NCBI GenBank assembly: GCA_022824965.1
Contig: JAJDYY010000003.1
Location: forward strand, 21,753 to 85,752
From: Gammaproteobacteria bacterium
GTDB lineage: Bacteria > Pseudomonadota > Gammaproteobacteria > UBA4575
DNA length: 64,000 bases
Direction of reading: 5' to 3'
Numbering within the stretch: the stretch's first letter is position 1; every line of letters begins with the position of its first letter. Made by a program: the position numbers and the translations under genes. This document shows positions 1-64,000 of the stretch, in pieces. The notes below the pieces were generated by a model. It worked only from the letters and a program-made list of their open reading frames with translations. It was not told where the DNA came from and made no database searches.

Positions 1-272
1 AAGCCCAGCAGGCCCGTAAAGGCGAAAACGACGGCAATGCCCGCCGCAGATTCAGCGGTGCGGGGCAGCACAAACCAGATCAATGCAAGGGCGGCGAAGG
101 AGCAGATGAGACTGGTGCCGTGACCGACGTGCAGCACCGTTGACAAGGCGGCCATCAGTGCACTGAAAATCAGGGTAACCGAAAGAAGTGCATAGGTATT
201 GCGCAGCACCTTGTTGGTGGCTAGGACACTAGCCTGGCTCACACTACCCATTTGCAATCTTGGATCGTTCAT
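1..272 (-). CDS. yccA: Bax inhibitor-1/YccA family membrane protein (N-terminal part; runs off the left edge)
   Basis: Manual translation MNDPRLQMGSVSQASVLATNKVLRNTYALLS; the xTNKVLRNTYxLL motif is typical of YccA. Absent from the ORF track because it is truncated. Confidence 0.8.
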   Translation of the reverse strand, partial: MNDPRLQMGSVSQASVLATNKVLRNTYALLSVTLIFSALMAALSTVLHVGHGTSLICSFAALALIWFVLPRTAESAAGIAVVFAFTGLLG

Positions 273-421
273 ATCTGCTTGCTCTCCAGAATAAAATAAA
301 TGCTTGATGTTACTAACATAACGGTTTTCCAGACGAATTCAAGTCATCTTTGCTACTTTATTTAGACAGCATCGGTGCTGGCAGTTCCCGGTACCATTCG
401 GGTATTCTTCGTGACCTGACC

Positions 422-509
422 GGAGAGGTGGCAGAGTGGTCGAATGCGGCGGTCTTGAAAACCGTTGACTCGAAAGGGTCCGGGGGTTCGAATCCCTCCC
501 TCTCCGCCA
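422..509 (+). tRNA. tRNA-Ser(TGA)
   Basis: GGAGAGG acceptor pairs with CCTCTCC, anticodon loop CT-TGA-AA, long variable arm, GGTTCGAATCC T-arm, encoded CCA. Confidence 0.96.
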
Positions 510-704
510 GTTGCCACACTACCTTGGAGCCAGGCAATCGGCACATGAAGTCGAGATTGCAGATACTGCCATCCATGACCAAAATCGTGCAGGGTCGGCC
601 CTGCAGATCCTAGGAGTATCAGGCCGGGAGATTCATGAATCCCGGGATATTTTCGTGTAAGGTGATGCAGGTACTTTGGGTGCGAGAAATTCATACGGGA
701 TTCC

Positions 705-896
705 ATGACTAAATTACTCGTTGTGGCAGGCGCTGTTTCTGCATTCATCGGTGCTGCAATCGGGGTGTTTGCACTGGTCAGGTCTGGTGTCATCGAGCCC
801 GGGCTTGGGATCTTGATGCTGATCTGCCTGCTGGGGATGTACGTGGGCTTTGGAATACTGATCGCCGTGTACCGGCTCGTGAACCGGCTGCAGTGA
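705..896 (+). CDS. small two-helix membrane protein, hypothetical
   Basis: 63 aa with two hydrophobic segments; fills the gap between tRNA-Ser and pyrC. Confidence 0.55.
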   Translation: MTKLLVVAGAVSAFIGAAIGVFALVRSGVIEPGLGILMLICLLGMYVGFGILIAVYRLVNRLQ

Positions 897-956
897 GCGG
901 CCTTTCGGCATGCATGCGTCCCGCATGCCTTGAATGGATATCGACGAAGTAGTCCC

Positions 957-2294
957 ATGTACGACCTATTGATCACTAACTCAAAACTGGTCAACGATCA
1001 CGCCATCACCGAACAGGATGTCGTGGTCACGGACCAGCGGATCGCACAGATCGGTGCAGACCTGCAGAGCCAGCCTGCGAAACGCATCATCGATGCCAAC
1101 GGCAAATTCCTGATCCCCGGGATGATCGACGACCAGGTGCACTTTCGCGAGCCCGGTCTGACCCACAAGGCCGATATCGCCACGGAGTCACGCGCGGCGA
1201 TTGCTGGCGGCATCACGAGCTTCATGGATATGCCCAATGTCTCACCCCCGACCCTGACGGTGGACAGGTTGCGTGACAAGTACCGGATCGCAGCCAGGAG
1301 CGCGCATGCGAACTACGCCTTCTACATGGGTACCAGTAATGACAACCTGGAAGAGATCAAGCGCCTGCCCAAGGACCTCGCCTGCGGCATCAAGGTCTTC
1401 ATGGGGGCCTCGACCGGAAACCTGCTGGTCGATCGCGACGAGGCCCTTGAGGGGATCTTCGAATTCGCGCCCGTACCGGTGATCACGCATTGCGAGGACT
1501 CGCCGATGATTAACGAGAATCTTCGCAAGTTCCAGCAGGAGTACGGGGACGACATTCCCGTGGAATACCATCCGATCATCCGCTCTGAAGAGGCCTGCTA
1601 CAAATCCTCGGTGAAGGCCGTTGACCTGGCGACAAGGCACGGCACCCAGCTGCACGTCCTGCATCTCTCAACAGCCCGGGAACTGGAGCTGTTCTCGAAA
1701 GGAGAGATCCAGGGCAAATCCATCACCGCAGAGGTCTGTGTGCACCACCTGTTCTTCAGTGATGCGGATTACGCCACCCGCGGGGCACTAGTCAAATGCA
1801 ACCCGGCGATCAAGACGGCCCGCGACCGCGAAGGACTGCTCAAAGCGGTCATGGAGGACCGTATCGACATCATCGCCACGGATCATGCTCCGCACCTGCT
1901 TGAGGAGAAGCGCGGCAACTACCTGGAGTCGCCTGCCGGACTGCCGCTGGTGCAGCATGCCCTGCTGAGCCTCATGGAGCACTACCATGACGGCATCCTG
2001 AGCCTGGAGAAAATCGTGGAGAAGACCAGTCACAACGTGGCCCGGCGGTTCTCGGTCGTCGAGCGGGGGTTTATCGAGGAAGGCTATCGCGCAGACCTGG
2101 TGCTGATCGATGCCTCCAGGCCCTGTACCGTGACCGAGGACAGCATCCTGTACAAGTGCGGGTGGTCGCCGTTTGCCGGCTACACCTTTCGCTCATCGAT
2201 CGACACCACCATCCTGAACGGCCAGGTGGTGTACGAGAAGGGCCGGGTAGCAGAACAACCCTTTCTCGGAGAGCGATTGACGTTTGACCGCTGA
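957..2294 (+). CDS. pyrC: dihydroorotase (amidohydrolase superfamily)
   Basis: DDQVHFREPG metal motif, IKVFMGASTG and IATDHAPH; start taken at MYDLLI. Confidence 0.88.
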   Translation: MYDLLITNSKLVNDHAITEQDVVVTDQRIAQIGADLQSQPAKRIIDANGKFLIPGMIDDQVHFREPGLTHKADIATESRAAIAGGITSFMDMPNVSPPTLTVDRLRDKYRIAARSAHANYAFYMGTSNDNLEEIKRLPKDLACGIKVFMGASTGNLLVDRDEALEGIFEFAPVPVITHCEDSPMINENLRKFQQEYGDDIPVEYHPIIRSEEACYKSSVKAVDLATRHGTQLHVLHLSTARELELFSKGEIQGKSITAEVCVHHLFFSDADYATRGALVKCNPAIKTARDREGLLKAVMEDRIDIIATDHAPHLLEEKRGNYLESPAGLPLVQHALLSLMEHYHDGILSLEKIVEKTSHNVARRFSVVERGFIEEGYRADLVLIDASRPCTVTEDSILYKCGWSPFAGYTFRSSIDTTILNGQVVYEKGRVAEQPFLGERLTFDR

Positions 2295-2354
2295 TGCCAG
2301 GCAGGTGATGCCCCTGCAAGTGCGTGCCCCAAACTCGCAGGATGGACGAACAGG

Positions 2355-2888
2355 ATGCAGATCGAAATGAAACTCCCTGAAAGCCCGGCAACGCGCAAGG
2401 ACATCAACATCCTGTTCGTGTGCATGGGAAACATCTGCCGCTCTCCCATGGCCCATGGCGTTTTTCAAGACCTGGTCAGAGAACACAAGCTACAGGAGAT
2501 CATCGCGGTAGATTCTGCGGGCACGTATGCCTATCACACCGGCGAGCCGCCGGACCCGCGGGCCGTAGCCGTGGCCGCCCGACGAGGCCATTCCCTGGAG
2601 CATCTGCGAGCCCGCAAGGTGAGGGCTTCCGATTTCACGGCGTTCGACCTCATCCTTGCCATGGATCATCAGAACCGGGAGCATCTACTGTCTCACTGTC
2701 ATCAGGCGCACCGGCACAAGGTGCGCCTGATGCTGGAGTTTGCCCGTCACGTCGAGTGCGAGGAAGTTCCAGATCCATACTATGGGGGACTCGACGGGTT
2801 TGAAGCCGTCCTGGACATGATCGAGGATGCATGCAGTGCCCTACTGGAGCACATTCAAGTCCAGCACGCACTGGAAACCCCCGCATAG
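2355..2888 (+). CDS. low-molecular-weight protein-tyrosine phosphatase
   Basis: P-loop CMGNICRS and DPYYG. Confidence 0.92.
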   Translation: MQIEMKLPESPATRKDINILFVCMGNICRSPMAHGVFQDLVREHKLQEIIAVDSAGTYAYHTGEPPDPRAVAVAARRGHSLEHLRARKVRASDFTAFDLILAMDHQNREHLLSHCHQAHRHKVRLMLEFARHVECEEVPDPYYGGLDGFEAVLDMIEDACSALLEHIQVQHALETPA

Positions 2889-2943
2889 ACCTCTGGTCCG
2901 ACAGGCATGCTGAAAAAGGGGGTGCCGGTACCTTGTGAGGCTT

Positions 2944-5085
2944 CTACGAGGAAGACTTGCCAGGGTCCGTCGACGGCGGCTGGCCCGGATCCGTTGGCGG
3001 GGTCTTGTCCGGGTCTGGCGGAGGCGATTGGCCGGGGTCCTTCTGAGCAGGCTTGCTCGAGTCTGTAGACGGGGACTTGGCTGGCTTGGCGCTGGCCCGG
3101 TCCCGGCTGCCATGGCTTTTTCGTTCGGGGCCTGACCTGCGTTGATCGTCCGTTTTTCTGGAGCCGTCCCTGCGCTGACTGTCCGTCCTCCTGGAACCAT
3201 CCCTGCGCTGACCATCTGCTCTCCTGGAGCCGTCCCTGCGCTGACCATCCGCTCTCCTGGAACCGTCTCTGCGTCGGTGGCTACCGCGCGTATGATCACG
3301 TGATCCTCGCCTTCTTTGATCACTGCGTGTGCGTGCCGTGGAGCGGTTCTCACCAGAGGGCTCCTTCACCTTGGCCGGTGTGGTCTCTTCTGGAGTTTTA
3401 TTACCGCCGGAAAGCCACCCGAAGAGGGCTTTCAATGGGCGGGCACGCCCCTTGGAGCCGGGTTGAGTCTTCGAAGAAGGGACCGGGGCGGTCGCGTGGA
3501 TGGTTTTCACGGCAGGTTGTTCCACTGTCGCCGGAGCTTGCCGATAGGGGGCAAGCCCGGTCTCTTCCTGGGGGATGTGCTCGTAGCTAGGCTTCTGGTC
3601 GGGTTTGGCGTCCTGGTTGCGTACTCTTTCGACGGTGAAGTGCGGGGTTTCCAGGTTCGGATCCGGTACGATCATGAGTTGCACGTCATGGCGCGCCTCG
3701 ACTTCGCTGATGCCGATGCGTTTTTCATTCAGCAAAAAGCTTGTCACCTCCACAGGCAGCTTGGCAATGACCTTGCCTGTACTTTCCTTCATGGCCTCTT
3801 CCTCGATCAGGCGAAGGACTGCAAGCGCAAGCGATTCGATGCTGCGGATCGTTCCGTGGCCGGTGCACCGCGGGCAGACGATCTGACTTGACTCTTCGAG
3901 CGAGGGCCGCAGCCGCTGGCGTGACATCTCCAGCAGCCCGAACTGGGAGATGTGCCCGATCTGCACACGGGCTCGATCAATCTTGAGTGCCTCACGCAGA
4001 CGCTTTTCCACTTCGCGACGATTTTTTTCAGGCGTCATGTCGATGAAGTCGATGATGATCAGCCCGCCAAGATCACGCAGTCGCAGCTGTCTCGCAGTCT
4101 CGTCCGCTGCCTCGAGATTGGTGTTGAGTGCAGTCTCCTCGATGTCGCTGCCCCTGGTCGCCTTGGCCGAGTTGATGTCGATGCAGATCATGGCCTCGGT
4201 GTGATCAATGACCATGGACCCGCCGGAGGGCAGGGAGACTTCGCGCTCGAATGCGGATTCAATCTGCGATTCGATCTGGTAGCGGTTGAACAGGGGGACA
4301 TGGTCCTCGTAGAGCTTGAGCTTATTCAGATTGTGCGGCATCACCTGCTCGACGAACTTCTTCGCGTCACGAAACACGTCCGGGTCGTCGATGATGATCT
4401 CGCTGATGTCATCCCTCAGATGGTCGCGCAGTGCACGGATGATGACGTTGCTTTCCTGGTAGATCAGGAACGGCTTGTTCTTGGAGTCGGCAGCGCCCTT
4501 GATGGCGTCATAGACCTTTTGCAGGTAGTCCAGGTCCCACTGGAGTTCTTCCGGTGAATGTCCTACTCCCGCCGTTCGTGCGATGACCCCCATGCCCTTG
4601 GGCACCTCGAGCTTGGACAACACGCTTCGGATTTCCTCGCGGTCGTCACCTTCGATGCGTCGGGACACACCGTTCGCGCGGGGGTTGTTCGGCATCAGGA
4701 CGAGGTAGCGCCCGGCAAGGCTGATGTACGTGGTAAGGGCTGCACCCTTGTTGCCCCGCTCTTCACGCTCGACCTGCACGATGATTTCCTGGCCCTCGGA
4801 AATGAGGTTGCGGATCGGTACCCGCTCACCGTTGTTGCTGGGAGAGCCGCTCAGGAAATCGCGCGAGATTTCCTTGAAGGGCAGAAACCCGTGGCGTTCG
4901 GCACCGTAATTGACAAAGGCAGCCTCCAGACTCGGCTGAATCCGGGTGATGGTGCCTTTGTATATATTATCTTTTCTCTGGTTTCGTGAGGGTAGTTCGA
5001 TGTCGAGATCGTACAGTCGCTGTCCATCGACCATCCCGACCCGCAACTCTTCCTGTTGCGTGGCATTGACTAAAATTCTTTTCAT
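2944..5085 (-). CDS. rne: ribonuclease E (short form, ~713 aa)
   Basis: [16 protein letters not shown] start, S1 domain, [14 protein letters not shown] catalytic motifs, CPRCTGHG Zn-link, amphipathic [10 protein letters not shown] membrane anchor and Arg-rich disordered tail. Confidence 0.95.
2952..3047 (-). repeat. degenerate 24-bp (8-aa) Pro-rich tandem repeat at the RNase E C-terminus
   Basis: Encodes ...[30 protein letters not shown]. Confidence 0.65.
3158..3280 (-). repeat. 33-bp tandem repeat (~3.7 units) in rne encoding [11 protein letters not shown]
   Basis: Units start at 3158, 3191, 3224 and 3257 (ctggarccrtccctgcgctgac...). Confidence 0.9.
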
Positions 5086-5511
5086 TGCAAACTCTGTGTA
5101 GTGTCCGCTTTCCACGCGATGCATGTAATGGATGCCGCTCCATGAGGGTTCCGGCAGGGCCTTGATGTGCCTGGCCTGCAGGTTCAGTGGAGAGGGGTCC
5201 GTGGAACAAGTGGACTGTGAAACTTAATAAACCAATCATTTTTTATCCTGAGCCGCTTTGCGTGGTTCCTTGTAAACCCATCGCCCGGTGCAGCTCAAGC
5301 TTGCTCCCGTAGCCTCGGCAGAAACGCCCGAGACTGTGGAGGTAGAAAATCCAACACTAAGACAGTGCCGCATCAAACATGCATTTCATCATTGGCACCG
5401 TGACAGCAATGGTACGTAACTATTCCAGAATTAACAAGATATACTGTCGTGATACACGATGCCCCGGTCACCGGCGCAATCGTGCTGTCGCCAGCGCGCC
5501 GTGAATCCACC

Positions 5512-6492
5512 ATGAAGTCGACCAGCTACGTCATTGACTCCACCCGGGAAGGCCAGCGGATCGATAACTTCCTGTTCGCGAACCTCAAGGGGGTCCCCAA
5601 GGGCCTCATCTACCGGTTGCTGCGCACCGGTAAAATCCGGATCAACGGCAAGCGCATCCGGCAAACCCACCGGCTGGTTGCGAATGATCAGGTGACGGTT
5701 CCTCCGCTGCGCACTGCACCGGCCCGCATGCCGGTGATCCCGCAGGACATACGGTCTGTGATCCAGTCCTGCATCCTGTACGAGGATGCATCCGTTCTCG
5801 TCATCAACAAACCGGCGGGCATCGCCGTGCACCCGGGTCATCTGGCCCCGTTCGGCGTGATCGAGGTGCTGCGGGCTATTCGCCCGAAAGCCCCCTTCCT
5901 GGAACTTGTCCACCGGCTAGACCGCCACACCAGCGGCTGTCTGCTTATCGCCAAGGACAAGGCCATGCTGGGTGAGCTGCACGCGCTGCTCAGGGACCGT
6001 GAAATCGAAAAGGAGTACGTGGCCCTGATCAAGGGAGCCTGGGACCAGGGAGTGAAGAAGATCCGTGTGCCATTGAAAAAGAAGACGGAGCGGCCCGACC
6101 CCGACGGGATGAACGGGCGCTATCGGGAGGCCATTAGCCACTTTCATCCGCTGCGGGTCTTTGACGGACTTTCCCTGATGAAAATCCAGATCCGGACCGG
6201 GCGCACTCACCAGATCCGCATCCACGCCGCACAGGCCGGCCATCCGGTGGCAGGGGACCCGAAATACGGAGATTTTTCCTTTAACCGCGCCTTGCGCAAG
6301 GACGGGCTCAAGCGCATGTTCCTGCATGCCTCAAGGCTGAGCTTCCGATGTCGAAGCAACGGCGTGAAATATGCTATAAAAGCACCGTTGAGTCCCGAAC
6401 TGAACGACTTCCTGGAAAGCCTTCACGCGCATGCGTACATGCACGGAAAACAGGCCGGAAGTTCCAAGCCGGATAGCGAATATGGAGCCTGA
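5512..6492 (+). CDS. rluC: 23S rRNA pseudouridine synthase RluC family
   Basis: N-terminal S4 domain (GQRIDNFL), HRLDRHTSG catalytic motif and GRTHQIR; divergent from rne as in the canonical layout. Confidence 0.9.
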   Translation: MKSTSYVIDSTREGQRIDNFLFANLKGVPKGLIYRLLRTGKIRINGKRIRQTHRLVANDQVTVPPLRTAPARMPVIPQDIRSVIQSCILYEDASVLVINKPAGIAVHPGHLAPFGVIEVLRAIRPKAPFLELVHRLDRHTSGCLLIAKDKAMLGELHALLRDREIEKEYVALIKGAWDQGVKKIRVPLKKKTERPDPDGMNGRYREAISHFHPLRVFDGLSLMKIQIRTGRTHQIRIHAAQAGHPVAGDPKYGDFSFNRALRKDGLKRMFLHASRLSFRCRSNGVKYAIKAPLSPELNDFLESLHAHAYMHGKQAGSSKPDSEYGA

Positions 6493-7465
6493 GATCAACC
6501 TGGAAGGCGAGCGCGAGCGCTTGCGTCCTGCCCGAACCGTGTCCTCCTGGGAACAGGATGCCATCGTGAAGCTGGCCTCCGCCGGCCTCAGGGAACAGCG
6601 ACGGGCGAGGCGCTGGGGAATATTCTTCAAGTCACTGGGCTTTGCCTATCTCGGCCTGTTCCTGATCGCCATGATGGACTGGAACCTTTCTGAGCTTCCG
6701 GACGGTACGCAGCATACGGCGATGGTGGAGATGACCGGCATTATCGCCGATGGTGAGACGGCCAGCGCCCACAACGTGAATTCCGGACTGCGGGCAGCCT
6801 TCGAGAATCCTCGTTCCGTGGCGGTGATCCTGAAGATCAACAGCCCGGGAGGAAGTCCCGTGCAGGCCGGCTACATCAATCGCGAGATCACGCGACTGCG
6901 TGATCTTCATCCTGAAAAACCCCTGTACGCCGTGGTCACCGATGTCTGTGCCTCGGGCGGCGTGTTCGCCGCGGTAGCCGCTGATGAGATCTATGCGGAC
7001 AAGGCCAGTATCGTCGGCTCCATCGGGGTGATGATGGACGGCTTCGGTTTTGTCGAGGCAATGGAAAAGCTCGGTGTTGAACGTCGGCTCATGATCGCGG
7101 GCAAGCACAAGGGACTGCTGGACCCGTTTTCTCCTGAAGAGCCGTTCGAGAAGGCGCACGTGCAGAAACTGCTCGATGAGATCCACCAGCAGTTCATTGA
7201 GGCGGTGCGACAGGGCAGGGGCGACCGGCTCATCGATGAGGAGGAGGTATTCAGCGGCCTGTTCTGGACCGGTGAGCAGGCGCTCGAAATCGGGCTCGTG
7301 GATGGTTTCGGCAGTCCGGGTTACGTGGCCCGTGAAGTAGTGGGTGTTGCGGGCATCCAGGATTACACCCAGCGCGAGGATGTCCTGCAGCGGTTCGCCA
7401 AACGACTGGGAAGCGCACTGCTCAGCCCGGTTCGCGAACTCCTTGTAAACCCGGCGCTTCGCTGA
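6482..7465 (+). CDS. sppA: S49 family signal peptide peptidase (SppA-like)
   Basis: INSPGGSP, CASGG and GSIGV motifs plus an N-terminal TM helix. Confidence 0.88.
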   Translation: MEPEINLEGERERLRPARTVSSWEQDAIVKLASAGLREQRRARRWGIFFKSLGFAYLGLFLIAMMDWNLSELPDGTQHTAMVEMTGIIADGETASAHNVNSGLRAAFENPRSVAVILKINSPGGSPVQAGYINREITRLRDLHPEKPLYAVVTDVCASGGVFAAVAADEIYADKASIVGSIGVMMDGFGFVEAMEKLGVERRLMIAGKHKGLLDPFSPEEPFEKAHVQKLLDEIHQQFIEAVRQGRGDRLIDEEEVFSGLFWTGEQALEIGLVDGFGSPGYVAREVVGVAGIQDYTQREDVLQRFAKRLGSALLSPVRELLVNPALR

Positions 7466-7497
7466 ATCCAGTGGCACCCAGCCAGGTCCCATTGACG

Positions 7498-8007
7498 ATG
7501 GTGCCCGCACCGCTACCCAAGCGCTTCAACCCCCAGGCGCTGGCAGATCGTCATCAGGTCCTTGCCGGTGAGTTGTCGACAGACTCCATGGCCCGTCTGC
7601 GTGAGGCGGTGGTCTCGATCGGCTCGACCGTCAGTATTGACCTGCAACTGGCACGTGTCCGGTCCGGGTGCCAGATCGATGGGGAGATCGCCTGTACGCT
7701 GGGGCTATGCTGTGTGCGTTGCCTGGGCGAGGTCCGTATCCGGGTCAGCCCAAGTGTCAGGCTCGTTGTAGGCCCCCGTCTGGAGAGCCCCATCGAGGCT
7801 CCCGAGGGGTACGATCTCTACGAGTACGAAGGCTCCAGCCTGGAGCTGGCACAGTTGATTGAGGACGAGCTGCTGCTGGCGCTGCCCCTGGTCCCTAGAC
7901 ATGTGGATATTTCACTCTGTGATCCAGGTATGGTAGCGTGGCTAGGTTTGAAGGAGAGGGCGAGCGGTCCTGCCAGGAATCCGTTTGCCATTTTGAAACG
8001 CCCGTGA
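7498..8007 (+). CDS. yceD: YceD/DUF177 family protein
   Basis: CVRCL, IEDELLLALP and C-terminal NPFAILK; directly upstream of rpmF. Confidence 0.85.
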   Translation: MVPAPLPKRFNPQALADRHQVLAGELSTDSMARLREAVVSIGSTVSIDLQLARVRSGCQIDGEIACTLGLCCVRCLGEVRIRVSPSVRLVVGPRLESPIEAPEGYDLYEYEGSSLELAQLIEDELLLALPLVPRHVDISLCDPGMVAWLGLKERASGPARNPFAILKRP

Positions 8008-8022
8008 AGCGAGGAGAATCCC

Positions 8023-8220
8023 ATGGCGGTACAAAAGAACAGGAAGACACGCTCAAAAAGAGACATGCGTCGTGCGCATGATGCGCTCACCGCTGCCACC
8101 CTGTCCACGGATTCGACCACCGGCGAGCGGCACCGGCGTCATCACGTGACGGAGGATGGCTACTACCGGGGCCGGCAGGTGATCGTGAAACCCGACGAAT
8201 ACGAGGACGACGAGGAATAG
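8023..8220 (+). CDS. rpmF: 50S ribosomal protein L32
   Basis: [22 protein letters not shown]...GERHRRHH. Confidence 0.97.
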
Positions 8221-8317
8221 CCGCTTCCGTACCGGTTTCTCAAAACCAACTCCACCGAACCCTGATGGCCCGTCTGCCCGGCTCGCATACGGCTTTCAGG
8301 GACTTGCCTGACATATC

Positions 8318-9337
8318 GTGATCCACTACACAGTCTCCCTGGATGCCATGGGCGGTGACTTCGGGGTCGCCGTGGTGGCCGAGGCCGCCGTCGCCTATCT
8401 GAAGGACCACCCGGACACCTCACTGATTCTGGTCGGCGACGAGCGGGAGATCACCGATGAACTCACCCGCATCAAATCCGCACCTTCCGACCGGCTGCGC
8501 GTGCATCACGCGAGCCAGCGCATTGAGATGGATGAATCGCCTTCACGGGCACTGCGCAGCAAAAAGGACTCATCCATGCGGGTGGCCGTGGACCTGGTCA
8601 AGGACGGCGTAGCGCACGCCTGTGTCAGTGCCGGGAACACGGGGGCACTGGTGGCCACGGCACGTTACGTGCTCAAGATGCTGTCAGGCATCGATCGCCC
8701 GGCCATCACCAGCGCGATCCCCTCCATCCAGGGCCAGACCTACATGCTGGACCTGGGGGCCAATGTAGGCTGCAGCAGCGAGCACCTGCTGCAGTTTGCC
8801 GTCATGGGCGCGGTGCTGGCCTCCGCCATCGACGAGATTGAGAACCCGAGGGTCGGACTTCTCAATATCGGCGAAGAGGAGATCAAGGGTAACGATCAGG
8901 TGAAGCATGCCAATGAAATGCTGCAAAAAAGCGGGCTGAACTATATTGGCTATGTCGAGGGTGATGATGTCTATTGCGGGGATGTCAACGTGGTGGTGTG
9001 CGACGGCTTTGCCGGTAACGTCTCGCTGAAGTCCAGCGAGGGAGTCGCAAAAACGATCTCCCACTTTATCCAGCAGGAATTCAGGCAGAACCTGTTCACC
9101 CAGCTCTGCGGATTGCTGGCCCTGCCGGTGCTGAAATCATTCCGGCGGCGAATTGATCCGCGGTGCTATAATGGCGCCAGTCTTCTGGGGCTGCGAGGCG
9201 TGGTTGTCAAAAGCCACGGCGGGGCGGATGCCTTTTCGTTCCAGCACGCAATCGACATCGCACGCCTGGAAGCGGTCAAGCAGGTGCCTCAAATGATCGA
9301 CACCCACATCGCAGAATATCTGAAATACAACAGTTGA
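8318..9337 (+). CDS. plsX: phosphate acyltransferase
   Basis: [22 protein letters not shown] and KSHG motifs. Confidence 0.96.
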
Positions 9338-9339
9338 CC

Positions 9340-10308
9340 ATGACGTACTCGAAAATCACCGGCACTGGAAGCTACTTGCCGGAAAAAATATTGACAAACA
9401 AGGATATGGAGGAACTTGTTGATACTACGGATGAGTGGATACAGGAGCGCACGGGCATCCGGCAGCGCCATATCGCAGCCGAGGGCGAGACCACCTGCGA
9501 CCTTGCAGCCCGTGCCGCCCTGCGCGCGATCGAGATGGCCGGCAAGTCCCACGCCGAAATCGACCTGATCATCCTCGCAACCACCACCGCAGACAAGATC
9601 TTCCCTGGCACTGCCTGCCTGCTGCAAAAGCGGCTCGACGTGCACGGTTGTCCGGCGTTCGATGTACAGGCGGTATGCACGGGCTTCGTGTATGCCTTGG
9701 GAATCGCGGACAAGTTCATCCGTGCAGGCGAGGCCAAGTGTGCGCTGATCGTAGGCTCGGAGACCCTGTCCCGTATCCTGGACTGGAATGATCGCAGTAC
9801 CTGTGTGCTGTTTGGTGACGGGGCCGGTGCAGTCGTGCTCGAGGCCTCTGATGAACCGGGGATCCTGTCCACGCACCTGCATGCCGACGGCAGTTATGAA
9901 CACCTGCTGCACGTGCCACATGGCATTTCCAGTGGCTACGAACAGCTCAAGGCCGGCGAGGCGTACGTGTACATGGAAGGCAATGCCGTGTTCAAGATGG
10001 CGGTGAACAAGCTGGGCGAGATCGTGGACGAGGCCCTGGAGGCCAACCAGATCAGCAAGGGAGACCTGGACTGGCTGGTGCCGCACCAGGCGAACCGCAG
10101 GATCATCGAGGCCACGGCGAGAAAGCTGAAAATGTCGATGGAGCACGTCGTACTGACGGTATCCGAGCACGGCAACACTTCTGCGGCATCCATCCCCCTG
10201 GCACTGGATACGGCAGTGCGCGACGGCCGGATCAAGAAAGGGGAGACCCTGATGCTCGAGGCTTTCGGAAGCGGGTTTACATGGGGTTCGGCGCTTTTGC
10301 AGTTCTGA
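9340..10308 (+). CDS. fabH: beta-ketoacyl-ACP synthase III
   Basis: AVCTGF catalytic Cys, VPHQAN and HGNTSAAS. Confidence 0.96.
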
Positions 10309-10326
10309 CCCGAGGCGACCGCTCCG

Positions 10327-10980
10327 GTGTCTACAGTACACTCATCGACTTACCGGGAAGACTGCAGGCGATGCCCCCGCATTGCCAAAAATCTGGCACT
10401 CAAGAAATCACTGTACCCGGAGTATCACTGCAAGCCGGTTGCAGCCTTCGGTGACCCGGGTGCGCAACTGCTGATTGTCGGGCTGGCTCCGGGACTGCAC
10501 GGTGCCAATGCCACCGGCCGACCTTTCACCGGGGATCATGCAGGTCTCCTGCTGTACCGCACGCTGTACAAGTTCGGGTTCTCGACGCGCCCGGTCTCGG
10601 AAAATACCGGCGACCGGCTTGAACTGAGGAACTGCCGGATCACCAACGCTGTGAAATGCCTGCCGCCTGCAAACAAGCCCACGGTCAGGGAAATCAAAAA
10701 CTGCAATCCCTACCTGCACAACGAGCTGGCTGCACTTCGCGCGGACAGCGTGGTGCTGGCCCTGGGCAGGATCGCCCATGACGCGGTATTGCGGGCACTG
10801 GGGGTGAAGTTGAGCCACTATGCATTTGCCCATGGCGCGCTGCACCGCATCGAGGGCAGGTGGGGTCTGCTGGACTCGTACCACTGCAGCCGCTACAACA
10901 CGCAAACGGGCCGGCTGACCCGAAAGCAGTTCGAGGCCGTTTTTTCAAGAGCGGTCACAGCGATGAATGGCTCCCAATGA
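10327..10980 (+). CDS. uracil-DNA glycosylase, family 5 (UdgB-like, Fe-S)
   Basis: CRRCPR, GLAPGLHGANATGRPFTGD, KCLPP and YHCSRYN. Confidence 0.85.
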   Translation: MSTVHSSTYREDCRRCPRIAKNLALKKSLYPEYHCKPVAAFGDPGAQLLIVGLAPGLHGANATGRPFTGDHAGLLLYRTLYKFGFSTRPVSENTGDRLELRNCRITNAVKCLPPANKPTVREIKNCNPYLHNELAALRADSVVLALGRIAHDAVLRALGVKLSHYAFAHGALHRIEGRWGLLDSYHCSRYNTQTGRLTRKQFEAVFSRAVTAMNGSQ

Positions 10981-10995
10981 GTGACCTGGACCCGC

Positions 10996-12810
10996 ATGAG
11001 TGAATTTGATCCCAAGCAGTTCATCCAGACCCTGAGCCCGCACCCGGGTGTGTACCGCATGCTCGATGCACAGGGAAAGCCACTGTATGTCGGCAAGGCC
11101 AAAAACCTGAAGAAAAGGGTCGCCGCCTACTTCAATCGCGGCCAGCGAGGCCCGCGCCTGACCAAGATGATCTCGCAAACGACGGCGATCGAGACCACGG
11201 TCACCAATACGGAGGCCGAAGCACTGTTGCTCGAGAACAACCTCATCAAACGGCACCACCCGCGCTACAACATCCTGCTGCGCGACGACAAGAGCTATCC
11301 CTATATCTTCATCTCGAGCGAACACCGATACCCTCAGATCACCTTCTACCGGGGCAGGCGGGAGCGAAAAGGGCGGTACTTCGGTCCCTATGCCAGCCCG
11401 GGTGCAGCGCGCAGCGCCCTGAGCCTGCTGCAAAAGGTTTTCAAGGTACGCCAGTGTGACGATTATTTCTTCAGCCATCGCAGCCGGCCCTGCCTGCAGT
11501 ACCAGATCGCCCGCTGCAGCGGACCCTGTGTAGGGTTGATCGACGAGGACAGCTATCGCAGTGAAATCGAGGCGGCCATCGAGTTCCTGGAAGGCAACAG
11601 TCATGCGCTGATTGCCCGTTACGTGAACGAAATGGACCGGGCTTGTGCAGACCTGAATTACGAGGAGGCCGCACGCTGTCGCAACAAGATCGAGATGCTG
11701 CGCAAGGTCTCCGAGCAGCAGTACGTCAGCGCCCAGACCGGCGATGTCGACATTGCGGCCGTCGAATCGGAAGGCGAGGTCGCCTGCGTGCAGGTATTCA
11801 ATATCCGTGCAGGAATGAACCTTGGCAACAAGAGCTATTTTCCCAAGATTCCGGATGTCGCAAGCGAGGAGAAAATCATCGGTGCATTTCTGGGCCAGTA
11901 CTACCTTGGCCACGCAATCCCCGAGGAGATTATACTCAGTCATCGCCCGCAGGAAGTCGGACTCCTGCAGGAGATGCTGAGCAGCCAGGCGGGCAGGAAG
12001 GTATCGATTGTTTGTGCACCGCGTGCCCAGCGTGCCCGCTGGCTGGACATGGCAAGAAAAAACGCAACAGGAGCACTGCAGGGCAAGCTGGCCTCCAAGG
12101 CCGGTCTCATGCAGCGCTTCGAGGCCGTTCAGGACGAGCTCGGGCTGGAGTTTGTGCCCCAGCGCATCGAGTGTTTCGATGTCAGTCACACCCGGGGCGA
12201 GGCCACGGTGGCCTCGTGCGTGGTGTTCGAGCAGGAGGGGCCGCTTAAGACGGATTATCGGCGCTTCAACATCGAGGGGATCCGGGCCGGTGATGACTAC
12301 GCGGCCCTGCACCAGGCGCTGACACGCCGCTACCTGCGGCTCAAGAAAGGGGAGGGCAAATTGCCCGATTTGCTGTTGATCGACGGGGGCAAGGGTCAGG
12401 TCACCCAGGCCCGGGACGTGCTGCTTGAACTGCAGGTGGAGGGGGTTTGCATCATCGGGGTTGCAAAAGGGCCACAGAGAAAAGCCGGACAGGAAACACT
12501 CATCGTGGCCGATACCGGACGCCCGGTGCGGCTTGCGCCGCATTCGCTGGCGCTGCGCCTGATCCAGCAGGTCCGCGACGAGGCACACCGCTTTGCCATC
12601 AGCGGGCACCGCAAGCGGCGCGCACGCGCACGCGTTTCATCGCCGCTTGAGAGTATTACAGGGCTGGGTCCGAAACGAAGGCAAAACCTGCTGAAACATT
12701 TTGGCGGAATGCGCGGGATCTCGCGCGCAGGTGTGGAAGAGATTGCGAAAGTGCCTGGCGTGAGCCGCCATCTTGCCCAGGCCATTTACCAGGAAATCCA
12801 CAGTCACTGA
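10996..12810 (+). CDS. uvrC: excinuclease ABC subunit C
   Basis: GIY-YIG (PGVYRM...YVGKAKNLKKR), ECFDVSH, DGGKGQ and C-terminal HhH. Confidence 0.97.
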   Translation: MSEFDPKQFIQTLSPHPGVYRMLDAQGKPLYVGKAKNLKKRVAAYFNRGQRGPRLTKMISQTTAIETTVTNTEAEALLLENNLIKRHHPRYNILLRDDKSYPYIFISSEHRYPQITFYRGRRERKGRYFGPYASPGAARSALSLLQKVFKVRQCDDYFFSHRSRPCLQYQIARCSGPCVGLIDEDSYRSEIEAAIEFLEGNSHALIARYVNEMDRACADLNYEEAARCRNKIEMLRKVSEQQYVSAQTGDVDIAAVESEGEVACVQVFNIRAGMNLGNKSYFPKIPDVASEEKIIGAFLGQYYLGHAIPEEIILSHRPQEVGLLQEMLSSQAGRKVSIVCAPRAQRARWLDMARKNATGALQGKLASKAGLMQRFEAVQDELGLEFVPQRIECFDVSHTRGEATVASCVVFEQEGPLKTDYRRFNIEGIRAGDDYAALHQALTRRYLRLKKGEGKLPDLLLIDGGKGQVTQARDVLLELQVEGVCIIGVAKGPQRKAGQETLIVADTGRPVRLAPHSLALRLIQQVRDEAHRFAISGHRKRRARARVSSPLESITGLGPKRRQNLLKHFGGMRGISRAGVEEIAKVPGVSRHLAQAIYQEIHSH

Positions 12811-12822
12811 ATATCGATCGGT

Positions 12823-13380
12823 ATGGTATACGGCATTGCCAACATCCTGACAATGATCAGGATCCTGATCACACCGCTGCTGGTCGGTGTCTATTATTTC
12901 CTGCCCGAGCACTGGGGCATGCCGCTGGCGGCCGTACTGTTCGGAGTGGCTTCTGTCACGGACTGGCTGGACGGTTACCTGGCGCGCAGGCTGGACCAGG
13001 TCTCGAAGCTCGGGGCCTTCCTTGACCCCATTGCCGACAAGCTGATCATCGTCACGGTACTTGTGGTGATCGTCGACCGCCACGGACAGCTGTACATACT
13101 GATTCCGGCGCTGATCATTATTGCCCGGGAGTTGGTGGTTTCGGGCTTGCGGGAGTGGATGTCAGAACTCGGCAAACGGGATTCCGTGGCCGTTTCGATG
13201 CTTGGCAAGCTCAAGACAGCAGCACAGATGATGGCGCTGCTTTTTCTGCTCTACTACTATCCGCTGCTTGGCATCCCCGTATTCGAGATCGGGATAGGGT
13301 TGCTGTACGTGGCCGTAGTACTTACACTTTGGTCGATGATGATCTATATTAGCCGTGCGGCCCGGTCCTACCGGGGATAG
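12823..13380 (+). CDS. pgsA: CDP-diacylglycerol--glycerol-3-phosphate 3-phosphatidyltransferase
   Basis: TDWLDGYLAR...GAFLDPIADK motif; follows uvrC. Confidence 0.95.
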   Translation: MVYGIANILTMIRILITPLLVGVYYFLPEHWGMPLAAVLFGVASVTDWLDGYLARRLDQVSKLGAFLDPIADKLIIVTVLVVIVDRHGQLYILIPALIIIARELVVSGLREWMSELGKRDSVAVSMLGKLKTAAQMMALLFLLYYYPLLGIPVFEIGIGLLYVAVVLTLWSMMIYISRAARSYRG

Positions 13381-13431
13381 GGATTATCCTACACCCTGAT
13401 CTCCTGACCGGCCGGCGGATATCGGTCACCT

Positions 13432-13507
13432 GCGGGAATAGCTCAGTTGGTAGAGCGCAACCTTGCCAAGGTTGAGGTCGCGAGTTCGAGCCTCGTTTCC
13501 CGCTCCA
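13432..13507 (+). tRNA. tRNA-Gly(GCC)
   Basis: Canonical 76-nt GCGGGAATAGCTCAGTTGGTAGAGC...CTTGCCAAG...CCCGCTCCA. Confidence 0.97.
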
Positions 13508-13538
13508 TCCCGTTGCCGCGCCGGCACTTCCGACAGGG

Positions 13539-15383
13539 CTAGACACCGGGCACCACGAGTGCGCCCTGGATCGCCTTTTGCAGCCCCGTCGCACTGCAGG
13601 ACTCCAGGCGAACCGGCTTGTCTGCGACCAGTTCGATTCCCGGCCACTTTCTTCTCAAGGTGACATGCACGATGTTCACCGCATCCTGTGTCCGCAGTTG
13701 TCCGACCTCCGACGCCCCGCTTGTTGCAAGATCTTGTGAAGTGAGCCCTTTGCTGGCAAAGATGCCTACCGCACTTCCCCTGTCCAGGTCCTGAATGATC
13801 TGCTGATCCACGGGGAGCGCCCGGGAAGATGCCTGTGGACCCGGGGAGTCGGCCAGGCGGTCGGCGGCCTGAAGCAGGAAGGTCGACAGGCGTGAGTCAA
13901 GGTATTCGGGGGCCACGAAAAGATGCACCGGGCGTCCCAGCCAGCTGCTCAGGATCAGCATTTCGAGGAGGCTTGCCGTGTAGCAATGCACGACCAGGGG
14001 CCCCTGCTGGGGCAGGTTCTCCAGATCAACGGCCTTGATGCGGTATACGGCCGTCATCGAAGTCCAGATGATCAGGCGAACAAGAAACTCGGGCACTCGC
14101 GTGAAAATGAAAAGGGCCACGGCGGCATTCAGCAGGGCCACCGTGAGGAAAAGCCCGGGAATGCTCAGGCCGGCGCCGAGGAGCGTGATTGCATACACGG
14201 CGGAGCCGATCATGGCAATGGCATTGAGGATATTGTTTCCGGCAATCACCCGCGCGCGCTCCTGTGCCCGGGTGCGTGCCTGCACCATGGCATACAGCGG
14301 CACGATGTAGATGCCGCCGAACAGTCCTACTAGGAAAATGTCCGCACACAGACGCCAGTTGGAGGGGTTGCTAATGAATTCCTGCAGGCCGAGGAGTTCA
14401 CCGGTGGCCTGCATGGAGGTGGCAAAGAATATATCGATACCGAAGAGTGTCAACCCGATCGAGCCGACCGGCACCAGACCGAGCTCGATCGACCGGTTGG
14501 AGAGACGTTCGCACAGCAGCGATCCCACGCCGATGCCCACACACAGCAGGGCCAGGAAAAACGTAACGACCTGTGCATTGGCGCCAAGGGCCAGCCGGGT
14601 GAAGTTCGGCAACTGGGTGAGGTAGGTGGCCCCCAGGAACCAGAACCATGAAATACCCAGGATGGAAAAAAACACCGGCCCGTATTTTCTCAGTGCCGCC
14701 ACGTTGCGCACGGTCTCCACGGCAGGGTTCCAGCGTACCCTGAGCGAGGGTGCCACCGGCGCGGTGGAAGGAATCTGCAGTGCGCTCAGGTAGCCGAACC
14801 CGGCCAGGACAATCACGGTCACGGACACCAGCGCCCGGGCATCCTCTGCCATCCCGACCAGTACCCCGCCCAGCATCGTCCCCAGCAGGATGGCCATGAA
14901 GGTGCCCGATTCAACCAGTGCATTGCCGCCGATGAGCTCCCTTTGGCGGAGGTGCTCGGGAATGATGGAGTACTTGATCGGGCCGAAAAAGGAGGACTGG
15001 GTGCCCATGAGGAACAGGCAAAACAGCAACAGGGGAATGCTGTCGAGATAGAATCCTGCTCCGGCAAACAGCATGATGGCAATCTCGCCCAGCTTGATCT
15101 TGCGAATCAGTTCCGCCTTGCCGAAGCGGTCCGCAATCTGTCCGGCGGTCGCGGAGAAAAGAAAAAACGGCAGGATGAAGAGCAGTGCGGCGAGATTGAT
15201 GATGTAGTTCGAGAGATCGGTTCCGGAATAGCTGCTCTGGAAGGCGATCAGGATGATCAGCGAATTCTTGAATACGTTATCGTTGAAGGCACCGAAGAAC
15301 TGGGTCAGGAAAAAGGGGGCAAAACGTTTCTGTTTCAGCAGCTGGAGCTGGCTATTCGAGCCCGGTTGGCTGGCCTCGGACAA
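13539..15383 (-). CDS. LplT-like MFS transporter fused to a degenerate PlsC-type acyltransferase domain
   Basis: RFAPFFLTQFFGAFNDNVFKN and FGPIKYSIIPEHL are typical of LplT/Aas-type MFS. The C-terminal domain aligns by eye to PlsC but lacks HxxxxD. Confidence 0.85.
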   Translation of the reverse strand: MSEASQPGSNSQLQLLKQKRFAPFFLTQFFGAFNDNVFKNSLIILIAFQSSYSGTDLSNYIINLAALLFILPFFLFSATAGQIADRFGKAELIRKIKLGEIAIMLFAGAGFYLDSIPLLLFCLFLMGTQSSFFGPIKYSIIPEHLRQRELIGGNALVESGTFMAILLGTMLGGVLVGMAEDARALVSVTVIVLAGFGYLSALQIPSTAPVAPSLRVRWNPAVETVRNVAALRKYGPVFFSILGISWFWFLGATYLTQLPNFTRLALGANAQVVTFFLALLCVGIGVGSLLCERLSNRSIELGLVPVGSIGLTLFGIDIFFATSMQATGELLGLQEFISNPSNWRLCADIFLVGLFGGIYIVPLYAMVQARTRAQERARVIAGNNILNAIAMIGSAVYAITLLGAGLSIPGLFLTVALLNAAVALFIFTRVPEFLVRLIIWTSMTAVYRIKAVDLENLPQQGPLVVHCYTASLLEMLILSSWLGRPVHLFVAPEYLDSRLSTFLLQAADRLADSPGPQASSRALPVDQQIIQDLDRGSAVGIFASKGLTSQDLATSGASEVGQLRTQDAVNIVHVTLRRKWPGIELVADKPVRLESCSATGLQKAIQGALVVPGV

Positions 15384-15496
15384 GATGACTCACTACCCGA
15401 AAGACAGGTGCGCTCCCGTCGGGCAGCGACAGGACCAGGGGTTCGGCGGCCTGCACACCGCACGACTGGCAGGGTCACACCCGCAGGTGCTCATGG

Positions 15497-15826
15497 TCAG
15501 ATGTATTCCGGGTTGACCGCCGTCTGGTCGAAATCTACCTCCACCTCCACGTCCGTCTTCAGCCGTGCCTGGCAGGCCAGGATGTAGTTTGCCTTCAGCA
15601 TGTCTCCGTCCAGAGTGTAGGTGAAGTCCGTCAACTCCTTGACCTTGCCGCTGACCAGTTTGGCACGGCAGGTCCCGCACGAACCGACCTTGCAGTCGCA
15701 TGGCCAGTCAATGCCGGCATTCTTGGCTGCTTGCAGCAGGTTGATGCCGCCTTTGACATCAAAGGTCTGGCCCGTGTTTAAAATCGTTGCCTTGAAGTCC
15801 TTGTTTTTTTTGCCGAACCCAAACAT
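15497..15826 (-). CDS. stand-alone plant-type [2Fe-2S] ferredoxin
   Basis: CKVGSCGTC...ILACQA; strong RBS (GAAGGAGG) before MFGFGKK. Confidence 0.88.
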   Translation of the reverse strand: MFGFGKKNKDFKATILNTGQTFDVKGGINLLQAAKNAGIDWPCDCKVGSCGTCRAKLVSGKVKELTDFTYTLDGDMLKANYILACQARLKTDVEVEVDFDQTAVNPEYI

Positions 15827-15954
15827 GTCTCCTCCTTCTCGTGTCGTGTAGGGGTTGCTCTGCAAGCAAATGCATTCCCTGTCACATGGAACCAGCGCCC
15901 ACTATAGCGCGTCACGGCATGGGTCTGCACGCCATCATCAACCGAATGCCTTGC

Positions 15955-16440
15955 TCATTGCAACAAACTTCGGAACATCCAGGCAGTTTTTTCATGGGTC
16001 TGCATGCGATTTGTGAGCAAATCTGCGGTAGGTTCGTCATGGGCTGCCTCGATGACCGGAAAGATCTCCCGGGCCGTGCGTACCACGGTTTCCTGTCCCA
16101 GGACCAGCTGCTGGGTCATCTCCTGTGCGCTCGGCACGCGGGTCTCTTCATCGATCCGTGTGAGTTCCTGGAAACGGCTGTAGGAACCGGGCGCGAATAT
16201 TCCCAGGGCCCGGATCCGCTCGGCGATTTCATCGACCGCCAGGGCAAGCTCCTGGTATTGCTCCTCGAACATGGTGTGCAGGGTCGTGAACATAGGCCCG
16301 GTCACGTTCCAGTGGTAGTTGTGGGTTTTCAGGTACAAGGTATAGGTGTCCGCCAGCAGCCGGCTCAAGCCGGTGGCGATTTCCTCGCGCTGGGACTCTG
16401 GGATGCCGATGTCGATCGGTGATGGGGTTGTCTGTGCCAT
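15955..16440 (-). CDS. dps: Dps family DNA-binding ferritin-like protein
   Basis: [29 protein letters not shown] and HEKTAWM. Confidence 0.95.
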
Positions 16441-16626
16441 GGTCTTCTCCTGGGTCGATATCCGTTTCTATACAGTGACTCCATTGTAGGCAAAGGGCTA
16501 GATCGGAACATCGAGTAATAGCGATGGCTGTCATCGATTTTATCCATCGACGCGCGGGTTTTGGCACACATGCCAGCGAGGTTTGCTGCCCAGGTCAGGG
16601 GCAGGCGTGTGCAACCCGGTAAGCCC

Positions 16627-17427
16627 TTACCAGGGATGCAGGCTCAGCCAGTAGCCACCCCAGACAACCAGCCCTGCGCCCGTCATCATGCGGGTCGCAG
16701 TGGGTGAGAACGGAAGGATTTTCTCAATCAGGACGAAGACTGCGATCAGCAGGACCCAGAGCATGTTCATCACGCCCACGGCGAGCAGCACCGCCATCAG
16801 CGCCCAGCAGCACCCCACGCAGAACATTCCGTGGTACAGGCCCATCTGGAAGGCACCGCTCTTGCCATCCTTCCAGGCAGCCATCAAGAAGCCGAGCGGT
16901 GTCCTGCACTGGTTCAGGCAGGCGTCCTTCATCGGGGTCATCTGGTAAATGCCGGCCAGCAGGATGATTGCCCCACTGAGCAGGTAGCTGTTGTTGTACA
17001 TCATCGGGTCGAGCACGTTGCTTGCATGCAGGGGCCACTGGATGGCGCTCGCAAAAAAACTGTACAGGGCCCAGGCGACCAGATACCCCGCCAGGAAAAT
17101 GAAGGTGGGGGCGTATGGCTGCTGCCTGAGTTTCTTTTGCCGGCTGACGGTGGTGAACATCATGACCATCGGGGACACACTCGGCGTCATCATGGCGATC
17201 ATCATGATGAACCACATGAGAAACAGCATCAGGAAGTCCCAGGCCGTCCAGGCACGCATGCCGCCCATCGGCGGCATCCACATATCCACGAGGTGCATGT
17301 TCTCCATGGCCCATGCCATATAGAGAATGTATAGCCAGCACACGCCTGATACCAGGATCAGACCTGATATGACGATCTTTCTGTCCTGGGGAGAAAGTCC
17401 CGCAACGGGTGGAGTGGGAGCATTCAT
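16627..17427 (-). CDS. DUF2182-type predicted metal-binding integral membrane protein
   Basis: MWFIMMIAMMTPS, YQMTPMKDACLNQCRTP and GMFCVGCCWALM; multiple TM helices, Met/Cys-rich. Confidence 0.8.
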   Translation of the reverse strand: MNAPTPPVAGLSPQDRKIVISGLILVSGVCWLYILYMAWAMENMHLVDMWMPPMGGMRAWTAWDFLMLFLMWFIMMIAMMTPSVSPMVMMFTTVSRQKKLRQQPYAPTFIFLAGYLVAWALYSFFASAIQWPLHASNVLDPMMYNNSYLLSGAIILLAGIYQMTPMKDACLNQCRTPLGFLMAAWKDGKSGAFQMGLYHGMFCVGCCWALMAVLLAVGVMNMLWVLLIAVFVLIEKILPFSPTATRMMTGAGLVVWGGYWLSLHPW

Positions 17428-17725
17428 GGGAGTACCTTCCTGACTTTATTGGACGATCGGATTACGGATACGTGAATCGCGCTGCGAAGAGCAGACAAAC
17501 CGTCTGAACCATCAGCGGCAATCATACTTGATTGCCTGTACGCATAAAAGCCCGGCACCCGACCGGCTCGACGAGAGCAGGCAAGGTCGACTGACCCGCA
17601 GACCTGCGCGGCGAGCCGGTGCACAGTATTTCAAGCCCGACTTTTTTAGGCTATACTCAAATGCAGTCCTGCATGTGTTTTGGCAGGTTTCATGTTTTAT
17701 TCTTAAATAGGCCGGGAGGTTTGCT

Positions 17726-18334
17726 ATGGCGACGACAGACTGGAGTGTAGAGGGCAACTATTTCGAGTCCTGTACCTGTGACAATTTATGCCCATGTCTT
17801 TTGCTGAAGGACCCGACCGTGGGATCGTGTACAGCCCTCGTTGGCTGGAGCATCGATAAGGGACATTATGGCGATGTCAGTCTGGACGGAATCAAGGTCG
17901 CGGTTTGGCTGCATGCCCCGGGTAACCTGACGGCCGGCAACTGGCGTCTCGCACTGTATGTTGACGAGGCTGCGGATGATGCACAATTCGAAGCCATCTG
18001 CGCCTTGTGGAGCGGCGAGGGTGGTGGTCACCTGGCGGTGATCGCGAGCCTGGTCAGCAATGTTCTGAGTGCCAAGAAAGCCAATATCAGCTTCGAGAGC
18101 ACACCGGAGAGGAAGCACCTGGTGATTGAAGGGATCGGGGAGAACGAGATCGTCCCGATTGAAGGAGAAGAGGGCAAGCCTGTCGTCGTATCCTGCACCC
18201 CGCTTGCAGTAGCTCCGGGAAATCCGATCACCTTGCATCAGTCCACGACTGCACAGTACCGCGATAACGGCATCGACTGGTACGAGTCCGGCAAGGCCGC
18301 GCTGGCTTCACCGTTCCAGTACGGGCCCGGCTGA
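17726..18334 (+). CDS. DUF1326 domain protein (no signal peptide)
   Basis: W.VEGNYFESCTCDNLCPC Cys cluster; divergent from the DUF2182 gene. Confidence 0.8.
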   Translation: MATTDWSVEGNYFESCTCDNLCPCLLLKDPTVGSCTALVGWSIDKGHYGDVSLDGIKVAVWLHAPGNLTAGNWRLALYVDEAADDAQFEAICALWSGEGGGHLAVIASLVSNVLSAKKANISFESTPERKHLVIEGIGENEIVPIEGEEGKPVVVSCTPLAVAPGNPITLHQSTTAQYRDNGIDWYESGKAALASPFQYGPG

Positions 18335-18704
18335 GTCCATACCGCAACGAACTTCATATGCATTGAGCACCCAGGCGTTCCCAAGCCTGGGTGCGTGTGT
18401 ACAGGCGATGTGAGACAGCACGCACCCTCGCCCTGATGCTGTTTACAGCCCTTCCTTGACCCGTTTTGCCAGTCCGGCAAATCCGCTCATCCGGAGACAG
18501 TCAGGAAAGCTTCCTATACTGTTGATTTGAAAAGGTATCCACCATCCTTGCTTGGGGAGTAATATCCTGCAGCCCGGGCAGCCTGCCGACCTGTTTAAAG
18601 AATAGCCATTTTGGGCTATGATATGCGGTAGACAATTTTTCGAGACGACTGGTTTGTTTCATGCAAACCGGAGCGATTTCAGACGAGATGGCAGGAGAAC
18701 TAAC

Positions 18705-19406
18705 ATGTCAATTTTTAACAGAAGAAAATTTTTAAAAGCCACCGGGTGCACGATGGCTTTGGGTTCGGCGGGACTTGGGATCTCGCAGGCCTCGACCGAA
18801 AATGCAGTGGACTGGAAAGTGACAGGCAATTATTTCGAGTCTTGCACCTGTGACAACGTCTGCCCGTGTCTTTTGCTGAATGACCCGACCGTGGGTTCAT
18901 GCACGGCGCTTGTCGGCTGGCGTATTGACAAGGGTCATTATGGTGATGTCAGCCTGGACGGCACGAAAGTGTCCGTGTGGCTGCATGCCCCGGGAAACCT
19001 TCTCAATGGCAACTGGCGCGCTGCCCTGTATATTGATGACCAGGCGAACGATGCCCAGTTTCATGCCCTGAAGTCATTGTGGAGCGGTGAAGGCGGGGGT
19101 CACCTGGGTATAATTGCCAGTCTGATCAGCGACCTCATCAGTGTCAAGAAGGCCCATATCACCATCATGGACACGCCAGAGAGGAAACACCTGGTGGTGC
19201 AAGGCGTGGGTGAAAACGACATTTCCCCCATCAAGGGAGAAGATGGCAAGGACATCGTCCTGGCGCATACTCCGCTTGCCGTTGCGCCGCACAACCCGAT
19301 CACGCTGCACATGTCCAAGCGGGCGCGCTACCACGATAACGGCATCGACTGGTATGAGTCCGGCAAGGCCGGGCTGTCCTCGGCATTCCAGTACGGACCT
19401 GCCTGA
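18705..19406 (+). CDS. DUF1326 domain protein with twin-arginine signal peptide
   Basis: MSIFNRRKFLKATGCTMALGSAGLGISQAS leader followed by a close paralogue of 17726-18334; RBS GCAGGAG. Confidence 0.8.
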   Translation: MSIFNRRKFLKATGCTMALGSAGLGISQASTENAVDWKVTGNYFESCTCDNVCPCLLLNDPTVGSCTALVGWRIDKGHYGDVSLDGTKVSVWLHAPGNLLNGNWRAALYIDDQANDAQFHALKSLWSGEGGGHLGIIASLISDLISVKKAHITIMDTPERKHLVVQGVGENDISPIKGEDGKDIVLAHTPLAVAPHNPITLHMSKRARYHDNGIDWYESGKAGLSSAFQYGPA

Positions 19407-19516
19407 GCGTACACTCGCGATCTGATTTCCTGGCCACGGCCAGTATCCTGCCCGGTCGACAGACCGGGCAGCCATCTCTGTCTGCGATTCGCTGACAACA
19501 GGCACTCGACCACCCG

Positions 19517-20350
19517 ATGATACCTACCTGGATCAAGGCCGCGCTTGCATGGTGCGGGCTGGCGGTTTCCCTGCTTGCAAGTGCAGGGGCAGGTGATCTT
19601 TCGCTGACCGGCAACCTGATTCAGGGCGGGCTGGCTTTCGGACAGGTGAGCCCGGACTCGAAAGTATGGACCAACGGGCACGCGGTGCGCGTTTCCCCGA
19701 CCGGTGAATTCATCCTCGGGTTTGGCCGGGACTACCCACCCCAGGCCACCGTCATCGTACAGGCGAAAGACCAGACCGTGCGCTCACACACGTTCAACAT
19801 CGCCGGGCGCGAGTACGATACCCAGCGTATCGACGGCCTGCCAAACGCCCAGGTGAACCCGGGGCCGCAGACCCTGCGGCGGATTCGCAGGGAAAGTGCC
19901 GAAATAACAGTGGCACGAAGCCTCGATGACGACCGTATGGATTTCAAATCAGGATTCATATGGCCCGTGCATGGGCGGATCTCAGGAATTTACGGCAGTC
20001 AGCGGATTCTCAACGGCGAGCCGCGCCAGCCCCATTACGGCATTGATATCGCAGCACCCGTCGGTACACAGGTTCTCGCGCCTGCCCCCGGCCGGGTGAC
20101 CTACGCCGAGGATATGTATTTTTCAGGAGGCACGCTGGTCGTCGACCATGGCCAGAACCTGTCATCCTCCTTCCTGCACCTGCACAAGATCCTGGTAGCG
20201 GTCGGGGAACACGTGGAGCAGGGACAGCCGATCGGCCTGGTGGGCGCCACGGGCCGGGTCACGGGTCCTCACCTGGACTGGCGGATGAACTGGCACCAGC
20301 AGCGACTGGACCCCGGCTTGCTCATGGACGGGACGCAGCCCGGTAACTAG
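19517..20350 (+). CDS. M23 family metallopeptidase
   Basis: Signal peptide, HYGIDIA and TGPHLDW Zn motifs. Confidence 0.9.
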   Translation: MIPTWIKAALAWCGLAVSLLASAGAGDLSLTGNLIQGGLAFGQVSPDSKVWTNGHAVRVSPTGEFILGFGRDYPPQATVIVQAKDQTVRSHTFNIAGREYDTQRIDGLPNAQVNPGPQTLRRIRRESAEITVARSLDDDRMDFKSGFIWPVHGRISGIYGSQRILNGEPRQPHYGIDIAAPVGTQVLAPAPGRVTYAEDMYFSGGTLVVDHGQNLSSSFLHLHKILVAVGEHVEQGQPIGLVGATGRVTGPHLDWRMNWHQQRLDPGLLMDGTQPGN

Positions 20351-20395
20351 GCGAGTACAGACCGCCGTCGCGCTCTGCAGGGCCCTGGTTGCAGC

Positions 20396-21580
20396 CTAGG
20401 CGTTCTGGTAGTAATCCATCAGGATTTCGGCGACTTCCGGTCTTGCAAATTCTTTCGGCAAGGATTCGCCAGCCGCCAGCATGGCGCGGACCTTGGTTCC
20501 GGACAGCAGCACAAAATCCTCTTTTTCATGGTCCGGCGCATCGCGCATCATGACGACCTGGTTCAGTTTTTTGGAATAGGCCGTGTGGTCTGCGCGGAAG
20601 ATCTCGATCCCCAGCGTTCCCGGGGGAACTTCCTGATCGAAAATCTCCTGTGCATCGAACGCACCGTAGTAGTCGCCCACTCCGGCATGGTCACGGCCAA
20701 TGATGAAATGCGTGCAGCCGCAGTTCTGACGGAAAACCGCATGCAGTACCGCCTCACGCGGGCCGGCGTACAGCATGTCGAATCCATAACCTGTGATCAT
20801 GACGCTGTTGGGCGGGAAATAGAGTTCCACCATCTTGCGAATGGCGGCATCACGCACGGGGGCAGGAATGTCTCCCGGTTTCAGTTTCCCGAGCAGCATG
20901 TGCACCAGTATGCCGTCCGCGCCCGTGGCTGCCTGGGCCATCTTGCACAGTTCTTCATGGGCACGATGCATGGGGTTTCGGGTCTGGAAGCCCACCACAG
21001 TTTGCCAGCCCCGCTCGGCGATTTCATCACGGATTTCAACCGCGGTGCGAAACGTGTCCGGAAACTCATCCCGGAAGTAGCTGTAGCTGAGTACCTGTAC
21101 GGGGCCGGAAATCACCGATTTTCCCTGTGCCATGAGGGTGGCCACGCCGGGATGCTCCTTGTCGGTAGTGCGGTACGTCTTTTCCACGATGGTGGCCAGC
21201 TGCTCGTCACTGAGTTCCTCAACGGCCTCCACTTCCTGGACCGCGATCACCGGTGAGCCGTCCACATTGGGGTCTTTCAGTGCAATGCGCATGCCCGGGC
21301 TTACGGAAGATGCATCCTGCACGAGATTCATGATCGGGACCGGCCAGAACAAACCGTCGCAGGTGTGCATGGTATTGGCCACCGAGATTGAATCCTGGAT
21401 GCTCATGAACCCGGCAAGCGGTGTAAAGTAGCCGGCCCCGAGCATCACGACATTGCAGGAAGCCGCCGAACTCAGCGTTACGGAGGGCAGGTGCTCCGCT
21501 TCCTGCTTCAGGCGTTCGCGCTGTGCTCCATCACTGACATACAAAGGTTTCAAGGCATCGGATCCATGCGGCTTAATCAT
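20396..21580 (-). CDS. sat: sulfate adenylyltransferase (homo-oligomeric, Sat type)
   Basis: MIKPHGS start, FQTRNPMHRAH and GRDHAGVG. Confidence 0.95.
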   Translation of the reverse strand: MIKPHGSDALKPLYVSDGAQRERLKQEAEHLPSVTLSSAASCNVVMLGAGYFTPLAGFMSIQDSISVANTMHTCDGLFWPVPIMNLVQDASSVSPGMRIALKDPNVDGSPVIAVQEVEAVEELSDEQLATIVEKTYRTTDKEHPGVATLMAQGKSVISGPVQVLSYSYFRDEFPDTFRTAVEIRDEIAERGWQTVVGFQTRNPMHRAHEELCKMAQAATGADGILVHMLLGKLKPGDIPAPVRDAAIRKMVELYFPPNSVMITGYGFDMLYAGPREAVLHAVFRQNCGCTHFIIGRDHAGVGDYYGAFDAQEIFDQEVPPGTLGIEIFRADHTAYSKKLNQVVMMRDAPDHEKEDFVLLSGTKVRAMLAAGESLPKEFARPEVAEILMDYYQNA

Positions 21581-21705
21581 AGTCTCTCCAAAACATACTT
21601 GAGGAAATAAAAGTCTTGTCGGTGCACCCAACCCTGCCGCAGCATGATCGCTCGATTCAGCGCCGAAAGCCCCGGACCTGCCATTCGCCGGCCTGGATCA
21701 GTTAC

Positions 21706-22149
21706 TCATTCTTCAGGCTTTCCCGCATCCGCCTTAAACCCGGCTTCGCAAATTCCCGCAACGGCGCAATGCTCATCCTCGTCAGACACATCGCCGGAGA
21801 TGCCGACGGCACCAATGATCGCATCGCCGGCATCGCGCACGAGCACGCCTCCAGGCACAGGCAGCAGCCGCTGGCCGGCAACCTGGGCGAGCGCATTCAT
21901 GAACACGGGCCGCTGCTCACCCATCTGGCCCAGGGTGCGTGATGAGACGCCGACACCGATCGCACCCCATGCCTTCGCGATCGCCATCATCGGGCGCATG
22001 AAGCTCGCGCCATCGGCACGCGACAGGGCCTTGAGGTGGCCTCCGGCGTCCAGCACGGCTACCGCCAGCGGCGCCAGCTTGCGCTTGCGTCCTTCGCGAA
22101 GGGCAGCATCGATGATTGTGTTGGCAAGTTCTAGCGTGATCTCGGTCAT
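21706..22149 (-). CDS. GlcG/HbpS family heme-binding protein
   Basis: VAVLDAGGHL, AIAKAW, GGVLV and GAVGISG. Confidence 0.88.
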   Translation of the reverse strand: MTEITLELANTIIDAALREGRKRKLAPLAVAVLDAGGHLKALSRADGASFMRPMMAIAKAWGAIGVGVSSRTLGQMGEQRPVFMNALAQVAGQRLLPVPGGVLVRDAGDAIIGAVGISGDVSDEDEHCAVAGICEAGFKADAGKPEE

Positions 22150-22294
22150 GAAGGCCTCTGTTTGGGTGCGTTATACAGAGGATTGCCACATTAGTAAACC
22201 GAAGCAGGGGCCCGGCCTCGCCACTCCCAACCGGGCAGAATATGGACAGAGCCCAAGCATCTTTACGGGCCGGCGTTCATGCTAGTATCTGCAC

Positions 22295-22663
22295 ATGGAT
22301 GCATTGTTGCTTGTCGCCCACGGCAGCCGGAAGCCCGGCTCGAATGACGAGATTCGGGCGCTGGCCGAGAGGCTTGCACAAACTCCGGGGCACCGCTTCG
22401 ACTGGGTCGACTGCGCATTCCTGGAGATTACCGAACCCTCTATTTCCGAAGGCGTGCTCGGCTGTGTACGAAAAGGGGCAAAGCACATTACCGTGTTGCC
22501 TTATTTCCTGGCCGCAGGCCGGCATGTCGTCGAGGATATTCCTGCAGAACTCGAGAAAGCCAGGCGTGACCACCCGCAGGTGCGGATCACGTCTACCCCC
22601 TACCTCGGCGCAGCCCGGGAAATTCCGGGTCTTTTGGCCCGCCTCAGCCAGGAGACCGGGTGA
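22295..22663 (+). CDS. CbiX/SirB-type single-domain chelatase
   Basis: LLVAHGSR, AFLE and PYFLAAGRHV.EDIP. Confidence 0.85.
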   Translation: MDALLLVAHGSRKPGSNDEIRALAERLAQTPGHRFDWVDCAFLEITEPSISEGVLGCVRKGAKHITVLPYFLAAGRHVVEDIPAELEKARRDHPQVRITSTPYLGAAREIPGLLARLSQETG

Positions 22664-22688
22664 TCGAGGGTTTGGAGCCGGGCTGGGC

Positions 22689-23420
22689 CTAGTCCCGCTT
22701 CTGGCGGGAAAGCGCCTCGATCTCTTCTTTGGTCACCGCCGTGTAGGGCGAGTTGCGTATCCGGTCGTGGATCTTCATCCGGTAGCGGACGAACTGGTCC
22801 ACCTCGGTAAAGTGCATGAAGGGATTGCCTTCCAGCTCGTCTGCCAGGGTGGAAGTCGCCTGTTCCGCATAATGATGGCCCGGGTAGATCACGATCGATT
22901 CGGGAAGTACGTCGCGAAACCGTTTCAGCGTGGTATGCATCTGCTCCGGATCACCACCGTGCAAATCGCAGCGCCCGCATCCGAATACGAAAAGCGTATC
23001 GCCGGTGACGAGGTCATTGCCGATCCGGTAGCAGGCCGAACCGGGCGTGTGCCCGGGCGTGTGCAGGATCTCGACTTCGGTTTTGCCGATCCGGATGCGG
23101 TCACCTCCATGGTGCAGGCTTGGGCGAACGAGATCGGCCCCCCAGAAAGCGGCCTCGGATTTCAGCAGGTGGATTTCGGCATCACACCGGTCCAGTAGCT
23201 GGTCGATGCCATTGATATGGTCGTGGTGGCTGTGGGTCAGCAGGACATCAGTGATCGTAACGCCAAGCTCATCGGCACAATCCAGGATCGCGGGAACGTC
23301 CCATGCCGGGTCGACGACGGCAGCACTTTGCGTGGCACGATCCGTGAGCAGGTAGACGAAGTTCTCCATCGGCCCCAGTTCCATGGTGGTGATGGAATAC
23401 GTGGTCGGATCGGCAGGCAT
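22689..23420 (-). CDS. metallo-beta-lactamase fold hydrolase (glyoxalase II-like)
   Basis: THSHHDH, TPGHTPG, TGDTLF and PGHHY. Confidence 0.88.
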   Translation of the reverse strand: MPADPTTYSITTMELGPMENFVYLLTDRATQSAAVVDPAWDVPAILDCADELGVTITDVLLTHSHHDHINGIDQLLDRCDAEIHLLKSEAAFWGADLVRPSLHHGGDRIRIGKTEVEILHTPGHTPGSACYRIGNDLVTGDTLFVFGCGRCDLHGGDPEQMHTTLKRFRDVLPESIVIYPGHHYAEQATSTLADELEGNPFMHFTEVDQFVRYRMKIHDRIRNSPYTAVTKEEIEALSRQKRD

Positions 23421-23502
23421 GGCGTTTACTTTGACATACGAATCAGGGTATAGGGTATCGGATGCACCGCGACACCTCAATCTGCAATCTTCCGGACAGC
23501 GC

Positions 23503-24045
23503 ATGAAGACACTGCCGGATTATCTCGACCACGGGCTCAAAGCCCTGTCCATCGGGCTGAATCCTTCCACGATTTCGGTTGAACAGGGCTTTTACTTTGC
23601 CAACCCGAGAAACCGCTTCTGGCGTGCACTGGATGCCAGCGGCCTGGTGCCGGAGAAGGTGGTCCCCGGTCCGCAATTCCAGATCAGGCTCTTTCGGCGC
23701 CACCGGATCGGATTCACGGATGTGGTCAAGCGCCCCTCGGCCTCGGCGAAGGCACTGAGGGCGGCGGACTACCGGGAGTGGGCGCCCGTTCTGGAGGAAA
23801 AAATCCTTGAGTACACGCCGTGCATTTGCTGGTTTCACGGGAAGATGGCTGCGAACAACTTCTTCCGGCACACCGGGCGCGCGGATGTACCGGTGGACTG
23901 GGGCATGCAATCCGCTGTCATCGGGCCTTCTGCGGTGTTCGTCAGCCCCAACCCGAGTCCTGCGAACGCCGTGTTCTCGCTGCAGGACATCACCGGCTGG
24001 TACCAGGAACTGGCTGCTGTCCTGCGTGGCACGGAACCTGTTTGA
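23503..24045 (+). CDS. mug: mismatch-specific uracil/thymine DNA glycosylase (UDG family 2)
   Basis: IGLNPS, FANPRNRFW, GFTDVVKRP and SPNPSPAN. Confidence 0.85.
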   Translation: MKTLPDYLDHGLKALSIGLNPSTISVEQGFYFANPRNRFWRALDASGLVPEKVVPGPQFQIRLFRRHRIGFTDVVKRPSASAKALRAADYREWAPVLEEKILEYTPCICWFHGKMAANNFFRHTGRADVPVDWGMQSAVIGPSAVFVSPNPSPANAVFSLQDITGWYQELAAVLRGTEPV

Positions 24046-24054
24046 GGTTAGTGT

Positions 24055-24552
24055 ATGCCAGGCGATCGCGCACTGAATTTCCTCGGGCTGCTGGCCTGCA
24101 TCGCCTCGCTTTCGTTTGCCATCATCTACCTGGAAGGGGTACTGGGCCTGGACCCGTGCCCGCTGTGCATCCTGGACCGGGTCGTGCTGGTTGCGCTCGG
24201 GTTTGTGTTCCTCCTCGCCCTGGTCCACAACCCCGGTGCCTGGGGATCGAGAATGTACGGGGGACTGGCAAGCGTGCTCAGCCTCGCCGGGGTTGGGCTT
24301 GCGGGCCGGCATGTCTGGTTGCAGGGCCTGCCAGTCGACCAGGTGCCAGAATGCGGGCCGGACCTGTATTTCATGCTGGAGACCCTGCCCGCCCTTGATG
24401 TCGTCAGGCAGGTGCTGACCGCTTCGGGCTCTTGCGCGGAGGTACACTGGACCTTTGCAGGACTGAGCATCCCGCAGCAGACATTGGTCCTGTTTGCCGG
24501 GCTGCTGGCACTCTCGCTATTCCTGGCGCTTAGGCCTCGCCCAGCGGCTTGA
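24055..24552 (+). CDS. dsbB: disulfide bond formation protein B
   Basis: PCPLCILDR and a second Cys pair (ECGP...GSCAEV); four TM helices. Confidence 0.92.
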   Translation: MPGDRALNFLGLLACIASLSFAIIYLEGVLGLDPCPLCILDRVVLVALGFVFLLALVHNPGAWGSRMYGGLASVLSLAGVGLAGRHVWLQGLPVDQVPECGPDLYFMLETLPALDVVRQVLTASGSCAEVHWTFAGLSIPQQTLVLFAGLLALSLFLALRPRPAA

Positions 24553-24610
24553 CGGAAAACGTCCCCTTGGTAATGTTCCATCCGGAAATGGAACAAGGTA
24601 CATTTAGGCC

Positions 24611-25765
24611 ATGAGTACAGTAAAGGAACTGGAGCCGGCATCCCGCTGGACACCGCCTGCCACCCGTTTCGTGGAACTGCATGGCGATTACGGCACGACG
24701 GACTTCCACATGCGCCGCGGCGGGACCCTGCCCAAGGTGGTGGTCGCCTATGAAGCCTGGGGCCGGCTCTCGGAGATGCGCGACAATGCGGTACTGGTCT
24801 TCACTGGCCTGTCGCCCACGGCGCATGCCTGTTCGTCCGACGAGGACCCGTCACCGGGCTGGTGGGAATACATGATCGGACCGGGCAAGCCGATCGACAC
24901 GAACCGGTTTTTCGTGGTGTGCGTCAACTCCCTGGGAGGCTGCTTCGGCACGACCGGACCCGGATCGATCAACCCCGCAACCGGCCGGCAGTACGGCCTG
25001 GACTTTCCTGACCTCACGATCGAGGACGTTGCCAAGGCCGGCCATCATGCCCTTCAGGAACTGGGGGTCGATCATCTTTGTGCGGTCGTGGGATCGTCCA
25101 TGGGCGGTATGACCTCCCTGGCTTATGCGCTGCTGTATCCCGATGAAGTGGGTAATCTCGTCACCATCTCCTCGGCCTGCCGCTCCCTGCCGCTCGCCAT
25201 CGCCATGCGTTCCATACAGCGCGAAATCGTGCGCTGCGATCCTGCCTGGCAGGGTGGCCATTACGAGCCGGACAAGGAACCCAAGGACGGCATGGTCCTG
25301 GCCAGGAAGATCGGCCTGGTTTCCTATCGGGCAGGTGAGGAATGGAACCAGCGATTCAATCGTGCACGCGTGGAATCAACGCGCAAGGACGAAAACCGCT
25401 TCGGTATCGAGTTCGAGGTCGAATCCTACCTTGACTACAACGCCCACAAATTCGTGGATGCCTTCGATGCCAACAGCTATCTGTACCTGTCCCGGGCCAT
25501 GGACTGGTTTGATGTTGCCGAGCATGGAGGCTCCGTCAACGCGGGACTGGCCAAGATCCATTCCATTCGGACACTGGTGGTCGGCGTGGAGACGGACATT
25601 CTATTCCCGGTCAAGCAGCAAGAAGAGATCTACCACGGCATCAACAAGGCCGGCTGCGACGTCCGATTCGTGCGTTTGCCCTCCATCCAGGGCCACGACT
25701 CGTTCCTGATTGACGAGGCGAACTTCGCGCCCGTGCTGAAGGAATTCTTTTCCGGAATCGGCTAG
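24611..25765 (+). CDS. metX: homoserine O-acyltransferase (MetX family)
   Basis: [15 protein letters not shown] nucleophile elbow and GHDSFL. Confidence 0.85.
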
Positions 25766-27069
25766 TCGCGCTCGTCGATGTGCACGTAGTTGCGCTGGTC
25801 TTCACCTGTGTACAGCTGGCGAGGGCGTCCGATACGTGCCTGCGGATCGCTCATGTGCTCCTTCCAGTGGGAAATCCAGCCAACCGTGCGGGCCAGGGCA
25901 AAGATCACGGTGAACATGTTCAGGGGGATTCCCATGGCGCGCAGGATAATTCCGGAATAGAAGTCCACATTGGGGTACAGCTTGCGCTGGATGAAGTAAT
26001 CGTCTTCCAAGGCAATCTGCTCGAGTTCCATGGCGGTATCGAACAGGGGCCGGTTGGGGTTGTCTTCACCGAGTTCTCCCAGCAGCTGGTGACAGACTTC
26101 CCGGATGATCTTGGCACGCGGATCGTAGTTCTTGTAGACCCGGTGGCCGAATCCCATCAGCCGGAACTGGGATTGCTTGTCCTTGGCCCGTTCGATGTAG
26201 TAATTGACATCCTTATCGGATTGCACGATGTCTTCGAGCATGTTGATGACCGCTTCATTGGCCCCGCCGTGTGCCGGGCCCCACAGTGAGCTGATGCCTG
26301 CAGATAACGCGGCATAGGGATTGGCTCCCGAACTACCGGCCAGTCGCACGGTGGAGGTGGATGCATTCTGCTCGTGGTCGGCATGCAGGATCAGGATCAG
26401 GTCCATGGCCCGGACAAAAGAAGGGCTCGGACGGTAGTTCACGGGAGGGAGTCCGAACATCATGTACAGGAAATTCGTAACGTAATCGAAACGGTTGTCC
26501 GGGTAGATGAAGGGCTGGCCCACGGTGTACTTGTAGACCCAGGCGGCCATGGTCGGGACCTTGGCGATCAGCCGGTAGGCAGCCGTTTCCCGGGAGGTGG
26601 CATCGTGTACATCGATCTGGTCATGGTAGAAGGCAGACATCGCGCCCACCGTCGCCACCATCATCGCCATCGGGTGGGAGTTGTTGTGAAAACCCAGGTA
26701 GAAGCGGCGCATTTTCTCATCGAGCAGGGTATGCGTCTTCAGCCGGTTCTCGAAAGCATCAAATTTGTCCTTGTTCGGGAGTTCGCCATGCAGGAGCAGA
26801 TAGCAGACCTCCAGGAAGGTGCTGTGCTCGGCCAGCTGTTCGATGGGGTAGCCCCGATAGCGCAGCAGGCCCTGTTCGCCGTCTATGTAGGTGATCTGGC
26901 TGTCACAGCTCGCCGTGGAGACGAAGCCCGGGTCATAGGTGAAATAGCCCAGGTTCTTGTACAGCTTTCCAATATCGATGGTACGGGGCCCGTTGGTGCC
27001 CTCCAGTACAGGTAATTCAACCACCTTCCCGGTCGTGTTGTCGGTTACCGTTACGGTTCGCTCTGCCAT
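25762..27069 (-). CDS. gltA: type II citrate synthase
   Basis: [38 protein letters not shown] and YPNVDFYSG. Confidence 0.96.
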
Positions 27070-27315
27070 GAGAGTTCGGTTCCTTGTGGTAGTACAAAAG
27101 TGTCCGTGTACAGGCCGTTCACAAGCGACAGGGGCGGCCTCTGTCTTCCTGGAAGAAAATTCAGCGTGGACCCGGCACCTTACGAACAGACTGGCTTCAA
27201 TCGTCTGAACGCCTTTTGCCAAACAAGATGTCGTTATGGCGCTTCGCTGTTACAGCTAGCAACGTTCTGTTCTTATAAACCCCAATTATAGCATTTATAA
27301 CGAATGAGTTGAGAG

Positions 27316-27867
27316 TCAGATTTCGCCTTTATTCGCCCGGCAGGCGATGAACTGTTCGATAAAGTCTGCAACCTGTGCGGGATCGTTCAGGGCCAGACGT
27401 GGAAGCGAAGGCCGTTCCTGCACCAGCCCGTCGGTCGCGATGGCGACGACATGACGGTCTGTCGAAGCAATCAGGGGGGTCCCAAGGGCCGGGCGGTGAA
27501 TCTCGATTTTGCTGACGGGGGCAGACTTGAAGCCTTCCACGATGACTAGGTCGACGCAGCCCGTATCGATACGTTCCAGGGCCTCCTGAAGGGACAGTTC
27601 TGCCTCATCCTGGGCCATCTCGTGCATGAGTGCCCAGCGCTTTTGTGAAGAGATCAGAACCTGCCGGGCGCCGGCTTTGCGAATCTTGAAGCTGTCCTTG
27701 TCCGGGTGGTCGATATCGAAGGAATGATGTGCGTGCTTAATGACGGCGACATCCAGCCTGCGTGCACACAGCACCGGCAGAAGCCTTTCCAGCAGTGTCG
27801 TCTTGCCGGAACCGCTGTACGCACACAGCCCGATGACCGGTTTCACACATTCGATTCGGTCCGTCAC
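27316..27867 (-). CDS. mobB: molybdopterin-guanine dinucleotide biosynthesis protein B
   Basis: AYSGSGKTTL, IKHAHH.FDID and VEGFK. Confidence 0.93.
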   Translation of the reverse strand: MTDRIECVKPVIGLCAYSGSGKTTLLERLLPVLCARRLDVAVIKHAHHSFDIDHPDKDSFKIRKAGARQVLISSQKRWALMHEMAQDEAELSLQEALERIDTGCVDLVIVEGFKSAPVSKIEIHRPALGTPLIASTDRHVVAIATDGLVQERPSLPRLALNDPAQVADFIEQFIACRANKGEI

Positions 27868-28466
27868 TGCGCAGGGTCCCTCAGGTATCGCGACAGCGTA
27901 TCCAGATCCTGCGGCGTGTTTGCATTTTGAAAACAGTATTTCTTGTCGCTGAAGTCGACCTGGATGAGCCTGTGCTTGCGGTACCAGTGTTCGATCTTGC
28001 GATCCTCGCCATTCAGGTACGCCGACAGGCTGTCCCTGAGTCTGCAGTCGATGAGGGCACAGACCGGCTGCAACCGGTCGCCGTCATGCACCACACCGAT
28101 CTGCGCATCCTGTTCATCCAGGGCCGCATACAGGCGGGCGACGACATCTTCGGGCAGCAAGGGCCCGTCACAGGGACAGGTGAACAGGTAGTCGGTGGAT
28201 GCCCGGTTCATGGCCGCGGCCATGCCGGCAAGCGGGCCCTGGAAGCCAGCCAGTTCGTCGGAGACAAGTTGGTATCCGTATTTCCGGTATTCGTCGTGGT
28301 TGCGGTTCGCATTGATCATGATTTCCGAGACCTGGGGGCGAAGGGCACGCAGGACATGCACGATCAAGGCCTGGTGATTGAGTTCGACGAGCCCCTTGTC
28401 CTGGCCCCCCATGCGCCTTGCACGGCCTCCTGCAAGGATGAGGCCTGTAACCCTATGCTTGTCCAT
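27864..28466 (-). CDS. mobA: molybdenum cofactor guanylyltransferase
   Basis: ILAGGRARRMGGQDKGL, GPLAG and CPCDGP. Confidence 0.93.
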   Translation of the reverse strand: MDKHRVTGLILAGGRARRMGGQDKGLVELNHQALIVHVLRALRPQVSEIMINANRNHDEYRKYGYQLVSDELAGFQGPLAGMAAAMNRASTDYLFTCPCDGPLLPEDVVARLYAALDEQDAQIGVVHDGDRLQPVCALIDCRLRDSLSAYLNGEDRKIEHWYRKHRLIQVDFSDKKYCFQNANTPQDLDTLSRYLRDPAQ

Positions 28467-28662
28467 CACCGAAAGTCTGAACCTTGAAGAATCCCATGAA
28501 ACCTTTTGTGAAATGCAAATATAATAGCAGAGGGCCATCCCCGGACCGGCTGATGCCGCGTGCGAACACCGGACAAAGAACCGGATGCCATGGAGGGCAG
28601 AGTGCCTGCTTGCGGGGGCGGTCATCCGCGGCCCGCATATCCATACAACCAGGGAGAACAGA

Positions 28663-28980
28663 ATGAGTGATCCGGTCAGCCATCAGGACCGCCTGGAAAT
28701 CGAAGCTGCCGTATACCGCCGGCTGGTCGAGCACCTGCGTGAAAAAACCGAAGTGCAGAACATCGACTTGATGAACCTGGCGGATTTCTGTCGCAACTGC
28801 CTCTCGAAATGGTATGTGGCAGCTGCCCGGGAGAAAGGCATCGAGGTCGACTACGAGCAAGCCCGGGAAACGGTCTACGGCATGCCCTATGCCCAATGGA
28901 AGTCCCACTACCAGAAAGAGGCAAGCGCTGAGCAGAAAAAGGCGTTTGCCGAAGGTCAGGCGCGGCGCGGGGAAGGTTGA
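28663..28980 (+). CDS. DUF1244 family protein
   Basis: EAAVYRRLVEHLR...VQNIDLMNLADFCRNCLSKW...YGMPY. Confidence 0.85.
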   Translation: MSDPVSHQDRLEIEAAVYRRLVEHLREKTEVQNIDLMNLADFCRNCLSKWYVAAAREKGIEVDYEQARETVYGMPYAQWKSHYQKEASAEQKKAFAEGQARRGEG

Positions 28981-29789
28981 CCCCGTGTCGGAATGCTAGA
29001 CCCGAAGTGGACCAGGAGGCCAACAGCCCGGAACTGAACGACCGGGAACTGCTGCGTTACAGTCGTCAGATCCTGCTGCCCCAGATCGATATTGCCGGCC
29101 AGCAGAGACTGCTTGCCTCGCACGTGCTGCTGTTCGGAGTCGGGGGCATCGGTTCTCCGGCGGCCATGTACCTTGCCAGCAGCGGCGTCGGCAAGCTGAC
29201 GCTGGTCGACCCGGACAGCGTCGATGCATCCAACCTGCAAAGACAGATCATCTTTCGCAGTGACGACGTCGGCGAGGAGAAGGTCACGGCGGCAAACCGG
29301 ACCCTGGCGTCATTGAATGCACAGACCTCGGTACATACGATCCATGCGGCACTGTCCGGGGAAAGGCTCCGGCAGGAAATCGCGAAGGCCGACCTGGTGC
29401 TGGATGCGACGGATAATTTCGCAGCCCGTTTCGCCATCAACGAGGCCTGCGTGGAGACCGGCACGCCCCTGGTGGTGGGTGCAGCCATTCGGTTTGAGGG
29501 CCAGGTGATGGTGTTTCCCATGCACCGGCAGAGCGCCTGCTACCGGTGCCTGTATCCGGACCTGGGAGACCTCGAGGAAAGCTGTACACAGACCGGCATC
29601 CTCGGCTCGGTGGCCGGGTTGATCGGTTGCCTGCAGGCAACCGAAGCGATCAAGCTGTTGCTGGATACGGGCCAGTCGCTTGCCAACAGGATGCTGCTGG
29701 TGGATGCGCTGAATATGGAATGGCGTTGCGTGACCATCAACAAGGATTCCCAGTGTCCAACCTGCGCGAATCCGGACCGCACTGGCTGA
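28977..29789 (+). CDS. moeB: MoeB/ThiF family adenylyltransferase
   Basis: RYSRQILL, GVGGIGS, SNLQRQ, CYRCL and CPTC. Confidence 0.88.
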   Translation: MTPCRNARPEVDQEANSPELNDRELLRYSRQILLPQIDIAGQQRLLASHVLLFGVGGIGSPAAMYLASSGVGKLTLVDPDSVDASNLQRQIIFRSDDVGEEKVTAANRTLASLNAQTSVHTIHAALSGERLRQEIAKADLVLDATDNFAARFAINEACVETGTPLVVGAAIRFEGQVMVFPMHRQSACYRCLYPDLGDLEESCTQTGILGSVAGLIGCLQATEAIKLLLDTGQSLANRMLLVDALNMEWRCVTINKDSQCPTCANPDRTG

Positions 29790-29807
29790 AACAAAAAAGC
29801 AGGAGGA

Positions 29808-30173
29808 ATGAGCAAAATGAGCGAGCAAGACCTGGATGACCTGAAGCGGGAGCTGCGGGAATTTGCAAGGGCACGGGACTGGGAACAATTTCACAGCCCC
29901 AAGAACCTCAGCATGGCGCTGTCGGTCGAGGCCGGCGAGCTGGTGGAGCATTTCCAGTGGGTGACCGAGGAGCAAAGTACGCGCCTGGATGCGGAAAAAC
30001 ATGCGGCAGTGGCATCCGAGATGGCCGATATCTTTATCTTCCTGCTTCGCCTGGCCGACCGCCTAGAGGTGAACCTGATGGAAGCCACCCGGCACAAGAT
30101 CACCCTAAACCACCAGCGCTATCCCGAGGACAAGGTGAAAGGAAGCTCGAAGAAATATAATGAATACAAGTAG
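29808..30173 (+). CDS. MazG-like nucleotide pyrophosphohydrolase (DCTPP1-like)
   Basis: RDWEQFHSPKNL...EAGEL...EMADIF...N..RYP. Confidence 0.88.
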   Translation: MSKMSEQDLDDLKRELREFARARDWEQFHSPKNLSMALSVEAGELVEHFQWVTEEQSTRLDAEKHAAVASEMADIFIFLLRLADRLEVNLMEATRHKITLNHQRYPEDKVKGSSKKYNEYK

Positions 30174-30236
30174 TAATATCCTAATGTTCTTTCATTTTAT
30201 CATTCAGGGCCCCGTGACACTGGACACCCGAGCGCC

Positions 30237-31418
30237 GTGAACGAACCGTTGCAATCCCTGCAGATCGGCGACAGCAGGGTCACGCTGCTGGGTACGGCGC
30301 ACGTCTCCCGTGCCAGCGCCGAGGCAGTCCGTGACATGATTCGCTCCAGGGAATTCGATGTCGTCTGCATCGAGCTGTGCCAGAGCCGGCACAATTCGCT
30401 GATGCACCCGGAGCAGCTGGCCGAGATGGACCTGTTCGCGGTCATCCGCCAAGGCCGGGCCAACCTGGTGACCGCTCACCTGGCCTTAGGGGCCTACCAG
30501 CAGAGAATGGCGGAGCAACTGGGAGTGGAGCTGGGTCTGGAGATGAAGACCGCGATCACGGAAGCTGCCACGCTCGGACTGCCGGTGGTGCTGGTCGACC
30601 GGGAAGTCGGGATCACGCTCAACCGGGTCTACCGGAGCATGCCGTTCTGGAAACGTGCGTACCTGGTGGCCGGGTTGTTCGCGGGCGCACTGGCGCGCCA
30701 CAAGATTTCAGAAGAGGAAATCGAGCAGATGAAGGCCGGAGACGTCCTGGAGATCGCGTTCACGCAGTTCTCGGAACAAAGCCGGGAACTGTCCGTGCCG
30801 TTGATCGATGAGCGCGACCGGTACATGGCTGCAAGAATCCGCCAGACCCTCAAGGAGCACCCGGGCAAGCGCATCCTCGCGGTGGTGGGAGCCGGCCATC
30901 TGAAAGGCATGACGAACTACCTGAAGGACGAAGCCCTCGATGCGCCTGTACTCATCAAAGAGCTGAATGCGGTTCGCCCCAAGAAATCGTGGCCTAAATT
31001 TATCCCGTGGATTATCGTTGTCCTGATCGGGATCGGGTTTTATTTCGGTTTCAGGGAAAGTCCGGAACTGGGCTGGAAGCTTGTCTGGCAGTGGGTCCTC
31101 ATCAATGGCAGCCTGTCGGCACTGGGTGCTGCCATTGCCGGTGCACACCCGGTGACGGTGGGCACGGCCTTTGTGGCCGCACCGATCACGTCCCTGAACC
31201 CCACGATCGGCGCAGGCATGGTCACGGCCGCAGTCGAGCTGGTCGTTCGCAAGCCCACGGTCCGGGATTTCAGGGAGCTACGCAAGGATACCGCGACATT
31301 CCCTGGCTGGCGCAAGAATGCGGTCGCCAAAACACTGCTGGTATTCGTGCTGAGTACTCTGGGTTCTGCGATCGGAACGTATGTGGCAGGGTTCAGGATT
31401 TTCGGACAGCTGATCTGA
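30237..31418 (+). CDS. TraB/PrgY family protein
   Basis: LLGTAHVS, CIELC, LIDERD.YMA, VVGAGH and C-terminal TM helices. Confidence 0.88.
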   Translation: MNEPLQSLQIGDSRVTLLGTAHVSRASAEAVRDMIRSREFDVVCIELCQSRHNSLMHPEQLAEMDLFAVIRQGRANLVTAHLALGAYQQRMAEQLGVELGLEMKTAITEAATLGLPVVLVDREVGITLNRVYRSMPFWKRAYLVAGLFAGALARHKISEEEIEQMKAGDVLEIAFTQFSEQSRELSVPLIDERDRYMAARIRQTLKEHPGKRILAVVGAGHLKGMTNYLKDEALDAPVLIKELNAVRPKKSWPKFIPWIIVVLIGIGFYFGFRESPELGWKLVWQWVLINGSLSALGAAIAGAHPVTVGTAFVAAPITSLNPTIGAGMVTAAVELVVRKPTVRDFRELRKDTATFPGWRKNAVAKTLLVFVLSTLGSAIGTYVAGFRIFGQLI

Positions 31419-31421
31419 TCG

Positions 31422-33485
31422 CTAGAAACTGCGCTCACCGAAAGCGCTGGCCTGCTGGGTCTCCAGAAGCCTTGCCAGGTCCGCGGCTATGTGTGCGGTT
31501 TCCTCCAGCAGCACGTCCACAAATTCATCTTCCCCTTCTTCGCCCTCAACGGACGGGGCGTGTACAGTTTTCAGCAAACGGTCGCGATTGGCACGTACCG
31601 CCTCGGCCTGTTCATGCTCCTCCTTGCGGGTCGATTCGAGCAACGAGATCGTGCGCTTGTTTCTCAGTTCATAGTCGAGCTGGACCATCTCCATCAGCAG
31701 CCGGTATTTCTCATCCTCCCGGACCCGGGACTTGTGCAGGTCCACGGCCGCATCGACGACCTGCCGGTCCACCACGCCGTAAGGGTGTCGAATTGCGGAA
31801 ATGGAACTCCACGGCAGGGCATTTTCCAGTGCACGCTCGCCAAACTCCTCATCCGCATAGTTGGTCTGGAAGCTGATATCCGGGACGACGCCCTTGTGCT
31901 GGGTGCTGTTGCCGTTGATCCGGAAATACTGGGCAATCGTGGTTTTCAGCTGTCCGAGCCTGGCCTTGGTAACCGGGTCAAAGCTGTTCAGGTCGATCAG
32001 CTGCTGGACAGTGCCTTTGCCGAACGTGGTCTCTCCCACCACCATGCCGTACTGGTAGTCCTGGATCGCACTGGCCACGATCTCGGAAGCCGAAGCACTG
32101 AACCTGTCCACCAGCACTACGAGAGCGCCCTGGTAGGAAATCTTCGGATCACGGTCGCGGTGAACCCTTACGTTCCCGCTGGAATCCTGGACCTGCACGA
32201 CCGGCCCCTCGTCGATGAACAGGCCGGCAAGCTGCGTGGCTTCGGTCAGCGACCCGCCGCCATTGCCCCGCAAATCCAGCACCAGGGCATCGACCTCATC
32301 CTGCTTGAGTTCGGAAATCAGCCGATCCACATCGCGCGTGGTACTGCGGTAGTCGGATTCTCCTCGCTGGTAGGCTGCAAAATCGATATAGAACGCCGGC
32401 ACATCGACGACGCCGACCCGGATGTGCCGGGCTCCGTCCTGGATGTCGATGATTTCGCTTTTCGCAGCCTGCTCTTCCAGGGTGATCTCGTCACGGGTGA
32501 TCTGGATTTCCTTGATCTTGGCAGAAGGGCCGTCAGCACCCGGCAGGATCTGCAGCTTGACCACCGTGTCCTTGGCACCGCGAATCAGTTCCACCACTTC
32601 CTCAAGACGCCATCCCACGATGTCCTTGAACTTGGTTTCGTCCTGCTGGGCAATGCCGACGATCCGGTCCGAGGCATGCAGCAGGTTGCTCAGGTCCGCG
32701 GGTCCGCCGGGAATGATGCTCTCCACCAGCGTATAGTCGCCGTCGGCACGAAGCAGTGCACCGATGCCCTGCAGGGAGAGGCTCATGCGGATCGCGAAGT
32801 TCTCGGAGGTCCTGGGGGAAAGGTACTTGGTGTGCGGTTCGAGCGTGCTCGCAAACGCATTGATGAACAGCTGGTAGACATCCTCGGCATCCAGCTGGGC
32901 GCGCCGGGTAATGCTGCGGTAGCGCTTGGCGAGTATTTCCCGGGTCTCCTCCGGAGTCTCACCCGCAAGGCGCAGGCTGAGCACGTCATTTTTTACACGC
33001 TTTCTCCAGATCTCGTTCAGGCCATCGACATCCAGGGCCCAGTCCGATTCCGAGCGGTCGACAAGAAATTCCTCTTGCACATCGAAATCAAACTCCTGCT
33101 CGACCAGGCCCAGTGCATGGGCCACGCGCTCATCGACCCGTTTGCGGTACAGACGGAACATGGCAAATGGCGCATCGAGTCTGCGCTGGTTCAATGCCTC
33201 GTCCAGGCCAAACCGGTGCACCTCGAAACCTTCGATATCCGCCTGGTGGAAATAGCTCCGGTTCGGATCGAGTGCGCCGACGTAGGCCTCCAGGATTTTC
33301 TCCGAAAGGAAGTCGTCGATACTGAAGTCCATGTAGTGGTACTTGTCCAGAAAATGCGTGATCAGCCGGGTGGCCCGCTCATGCCGGTCCTGCGGGACCA
33401 ACTGCGAGCCGGTACCCCAGCAGGGTGCACTGGCCAGTACGGCAATCAGTGCAAGCGCAAGGGGCAGTTGACGAGATTCATACAT
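31422..33485 (-). CDS. prc: carboxy-terminal processing protease (Prc/Tsp)
   Basis: PDZ (LQGIGALL), DLRGNGGGSL, SASASEI and GKGTVQ. Confidence 0.92.
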   Translation of the reverse strand: MYESRQLPLALALIAVLASAPCWGTGSQLVPQDRHERATRLITHFLDKYHYMDFSIDDFLSEKILEAYVGALDPNRSYFHQADIEGFEVHRFGLDEALNQRRLDAPFAMFRLYRKRVDERVAHALGLVEQEFDFDVQEEFLVDRSESDWALDVDGLNEIWRKRVKNDVLSLRLAGETPEETREILAKRYRSITRRAQLDAEDVYQLFINAFASTLEPHTKYLSPRTSENFAIRMSLSLQGIGALLRADGDYTLVESIIPGGPADLSNLLHASDRIVGIAQQDETKFKDIVGWRLEEVVELIRGAKDTVVKLQILPGADGPSAKIKEIQITRDEITLEEQAAKSEIIDIQDGARHIRVGVVDVPAFYIDFAAYQRGESDYRSTTRDVDRLISELKQDEVDALVLDLRGNGGGSLTEATQLAGLFIDEGPVVQVQDSSGNVRVHRDRDPKISYQGALVVLVDRFSASASEIVASAIQDYQYGMVVGETTFGKGTVQQLIDLNSFDPVTKARLGQLKTTIAQYFRINGNSTQHKGVVPDISFQTNYADEEFGERALENALPWSSISAIRHPYGVVDRQVVDAAVDLHKSRVREDEKYRLLMEMVQLDYELRNKRTISLLESTRKEEHEQAEAVRANRDRLLKTVHAPSVEGEEGEDEFVDVLLEETAHIAADLARLLETQQASAFGERSF

Positions 33486-33743
33486 GGGTTTGGTCAGGAT
33501 AGCGGAATGCCCTTGTGTCTATTTGCGGCTTTCGGACCTGTCCCCGGGAAGCCTGTTTTTGTGCACAGGCCAAGTATATAGCTAAATCGTGCCGGATGGA
33601 GAAATGCAGACTTTCCATGGATACCCCGGTGTCTGTGAAATTTGCACCATAAGCAGGTATCCTGCCCGCAGCCAAAACCATGCATGGCGGTTCATATCAC
33701 CTGCCTGGCAACGTCAATTCAGTTTTCGCGGGAAGTGGGATCA

Positions 33744-34124
33744 ATGGAAGCAAATCAAATACTCAACGACTGGCAACGGTTTCTCAATCAAGGCGATCTG
33801 GAAAATATCGTCCGTCTCTATTCCGAGGAGGCGGTGTTATGGGGCACGTTCTCGGGCATTCTCCGGGACAGTCCCAGGCTGATTGGGGAATACTTTGAAA
33901 AACTGCTGGAGAGAGATGGCCTGCGGGTGGAGTGGGGCACGGTTTGCTCCAGGGCCTGCGACGGTTTCCATTTGTATTCCGGCACCTATGATTTCTCCTA
34001 CACGGACTGCAAACCCGTCACCTTGCCGGCGCGCTTCACGTTTGCCATTGGGCGAGACAAGGATGCCGGTTACAAGATACTGACGCACCACTCCTCATTG
34101 ATTCCGGTGGATCCTGAATCCTAG
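33744..34124 (+). CDS. NTF2-like/DUF4440 family protein
   Basis: YSEEAVLWGTFS...YFE...ARFTF...HHSS pattern. Confidence 0.7.
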   Translation: MEANQILNDWQRFLNQGDLENIVRLYSEEAVLWGTFSGILRDSPRLIGEYFEKLLERDGLRVEWGTVCSRACDGFHLYSGTYDFSYTDCKPVTLPARFTFAIGRDKDAGYKILTHHSSLIPVDPES

Positions 34125-35284
34125 CCTGAAATTGCGCCCAGGCCTTTCCTGAGCCGTTCGAGCCCATGGTGGATCTCTTCATCTGAGAGGGCTCCGAACG
34201 AGAGCCTGAGATGACAGCCTTCGGACAGCCCGAAGGCCGAGCCCGGCAGGGTCGCAACCCCGTATTCCGTGATGAGTGACTGCACGAGCGCCAGGTCTTC
34301 TCCTGAGTTGTCGAGGTCAAGCATCACGTAAAAGGCACCTTCCGAGGTCGGTGCATAATTCAGGCAGGCGATACCCTCAAGCCCCTCGAGCACCATGTCG
34401 CGCTTGCGGGACATGTGCTCGCTTTTTGACTGGATGAACGCCTGGCCGGCCTCCAGTGCACCAAGCGCCGCATGCTGGGAAACCATGGGCGGGGAAATCA
34501 GGATGGTGTCCTGAATCTTCTTCACGGCCTCCAGCAGGTGCACCGGAATGACCATGTACCCGACACGCCAGCCTGCCAGCCCGTAACCCTTGGAAAACGA
34601 GAACAGGGAGATCGTGTGGGTGCTGCTCCCGGAAGCCGAGGCCGCAGAATAGTGCTCATGGCGGTCGTAACAGAAATCCTCGTAGGCTTCATCGCTGATA
34701 TGGTAAAGGCCGTGCTTTCGGCACAGCTCGTTCACGGCGGCCAGTTCCTCGCGCGTGTACACGGCCCCGCTGGGGTTGTTCGGGCTGATGGTGGCGATGG
34801 CCCGGGTGCTGTCCGTGATGGCCGCCTCGATCTCATCGAGTCGCACATGGTAGTGGTCGTCGGTTGAAACGGTGACCGGCTTGCATCGCTCCATCACCAG
34901 CGACATTTCGTGATTGAAGTAGTAGGGCAGGGGGAGAATGACCTCGTCCCCCGGGTCGCACAGGGCGAGGATGGCCGTGTTGAAAGCCATGTTGGAACCG
35001 GCCGTGACCACGATCGCATTGCCCTCGCCGATGCGGATGCGGTTTTGGGCATTCAGTTTCTGCGCCAGTGCGTGCTGCAGTTCCGGAATGCCCTCGACCG
35101 GCCCGTAGCGGTTGATGGCAGGGTCTGCCAGACACTGGCGGACCCGGTCAAACACCTCGGATGGAGGCTCGTAGAATGCAACTCCCTGTCCAAACGAAAT
35201 CGTGCCCCGGTGCTTTCGTGCGAGCGCCCCCACCAGCGGGATTACCGGGCTTTGTACCGCCCGCATGCGTTGACTGCTGCTCAT
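34121..35284 (-). CDS. PLP-dependent aminotransferase class I/II
   Basis: SFGQG, PNNPSG, SDEAY and SFSKGYGLAGWRVGY. Confidence 0.9.
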   Translation of the reverse strand: MSSSQRMRAVQSPVIPLVGALARKHRGTISFGQGVAFYEPPSEVFDRVRQCLADPAINRYGPVEGIPELQHALAQKLNAQNRIRIGEGNAIVVTAGSNMAFNTAILALCDPGDEVILPLPYYFNHEMSLVMERCKPVTVSTDDHYHVRLDEIEAAITDSTRAIATISPNNPSGAVYTREELAAVNELCRKHGLYHISDEAYEDFCYDRHEHYSAASASGSSTHTISLFSFSKGYGLAGWRVGYMVIPVHLLEAVKKIQDTILISPPMVSQHAALGALEAGQAFIQSKSEHMSRKRDMVLEGLEGIACLNYAPTSEGAFYVMLDLDNSGEDLALVQSLITEYGVATLPGSAFGLSEGCHLRLSFGALSDEEIHHGLERLRKGLGAISG

Positions 35285-35318
35285 GGTATCCGGTTGTGGT
35301 CGGGAATCCGGGCCGGGA

Positions 35319-37547
35319 TCAGAAGGCAATTCGCCGGTAGATGTCCGAGACCCGGTAGGGGAGCTTGTCGACATTGTCCACCACCGTAAAGTTCGCGGGG
35401 CCGTACATGTGCTGCAGGTAATCCATGGCCTCGTCATCGATCGTGATACAGAAAGGGTGGATGCCCAGGTACTTGGCCTCGATCAGTGCGCGTCGCGTAT
35501 CCTCGATGCCGTAGGGGCCCCGGTAACCGTCCTGGTCGTCCGGGCGGCCATCGGACAGCGCGATCAGGAGCTTGGTACGGGCCTCCACCTGGTGCAGGCG
35601 TTTCGTGAGGTGGCGCACGGCAGCACCCATCCGGGTGTAGCCCTGAGCCTGGATGCCGCTGATACGCGCCTTGACCGCAGCATCATAGGGCTCGTCGAAT
35701 TCCTTGATTCTGTAGAGCTCGCAGCGCTCGTGGGTGAACCCTGAAAAGCCGTAGATGGAATAGCGGTCACCAAGGATTTCCAGCGACTCACAAAGCAGGA
35801 CCAGGGCCTCCCTTTCCATCTCGTTGACCCAGCCTGCTGTCGAACCGCTCATGTCGATCATGAACATGACCGCGATGTTGCGGTCTGTCTTGCGCGAGCG
35901 TGTGAAGAGGTTCTGCGAGGCTTCCAGGCCGATCCGGGTGTCCGAAAAGGCCTCGATCACCGCATCCAGGTCCACATCGTCCCCGTATGGCTGGCGCTTG
36001 ACACGCCGGTCGTCCTCGCGCAGGGCCTCGAAGGTCCGGTGCAGGTGTTTCAGCAGGCCCCTGTGCTTGTCCAGGGTCCTGGGCACGAAGTCATCCTGCA
36101 CGGGGGAGACTTCCAGCTCCTTCAGGTGGCACCATTCCTTGCGGTATTTCTGGCGTGAGTGATCCCACTCGTCATACAGCCAGGTGGCTTCATCTTCCTG
36201 CGAGGAGGCCGCCTGCGGTGAAGCCACCGGCGCGCCCTCATCCGGGGGCGGTTCCGTCGCCAAGGCGTCCAGATAATCATCCGGGACCCGGCCCAGGTCC
36301 TGCACGATGGAGTCCAGCAGTTGCTGGATGTTCTCCGGCGGCTCGATCGGGTCCCCGCCGAACTGCAGCTCGACCTTGCGCCCGTCCGCAAGGGCCTCGC
36401 CTTCCAGTTCCTCGACGGTAAAGCCCGCCTTGGCGTCCTTTTGCTCCTCTTGCGGGCTCCCTGCGCCATATTTCTCGAGTTCATGCTGCAGCTCGATCAG
36501 GCGTTTCTCAAGTGCGCGCCGGTCCCGCTGCACCCGGGCCTCGCGCACCGTCCAGGCCTCCTTGGGGTTCAGGCTGCCCTGATAGACCTTGTCCTCGGGA
36601 GTCGCCTCGTCCTTGTATACGGCCTCAAGGAAAAAGACCGTGTCCTGTACGGTCATGTCGGCATCACGCAGCCTGCGGATGGCGTTTTTCCAGTGCTTTG
36701 ACAGGGCATCTGTCTGCAGCTTCGGGCTGAAATTCTGCATGGCCCGGAAGGTGCCGGGCAGCTCACGCTCGATACAGGCGTCCAGGCGGACGGTCTCCAA
36801 CTTGTGAAACAGCGACTGTGCGCGTTGCGGGTCCGGGTAGGTCGCCAGGAAAGCGCCGATGTTGAGGGTCCACGTGCCGAACCAGGTCTGTGCCCACTGG
36901 TGCACGGCCATGGCCTTGTACAACGCGAAATTCTCCTCGTAGCGGTCGAAGTCGCCCAGCACTTCCGGCAGACGGATGACTTCGGTATCGGTGTAGAAAG
37001 CGGCGCCGGGTTCGATGGTGAGCTTGCGGCCGTTGAGGCCCATGGCGAAGCTCTCCAGGATGCGCGAGATCCTGTCGAGGGAAACGCTGTTCGGGGCGTG
37101 GGTGATGGACTGCACGTACTGGTCCACGTTCTTCATCGCCTCGATCGCAGCCGCGGCACCGTCCGTGCTGTGCAGTTCCTGCAGACGGGTGATCCAGCTG
37201 TCCCAGTTCGCCTCATCGACCAGCTGCAGGCTCGGCGCTGCGAAACGGCAGAAGTCGTAGGCCAGGTCGACACTGGTAGCGCTGAGCCTCTCGGCGGACT
37301 CCAGGAAGCGGTCCTGGTCGGCCTTGGCATGTTCGGAGAGCTGCTTTGCCGGGATCAGCATGTCCTTCGCAGAGGTGACCTTGTAGTCGGCGACCAGCTC
37401 CATGCGCAGCTTCAGCTCCAGCACGCCCATGCCGCCGTAGATGGAGCTGTTGGTCGGGGTGCTAAGGCGTTCCTGGGGTTTTTCCTGCACCGGAGCGGAC
37501 CCGGGTTCCCGGGTCTTCTTCTTCCAGAACATCAGATGTTGCCACAT
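35319..37547 (-). CDS. CbbO/NorD-like von Willebrand A domain protein
   Basis: YDEWD...Y...WC, GDDVDLDA, MIDMSGST (MIDAS), YTRMGAAVRH and LSDGRPDD. Confidence 0.85.
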   Translation of the reverse strand: MWQHLMFWKKKTREPGSAPVQEKPQERLSTPTNSSIYGGMGVLELKLRMELVADYKVTSAKDMLIPAKQLSEHAKADQDRFLESAERLSATSVDLAYDFCRFAAPSLQLVDEANWDSWITRLQELHSTDGAAAAIEAMKNVDQYVQSITHAPNSVSLDRISRILESFAMGLNGRKLTIEPGAAFYTDTEVIRLPEVLGDFDRYEENFALYKAMAVHQWAQTWFGTWTLNIGAFLATYPDPQRAQSLFHKLETVRLDACIERELPGTFRAMQNFSPKLQTDALSKHWKNAIRRLRDADMTVQDTVFFLEAVYKDEATPEDKVYQGSLNPKEAWTVREARVQRDRRALEKRLIELQHELEKYGAGSPQEEQKDAKAGFTVEELEGEALADGRKVELQFGGDPIEPPENIQQLLDSIVQDLGRVPDDYLDALATEPPPDEGAPVASPQAASSQEDEATWLYDEWDHSRQKYRKEWCHLKELEVSPVQDDFVPRTLDKHRGLLKHLHRTFEALREDDRRVKRQPYGDDVDLDAVIEAFSDTRIGLEASQNLFTRSRKTDRNIAVMFMIDMSGSTAGWVNEMEREALVLLCESLEILGDRYSIYGFSGFTHERCELYRIKEFDEPYDAAVKARISGIQAQGYTRMGAAVRHLTKRLHQVEARTKLLIALSDGRPDDQDGYRGPYGIEDTRRALIEAKYLGIHPFCITIDDEAMDYLQHMYGPANFTVVDNVDKLPYRVSDIYRRIAF

Positions 37548-37565
37548 GACGGTACCCTCGACGGC

Positions 37566-38291
37566 CTAGCCCAGCAGCGTGGCCTTGGCCTGGTTGATCT
37601 TGGCGGACAGGTAGTCATTGCCTCCCCGATCCGGGTGCAGTTTCTGTATCAGTCGCCGGTGCGCCTCGATGACCTCATCCTCGGAGGCGCCTTCATCCAG
37701 GCCAAGTATCGCATAGGCTTCCTGGCGGGACAGGCTGCCAGGATCCGTCCTTCGCTTTCGCCCCGCATCGCCCTGGCTGTAGTGGTCCTGCCAGCCGGTC
37801 TGCCCGGAGCGCTGCAGGTAGGCTGCCAGCAACTGCGCTGATTGCGGGTCCTGGCGGGAATATTCCCGGAGTAGGGCGGTGAGCTCGGGCTGGGAGAGAT
37901 CCTGCAGTTTTCTTCCCTGGTGCGCTCCCTGCTTGATCTCGCCGCCAAGCTGGCCGGTGGCCGGGTCCAGTTCGACTTTCAAAAAGCGCGTTTCCATGCT
38001 GGCCTGCCGGTTGAAGGAAAAATCGGGGGGCGGGTCGCGAAAGCGGTGCAGCAGGCCCTTCAGCATCGGCAGGTAGCTGATCAGCCCGAGCATGCGGCGG
38101 ATGAACGGCACGATTGCCGCCACCAGGGCGAAGATCCAGTGCAGCCTGCCGGTAACCGCAAGACCCAGCAGGACGATCACGGCCAGCCCGGCCATCCACT
38201 TCCACTGCACCTGCCTGGGCTGCCTGACCAGCCAGCGAATTCCGAACCAGAGCCCGACGATCAGGGCGATCAGGCCGACTTCACGTATCAT
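37566..38291 (-). CDS. membrane-anchored protein with C-terminal J domain
   Basis: N-terminal TM helices; EAYAILGL...AHRRLIQKLHPDRGG. Confidence 0.85.
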   Translation of the reverse strand: MIREVGLIALIVGLWFGIRWLVRQPRQVQWKWMAGLAVIVLLGLAVTGRLHWIFALVAAIVPFIRRMLGLISYLPMLKGLLHRFRDPPPDFSFNRQASMETRFLKVELDPATGQLGGEIKQGAHQGRKLQDLSQPELTALLREYSRQDPQSAQLLAAYLQRSGQTGWQDHYSQGDAGRKRRTDPGSLSRQEAYAILGLDEGASEDEVIEAHRRLIQKLHPDRGGNDYLSAKINQAKATLLG

Positions 38292-38533
38292 GAGATGATC
38301 CCTTTGCCACGGCTTGCGCGTGTGCGCCTGCGACTCCTGGAATTATTGCGGATAAAAGTGGCATCAGTGTACCCGAATCCTTGCCGCTCGGCTGTTCCGG
38401 CTCCCGGACTCCGGGGCATACCATCTGGTGCGGATGGCAGCCCTTGGCCTGTATCCCTATACTGGCGGACATGGAAGGCACCAGGGAACATGGAAGAACA
38501 CCGGATGGCACGTGCCCTGGCAGGTAATCCATC

Positions 38534-39463
38534 ATGCAGCATGCGAAACCGTTAGACTGGCTGGGCCTCCTTGCCCTGACTGCAATGTACGGCAGCGCCT
38601 TCATGCTGACCAAGCTGGCCGTGGCCGAACTGATGCCCGTCACGGTGACGGCCGGGCGAATTTTTATCGCTGCCGCGCTGCTGCTGTCGCTGGCCCTGAT
38701 CCGGAAGGAATCTTTTGGCTTCCTGCGCACCCTCTGGCCCTTGATCCTCGCGCTGGCCGTCTTCGGCAACTGCCTGCCGTTTTACCTGATCAGCTGGGGA
38801 CAGCAGACCATCGACAGCGGCATTGCGGGAATCCTGATGGCCGTCATGCCGCTGGCAACGATCGTGATGGCGCATTTCTTCGTGCCCGGAGAAAGGCTGA
38901 GCACGTTCCAAGTGCTCGGTTTCACGTCCGGGTTTGGCGGGATCCTGATCCTGCTCGGGCCTGCAGCGGTCACGGAATTCGGTAACGAAACCCACACGCT
39001 CTTGCCCATGCTGAGCGTCCTGGGCGGTGCCCTGTGTTATGCACTCAATACCATCCTCGCCAAGCAGTTGCCAAGGGAAAGCCTGCTGGCCATATCCGCA
39101 GCCGTAATAACGGTGTCGGCCCTGATCATGCTGCCCGCCTGGTGGACAGCCGGAGGTGAGGTATCCATCCAGCTGGTGAGCACAGAGTTTCTTGCAGTGG
39201 TGCTGCTCGGACTGTTCCCCACGGCACTGGCCACCCTGATCTATTTTGCGGTGATTGCCCGGGCGGGGCCTTCGTTTCTCTCACAGATCAACTACCTGAT
39301 CCCGGTCTGGGCACTGTTGATGGGCATTGCGTTGATGAACGAGCCTTTCAGCCTGCAGGCGTTTCTTGCACTGGTCGTTATACTGACCGGCATGGCCATT
39401 GCCGGGCGGGGCAGGCCGTTGCCGGGCTACAGGCAGCAGGTCACCACACCGCCTGAGCGCTGA
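38534..39463 (+). CDS. DMT/EamA family transporter
   Basis: About 10 TM helices in two EamA-like repeats. Confidence 0.85.
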   Translation: MQHAKPLDWLGLLALTAMYGSAFMLTKLAVAELMPVTVTAGRIFIAAALLLSLALIRKESFGFLRTLWPLILALAVFGNCLPFYLISWGQQTIDSGIAGILMAVMPLATIVMAHFFVPGERLSTFQVLGFTSGFGGILILLGPAAVTEFGNETHTLLPMLSVLGGALCYALNTILAKQLPRESLLAISAAVITVSALIMLPAWWTAGGEVSIQLVSTEFLAVVLLGLFPTALATLIYFAVIARAGPSFLSQINYLIPVWALLMGIALMNEPFSLQAFLALVVILTGMAIAGRGRPLPGYRQQVTTPPER

Positions 39464-39627
39464 GCACGGGTTTGAATGCCGCAGGCACTGCCATTTGCAG
39501 ACCTGGTCTACTAGACCCCGTATCCGGCAAGTATAATTGCTGAAACCACGCATCTTCCCGGAACGTGTGCACGGACCGGTGAAGCAGGAGCCAGCACTGA
39601 ATACCCAGTATGGCAGGGAGCATTTTC

Positions 39628-40488
39628 ATGACAGCAAACCGTGTGCAACAGATTTTGGATCAGGTCGGTGCCCTGGCATTTCCAGGCATCTACGACACCC
39701 TGTCTGCGAAAATCGCAGAGCAGGTCGGTTTCCCGATGGGATTCGTGTCCGGCTATTCACTGGCCGCAGCCACGATCGGTGAGCCGGATTTTGGCCTGTT
39801 GACCCAAACCGAGGTGGTCGAGCGCGCACGTGCGATCTGCTCGAGTGTGTCCATCCCCGTGATCGTCGACGCCGATACCGGCTACGGCAATCCGCTGAAC
39901 GTGCACCGCACGATCGAACTCCTGATGAATGCCGGAGCCGCCGGCTGCTTTCTGGAGGACCAGGTATGGCCGAAGCGGTGCGGTCACATGCGCAACAAGA
40001 AAGTCATTGCACGCGAGGACTACCTGCAGAAAATACGCGCGGCGGTGGATGCCCGCTCCAATCATGACTTCTTCATCGTGGCTCGCACCGATGCCGAAGC
40101 CGTGCACGGCCTGGACGAGGCCATCGCACGCGTCACGGAAGCTCGCGAGATTGGGGCCGATGCAAGTTTCGTGGAAGCGCCAGGCTCGATTGAGCAGCTC
40201 GAGCGAATCGGGGAACGGGCCCCCCAGCCGATCGTTGCCAACATGATCGAGGGCGGCAAGACCCCGGTGCTGGAGAAGGCGCGGCTGGAATCCCTGGGGT
40301 TCCAGCTCATCCTCTACCCGCTGACCGGCCTGTTTGCGGCCGGGCATGTGCTGCGTGGCCTGTATGCGCACCTGCACCAGACCGGCACCACCCTGGGCAT
40401 GGAAAACGAACTGCTCAGCTTCTCCGAGTTCAACGACCTGATCGGGGTCGAGGAGAAATACCGGTTCTCCGAGAAATACGGCGAGTAG
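39628..40488 (+). CDS. isocitrate lyase/PEP mutase family enzyme (methylisocitrate-lyase-like)
   Basis: DADTGYG, EDQVWPKRCGH, ARTDA and NMIEGGKTP. Confidence 0.88.
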   Translation: MTANRVQQILDQVGALAFPGIYDTLSAKIAEQVGFPMGFVSGYSLAAATIGEPDFGLLTQTEVVERARAICSSVSIPVIVDADTGYGNPLNVHRTIELLMNAGAAGCFLEDQVWPKRCGHMRNKKVIAREDYLQKIRAAVDARSNHDFFIVARTDAEAVHGLDEAIARVTEAREIGADASFVEAPGSIEQLERIGERAPQPIVANMIEGGKTPVLEKARLESLGFQLILYPLTGLFAAGHVLRGLYAHLHQTGTTLGMENELLSFSEFNDLIGVEEKYRFSEKYGE

Positions 40489-40496
40489 CCGGGCGC

Positions 40497-42026
40497 CTAG
40501 CCGGTCACCATCCGGATCATGAAGTCGCTGAGGGCTGCCGCCGCCAGCGTGATCACCGTCAGGCAGATGAGGTTCAGCCAGATGCCGGTCCTTCGCATCT
40601 GCTGTGAACTGATGTGTCCCGAGCCGAAGACGATGGCATTGGGCGGGGTGGCAATGGGCAGCATGAACGCGCAGCTAGCGGCGATCGAGGCGGGGATGAC
40701 CAGGGTATAGGGGTGGATGCCGAGTGCCGGGGCGATTGCGGCCAGGATCGGCACCAGCGTCGCCGTAGTCGCGGTGTTCGATGTCAGTTCAGTCAGGAAT
40801 ACCACGGCACTGATGACCACAAGCAGGATCAGGAATACGGGCAGGAACGAAAGCCCCAGGGCCTGCGCTCCGATGAACTCCGTGACCCCGTTGGCCTTCA
40901 CGGCTGCGGCCAGGCTCAGGCCTCCGCCCAGCAAAAACAGGATCCCCCAGGGCAGGTTCTTGAGGTCCACCCACTGCAGGATGAACTGCCCGGAATGATT
41001 CCTGGCAGGAAGGATGAACAGCACCACCGCGGCGAAAATCGCAATGCCTGCATCCGTGAGCCCGGCCAGCGGCACGAACACCTGGCCGAATGCGGACACC
41101 TCGACCTGCTGCAGGGAAGTGCGCGAGAGCCACAACAGGACGGTGAACGCGAACACGCCCAGCACGGCCCTTTCCTCGTAGTCCATGGACCCGAGCGCCA
41201 GCCTTTTATCCCGCAGGACCGCCGCTGAACCGGACAGCCGGATGCGATCGACCTTGTAGACGACCTTGGTCAGCAGCCACCAGCTCAGGGGCAGCAACAC
41301 CAGCACGATGGGTACACCGATCTTCGACCATTCGAAGAAACTGATGTCCTGCTGGTAAGGTGCATCAATGGCATCGCGTATGAACGAGACCGCAAACGAA
41401 TTGGGGATAGTACCGATGACTGTCGAGATCCCGCCGATGGAGGCGGCATAGGCGATGCTCAGCATGATGCAGGTCGCAAACGCATGTTCGCGGTGGGCGT
41501 CTTCGCTGGAATCACCGTTGAACAGCACCAGGCCGATGACACTCAGTCCGATCGGCAGCATCATGGCGGTGGTGGCCGTGTTGGAGATGAATGCACTCAG
41601 GAATGCGGTGGCCAGCATGAACCCGCCGACGATGCGCGCCGGGGAGTTCCCGACCCGGCTCAGGATGCCCAGTGCGATCCGCTTGTCCAGTCCCCACCGC
41701 TGAATGGCAATCGCGATCAGGAACCCTCCGAGCAGCAAGAAGATAATGTGTGAGGCGTAGGGGGCGGTCGCATCACGGATTGAGGCGACCCCGAATACCG
41801 GGAAAAGCGCAATCGGCAGCAGGGCCGTCACACGGATATCCACCGCTTCGGTCAGCCACCAGATCGCCATCCATACCAGCATGGCCAGGGTGGCCTTGGC
41901 CGGATGATCCAGGTGCGCCAGATCACCTGTCCCGGAGACAAACTGATCGGGAAGCAGCAGGTAGACGAGCAATCCGCCCACGGGTCCGGCGACGAGGTAG
42001 ATGAGCTTGCGGCGGGCGGTGGTCAT
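40497..42026 (-). CDS. SLC13/DASS family anion transporter
   Basis: SAFISNTAT, ELTSNTAT and AFMLPIATPPNAIVFGSG. Confidence 0.9.
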   Translation of the reverse strand: MTTARRKLIYLVAGPVGGLLVYLLLPDQFVSGTGDLAHLDHPAKATLAMLVWMAIWWLTEAVDIRVTALLPIALFPVFGVASIRDATAPYASHIIFLLLGGFLIAIAIQRWGLDKRIALGILSRVGNSPARIVGGFMLATAFLSAFISNTATTAMMLPIGLSVIGLVLFNGDSSEDAHREHAFATCIMLSIAYAASIGGISTVIGTIPNSFAVSFIRDAIDAPYQQDISFFEWSKIGVPIVLVLLPLSWWLLTKVVYKVDRIRLSGSAAVLRDKRLALGSMDYEERAVLGVFAFTVLLWLSRTSLQQVEVSAFGQVFVPLAGLTDAGIAIFAAVVLFILPARNHSGQFILQWVDLKNLPWGILFLLGGGLSLAAAVKANGVTEFIGAQALGLSFLPVFLILLVVISAVVFLTELTSNTATTATLVPILAAIAPALGIHPYTLVIPASIAASCAFMLPIATPPNAIVFGSGHISSQQMRRTGIWLNLICLTVITLAAAALSDFMIRMVTG

Positions 42027-42103
42027 ATCTCCATGGTCTGCAGTTTGCTATTATTTTACTGGCCTGCCGGAAATCAAGTAACGGGGCGGGCGGACCTCTC
42101 CCC

Positions 42104-43129
42104 ATGACAGAAAACACCGTACAGACGCGCGATACCCTATCACGACCGGTCCGGGATCTCAGGATCTCGGTGACCGATCGCTGCAATTTCCGTTGCAGCT
42201 ACTGCATGCCCAAGGAAGTGTTCAACAGCCAGTATGAGTTCCTGCGCAGGTCGCAGCTGCTGAGTTTCGAGGAAATCACCCGGGTGGCAAGGATTTTCGC
42301 CTCGCAGGGAGTCCGGAAAATCCGCCTCACAGGAGGTGAGCCGCTGTTGCGCAAGAACCTGGCGGTGCTGATCAAACACTTGGCGAGCATTGATTCCATT
42401 CGGGATATCAGCCTGACGACCAACGGGGCACTGCTCACCAAAGACCGGGCCAGGCAACTCAAGAATGCGGGCTTGAGTCGTATCACGATCAGCCTGGACA
42501 CCCTGGATGCCGAGACCTTCAGGGCGATCAGCAACGCGAATTTCGGTCCGGACCTCGTGCTGCGGGGCATCGATGCAGCTGAGGCAGCGGGACTCGCGCC
42601 GGTCAAAGTCAACATGGTGGTGAAAAAAGGAGCCAATGAAGACTCCATCTTGCCCATGGCCCGGCATTTCCATGGTACCGGGCGGATCGTGCGCTTCATC
42701 GAGTACATGGATGTCGGACACACCAACCAATGGAACCTCGACGAGGTGTATACCGCAGCTGAGATTCTCAGCGACCTTCGCGGGGAGTTCGACCTGGAAC
42801 CGGGCGAGCCCAACTACCGGGGGGAAGTAGCCAGGCGCTGGCGCTACAAGGATGGCGGTGGGGAGGTCGGCATCATTGCCTCGGTGTCACAACCGTTTTG
42901 CCAAGACTGCACACGTGCGCGACTGTCTGCTGAGGGAAAGCTGTATACCTGCCTGTTTGCGACCCAGGGGCATGACCTGCGGCATCTGTTGCGCGAAGGC
43001 GCCGGTGACCAGTATATTGCGGATACAGTCAGGGGGGTCTGGTCAAAGCGCAATGATCGCTATTCGGAAACCCGAACACCGGAATCCCCCTTACTTCCCA
43101 AAATAGAAATGTCGTATATTGGTGGGTAG
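42104..43129 (+). CDS. moaA: GTP 3',8-cyclase
   Basis: CNFRCSYC radical-SAM motif, PFCQDCTRAR...LYTC second cluster and C-terminal SYIGG. Confidence 0.96.
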   Translation: MTENTVQTRDTLSRPVRDLRISVTDRCNFRCSYCMPKEVFNSQYEFLRRSQLLSFEEITRVARIFASQGVRKIRLTGGEPLLRKNLAVLIKHLASIDSIRDISLTTNGALLTKDRARQLKNAGLSRITISLDTLDAETFRAISNANFGPDLVLRGIDAAEAAGLAPVKVNMVVKKGANEDSILPMARHFHGTGRIVRFIEYMDVGHTNQWNLDEVYTAAEILSDLRGEFDLEPGEPNYRGEVARRWRYKDGGGEVGIIASVSQPFCQDCTRARLSAEGKLYTCLFATQGHDLRHLLREGAGDQYIADTVRGVWSKRNDRYSETRTPESPLLPKIEMSYIGG

Positions 43130-43244
43130 TGACCCTTGCATGCGGATCAACTGGACGCTTGGGTGCTGGACTTTGTTCTGGTTTCAAAGGTCAGGATCCG
43201 GCTTGATGGCGAGGTCTCAGTGGATTTCCGGCCGATGCAAACAG

Positions 43245-43318
43245 GGCCAGGTGGCAGAGTGATGATGCAGTGGCATGCAAAACCCTCTATACCGGTTCGA
43301 TTCCGGTCCTGCAGCTTG
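43245..43318 (+). pseudogene. degenerate tRNA-Cys(GCA)
   Basis: Clearly homologous to 52039-52112 with an identical T-arm, but acceptor GGCCAGG/CCTGCAG has 3 mismatches, anticodon stem GTGGC/ACCCT is broken, D-loop GG is GA, and there is no CCA. Confidence 0.85.
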
Positions 43319-43321
43319 CCA

Positions 43322-43409
43322 GCCCGGGTGGCGGAATTGGTAGACGCAAGGGACTTAAAATCCCTCGCCCATACAGGGTATGCCGGTTCGACTCCGGCCC
43401 CGGGCACCA
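43322..43409 (+). tRNA. tRNA-Leu(TAA)
   Basis: GCCCGGG/CCCGGGC acceptor, AGGGA-CTTAAAA-TCCCT anticodon arm, long variable arm, A73 and encoded CCA. Confidence 0.95.
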
Positions 43410-43530
43410 TTATTTGAACCATCCGATGACATCCGAAAACGTACACATAATAAAATAAGGGAATTGTGGACAACTTTCCACCTGTAAAGGTTCAGATACC
43501 TCTGGCACTTTTACGGTGATCGAATGAGGG

Positions 43531-43563
43531 GGTGCAGAGAGCGGCGTGGCCGCTCTCTGCACC
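43531..43563. other. perfect 15-bp hairpin downstream of tRNA-Leu
   Basis: GGTGCAGAGAGCGGC-GTG-GCCGCTCTCTGCACC; no U-tract on either side. Confidence 0.8.
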
Positions 43564-43674
43564 GGATCGGGTATCCTCCAGTGAACCAGCAAAGCCACTG
43601 GAACAGGAGACCCGAGCCTGCATATTGAATCGCTACGCATTCGATCCTGCAAGAGCTTCAGGGTAGACCCGCAG

Positions 43675-44181
43675 GTGCCGGCGTCTGTGAAGCTGCGCCT
43701 GAAGAAGCTGGAGGGCTTCGCGCGGCTTCGCGCCGCGGGCTGCAGCGAGGCCGGCGCCCTGGAGCAACTGGAGATCAGCCGGCGCACGCTGTATCGCTGG
43801 AAGGCCGCACTGGCCGGAGGCGGCCTGCAGGCCCTGGCGTTCCCGCTGCGCTCGGTCCAGGTGGACGGCACCAGCGAGTTCATGGCGGACTTCGAACAGG
43901 CCTGTCAGGACCTCAACCTCGCCCTGTATGTGCTGGTGCCCAGGCGCCCCCAGTACAAGGGCTGCGTGGAACGCACCAACCGCAGCGCCCGCATCGAGTT
44001 CCGGAGCCTGTACGACGGCCCCCTGCGCGTCGAACCGGTGCAGGCCGCACTGGCCGACGATGCGTTCTTCTATCACTACCAGCGACCGCATGCCGCACTC
44101 GACGATCCAACCCCCAACGAGTACCTTGTCCAGCTGGAGGCCGCCTGATCCCAGCAGTGCCATAGGTGCTGAACCCATATA
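43675..44181 (+). mobile_element. IS481-family transposase remnant with in-frame internal deletion, plus its right end
   Basis: HTH (ISRRTLYRWK...GLQAL) fused directly to the distal integrase core (FPLRSVQVDGTSEFM...GCVERTNR...RPHAAL); the central region including the first catalytic Asp is missing. Confidence 0.82.
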
Positions 44182-44192
44182 TGCCCCTTGAA

Positions 44193-44203
44193 GGGGGGGG
44201 GGG
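44193..44203 (+). repeat. G11 homopolymer upstream of the secreted hypothetical gene
   Basis: aaGGGGGGGGGGGattggca, ~50 bp upstream of the ATG at 44256. Confidence 0.85.
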
Positions 44204-44255
44204 ATTGGCATATACTTGGTTACAGGCGGTAACTATACCTAGAGAGGATACCACC

Positions 44256-44873
44256 ATGGGCAAACAAATTGTTTCAAGGATGTCCCTGTGTTCAGCAGAA
44301 GGCCTGCATTGTCAGGCAGTTGAAAGATTGGCTGATACTGAAAATCATTGTGTCCGAAGGATTACCGGGATACTGTGGGCCGCAGTCCTTGCCATATTCC
44401 TTTTCATTTCTGATGAGGCTTTCGCGTATGAGCAGTTCCGTGTAGGGGAAAATGAGTGGAAGAAGGTATCGTTCAGCCTGCCAAGCTATCCGCATGAGGC
44501 AAGACGATTTAAAAATGCGGGCTATGATGGTGTGAGATACAGTGTATGCTTGTCGGACGGGACTGCAACAGGGGTCGACTGGTCAGTCGTAGGATCAAAC
44601 ATTAGAGACTACTCCCGCTTGGAGGGCAAGGACTACGTAAGCGGATGCGGGTTTGTTTACACGGCAAAGAGCCGAGGCAGGTTCTCCAAGTGGTTTGAAT
44701 TTTATACGACTCCCCTCGATGACGCGGAAAAGGAAGGTGATGAATATTATTGGTTCTATTTCTCAAATCCCGAGGTGAAGCGGGCCGGGAGCAGTACATG
44801 GGAAAGCCACAGCGGGAGCCATCATGTACCGGCAACTATACGGGTACAGATTATCATTGAGGATAACGACTAG
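44256..44873 (+). CDS. hypothetical secreted protein
   Basis: RBS AGAGGA; hydrophobic stretch ending in AFA (signal peptidase I-like site); aromatic-rich mature domain with no family recognised. Confidence 0.7.
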   Translation: MGKQIVSRMSLCSAEGLHCQAVERLADTENHCVRRITGILWAAVLAIFLFISDEAFAYEQFRVGENEWKKVSFSLPSYPHEARRFKNAGYDGVRYSVCLSDGTATGVDWSVVGSNIRDYSRLEGKDYVSGCGFVYTAKSRGRFSKWFEFYTTPLDDAEKEGDEYYWFYFSNPEVKRAGSSTWESHSGSHHVPATIRVQIIIEDND

Positions 44874-45171
44874 GCTAACCACCCGGATGCTGCGGCCAGT
44901 GCACATTCTCTAGGGAGTCTACGCATGGAACTCAACGCGGCTAGTTCGAACAGATTGCGCCCTTGCTGCCCCGCCAGCGGGGCAATACTCATCTGTGGGG
45001 TCAGTTCCTTGGCAGTGAGGATATCAGGACCAGCCTTAAGGAGAGAACCATCATGAATGAACAAATTATCTCAAATCTCCCTCCCCATGTTCAGCACATC
45101 GTCAGGTAACTGGCAAGTCGCCGTGTGCTAAGGAGGGTGTAAACTGTGCTGCCCACCGGGTGTGTACTGTC

Positions 45172-46398
45172 TTATTCGCCCTGGAGCCCCGCAATCGGAT
45201 CAAGCCGTGAGGCTTGGTGCGCGGGCTGGAACCCGAAAAACAGCCCGACTGCGACAGCGGTGCCAAAACCGCTGGTCACGGATACCCCCGAAATGAGGAA
45301 GTTCCAGCCGGTGAATTGGCAGATTCCCCAAGTTACCACTAAGCCTAGCAGAATTCCGAGTACGCCACCTGCCATCGTCAGGATCAGGGATTCAATCAAG
45401 AACTGGCTCTGAATATCCTCGCGCTGGGCACCAAGAGCCCGGCGGATGGCAATTTCCCGGCGACGTTCTGCTACGGAAACGAGCATGATATTCATGATGC
45501 CGATCCCGCCGACAATCAGCGAGATGCTACCTACTGCCCCCAGCAGCAGGGTGAAAATACCCATCTGCGCCTCCATCTGTGCGATCAACTCCTTGGCAGA
45601 GAGAATGTCGAGACTTACCTGGGGAGAGCGGTCCTGAAAGAATGACTGGACATCTGCGACCGCCGCTGTGTGGTGGATGCCAGCGCGTGACCGGGCAATA
45701 ACGATGTCAATGTTTGCAGGAATGATGGCCCGTCTCGCGGTGGTGATGGGCACGAAAACTGCATTATTTGCCTCCACCTGGATCGGCAGTGCGTAGTTCT
45801 CAGTCGTGTGATTGAGCACGCCCACGACAGTGAACAACAGCCCGTTCACTTCAATGATCTGGCCTATCGGCTGGGTCTCTCCATTTTGACGCATCTTGTC
45901 TGCGATGCTGGCACCGATGACACAGAAAGAGCGATCGACATCGAGATCGGAAATGAATCTCCCTTCCCGAAGGGATAGCCGGTTTACAGCAGCGAACGAT
46001 TCAGTAACGCCCTGGATGCTGCCCCGCCCGACCTCTTTTCCAGCATGCCAGGACTCTCCATGGCTCTGGATCCTGGGTGCTGCCTCGGCAATCGACGGCA
46101 CTGCCGCTGCCAGTTCTGTCGCATCTTTTAGACTAATCTCAGTGGCATCCGAATTCATGAACTGGGGCGCTGTCCGGATCAGCATGACATCTGTACCCAG
46201 GGCTTCGAATTCCTTGCGGGCCTGCTCCCTGGCGATTTCTCCAAGCGAAACCATGGCAATGACTGAGGAAATACCAATCATGATGCCGATCAGGCCGAGA
46301 ATTGTGCGCAATCGTGCCCTGCGCAGGCTGCTGACTGCCTCCCGGGCATTGGCAGCCAGCACCGGGAGAAGCCTAGATCTAGCTATGAAATCTGTCAT
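45172..46398 (-). CDS. MacB/FtsX-type ABC transporter permease
   Basis: RTILGLIGIMIGISSVIAM, large periplasmic domain, VGGIGIMNIMLVSVAERRREIAIRRALGA and PAHQASRLDPI. Confidence 0.92.
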   Translation of the reverse strand: MTDFIARSRLLPVLAANAREAVSSLRRARLRTILGLIGIMIGISSVIAMVSLGEIAREQARKEFEALGTDVMLIRTAPQFMNSDATEISLKDATELAAAVPSIAEAAPRIQSHGESWHAGKEVGRGSIQGVTESFAAVNRLSLREGRFISDLDVDRSFCVIGASIADKMRQNGETQPIGQIIEVNGLLFTVVGVLNHTTENYALPIQVEANNAVFVPITTARRAIIPANIDIVIARSRAGIHHTAAVADVQSFFQDRSPQVSLDILSAKELIAQMEAQMGIFTLLLGAVGSISLIVGGIGIMNIMLVSVAERRREIAIRRALGAQREDIQSQFLIESLILTMAGGVLGILLGLVVTWGICQFTGWNFLISGVSVTSGFGTAVAVGLFFGFQPAHQASRLDPIAGLQGE

Positions 46399-47141
46399 CT
46401 TGGCAGGATTCCCTCTGGAGCATCTTCCGGTAAAGTTGCACCGGGGTCCTGTTCCTTCACCTCGAGGAGTTTTCCATCCCGAAGATGCAACTGTCGTATA
46501 CATTGGCGTGCAACCAGCGGGTCATGCGTGATGATCAGGATCGTGATCCCCTGTTCTGCATTCAGTTGCAGGAGCAGGTTCATTACTTCCCGGGCTGTCT
46601 CGGAGTCCAGCGCACCGGTCGGTTCATCGGCCAGCAAGAGTTCGGGTTCTCCTACCAGTGCCCGGGCAATAGCGACCCTTTGTTTCTGCCCACCAGAGAG
46701 CTGGCTCGGACGATGATTCATACGGTCGCTCATGCCGACCTGTTCCAGAAGTGCGCCTGCCCGGCGCTTCATCTCCGGGCTTCTGATACCCCGGTAGACC
46801 AGCGGTAGACAGACGTTCTCAAGGGCAGTCAGGTTTGCCAGCAGGTTGAAAGACTGAAATACGAACCCGATGTGCTGGTTCCGCAAGGCTGACAGGACGC
46901 TGTCATCGAGCTTGGAAACATCGCGCCCGTTGAGACAGCAGCTGCCCGAAGTCGGGCGGTCCAGCAGACCAATGATGTGCATGAGCGTGGACTTGCCGCT
47001 TCCCGAGGGCCCCATGACTGACAGCAGGTCACCTGCCTTGACCTCCAGGTCAATTTCTTGCAGGACCTCTGTGGTGACCGGCCCAATCGCATAGGACTTC
47101 TGGAGGCTTGCCAGGCGCAGCACGCACGGCTGGGCCGTCAT
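46395..47141 (-). CDS. MacB/LolD-type ABC ATP-binding protein
   Basis: GPSGSGKST, LSGGQKQRVAIARAL, LLADEPTGALD and ITHD. Confidence 0.94.
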   Translation of the reverse strand: MTAQPCVLRLASLQKSYAIGPVTTEVLQEIDLEVKAGDLLSVMGPSGSGKSTLMHIIGLLDRPTSGSCCLNGRDVSKLDDSVLSALRNQHIGFVFQSFNLLANLTALENVCLPLVYRGIRSPEMKRRAGALLEQVGMSDRMNHRPSQLSGGQKQRVAIARALVGEPELLLADEPTGALDSETAREVMNLLLQLNAEQGITILIITHDPLVARQCIRQLHLRDGKLLEVKEQDPGATLPEDAPEGILPR

Positions 47142-47208
47142 GCCGGGATCCCCACTGCCCACAGCGACAGTCCCTTACGGGGCTGGCTTGCATGATGCTG
47201 ACAGCCCT

Positions 47209-49044
47209 TCATGGAAGAACGATAGTTTCACCGAAGGAGAGCCCCGTCACGACCTCGACAGACTCCAGCGTAGTGAGGCCAAGCTCGACAGCGCGACGCT
47301 CTATTGCCTCGGTCTCCGGGTCAATGACGTGAATCCAGGCTTGGTCTGCCGATTGTTCCACTGCATGGATCGGAACCAGTACCGCCTCTGACTGGCTGTA
47401 CACGACGATCGTAACATGTGCAGACATTCCAACCCTTAGTCGGTCCAGGGCTTCTGCCGACAGCTTGTCCAGGGTCACGACGATCTCGAATTGCGGGGCA
47501 CTGCGCATCCCCGTACTTGCATTGGCCCGCGAGGAAACGCGAGTAACCGATCCCTCGAGCCTCAGATCAGGAAACCCGGGTCCCGTAATCCAGGCCTGCT
47601 GGCCAACCCGGACTTTTCTTACATCTGCCTCATCAATCTGGGTAGAAACCGAGACACTGCTGAAATCAGCAATTTGCAGCAGCAGCTCTCCCTGCGAGAG
47701 TGACCGGCCCCGTGCCAGAGGTTTTTGCCCGGACTCACCCGCAGTCGCCAGAACAACTCCAGAAATCGGTGCTCGAATCCGGGTCTGATCGAGCTTCGTC
47801 GCGTATGTGTGCAGCCGGTCTTGAGCATTCTGCGCTTCCAGTTCTGCGATTTGCTTTTCCTCCGGGCTGCCCTGTGCCTGGACGGTTACCAATTCCCGCT
47901 CAGCCTCCTCAAAATCCAGTTGCCGACTCTCACGCTGGCGCTGTGCCTCTTCATGCTCTGAAGCAGGGATAATCCCCTGCTTCAGCAGAAAAACGATCCG
48001 CTTGAAGTTCCGATCGGCATCATCAAGCCCCATTTTTGCCCGGCGCAGGGCCCGCCGTGCACGCGCCATTTCCGTACTGTTTTCCCAGTCTTCAATCTCG
48101 GCCAGCCGGTCACGGGCCTTGATATACTCAATTCTGGCCTGCCGGTGTTCCGCAGTGAGCCGACCGGTATCAAGGTCCACGAGCAAATCACCCTTTGTTA
48201 CCTGTTGCCCGAGAGCCGTATGTACCGCACTTACATGACTTTCGATTGGGCTGACAACCTCTACGACACGTCCCGGGACCAGATGTCCGCGCAGTGAAAT
48301 TGTGGAATCAAAGGCTCCAGCCTCCAAAGTCATCGTTTGCATGGTCCCCGGGGAACCTGGAAATCCTGGAAATCCTGGAAATCCTGGGAATCCCGGGACC
48401 CCTGGGTCCCCAACGATGAAGCCAGGAGCTAATTCCGGAGGAGGCTCCGGGTCAAGAGAATCCAGTGGTTGGATGTACCAGGTCCCGAAGGCAAGAAACA
48501 GGCTCAGGACAAAGACTACTGCGAGACTGCGTGCCGTCTGGATCTTCTTTGTCATCTGGGAGAGTGCCTCGTTACGGGTCTCGAGGTCACGGTATGCGGT
48601 TTGAAGCTCACCCAACTGCTTTTCAATGACCTTTTTCATGCGCAGCTCGGCTTCGTGCAGGTCCCGGATTTCAGTGATATCGGACACGACAGCGATCACG
48701 GCATCCCGCCTCTTTTCCCCACCGTGGACCGTAGTCAGATATGAAGTCACTACCGACAGGGAGCGGAGCTCTTCTCCGATGCGGACGCGGGCAATCTGCC
48801 GTTTGCCGTCTCCCTGCTCCATGATTACATCGAGAACAATCTGGACAAACTCGTCGAATTCTTCGAATGCAATGAAGAGTTCTCCAAAAAGATGGCCTGT
48901 TACCTCCTCGGGAGCGAGATCAAACATCTGGCAAAAAGCGGTGTTGGCGATCCGGACAGATCCGTCAAAATCAATGACCATCACGCCATCAGACAAGCTC
49001 TCGAGAAGAGTCTGGTAAAGATCCGGGTTGTGATCTTGTTTCAC
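47209..49044 (-). CDS. PAS-domain-fused periplasmic adaptor (membrane fusion protein, MacA/HlyD-like)
   Basis: Residues 1-125 PAS (LLESLSDGVMVIDFDG.V..AN.AF..MF...VVSDITE), then coiled coil, one TM helix, and lipoyl-hairpin-barrel MFP (GQQVTKGDLL, IRAPISGVV, IDEADV.KVRVGQ). Confidence 0.85.
   Translation of the reverse strand: MKQDHNPDLYQTLLESLSDGVMVIDFDGSVRIANTAFCQMFDLAPEEVTGHLFGELFIAFEEFDEFVQIVLDVIMEQGDGKRQIARVRIGEELRSLSVVTSYLTTVHGGEKRRDAVIAVVSDITEIRDLHEAELRMKKVIEKQLGELQTAYRDLETRNEALSQMTKKIQTARSLAVVFVLSLFLAFGTWYIQPLDSLDPEPPPELAPGFIVGDPGVPGFPGFPGFPGFPGSPGTMQTMTLEAGAFDSTISLRGHLVPGRVVEVVSPIESHVSAVHTALGQQVTKGDLLVDLDTGRLTAEHRQARIEYIKARDRLAEIEDWENSTEMARARRALRRAKMGLDDADRNFKRIVFLLKQGIIPASEHEEAQRQRESRQLDFEEAERELVTVQAQGSPEEKQIAELEAQNAQDRLHTYATKLDQTRIRAPISGVVLATAGESGQKPLARGRSLSQGELLLQIADFSSVSVSTQIDEADVRKVRVGQQAWITGPGFPDLRLEGSVTRVSSRANASTGMRSAPQFEIVVTLDKLSAEALDRLRVGMSAHVTIVVYSQSEAVLVPIHAVEQSADQAWIHVIDPETEAIERRAVELGLTTLESVEVVTGLSFGETIVLP
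48346..48411 (-). repeat. Gly-X-Pro repeat (GDPGVPGFPGFPGFPGFPGSPG) with three exact 9-bp units
   Basis: cctggaaat x3 plus cctgggaat on the + strand at 48356-48391. Confidence 0.9.
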
Positions 49045-50468
49045 TGGAATTCTTCCTCGATCCGGATGCCCCAGAGATCAAGTGTTCGACCCGAGCTCTG
49101 GTCAAGCCGTGTCCGTGCCTCCAGGTAATTGATGATCGTATCAACCTCAGACTGTTCAGCGTTGACCAGCGCGTCTTCAGCAGCTGACACCTCGAAAGAA
49201 GAGGCCAGGCCCTGGCCGAACTTTTTCTTTTCAATCACCAGGTTTTCTGCAGCCAGCTCGCGTGCATCGCGGGCCATCTCGATCAGGCGAAGTCCAACTT
49301 CGACATCGTTAACAGCCCGGCGGATTTCAATACCAATCGACTCGCGCAACTCGGCCAGGCCTCTTCGAGCTTGGCGTAACCTGTTTCCGGCTGACAGGCG
49401 GTTGAGGTTATCTGTCCGGTCGGTCAGGGGAAAGGTGGCGTCCATCTGTACCCGGGTGTCTGTGTCCCCACTGTCATCACGGTTCCAGGAAACTCCCAGT
49501 GACAGGTCCGGCAGCAAGTCATTTTGTGCCACCTCCACGGCGATCTGGGCAAGATCGATTTGCAGTTGGGCTTGGAGGAAGTCAGGGCGACGACGCAACA
49601 CTTCTTCAAGCACGGGGTTCTGGTCCCCTTGTCGATATTTCACTTCTAGCTCATCCAAGGGTTGAATCTGGATTGTACTGTCCAGTTCCAGGATACCGAT
49701 CAGATTGAAGTTCGCAATGTCCAGGCGATTGCGTGCCTGGGTTAGTGCCAGCTCGCGGTTGGCGACAGTTGCTTCGGAGCGTACAGCTTCCCTTTGTGCC
49801 ACGCGCCCTGCGTAAATCAGGGCCTGGGTTGCTTTTAACTGTTCCCGTGCGCGGCGCAGCGATGCCTCTCCGATCTCTACCTGCTGAGCCGCTGCAATCA
49901 GTGCCCGGTATGATCCGGACACCTGGACGATCAGATCCTCCACTGCCTTGCGCAGGGAGAGGATATGAATCTGGTCCTGGATCTGGTCTTGACGGAATGA
50001 TGCTGTCTCGATACCTGTCCAAGCCCCTTTCAGCAGTGGCTGGGAGAAGCTTAGGGTCTGCGATCCGGAGTCCTCGAACTTGTCGGAGAGGGTTTCCTCC
50101 CACCGCAAAACAAATTGGCCACCAGTATGGACGCGCAAGTTTGTCTCGGCACCTACTCCCGCCTTGCGGTCCTGTCGATCTGTGCTGGCAAAAGGCTGCA
50201 CGGTGAACTGGGGAACCCATCGGTCGCCAGCGACATCAAGGGCAAATTTCTGTACCTCCCGGTCAGAACGCTGGTTGATGAGTGGTCGATTGTACTCCAG
50301 CGCACGCTTGACTGCGTCTTTCAGTGTCAGCTTGAGTGTGCTGGAAGGCAGGACAGAGGGCGAGCTTGCCAACACAGACACTGGGGCAAACAAGAAAACC
50401 ATAGCCCAGAGGCAGACAAAAAACGACCTGACCCTGAACATCTGCTCCAAGCTACTCTCTTTCAACAC
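49041..50468 (-). CDS. TolC-family outer membrane efflux protein
   Basis: Signal peptide, LTLKDAVKRALEYN, SQPLLKG, LPDLSL and helical repeats; first gene of the exporter operon. Confidence 0.85.
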   Translation of the reverse strand: MLKESSLEQMFRVRSFFVCLWAMVFLFAPVSVLASSPSVLPSSTLKLTLKDAVKRALEYNRPLINQRSDREVQKFALDVAGDRWVPQFTVQPFASTDRQDRKAGVGAETNLRVHTGGQFVLRWEETLSDKFEDSGSQTLSFSQPLLKGAWTGIETASFRQDQIQDQIHILSLRKAVEDLIVQVSGSYRALIAAAQQVEIGEASLRRAREQLKATQALIYAGRVAQREAVRSEATVANRELALTQARNRLDIANFNLIGILELDSTIQIQPLDELEVKYRQGDQNPVLEEVLRRRPDFLQAQLQIDLAQIAVEVAQNDLLPDLSLGVSWNRDDSGDTDTRVQMDATFPLTDRTDNLNRLSAGNRLRQARRGLAELRESIGIEIRRAVNDVEVGLRLIEMARDARELAAENLVIEKKKFGQGLASSFEVSAAEDALVNAEQSEVDTIINYLEARTRLDQSSGRTLDLWGIRIEEEFQ

Positions 50469-50635
50469 CAGTTGGTCAAGTGATTCACCGCCACTCGCTG
50501 CTGCGCAGTTGCCATTTCCCTTGCATCAGATCATCCAAACCCGTCTTTACTTCAGGTTGTCGTTACAGTTGCAGTCAGCGCAACCACAGGCCTGATCTTA
50601 TACTCATCATGCTTCTTCTGTAGCTTGGGAACAGC

Positions 50636-50666
50636 AAGTAGTACAGCCAATAGGGCTGTACTACTT
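50636..50666. promoter_or_regulatory. 13-bp perfect inverted repeat upstream of the TolC operon (operator or terminator candidate)
   Basis: AAGTAGTACAGCC-AATAG-GGCTGTACTACTT. Confidence 0.55.
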
Positions 50667-51059
50667 CCAGTTGGCACCACGTCACTGAGCCTGATATTAG
50701 CATTTAACCAACACCAAGTTTAGAGATAGGCCGAGTTTTGGAAGATTGTGGATGCACGATTTCTGATGGCAGCAGAAAGAGTGAAGAATGTGCGAGACTG
50801 GTTGGAAGTCTGACTGCCACTGATTCCATCATCCATAACAGACATCCAGACCCTGTACCTTGATACTCCGCTACCCCACCGCCCACTTCACCATCACTTT
50901 GGGATTGGATAACGCTGATGTAAAAACTCAAGGGCCTTGGAGTACTACACGAGCTTTCAAAATACCAGTATCCCAACAAGGTCCAGCCCCTGGGACCCGG
51001 ATGCTGTCTGCATGCGGGCAGTTGCCCGCATGCCTTGAGTCCTGTCTGCTGATCCTGCC

Positions 51060-51482
51060 CTAGAACTGCATGCCCAGGTTCAGGGCAGCGGAGAGGGCCT
51101 GGCTGTCGGTATCCAGGGCCTGTCGGGCCGATACGGTGGTTTCGAGGATCCAGGGCCCTTTCTGCCATCCGGCCCCCAGGCCAAGGATGGCACCGGTATC
51201 CTGCGTGCTGGCCCGCAGGCGGGTGCCAGAGACTTCTGCCGTAGTATCCGTACCCCTGATGTGATGCTCCAGGTGCACTGAGGCCCGTAACGAGAGCTCT
51301 CCACCGCCTGCACTTCGTGCGCTGTCGGTGGCAATGCCCAGGGCTACACTGGAACGGTCCTCGTCCGAAAAGGAGACATCGGCCTGTACCGTATCGGTAA
51401 AGCGGTCAATACTCACCTGGGTATGGGAAAGACGGATATGCGGAATCCAGTGTATCCGGGATCCCATCCGGTGTCCTGCCTC
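51060..51482 (-). pseudogene. C-terminal fragment of an autotransporter-type beta-barrel, truncated at an IS end
   Basis: EAGHRM...IPHIRLSHTQVSIDRFTD...alternating beta-strands...ALNLGMQF (terminal Phe); the reading frame runs up to the IS junction. Confidence 0.72.
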
Positions 51483-51563
51483 TGTATGGGTTCAGCTCCT
51501 ATGGCACTGTAGGGATCAGGCGGTCTCCAGTTGGACAAGGTACTCGTTTGGGGCTTGGTAGTC
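51483..51563 (-). mobile_element. IS481-family right end (inverted copy of 44101-44181)
   Basis: Reverse complement encodes DYQAPNEYLVQLETA* and ends ...GAACCCATACA; 60 of the terminal 66 nt match the left element. Confidence 0.85.
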
Positions 51564-51565
51564 GG

Positions 51566-51928
51566 GCGCTGATCCGTCGGCAGTACGACATTGAGCCAGC
51601 TGCACCTAATTACAGAGGAGGGACAGCTGAGCGTCAGCGCTATGCAGATGGAGGGGATGAAATTGATATTATTGCTTCTGTACCGCAACCGTTTTGGCAT
51701 CAATACACCCGTGCAAGACCTTCAGCCGAGGGAGAGAAGATATACAATTGCCTTTTTGTATTACAGGGTCAGGACTTGTGGTGCCTGTTGCGTCAGGGCG
51801 ATGGAGACAAGATATATTTCGGAGGCATGAAAATGGTCTGGGAAAAGAGATCCAGTCACTATTCGGAAATTCACACATCAGAAATACCTATGCTCAAAGA
51901 ATAGAAATGTCCTAATATTGGCGGGTAA
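51566..51928 (+). pseudogene. moaA: decayed 3' fragment of moaA
   Basis: YDIEPAAPNYRGG...IIASVPQPFWHQYTRARPSAEGEKIYNCLF aligns to the MoaA C-terminus; two of the three C-terminal cluster Cys are lost and there is a frameshift just before the final SYIGG. Confidence 0.88.
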
Positions 51929-52038
51929 CGAGTGCTGTGTCTGGGATGCTTATTCTTGATGCTGGTCACGAAGAATTATTTTTCTTGGGTACTGAATCCA
52001 AGTCGCAAAAAGAATATTGTTGTTTTATTGTTGTACAA

Positions 52039-52112
52039 GGCTAGGTGGCAGAGTGGTGATGCAGCGGCCTGCAAAGCCGTCTATACCGGTTCGATTCCGG
52101 TCCTAGCCTCAA
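52039..52112 (+). tRNA. tRNA-Cys(GCA)
   Basis: GGCTAGG/CCTAGCC acceptor, GCGGC-CTGCAAA-GCCGT anticodon arm, canonical T-arm and U73; 3' end reads CAA rather than CCA. Confidence 0.88.
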
Positions 52113-52133
52113 TTTGGACTGACTCATTTATCG

Positions 52134-52219
52134 GTCGGGGTGGCGGAATTGGTAGACACAAGGGACTTAAAATCCCCCGCCCGCATAGGGCATGCCGGTT
52201 CGATTCCGGCCCCGGACCA
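52134..52219 (+). pseudogene. degenerate tRNA-Leu(TAA)
   Basis: Homologous to 43322-43409 but with a G.G mismatch or 2-nt deletion in the acceptor (GTCGGGG/CCCGGAC), C.A in the D-stem, A.C in the anticodon stem, and no properly placed A73-CCA. Confidence 0.75.
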
Positions 52220-52270
52220 GTTGTACCGTCCTACAACACCTAGAAAACTCATCCATATAGCATGATGAAA

Positions 52271-52587
52271 TTAGCGTTTTGCGAAAACTTTGCCATTTTG
52301 TGTCTGAACCTGGACAAAAAGCACATCTTCCTTGAGGCTATACAAATTCTTGTGTATCTCTTTTAGGGAATATGGTACGGTAGGCGCGGTGGTTAGAAAT
52401 CTCTGAAGCACTGAGAAGCAAACCAGAGGATCCAGAAGGAGCAATAACAACATAAATCACTTCTGAACATGAACCACCCGCCAGCGTGCGAAGTATTTGG
52501 CAAGCCCTTTCTCCTCTAGTTGGGTTATAAACTAAAACAAAACGCCAAAGCGGACGCGCAAATAACGGCAATGATCAACCCGTCCAT
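52271..52587 (-). pseudogene. possible heavily decayed bamE/smpA
   Basis: Divergent from fur, the usual bamE position; MDGLIIAVICASALAFCFSL* resembles a lipoprotein leader; the remainder is AT-rich with stops. Confidence 0.3.
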
Positions 52588-52699
52588 CGTGGCGGGTTTT
52601 GTTTTTTATTGGTACACTGCAAGGGTGCGTTTCGCCTGACAAGTGCATGGCGCGCGCTCCTCATTAAAATGATCTTTTTGGTATAGCAAGGGGCTCTTA

Positions 52700-53116
52700 A
52701 TGGAAGACCAAGATCTTAAACGAGCCGGCCTCAAGGTCACAATTTCCAGGATGAAGATTCTGGAACTCCTTGAAAACTCTGATAAAAGGCACATGAGTGC
52801 CGAAGACATCTACAAGGCACTGTTGGATGTCGGGAAAGAAATCGGCCTTGCGACCATCTACCGGGTGCTCACGCAGTTCGAGGCCGCCGGCCTGGTGATC
52901 CGCCATCACTTCGAAGGTGGACAGGCCGTGTTTGAACTGGAGCGGGGCCACCACCATGATCACCTGATCTGCGTGAAGTGCGGCAAGATCGTTGAATTCG
53001 TCGACGAGTCGATCGAAGCCAAGCAAGAAAAGATCGCCGAGGAAAACGGCTTCAAAATCTCGGATCACTCGTTGATCATCTACGGGGTATGCAGCAAAGA
53101 AAACTGCCAGCAATGA
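52700..53116 (+). CDS. fur: ferric uptake regulator
   Basis: LKRAGLKVT..R.KILE, HMSAEDIY, GLATIYRVLTQFE and HHDHLIC..CG. Confidence 0.96.
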   Translation: MEDQDLKRAGLKVTISRMKILELLENSDKRHMSAEDIYKALLDVGKEIGLATIYRVLTQFEAAGLVIRHHFEGGQAVFELERGHHHDHLICVKCGKIVEFVDESIEAKQEKIAEENGFKISDHSLIIYGVCSKENCQQ

Positions 53117-53192
53117 GCCCGCCTGGATTCCCCGTTTCCTGAAATCGAACGCCGACCCCCCCTCCGGAAAAACGGTTTCGAATTTTTCGCTT

Positions 53193-54551
53193 ATGTCCGA
53201 TCCAGTCTTCCCCCCTGGCCCGTCCGGCAACGGCAAGCTGGGCTGCCTGCCTGAAATGCGCCAAAACCCCATGACCTTTCTGCAGGACGTGGCCGAAGAG
53301 TACGGCGGCATCGCCCGCATCAACATGGGGGCGTACTGCTCCTACCTGGTCTCGGAACCGAGGTTGATCAAGGAGGTGCTGGTTGACCATTACGACAAGT
53401 ACAAGAAGAACACCCGCTACAAGCAGGTCCGGATGGTCATCGGCGAGGGCATGCTGCTGAGCGAGGGGATGATCTGGAAGGAGCAGCGCACCCGGGCCCA
53501 GCCCAAATTCACGGCCAAGGCACTGAATGCCCAGCTGGACTGGATCTCGAAACTCGCGGCCAAGTTCATCGATGCCTGGCAGGCACCTGCCCGAGCTGGC
53601 GACCCGATCGAGCTTGAGTACCAGTTCAACCTGCTGACGCAGTTGCTGGCCGGAGTCTGGGTGATGGGCCGGGGGTTTCAGAAGCGGGCTGCCACGGTAG
53701 CCGGCATCTACCACCAGATCCGCATGAACTGGCCGGAAATGACCGATCTCAGGGCCAGCCTGCTGCGCCCCAAAAACCTGAGGAAAGCCGTCAATTTCAG
53801 GCTTGCACTGCGGGAACTGGACCGCTGCATATACGAGTTGCTGGACGAATATCCCTCCATCATGCAGGACGACATCGGTTTCCTGAAGCATCTGCTTGAA
53901 GAGGGCGAGGCCCCGGAAAAACAGATCAGGCAAAACCGGCGCAGCCTCCGGGACCAAGTCCTGACGCTTTTCGTGACCGCGTTCGAGACGACCGCGACCT
54001 CGCTGTGCTGGACCCTGTACGTGATTGACCGCTACCCCGAGGTCAAGCGGCGCATCCGGGAAGAAATGGACTCGGTGCTCGATGGCGGGGAGCTGACCCC
54101 GGAGCAGCTCAGCCGGCTGGAGTACACCGAGAAGGTCGTCAAGGAATCCCTGCGGTTGTATTCATCGGTACACTCGTTCTCGCGGGTGGCGCTGCAGGAC
54201 CACCTGATCGGCGGCTACCGGGTCCCCAGGGACACGACGGTCATCATTTCCTCGTATGTAACTCATCGCCTTGCGCAGTACTGGGAGGATCCGGAGCGCT
54301 TTGATCCGGAGCGCTTTGACAAGGCGCGCTCGGTCGGTCGGTCACGGTTTGCCTACATCCCCTTTGCTGCCGGTCACCGCAACTGCATCGGCTCCTACAT
54401 GGCGCTCATGCAGAGCAAGCTGGTCGTCGCGCTGATCATGCAACGCTACGATCTGTCGCTGGTGCCCGGTCATGTCGTAGAACCACAGGCGGCCACCACC
54501 ATGCGTCCTAGGTACGGGATGAAAATGAATATCAGCCGCCTGGTCGGCTGA
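53193..54551 (+). CDS. cytochrome P450
   Basis: ExxR (ESLR), PERF and heme motif FAAGHRNCIG; I-helix reads TAFETT. Confidence 0.93.
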   Translation: MSDPVFPPGPSGNGKLGCLPEMRQNPMTFLQDVAEEYGGIARINMGAYCSYLVSEPRLIKEVLVDHYDKYKKNTRYKQVRMVIGEGMLLSEGMIWKEQRTRAQPKFTAKALNAQLDWISKLAAKFIDAWQAPARAGDPIELEYQFNLLTQLLAGVWVMGRGFQKRAATVAGIYHQIRMNWPEMTDLRASLLRPKNLRKAVNFRLALRELDRCIYELLDEYPSIMQDDIGFLKHLLEEGEAPEKQIRQNRRSLRDQVLTLFVTAFETTATSLCWTLYVIDRYPEVKRRIREEMDSVLDGGELTPEQLSRLEYTEKVVKESLRLYSSVHSFSRVALQDHLIGGYRVPRDTTVIISSYVTHRLAQYWEDPERFDPERFDKARSVGRSRFAYIPFAAGHRNCIGSYMALMQSKLVVALIMQRYDLSLVPGHVVEPQAATTMRPRYGMKMNISRLVG

Positions 54552-54603
54552 GCGGGCTCCCGGCTTCAGGCGCGGGACCACCTTTTCTTCGACACCTGTA
54601 CGG

Positions 54604-55854
54604 TCAGTGCCTTTCGATCATGTATGGCCTTTCCTCGGCTTCGCTGTCCGCACCGGCCGGCTCCTTTCCGGTGCCCAGGCTCCAGTGCAGCACCAACCAT
54701 GCAGCCAGGGCAGACGCCACGGACCCGATCAGGATGCCCAGACGGTCTCCGGCAAAGTACTCTCCGCCGCCGTGCTGAAAGGCAAGCCCCGCAATGAAGA
54801 GGCTCATCGTGAAACCGATGCCGCACGCCCACGCCACTCCCAGGATCTGGAACCAGGTGACGCCCTTCGGCAAGGATACCAGACGCAGCAGCACCCCGAG
54901 GCCGATAAAAATCATGATTCCGAACGGTTTGCCCAGAAAAAGTCCCAGTACTACCCCCAATGTGACCGGATGCAGCACATCGCCAATACCGACGCCGCCC
55001 AGTGAAAGCCCAGCGTTGGCGAAGGCGAATATCGGCAGGATCGCGTATGTTACCGGAGCATGCAGGTCGTGCTCGAGCTCACGCAACGGCGAGTGCCCGT
55101 CCGAGCCCTGCAGTGGCACGCAGAACGCGATCAGCACCCCGGCCAGGGTAGCATGCACGCCGGACTTCAGCATTGCTACCCAGAGCACTACCCCGAGAAA
55201 GACGTACGCTGCAACCCGCGTGACCCGGAAGCGGTTCAGGGCAATACCAACGGACAGTGCGATCGCGCCCACCCAAAGGGCCTGCAGCGACAGGTCGGCC
55301 GAGTAGAAAATTGCGATGATCACGATCGCAGCGAGATCATCGAAGATGGCGAGGGTCAGCAAGAATACCTTGAGCGCGGTCGGCACCCTGCATCCAAACA
55401 CGCTCAGCAGGGCCAGTGCAAACGCAATGTCCGTGGCCACCGGGATCGCCCAACCATCCAGGGCTGCCGGGTCCTGCCAGTTCAACGCGATGTAGATTGC
55501 CGCAGGGACGACCATTCCGCCGAACGCACCGAGTCCGGGCAGCACGACATCCCGCGCGGAGGAGAGTTCTCCTTCCACGAACTCGCGTTTGACCTCGAGT
55601 CCGATCAGGAAGAAAAAAATGGCCATCAGGCCATCGTTGATCCAGAGCAAAAGAGGCTTCGCGATGACCAGGGCACCGACCTGCACGGCGACCGGGGTGT
55701 TGAGCAGGGCTGTGTAGGCCTCCGCGAACATGGAATTTGCAGTGACCAGGGCCACGATCGTGGCCACAAGCAGCAGGAGACCGCCAATCGACTCGAGTCG
55801 AATGAACTCGCGAATTGCAGATGCGATCGGCTGAAGTCGCTCAGTTTGATTCAT
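54604..55854 (-). CDS. nhaA: Na+/H+ antiporter NhaA
   Basis: WINDGLMAIFF, GLEVKRE, PVATDIAFAL, LAIFDDL and GIGFTMSLFI. Confidence 0.95.
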   Translation of the reverse strand: MNQTERLQPIASAIREFIRLESIGGLLLLVATIVALVTANSMFAEAYTALLNTPVAVQVGALVIAKPLLLWINDGLMAIFFFLIGLEVKREFVEGELSSARDVVLPGLGAFGGMVVPAAIYIALNWQDPAALDGWAIPVATDIAFALALLSVFGCRVPTALKVFLLTLAIFDDLAAIVIIAIFYSADLSLQALWVGAIALSVGIALNRFRVTRVAAYVFLGVVLWVAMLKSGVHATLAGVLIAFCVPLQGSDGHSPLRELEHDLHAPVTYAILPIFAFANAGLSLGGVGIGDVLHPVTLGVVLGLFLGKPFGIMIFIGLGVLLRLVSLPKGVTWFQILGVAWACGIGFTMSLFIAGLAFQHGGGEYFAGDRLGILIGSVASALAAWLVLHWSLGTGKEPAGADSEAEERPYMIERH

Positions 55855-55955
55855 GACGTTTCCGTTGATCTTTGCAGGTCTCAGCTACGCAGAGGGCCGG
55901 GCGATGCGGGCGGGAAGCACCTTTCCGTGCCGGGTCACCGCAAGCCTTTCTGCGG

Positions 55956-56729
55956 CTAGCTGCGAATGCCCACCCCTTTGGTCAAAAGATAAAGGGATAA
56001 CAGAAAAAGCACAACCAGCAACCCGATCATGACGGCCAATGCGACCGACAGGTCGATGTCCGATACTCCAAGGATACCCAGCCGGAAGCCGTTCACCATG
56101 TACAGGATCGGGTTGGCCTGGGAAACCCCCTGCCAGAAATCCGGCAGCATGTCAATGCTGAAAAAAATCCCGCCCAAATAGGTCAGGGGCATGAGTACGA
56201 AGGTCGGGATAATCGAGGTGTCGTCGAAGCTCTTTGCAAAGATTCCGTTGATCAGGCCAGCGGTGGAAAACAACGCCGCAGTCAAAGTGGCCGTCACGAT
56301 CACCAGGGTCAGACTGTGGACCTGCAGGCGCGTGAAAAACATCGCCGTGAGGGTGACCGCCACGCCCACCACAAGCCCGCGTGCGACCCCGCCAAGCACG
56401 AAGCCGAGCACGATGATGTAGTTGGGCATGGACGAGACCAGCATCTCCTCGATGTGGCGCTGGAACTTGCAGCTGTAGAAGGACGACACCGAATTCGCGT
56501 AGGAATTGGAAATGATGCCCAGCATGATAAGCCCGGGAGCGATGAACTCGATATAGGAATAGCCATCCACCCCGCCGATCCTCGAGCCGATGAACTTTCC
56601 CATGATCAGGAAGTACAGGGCCACGGTAATTGCCGAGGGCAGGATGGTCTGCACCCAGATTCGCACAAACCGGCGGATTTCCTTCGCCACCAGCGTGCGC
56701 AGGGCAATGATCTGATGTGATGGGCTCAT
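55956..56729 (-). CDS. ABC-2 type permease (YadH-like)
   Basis: KEIRRFVRIWVQT, YIEFIAPGLIM and PLTYLGGIFFS. Confidence 0.9.
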   Translation of the reverse strand: MSPSHQIIALRTLVAKEIRRFVRIWVQTILPSAITVALYFLIMGKFIGSRIGGVDGYSYIEFIAPGLIMLGIISNSYANSVSSFYSCKFQRHIEEMLVSSMPNYIIVLGFVLGGVARGLVVGVAVTLTAMFFTRLQVHSLTLVIVTATLTAALFSTAGLINGIFAKSFDDTSIIPTFVLMPLTYLGGIFFSIDMLPDFWQGVSQANPILYMVNGFRLGILGVSDIDLSVALAVMIGLLVVLFLLSLYLLTKGVGIRS

Positions 56730-57655
56730 GATGGCTCCACGGACTGTCCGGTCAGGGTAAGGAACAGCTCCTCCAGGCGGTTGGCCTTGTTGCGGATACT
56801 CAACACCGTCACCGCCTGGCGGTTCAGGAGGTCGAACAGCCGGTGCAGGGTCTTGCCGTGCGAGAGCACGACCTCCAGCGTGTACGCATCGAGCAGCTTG
56901 TAGCTGAAGTCCTCCAGGTCCAAGGGGGCGGTGACCGGGCCTTCCAGATAGAGGATGAAGCTTTCCTCCTTGAGCTTTTCGAGCAGCTTGCGCATGGAGG
57001 TGTTCACGATGATCCGGCCGTGGTCGATGATGCCGATGTTCCTGCACAGGCGTTCCGCTTCCTCGAGGTAATGCGTGGTAAGAATGATGGTCTTCTTGTC
57101 CTCGTTGATCCTTCGCATCAGGTCCCAGATCGATCTGCGAATCTCGATGTCGACGCCGGCCGTGGGTTCATCCAGGATCAGCAGTTCGGGATCATGCACG
57201 AGTGCCCGGGCGATCATGAGCCTGCGGTTCATTCCACCGGACAGCTCCTGGGGCGTCTGCTTGCGCCGCTTCCACAGGTTCAGCTGATGCAGGCACTGCT
57301 CGGCTGCATCCCGGGCTGCACGCCGGCCCATGCCGAAGTAGCCGGCCTGGTCCGTCAGGATCTCGAGGACGGGCTGGAACTTGTTGAAGTTGAACTCCTG
57401 GGGCACCACGCCGACCTTGCTTTTTGCCTGCGAGAAATGAGTGTCGATATCGTGGCCCATGATACGTACCTGGCCGGCCGACTTGTTGACCAGCGAGGTG
57501 GCGATTCCGATCAGGGTTGACTTGCCCGCACCGTTGGGCCCCAGCAGGGCAAAAAAATCTCCGGTCTCGACCTCGAGGTCAACGCCGTCCAGCGCAACCA
57601 CGTCGTTACGGTAGGTCTTGCTGAGGCTTTTTATTGATAAGGCGGGTTCAATCAT
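56726..57655 (-). CDS. ABC ATP-binding protein (YadG-like)
   Basis: GPNGAGKST, LSGGMNRR, LDEPTAGVD and TTHYLEEAE. Confidence 0.92.
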   Translation of the reverse strand: MIEPALSIKSLSKTYRNDVVALDGVDLEVETGDFFALLGPNGAGKSTLIGIATSLVNKSAGQVRIMGHDIDTHFSQAKSKVGVVPQEFNFNKFQPVLEILTDQAGYFGMGRRAARDAAEQCLHQLNLWKRRKQTPQELSGGMNRRLMIARALVHDPELLILDEPTAGVDIEIRRSIWDLMRRINEDKKTIILTTHYLEEAERLCRNIGIIDHGRIIVNTSMRKLLEKLKEESFILYLEGPVTAPLDLEDFSYKLLDAYTLEVVLSHGKTLHRLFDLLNRQAVTVLSIRNKANRLEELFLTLTGQSVEPS

Positions 57656-57678
57656 GGGTTACAATGAGAAGGTTTTTC

Positions 57679-59103
57679 ATGGTACTTGAATCCCCTGTAC
57701 CGAGGAATGAAGTAGTGACCCCAGACAGCTTGCAATGTTTTTACACCGGAAAGGTTTCAGACAGCATCCCTGTCCATGTCGTATTCCACGCAGACTATGC
57801 GGGCTGGAAAGGCCGCCAGTCCCCTGTGGTGCAAAACTGGCTGCAGACCGCCTGCATCCGGCCTGAACCGAACCGTCCTGTGTGCATTCCGGATACCCAG
57901 GGCCGACTGGCTAGTGTACTGGTAATTGCCGAGCCTGAAAACATCCTCTGGTCGCTGGGCCAAGGCCCGCACAGCCTGCCGGCGGGCCACTATCACCTTG
58001 TAGAAACCGCGGGCGCGCCGGACCCCGACCCGTACCTGCTGGGATGGGGGATGGGAGCGTACCGCTACACCCGGTACCGGAAAAACGAAAACCCGGCCTG
58101 CATGCTGTGCATCGATGGTGCGAAAGATCGCCTGCGGATCGAGGCGCTGCTCGAGGCCGTGACCCTGGTACGAGACCTGGTCAATACCCCGGCCTCGGAC
58201 ATGATGCCGCAGCACCTGGAGGCCCACATGCGCTCCATCACCGAGGGCTTCAGTGTTGACCTCAGCGCCTGCGTGGGCGATGCGCTGATCGAGCAGAACT
58301 ACCCCACCATCCATGCGGTCGGTCGGGCCAGCGTTCATCCACCGCGACTCATTGCCTGGCACTGGGGCCGCAAGGGCTACCCCCGCGTTACACTGATCGG
58401 CAAGGGGGTTTCGTTTGACAGCGGCGGTCTGGACATCAAGAGCTCACGCGGCATGCGCCTGATGAAAAAGGACATGGGTGGGGCAGCACACGCGGCAGGG
58501 GTCGCAAGTGCCATCATGAAGCTTGACTTGCCAATCCGCCTGCAGGTACTGATCCCGGCGGTGGAGAATGCCATCTCCGGCAATGCCTATCGTCCTGGCG
58601 ATGTCCTGACCTCAAGGAGCGGCAAGACCATAGAAGTCGAGGATACGGATGCCGAAGGGCGCCTGATCCTGTGTGATGCCATTTCACAGGCGGTGGAGGG
58701 CAAGCCTGATCTCATCATCGACTTCGCCACCCTGACCGGTGCTGCAAGGGTAGCCTTGGGCACGGAAGTGCCTGCATTCTTCACGAACGATACAGGCATC
58801 ACCCGGGAGCTGGTCGGCGCATCCGTGCATGTCGATGACCCGGTCTGGCAACTTCCGCTGCACCGGTCCTACCGGCGGCTTCTGGACAGCGACATCGCGG
58901 ATATCTCGAATTGCTCAAGCACTGACTATGCGGGTGCAATCACCGCAGCATTGTTCCTGGCCGAGTTTGTCCCCGACGCCATCCCCTGGCTACATTTTGA
59001 TGTCATGTCCTGGAATACAAGCGAGCGGGCAGGGCGGCCCAAGGGCGGGGAAGCGATGGGCCTTCGCGCCGTGGTCGAGTTTCTCCAGCGGAGATACGCA
59101 TGA
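57679..59103 (+). CDS. M17 leucyl aminopeptidase family protein
   Basis: GKGVSFDSGGLDIK, MKKDMGGAA, DTDAEGRL and DFATLTGA. Confidence 0.92.
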   Translation: MVLESPVPRNEVVTPDSLQCFYTGKVSDSIPVHVVFHADYAGWKGRQSPVVQNWLQTACIRPEPNRPVCIPDTQGRLASVLVIAEPENILWSLGQGPHSLPAGHYHLVETAGAPDPDPYLLGWGMGAYRYTRYRKNENPACMLCIDGAKDRLRIEALLEAVTLVRDLVNTPASDMMPQHLEAHMRSITEGFSVDLSACVGDALIEQNYPTIHAVGRASVHPPRLIAWHWGRKGYPRVTLIGKGVSFDSGGLDIKSSRGMRLMKKDMGGAAHAAGVASAIMKLDLPIRLQVLIPAVENAISGNAYRPGDVLTSRSGKTIEVEDTDAEGRLILCDAISQAVEGKPDLIIDFATLTGAARVALGTEVPAFFTNDTGITRELVGASVHVDDPVWQLPLHRSYRRLLDSDIADISNCSSTDYAGAITAALFLAEFVPDAIPWLHFDVMSWNTSERAGRPKGGEAMGLRAVVEFLQRRYA

Positions 59104-60107
59104 CTGCTCCCGGGACGGCCATGAACCGAGCTGCTGCCCATCCGCACATTCTGTGCGTGGCCCCCATGATGAATTGTACGGACCGCCATTACCGCTACCT
59201 CGCACGCCTGCTGAGCAAGCACTGCCTGCTGTACACTGAAATGATGGCGGCCGGTGCTCTGGTGCACGGCGAACACGAGCGCCTGCTCGAGTTCGACTCG
59301 AGCGAGCATCCGCTCGCCCTGCAGGTCGGGGGAAGCCATGTGCCGGACATGCAGCGCTGCACCGAGTATGCCGCAGAGTATGGCTATGATGAGGTCAATA
59401 TCAATGTCGGCTGTCCCAGCAACCGCGTACAGGCGGGCCGGTTCGGGGCCTGCCTGATGCTTGAGCCGGACACCGTGGCAGACTGTGTTCGCGCCATGAA
59501 AACCGTGGCGCCCCTTCGGATCAGCGTCAAGACCCGGATCGGCGTAGATGATCACGACCGTTACGAGGACCTGCATCACTTCATCAGCACGGTGGCCGCG
59601 GCGGGCTGCTCCATTTTCATCATGCACGCGCGCAAGGCCTTTTTGTCCGGTCTGAGCCCAAAGCAGAACCGCAGCGTCCCCCCGCTGCGCCCTGAGTTCG
59701 TATATCGCCTGAAACAGGATTTTCCGGACCTGAGGATCGTTCTCAACGGCGGTTTGTCCGATGAGGCAGAAATCCTGCAGCACCTGGAGCACGTAGACGG
59801 AGTCATGATTGGCAGGGAAGCGTATGAAAATCCCTACTTCCTGGCCCGCCTGGATGCCGCGCTGTTTCACACGCGGATGCCTTCACGTGGCGAGGTGCTG
59901 GACGCCTACAAGGGCTATGCTCGTCGGCAGCTCGATGCCGGCGTGCCACTGGCCACCCTGTGCCGCCATCTGTCCGGCCTGTTTCACAGCATGCCCGGCG
60001 CCAAGGCATGGCGCCGGGTCCTGAACGAAAGCTCCGGTGAAAGGGATGCGGGCCTGGAAACCATTTACATGGCAGAACAATTTGTCACGGGAGGCCTGCA
60101 TGATTGA
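59100..60107 (+). CDS. dusA: tRNA dihydrouridine(20/20a) synthase
   Basis: VAPMM, NINVGCPS.RVQAGRFGACLM, HARKAFL.GLSPKQNR and NGG. Confidence 0.92.
   Translation: MTAPGTAMNRAAAHPHILCVAPMMNCTDRHYRYLARLLSKHCLLYTEMMAAGALVHGEHERLLEFDSSEHPLALQVGGSHVPDMQRCTEYAAEYGYDEVNINVGCPSNRVQAGRFGACLMLEPDTVADCVRAMKTVAPLRISVKTRIGVDDHDRYEDLHHFISTVAAAGCSIFIMHARKAFLSGLSPKQNRSVPPLRPEFVYRLKQDFPDLRIVLNGGLSDEAEILQHLEHVDGVMIGREAYENPYFLARLDAALFHTRMPSRGEVLDAYKGYARRQLDAGVPLATLCRHLSGLFHSMPGAKAWRRVLNESSGERDAGLETIYMAEQFVTGGLHD

Positions 60108-64000: not shown

Follow-up and report, generated by a model that had tools for sequence, protein, structure and literature searches.

The window, the whole 64,000-nucleotide stretch of DNA analysed here, contains a single gene of the PpoB2 family (PF09948, formerly DUF2182; positions 16627–17427, reverse strand), which is divergent from a tandem pair of DUF1326 genes on the forward strand. 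It encodes a polytopic membrane protein of 266 residues that matched PF09948 with 217.1 bits (E = 2.5e-64; cut-off 28.7) over profile positions 1–186 of 188. The first gene of the pair, DUF1326-A (17726–18334, +), encodes a cytoplasmic protein of 202 residues without a signal peptide. The second, DUF1326-B, is preceded by a predicted twin-arginine signal peptide of 29 residues (18705–18791, +) composed of MSIFN, RRKFLK, ATGCTMALGSAGLGI and SQA, with cleavage before the following S, and its mature, predicted periplasmic part comprises 204 residues (18792–19406, +). Both proteins matched PF07040 over their full length (164 bits and E = 4e-48 for A, 156 bits and E = 1e-45 for B; cut-off 25); they are 74% identical across the 197 residues compared, and their cysteine motifs read ESCTCDNLCPC and ESCTCDNVCPC, respectively. 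The open reading frame of DUF1326-B was first called at 18618–19406 (+). Its start is most likely the ATG at 18705, because an AGGAG lies 7 nt upstream of this codon and conservation of the in-frame ATG at 18618 does not extend to sister species; the resulting precursor has 233 residues, with MSIFNRRKFLKATGCTMALGSAGLGISQA preceding the S at the cleavage site.

The initial annotation had described two similar DUF1326 genes in tandem, a leader on the second only, and a divergent Met/Cys-rich DUF2182 gene. All of this was borne out: the Pfam search found PF09948 and two copies of PF07040 at these open reading frames, TIGR01409 matched the leader, and the membrane protein carries MWMPPMGGM (residues 49–57), CLNQC (170–174) and CVGCC (203–207). 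We consider the anatomy of the locus near certain.

Control regions and neighbouring genes

DUF1326-A has a sigma-70-type promoter at 17629–17657 (+; TTTCAA, 17-nt spacer, TATACT) that is kept in an intergenic alignment of 13 family genomes; the same alignment of the divergent region revealed no conserved operator palindrome, the promoter being the sole conserved element. A hairpin 3′ of the gene (18368–18393, +; CACCCAGGC-loop-GCCTGGGTG) probably marks the transcript end; in a five-species alignment its pairing is maintained in sister species though the sequence changes, it has no clear T-tract, and the terminator scan gave no call. DUF1326-B has its own promoter, a scan match at 18594–18622 (+; TTTAAA, 17-nt spacer, TATGAT) that is kept in 5 species, and since its core resembles the DUF1326-A promoter, the duplication that produced the second gene took the promoter along. 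Between this promoter and the start codon lies an 8-bp 5′UTR hairpin (18649–18671, +; CTGGTTTG-N7-CAAACCGG), maintained in 9 species, among which all changes are of the wobble type and compensatory pairs are absent. Nothing in Rfam matched either intergenic region.

By profile match, the neighbouring genes encode a Dps/ferritin-like protein, a 2Fe-2S ferredoxin, ATP sulfurylase (Sat), an M23 peptidase and an MFS protein. The last of these was considered as a CcoA-like copper importer and set aside; by eye it looks similar to LplT-type lysophospholipid transporters, extended at the C-terminus. The locus is not adjoined by a copper regulator, an operator or any copper gene. Dps lies directly downstream of PpoB2 here and in several congeners and is not found there in many members of the family that have retained the PpoB2/DUF1326 pair. 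The Dps, ferredoxin and Sat neighbourhood noted in the initial annotation is thus present, and a functional link to it was rejected: the arrangement is lineage synteny, missing in other lineages.

Export and origin of DUF1326-B

DUF1326-B is predicted to be exported to the periplasm by the Tat pathway. Its leader scored 18.2 bits against TIGR01409 (cut-off 16.7) and combines an N-RRKFLK motif, an uncharged h-region (ATGCTMALGSAGLGI) and the SQA/S cleavage site, and the genome encodes TatC. RRKFLKATG and SQAS do not vary among 5 species, and the leader as such is conserved in 5–9 species, with a dN/dS of 0.12–0.17; this constraint upholds the earlier assumption that the leader is translated. 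A DsbB gene in the window (PF02600, E = 3e-39; 24055–24552, +) indicates a thiol-oxidising system in the periplasm.

Phylogenetically, DUF1326-A and DUF1326-B form sister clades (support 100/98) to the exclusion of single-copy congeners, so that DUF1326-B arose by tandem duplication inside the genus, in one subclade, an origin not previously described. After the duplication a leader was gained, non-core cysteines were lost and histidines were gained: DUF1326-A has additional cysteines at positions 92 and 157, whereas mature DUF1326-B retains exactly the five core cysteines, has about twice as many histidines and has a pI of 5.7 as against 4.5. A duplication so recent and lineage-specific might have left a neutral or decaying copy with a fortuitously leader-like N-terminus. 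Selection analysis effectively refutes this reading: dN/dS is 0.03–0.06 for DUF1326-A and 0.04–0.13 for DUF1326-B across nine species, both copies have been kept under purifying selection through at least nine species, the leader is itself constrained, the second gene has its own conserved promoter, ribosome-binding site and 5′UTR, and its loss of cysteines outside the core runs in one direction. An FccB-like leader was examined as donor of the signal peptide and rejected; the two leaders are alike as proteins, yet no significant BLASTN match was obtained in the whole genome or in the region upstream of DUF1326-A.

Exported DUF1326 forms have at least three to four independent origins, which is a new finding, and all 11 exported forms examined contain exactly five cysteines. 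In a second lineage, represented by genomes G222 and G381, a Tat copy and a signal-less copy occur with one PpoB2. The signal-less copy in G222 is surrounded by unrelated genes. Most organisms have a cytoplasmic DUF1326 only and some an exported one only, and Sec-type exported forms also occur. Given the Sec-type forms, Tat export does not imply cofactor loading in the cytoplasm here, contrary to what had initially been proposed.

Ligand layout of PpoB2 and its partners

On the predicted periplasmic side of PpoB2, Met/His motifs comprise M41, M44, M49, W50-M51-P52-P53, H134 and P141-M142-M143; a methionine ladder with i/i+4 spacing runs along TM2 (M67, M71, M75/76, M79/80); and a Cys/His cluster, C170xxxC174, H199 and C203xxC206C207, lies on the predicted cytoplasmic side. 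The residues that are invariant among the 35–120 orthologues compared include the periplasmic Met/His ligands and C170, C174, H199, C203, C206 and C207, and one marine orthologue has the insert MNMNMNMDM...PMDM in periplasmic loop 1. The topology is a prediction from the positive-inside rule and an AF2 model with 10 helices, whose pLDDT reaches only 79.9 and which has no structural homologue behind it: a fold search of the model against the PDB returned no match at E ≤ 0.001. We also asked about co-evolution of the PpoB2 loops with DUF1326-B; three of 11 clade-specific substitutions flank periplasmic motifs, which is inseparable from shared ancestry, and this candidate was rejected. The eukaryotic copper transporter Ctr1 has Met motifs outside, a transmembrane helix lined with Met, and Cys/His facing the cytosol. 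The ligand layout of PpoB2 is alike; fold and size differ, and neither structural nor sequence similarity was found.

The DUF1326 proteins are beta-rich, of about 200 residues, and their five invariant cysteines (CxCx3CxC...x10...C) lie in the first beta-hairpin loop; C16, C18, C22, C24 and C35 are invariant in all 38 aligned sequences. The AF2 model of DUF1326-A has a pLDDT of 95.8. Its best fold matches were acetoacetate decarboxylase-like beta-cones (PDB 3bgt and 3cmb), with a probability of 0.99–1.0 but a TM-score of only 0.40–0.43 and 7–10% identity; these are enzymes without the cysteine cluster, and we do not consider a functional inference for DUF1326 from this modelled likeness justified. 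The DUF1326 profile found no match among PDB sequences. Homology to classical copper chaperones (PF00403, PF04314, PF02630) is absent in DUF1326, PF07040 being the sole match and the fold unrelated, so a chaperone role would be one by analogy.

This layout bears on the relay suggested in the initial annotation, in which a thiol/thioether-rich membrane component would link the same module on both sides of the membrane. That a five-cysteine module sits on both sides and is tied to a Met/Cys-rich membrane protein holds, and a metal relay fits best. A thiol or electron link is unlikely, since the conserved PpoB2 cysteines are all predicted to be cytoplasmic and the ligands facing the periplasm are Met and His, which are incapable of thiol exchange. 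More broadly, PpoB2 could act in a CcdA/DsbD- or YeeE-like manner, passing electrons, thiol-disulfide equivalents or sulfur (as persulfide) between the DUF1326 proteins, possibly with Fe-S in DUF1326. The Cys-rich partners on both membrane sides would suit such a relay, as would a host that is a small sulfur-oxidising bacterium with Sat, Sox and Fcc genes, and periplasmic Fe-S proteins can be exported only by Tat. We nevertheless consider it very unlikely: the PpoB2 model shows neither a CcdA/DsbD-type fold nor a two-sided cysteine pair, the pair is widespread among organisms other than sulfur oxidisers, and the one-sided partners together with the Sec-type exported forms speak against a relay that must be two-sided and against insertion of Fe-S in the cytoplasm.

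Copper handling and its alternatives

In a sample of 401 genomes of the class, PpoB2 was present in 38 of the 39 genomes with DUF1326, and 40 of the 52 DUF1326 genes lay within 1.5 kb of it. The initial annotation had called the families frequent neighbours of unknown function; the first half is confirmed by these counts, and the second is outdated. Both domains belong to families that now have characterised members, which that annotation had itself named as counting against its proposal. PF09948 is now named by Pfam after PpoB2, a copper chaperone, and a DUF2182/DUF1326 pair was named DmdE/DmdF in Ruegeria lacuscaerulensis in 2026, where the two genes are adjacent and genetically required together (PMC12992908). 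The pair is essential for DMSP demethylation in Roseobacters and occurs in about 2% of marine prokaryotes (PMC12992908). The families are the same, but the Roseobacter pair stands in a DmdR-controlled dmdA-acuI operon with dinB, unlike the locus here, which adjoins Dps, ferredoxin, M23 peptidase and Sat, and no exported DmdF paralogue is described there. None of dmdR, dmdA, acuI and dinB was found beside the pair, either here or in related genomes, and gammaproteobacterial homologues are phylogenetically distinct and without linkage to DMSP genes (PMC12992908).

The founder of PF09948/COG5486, PpoB2 of Marinomonas mediterranea, is likewise polytopic with Met/His/Cys motifs and is implicated in copper delivery, handing copper specifically to tyrosinase (PMC2855505). 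DUF1326 is not described in the Marinomonas ppoB1-ppoB2 operon, whereas PpoB2 is paired with it here, and no tyrosinase gene was found at the locus, where PpoB2 is flanked by Dps, ferredoxin, MFS and DUF1326 genes. In N. viennensis, copper limitation induces a DUF2182 gene together with its neighbour about 6-fold, and the response of genes annotated as DUF1326 is slight (log2FC 0.4–0.65; PMC7785015, supplement).

The best reading is that the module handles Cu(I) on both membrane faces, to which we assign a probability of about 0.5. The metal would be soft and thiophilic, most likely Cu(I). PpoB2 would take it up on the periplasmic Met/His motifs and pass it along the TM2 methionine ladder to the cytoplasmic Cys/His cluster, following the ligand logic of Ctr1 in a fold that is not shared. 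DUF1326-A would bind Cu(I) in its cysteine cluster and act as a cytosolic chaperone, a role otherwise empty because HMA/CopZ domains are missing in the whole family (15 of 15 genomes). DUF1326-B would be the periplasmic equivalent, either feeding PpoB2 or receiving copper pumped by the single P1B ATPase; in the latter case it would serve the CuA oxidase and the Tat-exported multicopper oxidase. Export by Tat may allow the five-cysteine site to fold, and perhaps to take up metal, ahead of its contact with a periplasm made oxidising by DsbB. Five thiols would be unusual ligands for an oxidising periplasm, which counts against the copper reading, as do the slight copper response of the N. viennensis DUF1326 genes, the lack of copper genes beside the locus and the predicted nature of the PpoB2 topology.

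The inventory of copper proteins was compared in one clade and three replicate genomes. The host genome encodes two oxidases, one of caa3 type and one of cbb3 type, along with a Tat multicopper oxidase and a single CPC P1B ATPase. PCuAC and canonical Sco are absent from all nine species bearing DUF1326-B and present in all four single-copy congeners; CuA COX2 is retained in every species of both groups compared. DUF1326-B may have replaced the lost PCuAC and canonical Sco in this subclade. However, the loss of PCuAC and Sco with the gain of DUF1326-B is a single evolutionary event in one clade, genome G014 lost both PCuAC and canonical Sco and did not gain DUF1326-B, and a replacement of PCuAC was not replicated in other Tat-bearing lineages, since G222, G381 and G306 (two lineages) all keep PCuAC. 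In Rhodobacter capsulatus, copper reaches the cbb3 oxidase by way of CcoA, CopZ, CcoI and SenC/PccA (cited in PMC7785015, refs 48–49). The proposed scheme shares the logic of this route (import, cytoplasmic chaperone, P1B export, periplasmic chaperones loading oxidases), but none of its proteins is homologous and HMA/CopZ, PCuAC and canonical Sco are absent here, so the analogy is functional only.

Two further readings explain the same components differently. DUF1326 could serve in each compartment as a sink for Cu, Ag, Cd or Hg, much as a metallothionein does, with PpoB2 as exporter or sequestering partner; the five-cysteine cluster would serve this well, periplasmic Met-rich motifs are typical of copper-resistance proteins too, and the same design recurs in many unrelated lineages. 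Such detoxification or buffering is improbable, given that PpoB2 is needed for copper loading of an enzyme and not for resistance (PMC2855505), that DUF2182 is induced by copper limitation and not by excess (PMC7785015), and that the pair is retained in streamlined genomes of 1.1–1.7 Mb alongside the loss of classical chaperones.

Alternatively, by analogy with DmdF, DUF1326 could be a peroxidase or catalase-like protein defending both compartments against peroxide and ROS, with PpoB2 supplying metal or support and Dps as a co-stress gene. The sole biochemical report on DUF1326 calls DmdF a peroxidase and thereby counts against the copper reading: H2O2 was consumed by the purified protein with release of O2, and a dmdF mutant had raised ROS (PMC12992908). 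That assay was run at a very high protein level with 1.76 M H2O2 and with no cofactor determined (PMC12992908), conditions under which a metal-thiolate protein could react non-specifically. The position of Dps directly downstream of PpoB2 would suit the peroxide reading. Against it, Dps is absent from that position in many family members with the pair and in other lineages, as described above; the gammaproteobacterial homologues are distinct from the Roseobacter proteins, and the arrangement of Met outside and Cys inside PpoB2 would be left unexplained. We regard this reading as doubtful.

A more far-reaching form of the copper reading is that DUF1326 represents a new class of Cu(I)-thiolate chaperones which, with the PpoB2 permease, would complete a non-canonical copper supply line in a symbiont clade, one paralogue standing in for CopZ and the Tat-exported one for PCuAC/Sco, loading the CuA oxidase and the multicopper oxidase. 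We put this forward as a tentative and rather unlikely possibility.

DUF1326 and PpoB2/DUF2182 are widespread, DUF1326 alone comprising 5,298 clusters at 50% identity, and the locus offers three things absent from characterised examples: a natural pair of cytoplasmic and exported forms of one protein, a PpoB2 ligand layout that points to the direction of metal flow, and a clade that lacks three classical copper-chaperone families while keeping copper enzymes. If the copper reading is true, bacterial copper trafficking would gain a new chaperone family, and copper may prove to be required for DMSP demethylation and for other processes that depend on DmdEF.

Gene organization and the leader of the second DUF1326 protein

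The membrane-protein gene of the locus (positions 16627–17427 of the window, minus strand; 266 aa) encodes a full-length member of PF09948 (217 bits), a family currently named "PpoB2, copper chaperone" in Pfam. Divergent from it lie two plus-strand PF07040 genes, the signal-less DUF1326-A (17726–18334; 202 aa) and, downstream, DUF1326-B (open reading frame 18618–19406), whose products are 74% identical across 197 residues. Positions, Pfam matches and identity agree with the initial annotation of two similar DUF1326 genes divergent from a DUF2182 (now PpoB2) gene. Elsewhere in the genome (1.74 Mb; 97.6% complete) there are no further DUF1326 or PpoB2 genes; related genomes are uncultured gammaproteobacterial MAGs, many derived from sponge metagenomes, with labels near "Ca. 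Porisulfidus" or Thiotrichales.

Translation of B almost certainly begins at ATG 18705, since AGGAG lies 7 nt upstream of this codon and the alternative ATG 18618, which we rejected, is missing in sister species. The predicted N-terminus, MSIFN-RRKFLK-ATGCTMALGSAGLGI-SQA|S, reads as a textbook twin-arginine signal and matches the TIGR01409 profile above its cut-off. TatC is encoded in the genome, as are about 12 further proteins that could plausibly be Tat substrates, SoxB, SoxY, Rieske and an FccB-like protein among them. The leader-only dN/dS of 0.12–0.17, together with the invariance of RRKFLKATG and SQAS in five species at dS ≤1.7, indicates that the leader is translated, as initially supposed, and constrained. 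An FccB-like flavoprotein encoded outside the window (genome contig C8:981–2261, plus strand) has a leader, MSKLTRRNFLKGTGSTFALGSVGFG, with a striking protein-level likeness to that of B; BLASTN searches of the whole genome and of the region upstream of A gave no significant match that would point to a DNA-level donor.

Duplication history and divergence of the two copies

Synteny is conserved, with MFS, Fdx, (Dps) and PpoB2 on one side and DUF1326, (B), M23 and Sat on the other. The 614-aa MFS protein (13539–15383, minus strand), which adjoins the ferredoxin gene family-wide, resembles LplT-type lysophospholipid transporters by eye and has a C-terminal extension of ~200 aa. Just downstream of Sat are genes for an HbpS-like haem-degrading-type protein (21706–22149, minus strand) and a small CbiX-type chelatase (22295–22663, plus strand).

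The tandem pair is present in 8 of the 12 other species of the genus and a single gene in four; one DUF1326 gene is also the usual number in other genera of the family. The B slot of single-copy congeners holds genes for a YgaP-like transmembrane protein of 61 aa that has a C-terminal cysteine (6618–6803, minus strand, in the relative's locus L024) and for a secreted orphan of 136 aa that contains cysteine and matches no Pfam family (L024:7017–7427, plus strand), an arrangement repeated in locus L030. Both proteins are absent from the window, and no DUF1326 remnant was found in this slot in single-copy species. Maximum-likelihood analysis groups the A and the B genes of species with both copies as sister clades (100/98) with identical species topologies; single-copy congeners fall outside them, and the B stem is three times as long as that of A (0.18 vs 0.059). 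B has its own promoter (TTTAAA-17-TATGAT), the core of which resembles the family-wide A promoter (TTTCAA-17-TATACT), and the hairpin 3' of A maintains its pairing across species; the duplication therefore included gene and promoter, and A and B are probably transcribed separately.

Both copies are under purifying constraint (dN/dS 0.03–0.06 for A, 0.04–0.13 for B). B has exactly five core cysteines in every species, A five to seven and single-copy relatives seven; surplus periplasmic thiols would be a liability, because DsbB is encoded in the window (24055–24552, plus strand, downstream of Sat). B is also richer in histidine (7–11 vs 4–5 in A) and less acidic (pI ~5.7 vs 4.5). Its 5'UTR (18623–18704), much better conserved than synonymous positions, contains an 8-bp hairpin (18649–18671) that is retained in nine species and varies only by wobble changes; the hairpin, which has no Rfam match, may be regulatory. 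We regard the anatomy and evolutionary history of the locus as secure.

Distribution of the pairing and of copper proteins

Among 401 species-level genomes of the class, DUF1326 was found in 40. PpoB2 was co-present in 38 of the 39 others that carry it. The distance to a PpoB2 gene was at most 1.5 kb for 40 of 52 DUF1326 genes, most such pairs sharing a strand; the association is genuine and general. The DUF1326 family comprises 5,298 clusters (50% identity, E ≤ 0.001). Cluster representatives whose N-terminal motif is intact number 122; 109 of them lack an extension, four have Tat leaders and two have Sec leaders. The Tat-type DUF1326 gene of an abundant marine gammaproteobacterial group (P0060, 205 contigs) lies directly upstream of PpoB2, and Tat leaders occur in several further groups, with at least 3–4 independent origins in the tree. 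The cysteine count is exactly five in each of the 11 exported forms examined. Two genomes of 1.1 Mb (G222 and G381) combine a Tat-DUF1326/PpoB2 operon with a signal-less copy elsewhere, so the two-sided arrangement proposed in the initial annotation arose at least twice; a third (G306) has the Tat form only. From these one- and two-sided forms it follows that DUF1326 can partner PpoB2 from either face. Sec-type export suggests that cofactor insertion in the cytoplasm is not required, which counts against an Fe-S cluster.

The window's genome encodes CuA/dihaem COX2 with COX1, a cbb3-type CcoN, a Tat-exported multicopper oxidase and a single CPC-type P1B ATPase with N-terminal DPVCGM/DPVCEM (YHS/TRASH-like) motifs. 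Despite this ATPase, HMA/CopZ domains were found in none of 15 family genomes, with 13 of 14 control genomes positive. PCuAC occurs in 0/9 B-bearing species, 4/4 single-copy congeners and 9/10 other genera of the family, and canonical Sco (~150 bits) is distributed likewise; CuA COX2 is retained in all these species. The sole Sco-family gene left in B-bearing species encodes a divergent lipoprotein (contig C7:87303–88055, minus strand, outside the window; PF02630, 60 bits) in which CSEINGCP replaces the canonical CxxxC; in relatives ~2.5 kb separates it from the canonical Sco gene, which B-bearing species lost. Because the nine B-bearing species form one clade, the gain of B and the loss of PCuAC/Sco amount to a single event. 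One family genome (G014) lost both without gaining B, and the loss was not replicated in the independent Tat-bearing lineages G222, G381 and G306, which keep PCuAC. Replacement of PCuAC/Sco by B therefore stands as a lead rather than a result.

Ligand layout and a likely role in copper handling

The DUF1326-A model (pLDDT 95.8) has a beta-rich fold with five cysteines between strands 1 and 2; the closest solved folds are acetoacetate-decarboxylase-like (TM-score only 0.4), and no sequence relative was found in the PDB. The PpoB2 model (pLDDT 79.9) has ten helices and no significant structural match. Residue conservation and positive-inside topology place M41, M44, M49, WMPP, H134 and PMM142-143 in predicted periplasmic loops, a methionine ladder (M67, M71, M75/76, M79/80) in TM2, and C170xxxC174, H199 and C203xxCC207 on the predicted cytoplasmic side, adjoining K/R-rich segments. 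A marine orthologue directly after a Tat-type DUF1326 gene (metagenome contig L016:6850–7764, plus strand) has in periplasmic loop 1 a 33-residue Met/Asp repeat, MNMNMNMDMGKPMDMDKPMNMDKPMDMPMNSDM, containing MNMNMNMDM...PMDM. With methionine outside and cysteine inside, the predicted arrangement is that expected of a Cu(I) pathway and differs from what a trans-membrane thiol relay would show.

The initial description of both families as of unknown function is out of date. In Marinomonas mediterranea, PpoB2 is a specific copper donor for the tyrosinase PpoB1 (PMC2855505), and the DUF2182/DUF1326 pair of Ruegeria lacuscaerulensis, DmdE/DmdF, is essential for DMSP demethylation (PMC12992908). Purified DmdF consumed H2O2; the O2-release assay used 1.76 M H2O2, and the paper reports no metal or cofactor analysis (PMC12992908). 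In Nitrososphaera viennensis, the DUF2182 gene NVIE_016320 and its neighbor rise on copper limitation (log2FC 2.60 and 2.64), and two DUF1326-annotated genes elsewhere barely respond (PMC7785015, supplement). Three rival readings (defence against peroxide, buffering of metal, and a relay of redox or sulfur type) are less consistent with the evidence: the arrangement of ligands, the response to copper limitation and the occurrence of one-sided forms fit copper handling better. Most likely, we infer, the locus is a Cu(I)-handling module, in which PpoB2 would be the membrane conduit for Cu(I), DUF1326-A would act as its thiolate partner in the cytoplasm and DUF1326-B as a periplasmic counterpart specific to this lineage.

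Follow-up and report, generated by a model that had tools for sequence, protein, structure and literature searches.

Reciprocal gene loss after duplication is reportedly described by the duplication-degeneration-complementation model of Force and Lynch. In bacteria, tRNA genes and accessory DNA are linked in more than one way. In uropathogenic Escherichia coli 536, deletion of pathogenicity island II at leuX through its flanking repeats damages the tRNA gene, but this tRNA is non-essential and deletion of the island is both frequent and viable. In Sinorhizobium meliloti, the pSymB megaplasmid carries the sole copies of tRNA-Arg(CCG) and of engA. Here we describe a chromosomal locus in which a block of moaA, tRNA-Cys(GCA) and tRNA-Leu(UAA) stands on either side of an exporter operon, with different parts of each copy apparently disabled. 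The reading that we prefer, at a probability of roughly 0.7, is that a foreign exporter was imported at a tRNA hotspot and that neutral, complementary degeneration followed, with a minor stabilising side effect. Positions are those of the window, the whole stretch of 64,000 nucleotides that was analysed. The genome studied is G000, its sister species is G003, and comparisons were made across 12 genomes of the genus.

Layout of the duplicated block

Alignment of window positions 42779-43409 with 51572-52219 bears out the first-pass annotation in that the moaA 3' end, tRNA-Cys(GCA) and tRNA-Leu(UAA) occur twice in the same orientation about 8.8 kb apart (8794-8812 nt between repeat starts; Table 1). 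The tRNA portions of the two repeats are ~90 % identical and the moaA portions ~65 %, with indels and an in-frame TAG, while no alignment is possible between the left and right moaA-Cys spacers (z about -1). The longest run without a mismatch is a 25-nt stretch of the Cys T-arm; the next two, of 20 and 18 nt, lie in Leu. The duplication had been put at ~620 bp, longer than an att core; the repeats do span moaA, spacer and two whole tRNAs, but the original length exceeded 620 bp, as the dead moaA of the sister species extends back to residue 82 and G000 retains about 50 nt of the corresponding region. Each repeat is an entire, diverged gene block that measures 1.1 kb or more. The left block contains an intact moaA, an apparently dead tRNA-Cys and a clean tRNA-Leu, and the right block a wrecked moaA, a putatively working tRNA-Cys and a degraded tRNA-Leu.

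The left moaA has orthologues across the genus that are 85-88 % identical, and its upstream neighbour is the same as in relatives. At the other end, the downstream flank follows a single tRNA-Leu within ~30 nt in G001 and within ~900 nt in G010. There are signs that the right-hand tRNAs may occupy the native position; the right Cys and that of G004 have the same trailer, TCAA, and the downstream Leu of the sister species does not differ from the G004 gene in its variable arm. The intervening DNA had been treated as one unit, which holds only in part, two of its segments (43483-44185 and 50832-51570) being later junk specific to G000.

Table 1. Features of the locus, in window coordinates
Feature	Position	Strand	Remarks
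moaA, intact, 341 aa	42104..43129	+	Pfam radical-SAM and Mob_synth_C domains; native copy
moaA-Cys spacer, native type	43130..43244	+	similar to G007, G002, G010 and G004 spacers (z 2-13)
putative pseudo-tRNA-Cys (left)	43245..43311	+	27.6 bits, below 29-bit threshold; no ARAGORN call
tRNA-Leu(UAA), predicted working copy (left)	43322..43409	+	ARAGORN; 59.3 bits, full length; CCA end encoded
IS481-like insertion sequence remnant, internal deletion	43483..44185	+	G000-specific; absent from G003 locus
shared non-coding segment	44186..44889		95 % identical to G003; no Pfam match
MacB-type permease	45172..46503	-	Pfam MacB_PCD and FtsX; purifying selection
ABC ATPase	46395..47162	-	Pfam ABC_tran; 98 % identical to G003
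membrane-fusion protein HlyD, N-terminal PAS domain	47209..49044	-	Pfam HlyD_D23/HlyD_3
outer-membrane efflux protein, OEP/TolC-like	49041..50468	-	Pfam OEP
pseudo-moaA, first surviving piece, ~residues 82-99	50780..50831	+	collinear with G003 piece
G000-specific junk interrupting pseudo-moaA	50832..51570		
autotransporter beta-domain fragment	51060-51467	-	inside G000-specific junk
IS481-like element end, 93 nt, inverted	51479-51571		inside G000-specific junk
pseudo-moaA 3' part, residues 225-341	51572..51928	+	in-frame TAG, frameshifts, GC ~45 %
right moaA-Cys spacer	51929..52038	+	85 % identical to G003 right spacer
tRNA-Cys(GCA), predicted only working copy in the genome (right)	52039..52110	+	ARAGORN; 65.3 bits, full length
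degraded tRNA-Leu(UAA) (right)	52134..52218	+	37.0 bits; alignment to genus copies
native downstream flank: Fur-like gene and cytochrome P450	52345..54551	+	

The four tRNA genes

tRNA genes were called with ARAGORN and scored with Infernal against Rfam RF00005 (gathering threshold 29 bits). The left tRNA-Leu and the right tRNA-Cys pass cleanly as members of this family, the right tRNA-Leu passes with three bad pairs and the left tRNA-Cys fails. In the latter, the Infernal alignment covers no more than model positions 4-67 and shows two disrupted pairs in the anticodon stem, and the 3' acceptor strand is missing, apparently through a deletion of ~5 nt, the junction of which (CCTG/CAGCTTGCC) is common to the sister species; T4C and five more substitutions add to the damage. 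The right tRNA-Cys has the invariant Cys body of all 12 genus genomes, and the left tRNA-Leu is identical in sequence in the sister species.

The right tRNA-Leu is a less clear-cut case. It contains non-canonical pairs at 4:69, 11:24 and 27:43, and C73 replaces the A73 discriminator. Three of the lesion sites (G24, U43 and A73) are invariant among all working genus copies, and acceptor pairs are kept, in G004 even via a compensatory change. The gene is nevertheless full length and is called by ARAGORN, with irregular geometry. The expectation that both degraded copies would score as non-functional was therefore realised for the left Cys, but not for the right Leu, which lies above the threshold; as judged from its lesions, the right Leu is likely to be broken. 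In the sister species, the downstream Leu is broken by two 1-nt deletions, unlike the lesions in G000, and because the lesions differ, decay of this gene appears to have gone on independently in each lineage.

Across the whole assembly (97.6 % complete, 8 contigs), ARAGORN finds one tRNA-Cys and two tRNA-Leu(UAA) genes, all of them at this locus, and no others; UUA is present in 44 % of ORFs of at least 400 codons. The complementary decay that had been proposed, of Cys on the left and Leu on the right, is upheld by the bit scores and alignments, as is, within the assembled genome, the proposal of a single working Cys(GCA) and a single working Leu(UAA) gene. Both blocks would then be indispensable, because the cell would be without another tRNA for Cys codons or for UUA.

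The exporter island

All four components of a MacAB-TolC-type tripartite ABC exporter lie on co-oriented, adjacent ORFs. Comparison of G000 with the sister species shows purifying selection on this cargo, the rate of change at codon position 3 being 4-12 times that at position 2 in three of the four genes (for MacB, divergence at positions 1, 2 and 3 is 0.029, 0.007 and 0.088). A mechanical ORF at 44166-44873 was rejected as a gene, as its substitutions are even across codon positions and it has no Pfam match.

The IS481-like remnant beside the left block is 80 % identical to a multi-copy element of G012, the transposase of which has rve_3 and HTH_32 domains; no intact IS481-like copy was found in G000. 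A composite transposon with IS481-like ends was considered and rejected, since both remnants are absent from the sister-species locus, which carries 95 %-identical cargo. The claim that the island lacks an integrase is confirmed by a Pfam scan, in which no island ORF has a recombinase or integrase domain; G000 has four matches to P4-type integrases, each of them outside the island. An integrase-mediated tRNA island was likewise set aside, as there is no recombinase gene at the island end and the repeats, at 65-90 % identity, span moaA and two whole tRNAs.

Relatives and the origin of the right-hand block

The sister species contains the same island in the same order, with the same dead Cys and the same 3' deletion. 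The two islands are 95 % identical, as against 89-91 % for the core of these ~10 % diverged species, and differ by several indels within 43410-51570. G004, which is as closely related as the sister species, has a single moaA-Cys-Leu block and no island, and is an empty site of the kind that was to be looked for in relatives; in that lineage the arrangement has either disappeared or never become fixed. No further instance of the arrangement was found in the family genomes or metagenomes searched. The tRNAs of the locus serve as integration sites in relatives: a P4-type integrase adjoins Cys in the sister species and Leu in G012, and in G009 and G008 Cys is separated from Leu by a 3-kb insert.

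The dead moaA evolves neutrally: between G000 and the sister species, the substitutions number 11, 11 and 8 in the first, second and third codon positions. Two cysteines at the conserved C-terminal Cys motif have become Trp and Tyr. Its surviving piece in the sister species matches MoaA residues 82-140 (E 2e-17); a hint of a radical-SAM motif beside the OEP start of that species is non-significant. Compared with the spacers of all 12 genus genomes, the right spacer finds no match (z at most 3), GC is 45 % in the right block against 57 % in the genome, and a tree places the pseudo-moaA apart from the left moaA copies, although an AU test does not reject a common origin with them (p 0.07 and 0.23). 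The first-pass annotation had assumed a duplicate that subsequently subfunctionalised; as a recent tandem duplication, this is contradicted by the spacer, the GC content and the tree, all of which make the right block look foreign. The block and the exporter were probably imported together from outside the lineage, by recombination at a conserved tRNA hotspot.

The history that we propose starts from an ancestral order, in a genus of small gammaproteobacterial genomes, of moaA, tRNA-Cys, tRNA-Leu(UAA) and downstream flank, both tRNAs being landing sites for islands. A related, unsampled lineage would have donated a MacB/HlyD/TolC-type exporter operon beside its own moaA-Cys-Leu, and this DNA may have entered by homologous recombination within the highly conserved tRNA genes, probably through one crossover that took in a circular molecule and left two moaA-Cys-Leu modules flanking the exporter. 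The sequence shows what followed: complementary degeneration resolved the redundancy. The incoming copy of moaA decayed, the left tRNA-Cys was stripped of its 3' acceptor strand, and the right tRNA-Leu gained stem mismatches and lost its A73 discriminator. As a consequence, a RecA-type crossover between the remaining homology would delete the only tRNA-Cys, such that repeat-mediated loss would be forbidden.

Alternative explanations and the stability of the island

Among alternatives to this history, the most serious is an old, in-lineage tandem duplication of moaA-Cys-Leu with later insertion of the exporter between the copies and no foreign donor. The pseudo-moaA does fall inside an inner subclade of the genus (support 96/99), and the AU test permits its grouping with the left copies. 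Such a duplication is nonetheless rather unlikely, given that the right spacer is unrelated to the native type while the pseudo-moaA is still ~65-70 % identical to moaA, that the pseudo-moaA of the sister species reaches the exporter operon (residue 82), which suggests one contiguous imported piece, and that nine other members of the genus lack the island, as does G004, a relative just as close. We regard it as unlikely, too, that the right tRNA-Leu still works, in which case only Cys would be asymmetric, dependence would not be reciprocal and the left Leu would be a spare. Its ARAGORN call and above-threshold score would allow this, and a 27:43 mismatch is of a kind that some tRNAs tolerate; yet it scores 22 bits below its neighbour, carries mismatches in the acceptor stem (G-G) and in a short D stem (C-A), is altered at positions that working copies hold invariant, and has an orthologue in the sister species with two frame-breaking deletions. 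Moreover, it has lost A73, the main LeuRS identity element in E. coli. An assembly artefact, whether a strain chimera or a misjoin at the repeated tRNAs, can be dismissed almost entirely. The genome is a draft in 8 contigs and short-read contigs of SRR16351696 end inside both Leu copies, but a 1.97-Mb contig of another assembly, that of the sister species, has the same order, dead Cys and 95 %-identical island, and copies that are 65-90 % identical are far too different for assembler confusion. A separate Logan k-mer assembly of SRR16351696 also contains, at 100 % identity, the sequence with the lesions of the pseudo-Cys and with most of those in the right Leu.

The strong reading of the first-pass annotation was that the island persists because of the complementary tRNA decay, which would be a toxin-free addiction device shaped by selection. 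On sequence grounds, the logic of such a lock is correct but narrow. A crossover in any of the stretches long enough to recombine (25, 20 and 18 nt) would delete the only tRNA-Cys, so that every feasible crossover would be lethal, and to this extent the island is non-excisable, as had been claimed; internal deletions within 43410-51570, however, are harmless, and have occurred. With the left Cys dead, all realistic crossovers are already blocked, and decay of Leu matters only for stretches of 11-13 identical bases. Repeat-to-repeat recombination is in any case already very unlikely with repeats of 70-90 nt at 90 % identity, too short and too diverged for it to be frequent. Retention of the arrangement in two species ~10 % diverged, and an island less diverged than the core, which may have spread ready-made with its dead left Cys, speak for a selected device; we nevertheless hold it to be improbable in view of the ordinary purifying selection on the cargo, the absence of the island from G004 and the want of further instances in the genomes and metagenomes searched. 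Because the cargo genes are under purifying selection, usefulness explains retention of the island without a lock. The island is mainly kept by selection for the exporter and by the absence of an integrase or att sites, and the stabilising effect of the tRNA split is most likely a real but minor by-product of neutral decay, not an adaptation. Doubtful also, if slightly less so than a selected device, is the idea that dead Cys, Leu, exporter, dead moaA and Cys form a pre-locked cassette, which would spread between species by recombination in the invariant tRNA genes, swap an intact Cys-Leu for the split pair and be irremovable by the same recombination from its arrival. This idea predicts both the lower divergence of the island than of the core and the shared Cys deletion; were it true, accessory DNA would be able to hold essential tRNAs hostage with neither a recombinase nor a toxin.

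Comparison with known systems

On the preferred reading of foreign import and neutral decay, and if the degraded copies are truly dead, the locus would be a clean natural bacterial case of complementary degeneration acting on essential tRNA genes, with the side effect that neither of the two flanks of an acquired island can any longer be spared. Islands at tRNA hotspots could in this way become fixed without integrase decay or addiction toxins, and the design is simple enough to be testable in a laboratory strain. Its practical weight is limited, since only one deletion route, itself already rare, is barred.

Like island II of E. coli 536, loss of the present island would carry a tRNA cost, but here the tRNA at stake would be the cell's only tRNA-Cys. 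As with pSymB, accessory DNA becomes indispensable once the only copy of a tRNA gene is tied to it; there, a whole replicon and translocation are involved, and here a chromosomal island and complementary decay of duplicates. Islander-type integrase islands and tandem arrays at tRNA genes share with the locus a tRNA hotspot and direct repeats that include tRNA sequence, and relatives have P4-type integrase islands at exactly these two tRNAs. The locus differs from them in having no integrase, in repeats that are whole diverged blocks rather than a 3' tRNA core, and in flanking tRNAs that are full copies decayed in a complementary manner. The cryptic e14 prophage in E. coli icd, with its displaced icdC pseudogene, similarly lies between a working gene end and a dead duplicate end. 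There, the element brings a replacement end and it is the displaced end of the host gene that decays, whereas here the working moaA and its spacer are native, the dead copy looks foreign, and the duplicate also includes two tRNA genes.

The locus also resembles duplication-degeneration-complementation: a module of several parts is doubled, different parts are disabled in each copy, both copies are needed and no new function arises. The apparently complementary disabling mutations, together with the lack of a backup copy in the 97.6 %-complete assembly, accord with that scheme. The locus departs from it in that the parts are separate genes, two tRNAs and one enzyme, rather than sub-functions of one gene, in that one of the copies is probably foreign, and in the side effect on the stability of the DNA that lies between them.

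Duplicated block and the state of its copies

The first-pass annotation described the moaA 3' end, tRNA-Cys and tRNA-Leu as occurring twice in direct orientation, and this is confirmed by ARAGORN, by a repeat finder and by full alignment (see the table of features). In the full alignment the repeat extends leftwards through the last 117 codons of moaA, at about 65 % identity and with indels. The right moaA copy (hereafter pseudo-moaA), described as broken, contains an in-frame TAG.

ARAGORN finds three tRNA genes in the region, the left Leu(UAA), the right Cys(GCA) and a second Leu(UAA), and the functional state of all four tRNA copies was scored with Infernal against a threshold of 29 bits. 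As claimed, the left Cys is broken whilst the left Leu and the right Cys are intact. The right Leu had also been considered broken; its non-canonical pairs and discriminator agree with that assignment, but its score exceeds the threshold and ARAGORN calls it, such that degraded is the more appropriate description. The copy-number expectation was borne out, since ARAGORN found no additional Cys or Leu(UAA) tRNA outside the locus in the whole source assembly (GCA_022824965.1, here G000; 1.735 Mb, 8 contigs, 57 % GC, 97.6 % complete, 40 tRNA genes). UUA is rare in this genome, at 1.9 per 1000 codons, yet it occurs in 225 of the 509 ORFs of at least 400 codons. Across the genus, tRNA-Cys has the same sequence in all compared genomes with the moaA–Cys–Leu order, and working Leu(UAA) copies keep all stem pairs (one change in the relative G004 is compensated) as well as A73. 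In other words, the lesions of the two suspect copies hit positions that are otherwise strictly maintained. Elsewhere in the genome, ARAGORN reports a tRNA-Ala(CGC) on contig C2 (583-678), at 96 nt an unusually long gene of its kind, with the anticodon placed at position 36.

Features of the locus, in window positions unless a locus is named
Feature	Position	Strand	Remarks
Working moaA	42104-43129
Direct repeat, first pair	43241-43310 / 52035-52104		90 % identity
Direct repeat, second pair	43326-43403 / 52138-52215		91 % identity
Left tRNA-Cys	43245-43311		27.6 bits, under threshold; acceptor-stem top absent; 2 anticodon-stem mismatches
Left tRNA-Leu	43322-43409		59.3 bits; clean
IS481-like remnant	43483-44185		later, G000-specific addition
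Island DNA common to G000 and G003, non-coding	44186-44889
Island DNA common to G000 and G003, with the 4 co-oriented exporter genes	45151-50831	minus	MacB-type permease, ABC ATPase, PAS-HlyD adaptor, OEP/TolC-like protein
HlyD-family adaptor	47209-49044	minus	N-terminal PAS domain (Pfam PAS, PAS_4, PAS_8, PAS_9)
Residual pseudo-moaA piece	50780-50831		about 50 nt
Autotransporter fragment and inverted IS end	50832-51570		later, G000-specific addition
Autotransporter beta-domain fragment	51060-51467	minus	inside dead moaA
Right tRNA-Cys	52039-52110		65.3 bits; clean
Right tRNA-Leu	52134-52218 (ARAGORN 52133-52219)		37.0 bits; pairs 4:69, 11:24, 27:43 non-canonical; discriminator C
TTGAAC-type motif sites	43410-43440, 52111-52132, 52220-52250; loci L004, L022, L026, L034
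Downstream flank	52345-54551		P450 gene at end

Sister species and relatives

The order moaA, Cys, Leu is found in most of the 12 other species of the genus, and the downstream flank follows the single Leu after about 30 nt or less in one of them (G001) and about 900 nt or less in another (G010). The layout of G000 is matched in an independent assembly of a sister species, G003 (OZ244850.1, a contig of 1.97 Mb with the annotation Gammaproteobacteria MAG), which has the left moaA, a dead Cys and Leu, an exporter island of 95 % identity, and then pseudo-moaA and an intact Cys. At the 3' end of this right Cys, G003 carries an extra 16-kb island with a P4-type integrase, and a further Leu adjoins the native flank. 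The dead Cys of G003 shares the 3' junction CCTG|CAGCTTGCC with G000 and has fewer extra substitutions, whereas its downstream Leu has two 1-nt deletions (anticodon stem and acceptor stem) unlike the lesions of G000. It follows that Cys was inactivated once, and that the downstream Leu decayed independently in the two lineages.

Core identity of G000 is 89–91 % over 20 kb to both G003 and G004. Third-position divergence between G000 and G003 is 19–26 % in four flanking genes vs 3–11 % in the island. G004 has one moaA–Cys–Leu block and no island, and different cargo follows the block. The island may thus have been passed between the lineages of G000 and G003 once these had split, together with the dead Cys, or else have been lost from G004.

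Besides G003, the 56 family genomes contained no donor or further instance, and metagenome pattern and protein scans gave none either. A scan of genome contigs for the PAS-HlyD protein returned G003 and otherwise only homologues of 58–59 % identity away from moaA and the tRNAs, and exact-protein look-ups of the island OEP and MacB proteins gave no record. Logan contigs of SRR16351696, reached through moaA and P450 look-ups, are 100 % identical to the left block as far as 43351 and to the right block from 52147; they end inside both Leu copies, and hence support the sequence and not the linkage.

The working moaA was seen to be uneven in its divergence: its 3' half (42315-43129) is only 83–84 % identical to G003, the 5' half and neighbouring genes being at about 91 %, and G000 has the longest terminal branch of the moaA tree. 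The 3' half may be a recombination tract or be under relaxed constraint.

The exporter island

In the shared non-coding segment, substitutions affect all codon positions evenly. Three of the four exporter genes diverge 4–12 times more at third than at second positions, a pattern which indicates that the genes are kept by selection. The N-terminal PAS domain of the adaptor is unusual among MacA-type adaptors; homologues of the adaptor with 58–59 % identity are encoded in two MAGs, one of Paracoccaceae and one of Ca. Porisulfidus. The autotransporter beta-domain fragment is about 70 % identical to C3:87951-88132, just outside the window. The relative G012 has more than 20 copies of an IS481-like element with a 361-aa transposase (rve_3, HTH_32; L033 2178-3360), and G000 has remnants only.

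Several genus genomes carry the motif TTGAAC(C/T)NTC(C/T)GA...TCCG(A/G)A(A/G)AAATCC after tRNA-Cys or tRNA-Leu. It resembles the left end, or arm sites, of a P4-integrase island family that uses both tRNAs. In addition to the P4-type integrase, the 16-kb island of G003 (L038 923-5415, L032 3500-19700) carries a second integrase-like gene and one for a C5 cytosine methylase, along with several large ORFs, and the Cys 3' end is repeated ahead of the downstream Leu. Of the four P4-type integrase genes in G000, two contain an in-frame TAA (C7:166735-168021 and C7:137989-139272, beside tRNA-Leu(GAG) and tRNA-Met), and their islands are probably decaying.

Origin of the second block

The second moaA copy was once longer than it now appears. 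In G003 it extends back to residue 82 (E 2e-17), with an internal deletion; G000 retains a remnant of that piece, and directly beside the OEP start there is a hint, below significance, of the radical-SAM cysteine motif. When the N-terminus of pseudo-moaA was sought in G000 with a profile, the result was not significant (E 1.3). In its former state the copy therefore spanned at least 1.1 kb, and possibly a whole module. The duplication of about 620 bp reported initially is, as stated, longer than an att core, but it understates the original extent. Between G000 and G003, pseudo-moaA differs at 11, 11 and 8 sites at codon positions 1, 2 and 3, an even spread expected of neutral evolution. Its comparison with working moaA genes gives a third-position excess plus about 25 % second-position differences, which points to a gene that worked elsewhere for a time and then decayed.

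Several routes to this arrangement may be considered. A composite transposon is ruled out, as G003 carries the same island and neither of the IS481-like pieces. The repeats are likewise not attL and attR of an integrase island: in keeping with the first-pass statement, the island contains no recombinase gene, and G000 has its four P4-type integrase matches next to other tRNAs. An e14-like model, in which the right block is native, is disfavoured, since the native-type spacer between moaA and tRNA-Cys is the left one. This left spacer is clearly related to those of G007, G002, G010 and G004, with z values reaching 13, and the right spacer, at 51929-52038, has no match in any of the 12 genomes nor with the left spacer. 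The GC content of the right block is about 45 % vs 57 % for the genome. In the moaA tree, pseudo-moaA sits on a branch of 0.54 in an inner genus subclade (support 96/99), apart from the left copies; an AU test does not reject its grouping with them (p 0.07 and 0.23). On the right side, G000 and G004 have the Cys trailer TCAA in common, and the downstream Leu of G003 has the same variable arm as that of G004. On the simplest reading of these sequences, the working moaA with its spacer would be native, as would the downstream flank and the 3' side of the right tRNAs, and the exporter, the second moaA and the spacer of the latter would be imported. The joints would then lie within the conserved tRNA genes, as expected if a circular piece had entered by one crossover.

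Does the arrangement lock the island?

The claim that reciprocal tRNA decay makes the island non-excisable depends on which crossovers are feasible. Perfect identity between the repeats persists for at most 25 nt, in the Cys T-arm; the next-longest runs, of 20 and 18 nt, are in Leu, and upstream of these none exceeds 13 nt. A crossover in the 25-nt run retains all point lesions of the left Cys, and one in Leu retains the dead Cys whole, such that either deletes the sole working Cys. Were the crossover to fall upstream of the Cys lesions, UUA would be left to the degraded right Leu alone. The earlier crossover logic is therefore correct, but the reach of the lock is small, and the first-pass interpretation receives partial support. 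The repeats would recombine very rarely anyway; the Cys lesion by itself blocks every realistic crossover; deletions within 43410-51570 are harmless, and indels of this sort distinguish G000 from G003; and ordinary selection keeps the cargo. The arrangement is thus most likely one of neutral complementary degeneration, with a stabilising side effect that appears genuine but minor.

Comparison with known systems

None of the papers searched describes reciprocal tRNA decay as an island lock. The locus is a tidy, testable curiosity and involves no new mechanism; it is a variant on two known themes, the complementary loss that follows duplication and the placing of islands at tRNA hotspots.

Follow-up and report, generated by a model that had tools for sequence, protein, structure and literature searches.

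Why should the periplasmic adaptor of a tripartite exporter begin with a cytoplasmic sensor domain? The question is raised by one gene in a 64,000-nucleotide stretch of contig JAJDYY010000003.1 from a gammaproteobacterium of the lineage UBA4575 (the whole stretch is here called the window, and all positions refer to it). The original prediction, made from the sequence alone, read the gene product as a PAS domain, a coiled coil, one transmembrane (TM) helix, and a complete periplasmic membrane fusion protein (MFP), and proposed that a cytoplasmic cue might gate the pump. The explanation that best joins our results is a tripartite exporter with a PAS-bearing adaptor, in which the PAS domain acts as a posttranslational switch and Calx-beta proteins are the cargo; we give this reading as a whole a probability of about 0.5.

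Domain architecture of the adaptor

Pfam, TIGRFAM, and AF2 bore out both the coordinates and the domain order that had been predicted. The parts of the adaptor are as follows.

47209 to 49044, minus strand: PAS-coiled coil-TM-MFP adaptor, 611 amino acids (aa), open frame (Pfam, TIGRFAM, phmmer, AF2, Foldseek)
48679 to 49026, minus strand: cytoplasmic PAS domain, aa 7 to 122, with a C-terminal D122-I-T motif (Pfam and TIGR00229 matches, AF2 fold)
48529 to 48678, minus strand: coiled-coil "signaling helix," aa 123 to 172, better conserved than any other part of the adaptor (heptads, AF2, identity)
48472 to 48528, minus strand: single TM helix, aa 173 to 191, N terminus inside (hydrophobic run kept across the family)
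48340 to 48471, minus strand: disordered Pro/Gly-rich periplasmic linker (pLDDT of <50)
47212 to 48339, minus strand: periplasmic MFP with membrane-proximal, beta-barrel, and lipoyl domains and a long alpha-hairpin (TIGR01730; MacA is the top match)

The prediction depended on an N terminus that scores as PAS, and this it does. Residues 9 to 126 exceeded the gathering scores of four Pfam PAS models, PAS, PAS_4, PAS_8, and PAS_9 (bits/cutoff: PF00989, 33.1/22.6; PF08448, 31.5/23.1; PF13188, 30.4/21.8; PF13426, 27.8/27), and the TIGR00229 "sensory_box" model scored 40.3 against a cutoff of 22.9. The protein was placed in the MFP/periplasmic adaptor superfamily by TIGR01730 (RND_mfp; 124.9 bits; cutoff, 94.9), with further Pfam matches to HlyD_D23 and HlyD_3. 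The closest solved match of the periplasmic part was MacA of MacAB-TolC (phmmer, 1e-15), and Foldseek searches with the predicted structure returned MacA, AcrA, and MexA at the top (4e-23 to 9qgy_G and 5nik_D).

In the AF2 model (pLDDT of 71), residues 7 to 122 form a PAS fold whose order of secondary structures fits PAS, and one unbroken helix from residue 124 to 188 comprises both the coil and the TM segment. Residues 190 to 233 are disordered, and the MFP beyond them has a hairpin made of ~60-residue helices. The heptad pattern of the coil spans residues 126 to 168, with a/d positions at 144, 147, 151, 154, 158, 161, 165, and 168; there is a stutter near residues 139 to 144, and Asn158 is conserved at an "a" position. 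Basic residues (K166, K167, and R172) precede the TM helix and an acidic stretch follows it, which puts the PAS domain on the cytoplasmic side. The linker contains a 9-bp tandem repeat encoding (PGF)n (positions 48347 to 48406; Tandem Repeats Finder [TRF], period of 9, 4.2 copies), and an orthologue with 95% identity has two PGF repeats fewer.

Conservation and nearest relatives of the PAS-coil module

The aspartate of the DIT motif, D122, was invariant in a 57-sequence alignment extending down to 30% identity, and I123, T124, and E125 were nearly so. G20, V21, G28, N34, and E133 were nearly invariant in the same alignment and invariant in a 20-sequence PAS alignment. Mean pairwise identities within the adaptor family were 61% for the PAS domain, 69% for the coil, and 62% for the MFP; in a wide set of adaptors they were 35%, 39%, and 34%, respectively. 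[quoted passage not shown]

A C-terminal DIT motif is a mark of signaling PAS domains. In the adaptor, a conserved DIT ends the last strand and a heptad-repeat helix follows directly, as expected of this class. The nearest solved PAS domains in a PDB profile search were the cytoplasmic PAS domains of WalK, ThkA, VicK, and DcuS. In these histidine kinases (WalK PAS-cyt, ThkA, VicK, and DcuS PASc), as in the adaptor, the DIT motif leads into a parallel coiled coil; the kinase helix, however, runs to a cytoplasmic DHp/CA output, whereas the adaptor helix runs to a TM segment and a periplasmic adaptor. In the family alignments, no Cys or His of the kind that ligates flavin in LOV domains or heme was invariant, and the PDB profile search returned only generic, cofactor-unspecific kinase PAS domains; the adaptor PAS domain could be ligand free or could still bind a cofactor, such as those of LOV (FMN), FixL/DosP (heme), NifL/Aer (FAD), or PYP domains. 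Purifying selection, the invariant DIT aspartate, and the unbroken coil into the TM helix together fit a signaling-competent PAS domain wired to the adaptor TM helix, and a regulatory role is plausible from these sequence features.

Exporter partners and comparison with known systems

The adaptor gene had been predicted to share an operon with genes for a TolC-like protein, a LolD/MacB-type ATPase, and a MacB-type permease, and Pfam identified all three.

49041 to 50468, minus strand: TolC-like outer membrane factor, first gene of the operon (PF02321 OEP, 6.9e-40, 137 bits, two repeats)
46395 to 47162, minus strand: ABC ATPase of the LolD/MacB-NBD type (ABC_tran, 2e-34, 120 bits); the true start is probably an internal Met at about 47141
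45172 to 46398, minus strand: MacB-type permease with MacB_PCD and FtsX (PF12704, 9e-35, 121 bits; PF02687, 4e-20, 72 bits)

The stop codon of the outer membrane factor gene overlaps the adaptor start as GTGA, and the permease start overlaps the ATPase stop as ATGA; these overlaps indicate that the genes are translationally coupled. The outer membrane factor has the two repeats of the OEP family and fell below the cutoff of the TIGR01844 TolC subfamily (81 versus 225). The permease and ATPase have the features of MacB-type (type VII) ABC transporters and remained below the MacB, LolD, and DevA/C equivalog cutoffs; the ATPase scored 259 bits with LolD and 255 bits with the NBD part of MacB, both under the respective equivalog thresholds. 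The locus is thus a four-gene MacAB-TolC-type tripartite exporter with a PAS domain in place of the short tail of the adaptor. The original prediction held that the island carries no regulator or kinase gene; none was found there, and none was conserved beside the operon in 79 loci.

The system shares with MacAB-TolC of E. coli (5NIK, 9QGY) a MacB_PCD/FtsX permease, a long-hairpin adaptor of the hexamer type, and a TolC-like duct. It differs in the cytoplasmic part of the adaptor, a short tail in MacA but ~170 residues (PAS and coil) here, and in that the ATPase is fused in MacB but separate here, with the OEP gene inside the operon. Scores with the MacA equivalog NF008606 (83.1 versus 342) and with MacB (255 versus 966) were far below the cutoffs, and from these scores we regard the adaptor as a protein that would work like MacA without being its orthologue. 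DevBCA-HgdD, the cyanobacterial heterocyst glycolipid exporter, and split MacB-type systems likewise combine a separate ATPase, an FtsX-type permease, an adaptor, and a TolC homologue. DevB, however, has no PAS domain, and none of the Dev models reached its cutoff (DevB [TIGR02971], 65.6/129; DevA, 209/295.8; DevC, 19.6/290); in place of the glycolipid exported by DevBCA, the cargo of this system is probably a protein.

Genomic island, spread, and mobility

The operon lies inside an 8.8-kb island flanked by tRNA genes.

43241 to 43409, plus strand: left border, with a decayed tRNA-Cys and a tRNA-Leu repeat (ARAGORN calls the Leu gene only)
52035 to 52219, plus strand: right border, with tRNA-Cys and tRNA-Leu (ARAGORN and direct repeats)
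43675 to 44148, plus strand: transposase/integrase fragment within the island (HTH and rve_3)

The direct repeats, D1 and D2, are 90 to 91% identical and lie 8.8 kb apart. Two genomes of the same family without the operon offered no clean empty site: no tRNAs follow moaA in them, and fur is 56 to 94 kb away.

Far from being unique to this assembly, the fusion belongs to a large conserved family. More than 120 full-length adaptor homologues (50 to 95% identity) all had PAS and MFP matches, and a search of 1.84 billion representatives with the N terminus alone gave 378 matches below 1e-10. The 57 of these matches that were aligned represent about as many further 50%-identity clusters, reach down to 30% identity, and are 544 to 634 aa long; 56 scored as HlyD-type adaptors and 55 as PAS. 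The four exporter genes occurred together in nearly all of the 79 loci, in the order OEP-PASMFP-ABC-permease in ~75 of them, while one distant genome had them in permuted order. As for prior description, neither the open-access literature nor NCBIfam yielded a publication or characterization of a PAS-fused adaptor; a study outside that coverage is possible.

Three matters went beyond the original prediction, namely the ecological restriction of the operon, its mobility, and its linked Calx-beta proteins, and all bear on the cargo of the pump. Every family member found came from a metagenome or a metagenome-assembled genome (MAG), that is, from uncultured organisms; they span several phyla, and several are demonstrably from sponges. 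Sponge origin is documented by the jk18x bins and by taxon names tied to sponge papers, bin names elsewhere being mostly uninformative. From taxon and bin names, we take many of the MAGs with this exporter to be probable sponge symbionts. The operon was present in 2 of 400 sampled genomes of the same class and in neither of the two same-family genomes, phyla are intermixed in the family tree, and the 1.74-Mb genome carries a second, paralogous operon. On this comparative sequence evidence, the PAS-MFP exporter is a conserved, horizontally mobile family.

Calx-beta proteins as candidate cargo

A small gene in the island, here called ORFX, is convergent with the permease gene.

44256 to 44873, plus strand: ORFX, small Sec-exported protein with a predicted Calx-beta fold, candidate cargo; start uncertain

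The signal peptide ends in an AxA site, and the mature part starts after AFA|Y, at ~44430. ORFX, which has no other family member in the genome, had no direct Pfam match, nor had several other neighbor families. When the ORFX family was compared by hhalign with PF03160-positive Calx-beta neighbors, the probability was 98.6% (E value of 1e-15). The 20 best Foldseek matches of its AF2 model (pLDDT of 80) in the PDB were without exception Calx-beta folds, with TM scores of up to 0.68, among them NCX1 CBD1/2, CALX, and integrin beta4. Profile-profile comparison and the predicted fold thus identify ORFX as a Calx-beta domain.

In HMM scans over stop-to-stop frames, 42 of the 79 loci had a Calx-beta-like domain within 2 kb of the operon. 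The frequency in the flanks fell from 23% at 0 to 1 kb to 1 to 4% at 4 to 6 kb, and about 45% of loci had no Calx-beta gene nearby. Sponge symbionts are generally enriched in Calx-beta genes (PMC9531527, PMC11706023), and so the linkage is suggestive of cargo and not proof of it. No lipobox and no RTX or C-terminal type I secretion signals were seen in the candidate cargos. These small secreted Calx-beta proteins may be what the exporter carries.

There are precedents for such a route. MacAB exports the Sec-delivered peptide STII from the periplasm. In the Aat system of enteroaggregative E. coli, a MacB-like pump, an adaptor, and a TolC-like outer membrane protein export Sec-dependent dispersin, which is encoded nearby. 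Aat therefore resembles this locus in concept, as a small Sec-dependent protein near a MacB-like tripartite exporter, but the two share no sequence family, the AatD-type acyltransferase is absent here, and Aat has no PAS module.

Proposed switch and alternative explanations

In the mechanism that we favor, the PAS domains would pair via the parallel coiled coil. Dimers are favored by Asn158, which is conserved at an "a" position, so that three such dimers would make up the adaptor hexamer, and a coil of ~50 residues, ~7 nm long, would hold the PAS domains level with the ATPase dimer. How a dimeric PAS/coiled-coil unit would match an adaptor that is hexameric and a permease that is dimeric is a point to reconcile. 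A cytoplasmic cue, whether a ligand or the redox or energy state, would alter PAS-coil packing, and the rigid helix, by rotating or moving like a piston, would pass the change on to the TM helices in contact with the permease. This motion, or direct contact between PAS and ATPase, could toggle ATP-driven mechanotransmission or pump assembly, giving posttranslational control with no separate regulator. Sec-exported Calx-beta proteins would be picked up from the periplasm and expelled via the OEP, a two-step route likened to that of STII via MacAB-TolC and of dispersin via Aat.

The same module could instead be a constitutive scaffold that senses no cue, dimerizing the adaptors and docking onto or caging the separate LolD-like ATPase. 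A PAS domain with no cofactor or ligand motif suits this explanation, and so does a coil that is conserved above all other segments, as a packing surface or interface might be. The scaffold would stabilize a pump whose ATPase is made as a separate polypeptide, unfused to the permease, and some cytoplasmic PAS domains of kinases, e.g., DcuS PASc, are ligand-free transducers. Nevertheless, the invariant DIT aspartate and the heptad stutter are hallmarks of PAS-helix junctions that transmit signals, pocket-lining positions of the PAS domain are conserved, and DevBCA- and LolCDE-like systems with separate ATPases manage without such a module. We consider a pure scaffold possible but on balance doubtful. 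The rigid helix could also transmit in the other direction, with the adaptor reporting cargo load or OEP engagement to the PAS domain, which would recruit or release an unlinked cytoplasmic partner; PAS domains are, after all, common protein-protein interaction modules. Against such outside-in signaling, no partner gene is conserved near the operon in the 79 loci, the adaptor has no output domain, and the movement of the four-gene unit between phyla argues for self-sufficiency, which makes this reading improbable.

A cytoplasmic domain that binds cargo for one-step export would have its model in HlyD. In HlyD, too, a functional cytoplasmic domain at the N terminus precedes one TM helix, and this cytoplasmic tail binds HlyA and sets off the recruitment of TolC. 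Weak HlyD-family matches of the adaptor point the same way. The HlyD tail, however, has ~60 residues and is not PAS, and HlyD works with a type I ABC exporter, which has a substrate channel; the transporter here is MacB type (MacB_PCD and FtsX), with four TM helices and no such channel. Direct cargo binding is accordingly very unlikely, and a type I secretion reading was rejected on three counts: the MacB-type partner, a TIGR01843 (type_I_hlyD) score far below its cutoff (41.8 versus 208.65), and the Sec signal peptides on the linked candidate cargos. Least credible of all is an artifact in which misassembly or a miscalled start fused separate genes for PAS and MFP. The adaptor is read in one unbroken frame that has a GAGGA Shine-Dalgarno sequence and the GTGA overlap with the upstream stop, and the same architecture and length (576 to 634 aa) recur in hundreds of independent assemblies, complete chromosomes included; the continuous frame and this recurrence refute it.

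Significance

Control of tripartite pumps is believed to lie chiefly at transcription, and a sensor-type domain wired by a rigid helix into the membrane anchor of the adaptor would be a new, direct form of control over pump assembly or ATPase coupling. If the PAS switch is real, this would be the first sensor-domain-gated tripartite pump, and the PAS adaptor would offer a natural test bed for communication between an adaptor TM helix and a MacB-type transporter. A wider proposal, which we hold only tentatively and think less probable than the switch with its cargo, is that the family represents a horizontally spread, host-association-specific system with which sponge symbionts of many phyla would secrete small "eukaryote-like" Calx-beta proteins into the host matrix in two steps, with the PAS domain as a checkpoint that senses metabolic or redox state. 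Sponge symbionts have many eukaryote-like proteins, and for their delivery to the host, a mobile exporter linked to Calx-beta genes would be a concrete candidate.

Architecture of the adaptor and its operon

The minus-strand ORF at 47209-49044, 611 codons without interruption, was originally predicted to encode an adaptor with an N-terminal PAS domain, a coiled coil, a transmembrane (TM) helix, and a full membrane-fusion protein (PAS-MFP). This arrangement was fully confirmed by Pfam and TIGRFAM thresholds, an AlphaFold2 model, and Foldseek. The N terminus exceeded the curated cut-offs of TIGR00229 and of four PAS models in Pfam, and its nearest solved relative is the cytoplasmic PAS domain of the kinase WalK. 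The C-terminal 375 residues passed the TIGR01730 (RND_mfp) threshold and also matched HlyD_D23 and HlyD_3; the nearest solved relative of the periplasmic part is MacA (phmmer, 1e-15). The AlphaFold2 model, built with 29 homologues as input (pLDDT of 71), contained the following segments.

Residues 7-122: PAS fold
Residues 124-188: single unbroken helix
Residues 190-233: disordered Pro/Gly linker
After the linker: complete adaptor with a hairpin of ~60-residue helices

MacA from MacAB-TolC cryo-EM structures ranked top when this model was searched with Foldseek. Column-wise hydrophobicity revealed a clean a/d heptad in the coil (144/147/151/154/158/161/165/168), with a conserved Asn at position 158 and a stutter near residues 139-144, and a hydrophobic TM stretch (173-191) directly C-terminal of the coil. 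Since basic residues precede the TM stretch and acidic residues come after it, the PAS domain was assigned to the cytoplasm. An in-frame 9-bp tandem repeat at 48347-48406 encodes (PGF)n within the periplasmic linker. The repeat is absent from other family members and has two units fewer in a 95%-identical orthologue; linker length is therefore polymorphic among close relatives.

The neighbours of the adaptor are those expected of an operon with TolC, a LolD/MacB ATPase, and a MacB permease.

49041-50468: TolC-like outer membrane component (OEP)
46395-47162: LolD/MacB-like ATPase (ABC)
45172-46398: MacB_PCD+FtsX permease

Start/stop overlaps (GTGA and ATGA) and a GAGGA preceding the adaptor start argue for translational coupling.

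Conservation and novelty of the family

A full-length search covering 5.8 billion proteins yielded >120 homologues of PAS-MFP (50 to 95% identity, 577 to 616 amino acids), so that the fusion is not confined to one assembly; with one exception, the 120 homologues listed matched both PAS and adaptor Pfam models. An artefact reading of the fusion was excluded. A second search, in which the 172 cytoplasmic residues alone were compared with 1.84 billion cluster representatives, gave 378 matches below 1e-10, and most of the ~600-amino-acid matches aligned once, N-terminally. Among 57 aligned matches, 56 carried HlyD domains and 55 carried PAS domains. Judged by sequence identity, the cytoplasmic module is constrained at least as strongly as the periplasmic part.

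Segment identities in the close and wide sets of homologues
PAS: 61% close, 35% wide
Coil: 69% close, 39% wide
MFP: 62% close, 34% wide

The four genes stay together as a self-contained unit at nearly all of the 79 genomic loci examined, in the order OEP-PASMFP-ABC-permease at ~75 of them. A distant member from the same class (L089, G052:C1:150000-168000) has the four genes in a different arrangement, ABC-permease-OEP-PASMFP.

By functional type, the system is an exporter like MacAB-TolC or DevBCA. The operon proteins do not score high enough for the MacA, MacB, LolD, DevA/B/C, TolC, or HlyD equivalog or subfamily models and therefore form a distinct family inside known superfamilies. Searches of the open-access literature turned up no account of an adaptor that carries a PAS domain, and NCBIfam holds no dedicated model for the family; members are publicly annotated as no more than "PAS domain S-box protein" or "HlyD family ... 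adaptor." The lack of description may be due to the fact that none of the members found stems from a culture.

Taxonomic spread and mobility

All 77 loci from a collection holding one genome per species were of MAG origin, and the sources in 20 further cluster look-ups were exclusively MAGs or metagenomes. Two of the taxon labels, Ca. Poriferihabitaceae and Ca. Porisulfidus, appear in sponge genome notes, and the "jk18x" bins are documented MAGs from Caribbean Ircinia sponges; the bin prefixes SB06xx, CAR, RHO, IRC, and COS presumably denote sponge-microbiome studies. By record titles, chromosome-scale assemblies carry the family in Alpha- and Gammaproteobacteria, Binatia, Vicinamibacteria, and Thermodesulfobacteriota; the Gemmatimonadota, Acidobacteria, and Nitrospinota labels occur on short contigs. 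The same or nearly the same short contig was found in MAGs labelled Gammaproteobacteria and Gemmatimonadetes (L060 and L061) and in MAGs labelled Alphaproteobacteria and Acidobacteria (L016 and L017). Cross-assignment during binning is likely in both pairs, so some taxon labels are likely binning errors, a caveat for claims of horizontal transfer from short contigs. Taxonomic groups are intermixed in the adaptor tree (e.g., four Binatia rows require four changes). Counting the organism's own genome, 2 of 400 evenly sampled genomes of its class had a full-length member, and neither of the two sampled genomes from its family had one.

The operon sits within an 8.8-kb island bordered by direct copies of tRNA-Cys plus tRNA-Leu (43241-43409 and 52035-52219; 90 to 91% identical, 8.8 kb apart), of which the left tRNA-Cys is no longer called by ARAGORN. 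The duplication looks like the integration scar of a mobile island, which also holds a transposase fragment. The island further contains, at 51060-51467 on the minus strand, an isolated fragment of an autotransporter beta-domain (PF03797, 1.6e-9); there is no other convincing gene at 50.5-52.0 kb, so the fragment is probably decayed cargo. Just outside the island, a P450 gene (53193-54551, plus strand) adjoins fur, and a relative (L008) has a GPP34+P450 fusion gene near its operon (18497-20578, minus strand); GPP34 has reportedly been associated with sponge symbiosis.

The genome (1.74 Mb, 97.6% complete) contains a second operon on another contig (C1:4852-10141), comprising OEP, a PAS-MFP of 608 amino acids that is 37% identical, ATPase, and permease; next on that strand comes a gene for a 162-amino-acid signal-peptide protein with no Pfam match. 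Two identical operons, with matches 11,851 bp apart and a Calx-beta gene after each copy, occur on Rhodospirillales contig CBDCSV010000010.1; either the whole module has recently been duplicated in tandem or the second copy is an assembly repeat.

Calx-beta neighbours as candidate cargo

Clustering of all flank ORFs revealed no conserved regulator linked to the operon and one recurrent family: small signal-peptide proteins, frequently in tandem, mostly convergent right behind the permease or right upstream of OEP. Many are Pfam Calx-beta proteins (1e-12 to 1e-16). In the window, this position is occupied by ORFX (~44256-44873, plus strand), a small signal-peptide gene convergent with the permease and without a Pfam match. 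ORFX belongs to the Calx-beta family: hhalign matched its family to the Calx-beta neighbours (probability of 98.6%, E of 1e-15), and the 20 best PDB matches to its AlphaFold2 model (pLDDT of 80) were Calx-beta domains without exception. It is the sole member of its own family in the genome, where the only Pfam-level Calx-beta gene is located elsewhere.

With HMMs of both groups, a Calx-beta-type domain was found ≤2 kb from the operon at 42 of 79 loci; ~45% of loci were without such neighbours. As an internal control, the share of flanks with a match dropped steadily with distance, being 23% at 0-1 kb and 1-4% at 4-6 kb. Because MacB-type pumps draw substrates from the periplasm and these proteins bear Sec-type leaders, the secreted Calx-beta proteins are plausible cargo of the pump, an assignment resting on gene linkage. 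The "eukaryote-like" domains reported as enriched in sponge symbionts include Calx-beta (PMC9531527, PMC11706023). In a divergent clade (~39% identity; L074, L075, L076, L078, and L082), the small Calx-beta genes are replaced by a conserved 350- to 580-amino-acid signal-peptide protein directly upstream of OEP on the same strand, which may be an alternative cargo; the two searched against Pfam (L075 and L082) had no match.

A possible cytoplasmic input to the pump

Asp122 is invariant in all 57 aligned sequences, down to 30% identity, and corresponds to the D of the "DIT" motif, through which the PAS domains of kinases and cyclases connect their last strand to the signalling helix. When the PAS profile was run against the PDB, every match was a kinase PAS domain of the cytoplasmic, transducing kind (WalK, ThkA, VicK, and DcuS PASc), which gave no hint of a cofactor. 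We propose that the PAS domains would dimerize at the height of the ATPase dimer, carried by a parallel coiled coil of ~7 nm, and that a cytoplasmic cue could change PAS-helix packing. The rigid helix would relay this change either to the ATPase itself or to the TM helix of the adaptor, and would thereby gate pump assembly or ATP-coupled mechanotransmission.

The main rival to such gating is that the PAS-coil serves as a ligand-free scaffold or as an ATPase-docking module. Outside-in signalling through the adaptor is less likely because the 79 loci share no neighbouring partner gene and the protein has no output domain; HlyD-like binding of cargo in the cytoplasm is less likely because a MacB-type transporter and a Sec-dependent candidate cargo argue against it.

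The new element is a sensor-type cytoplasmic domain borne by the adaptor of a tripartite pump. Its context is also new: a mobile module of uncultured, largely sponge-associated bacteria (a habitat documented in part) that is linked to Calx-beta proteins.
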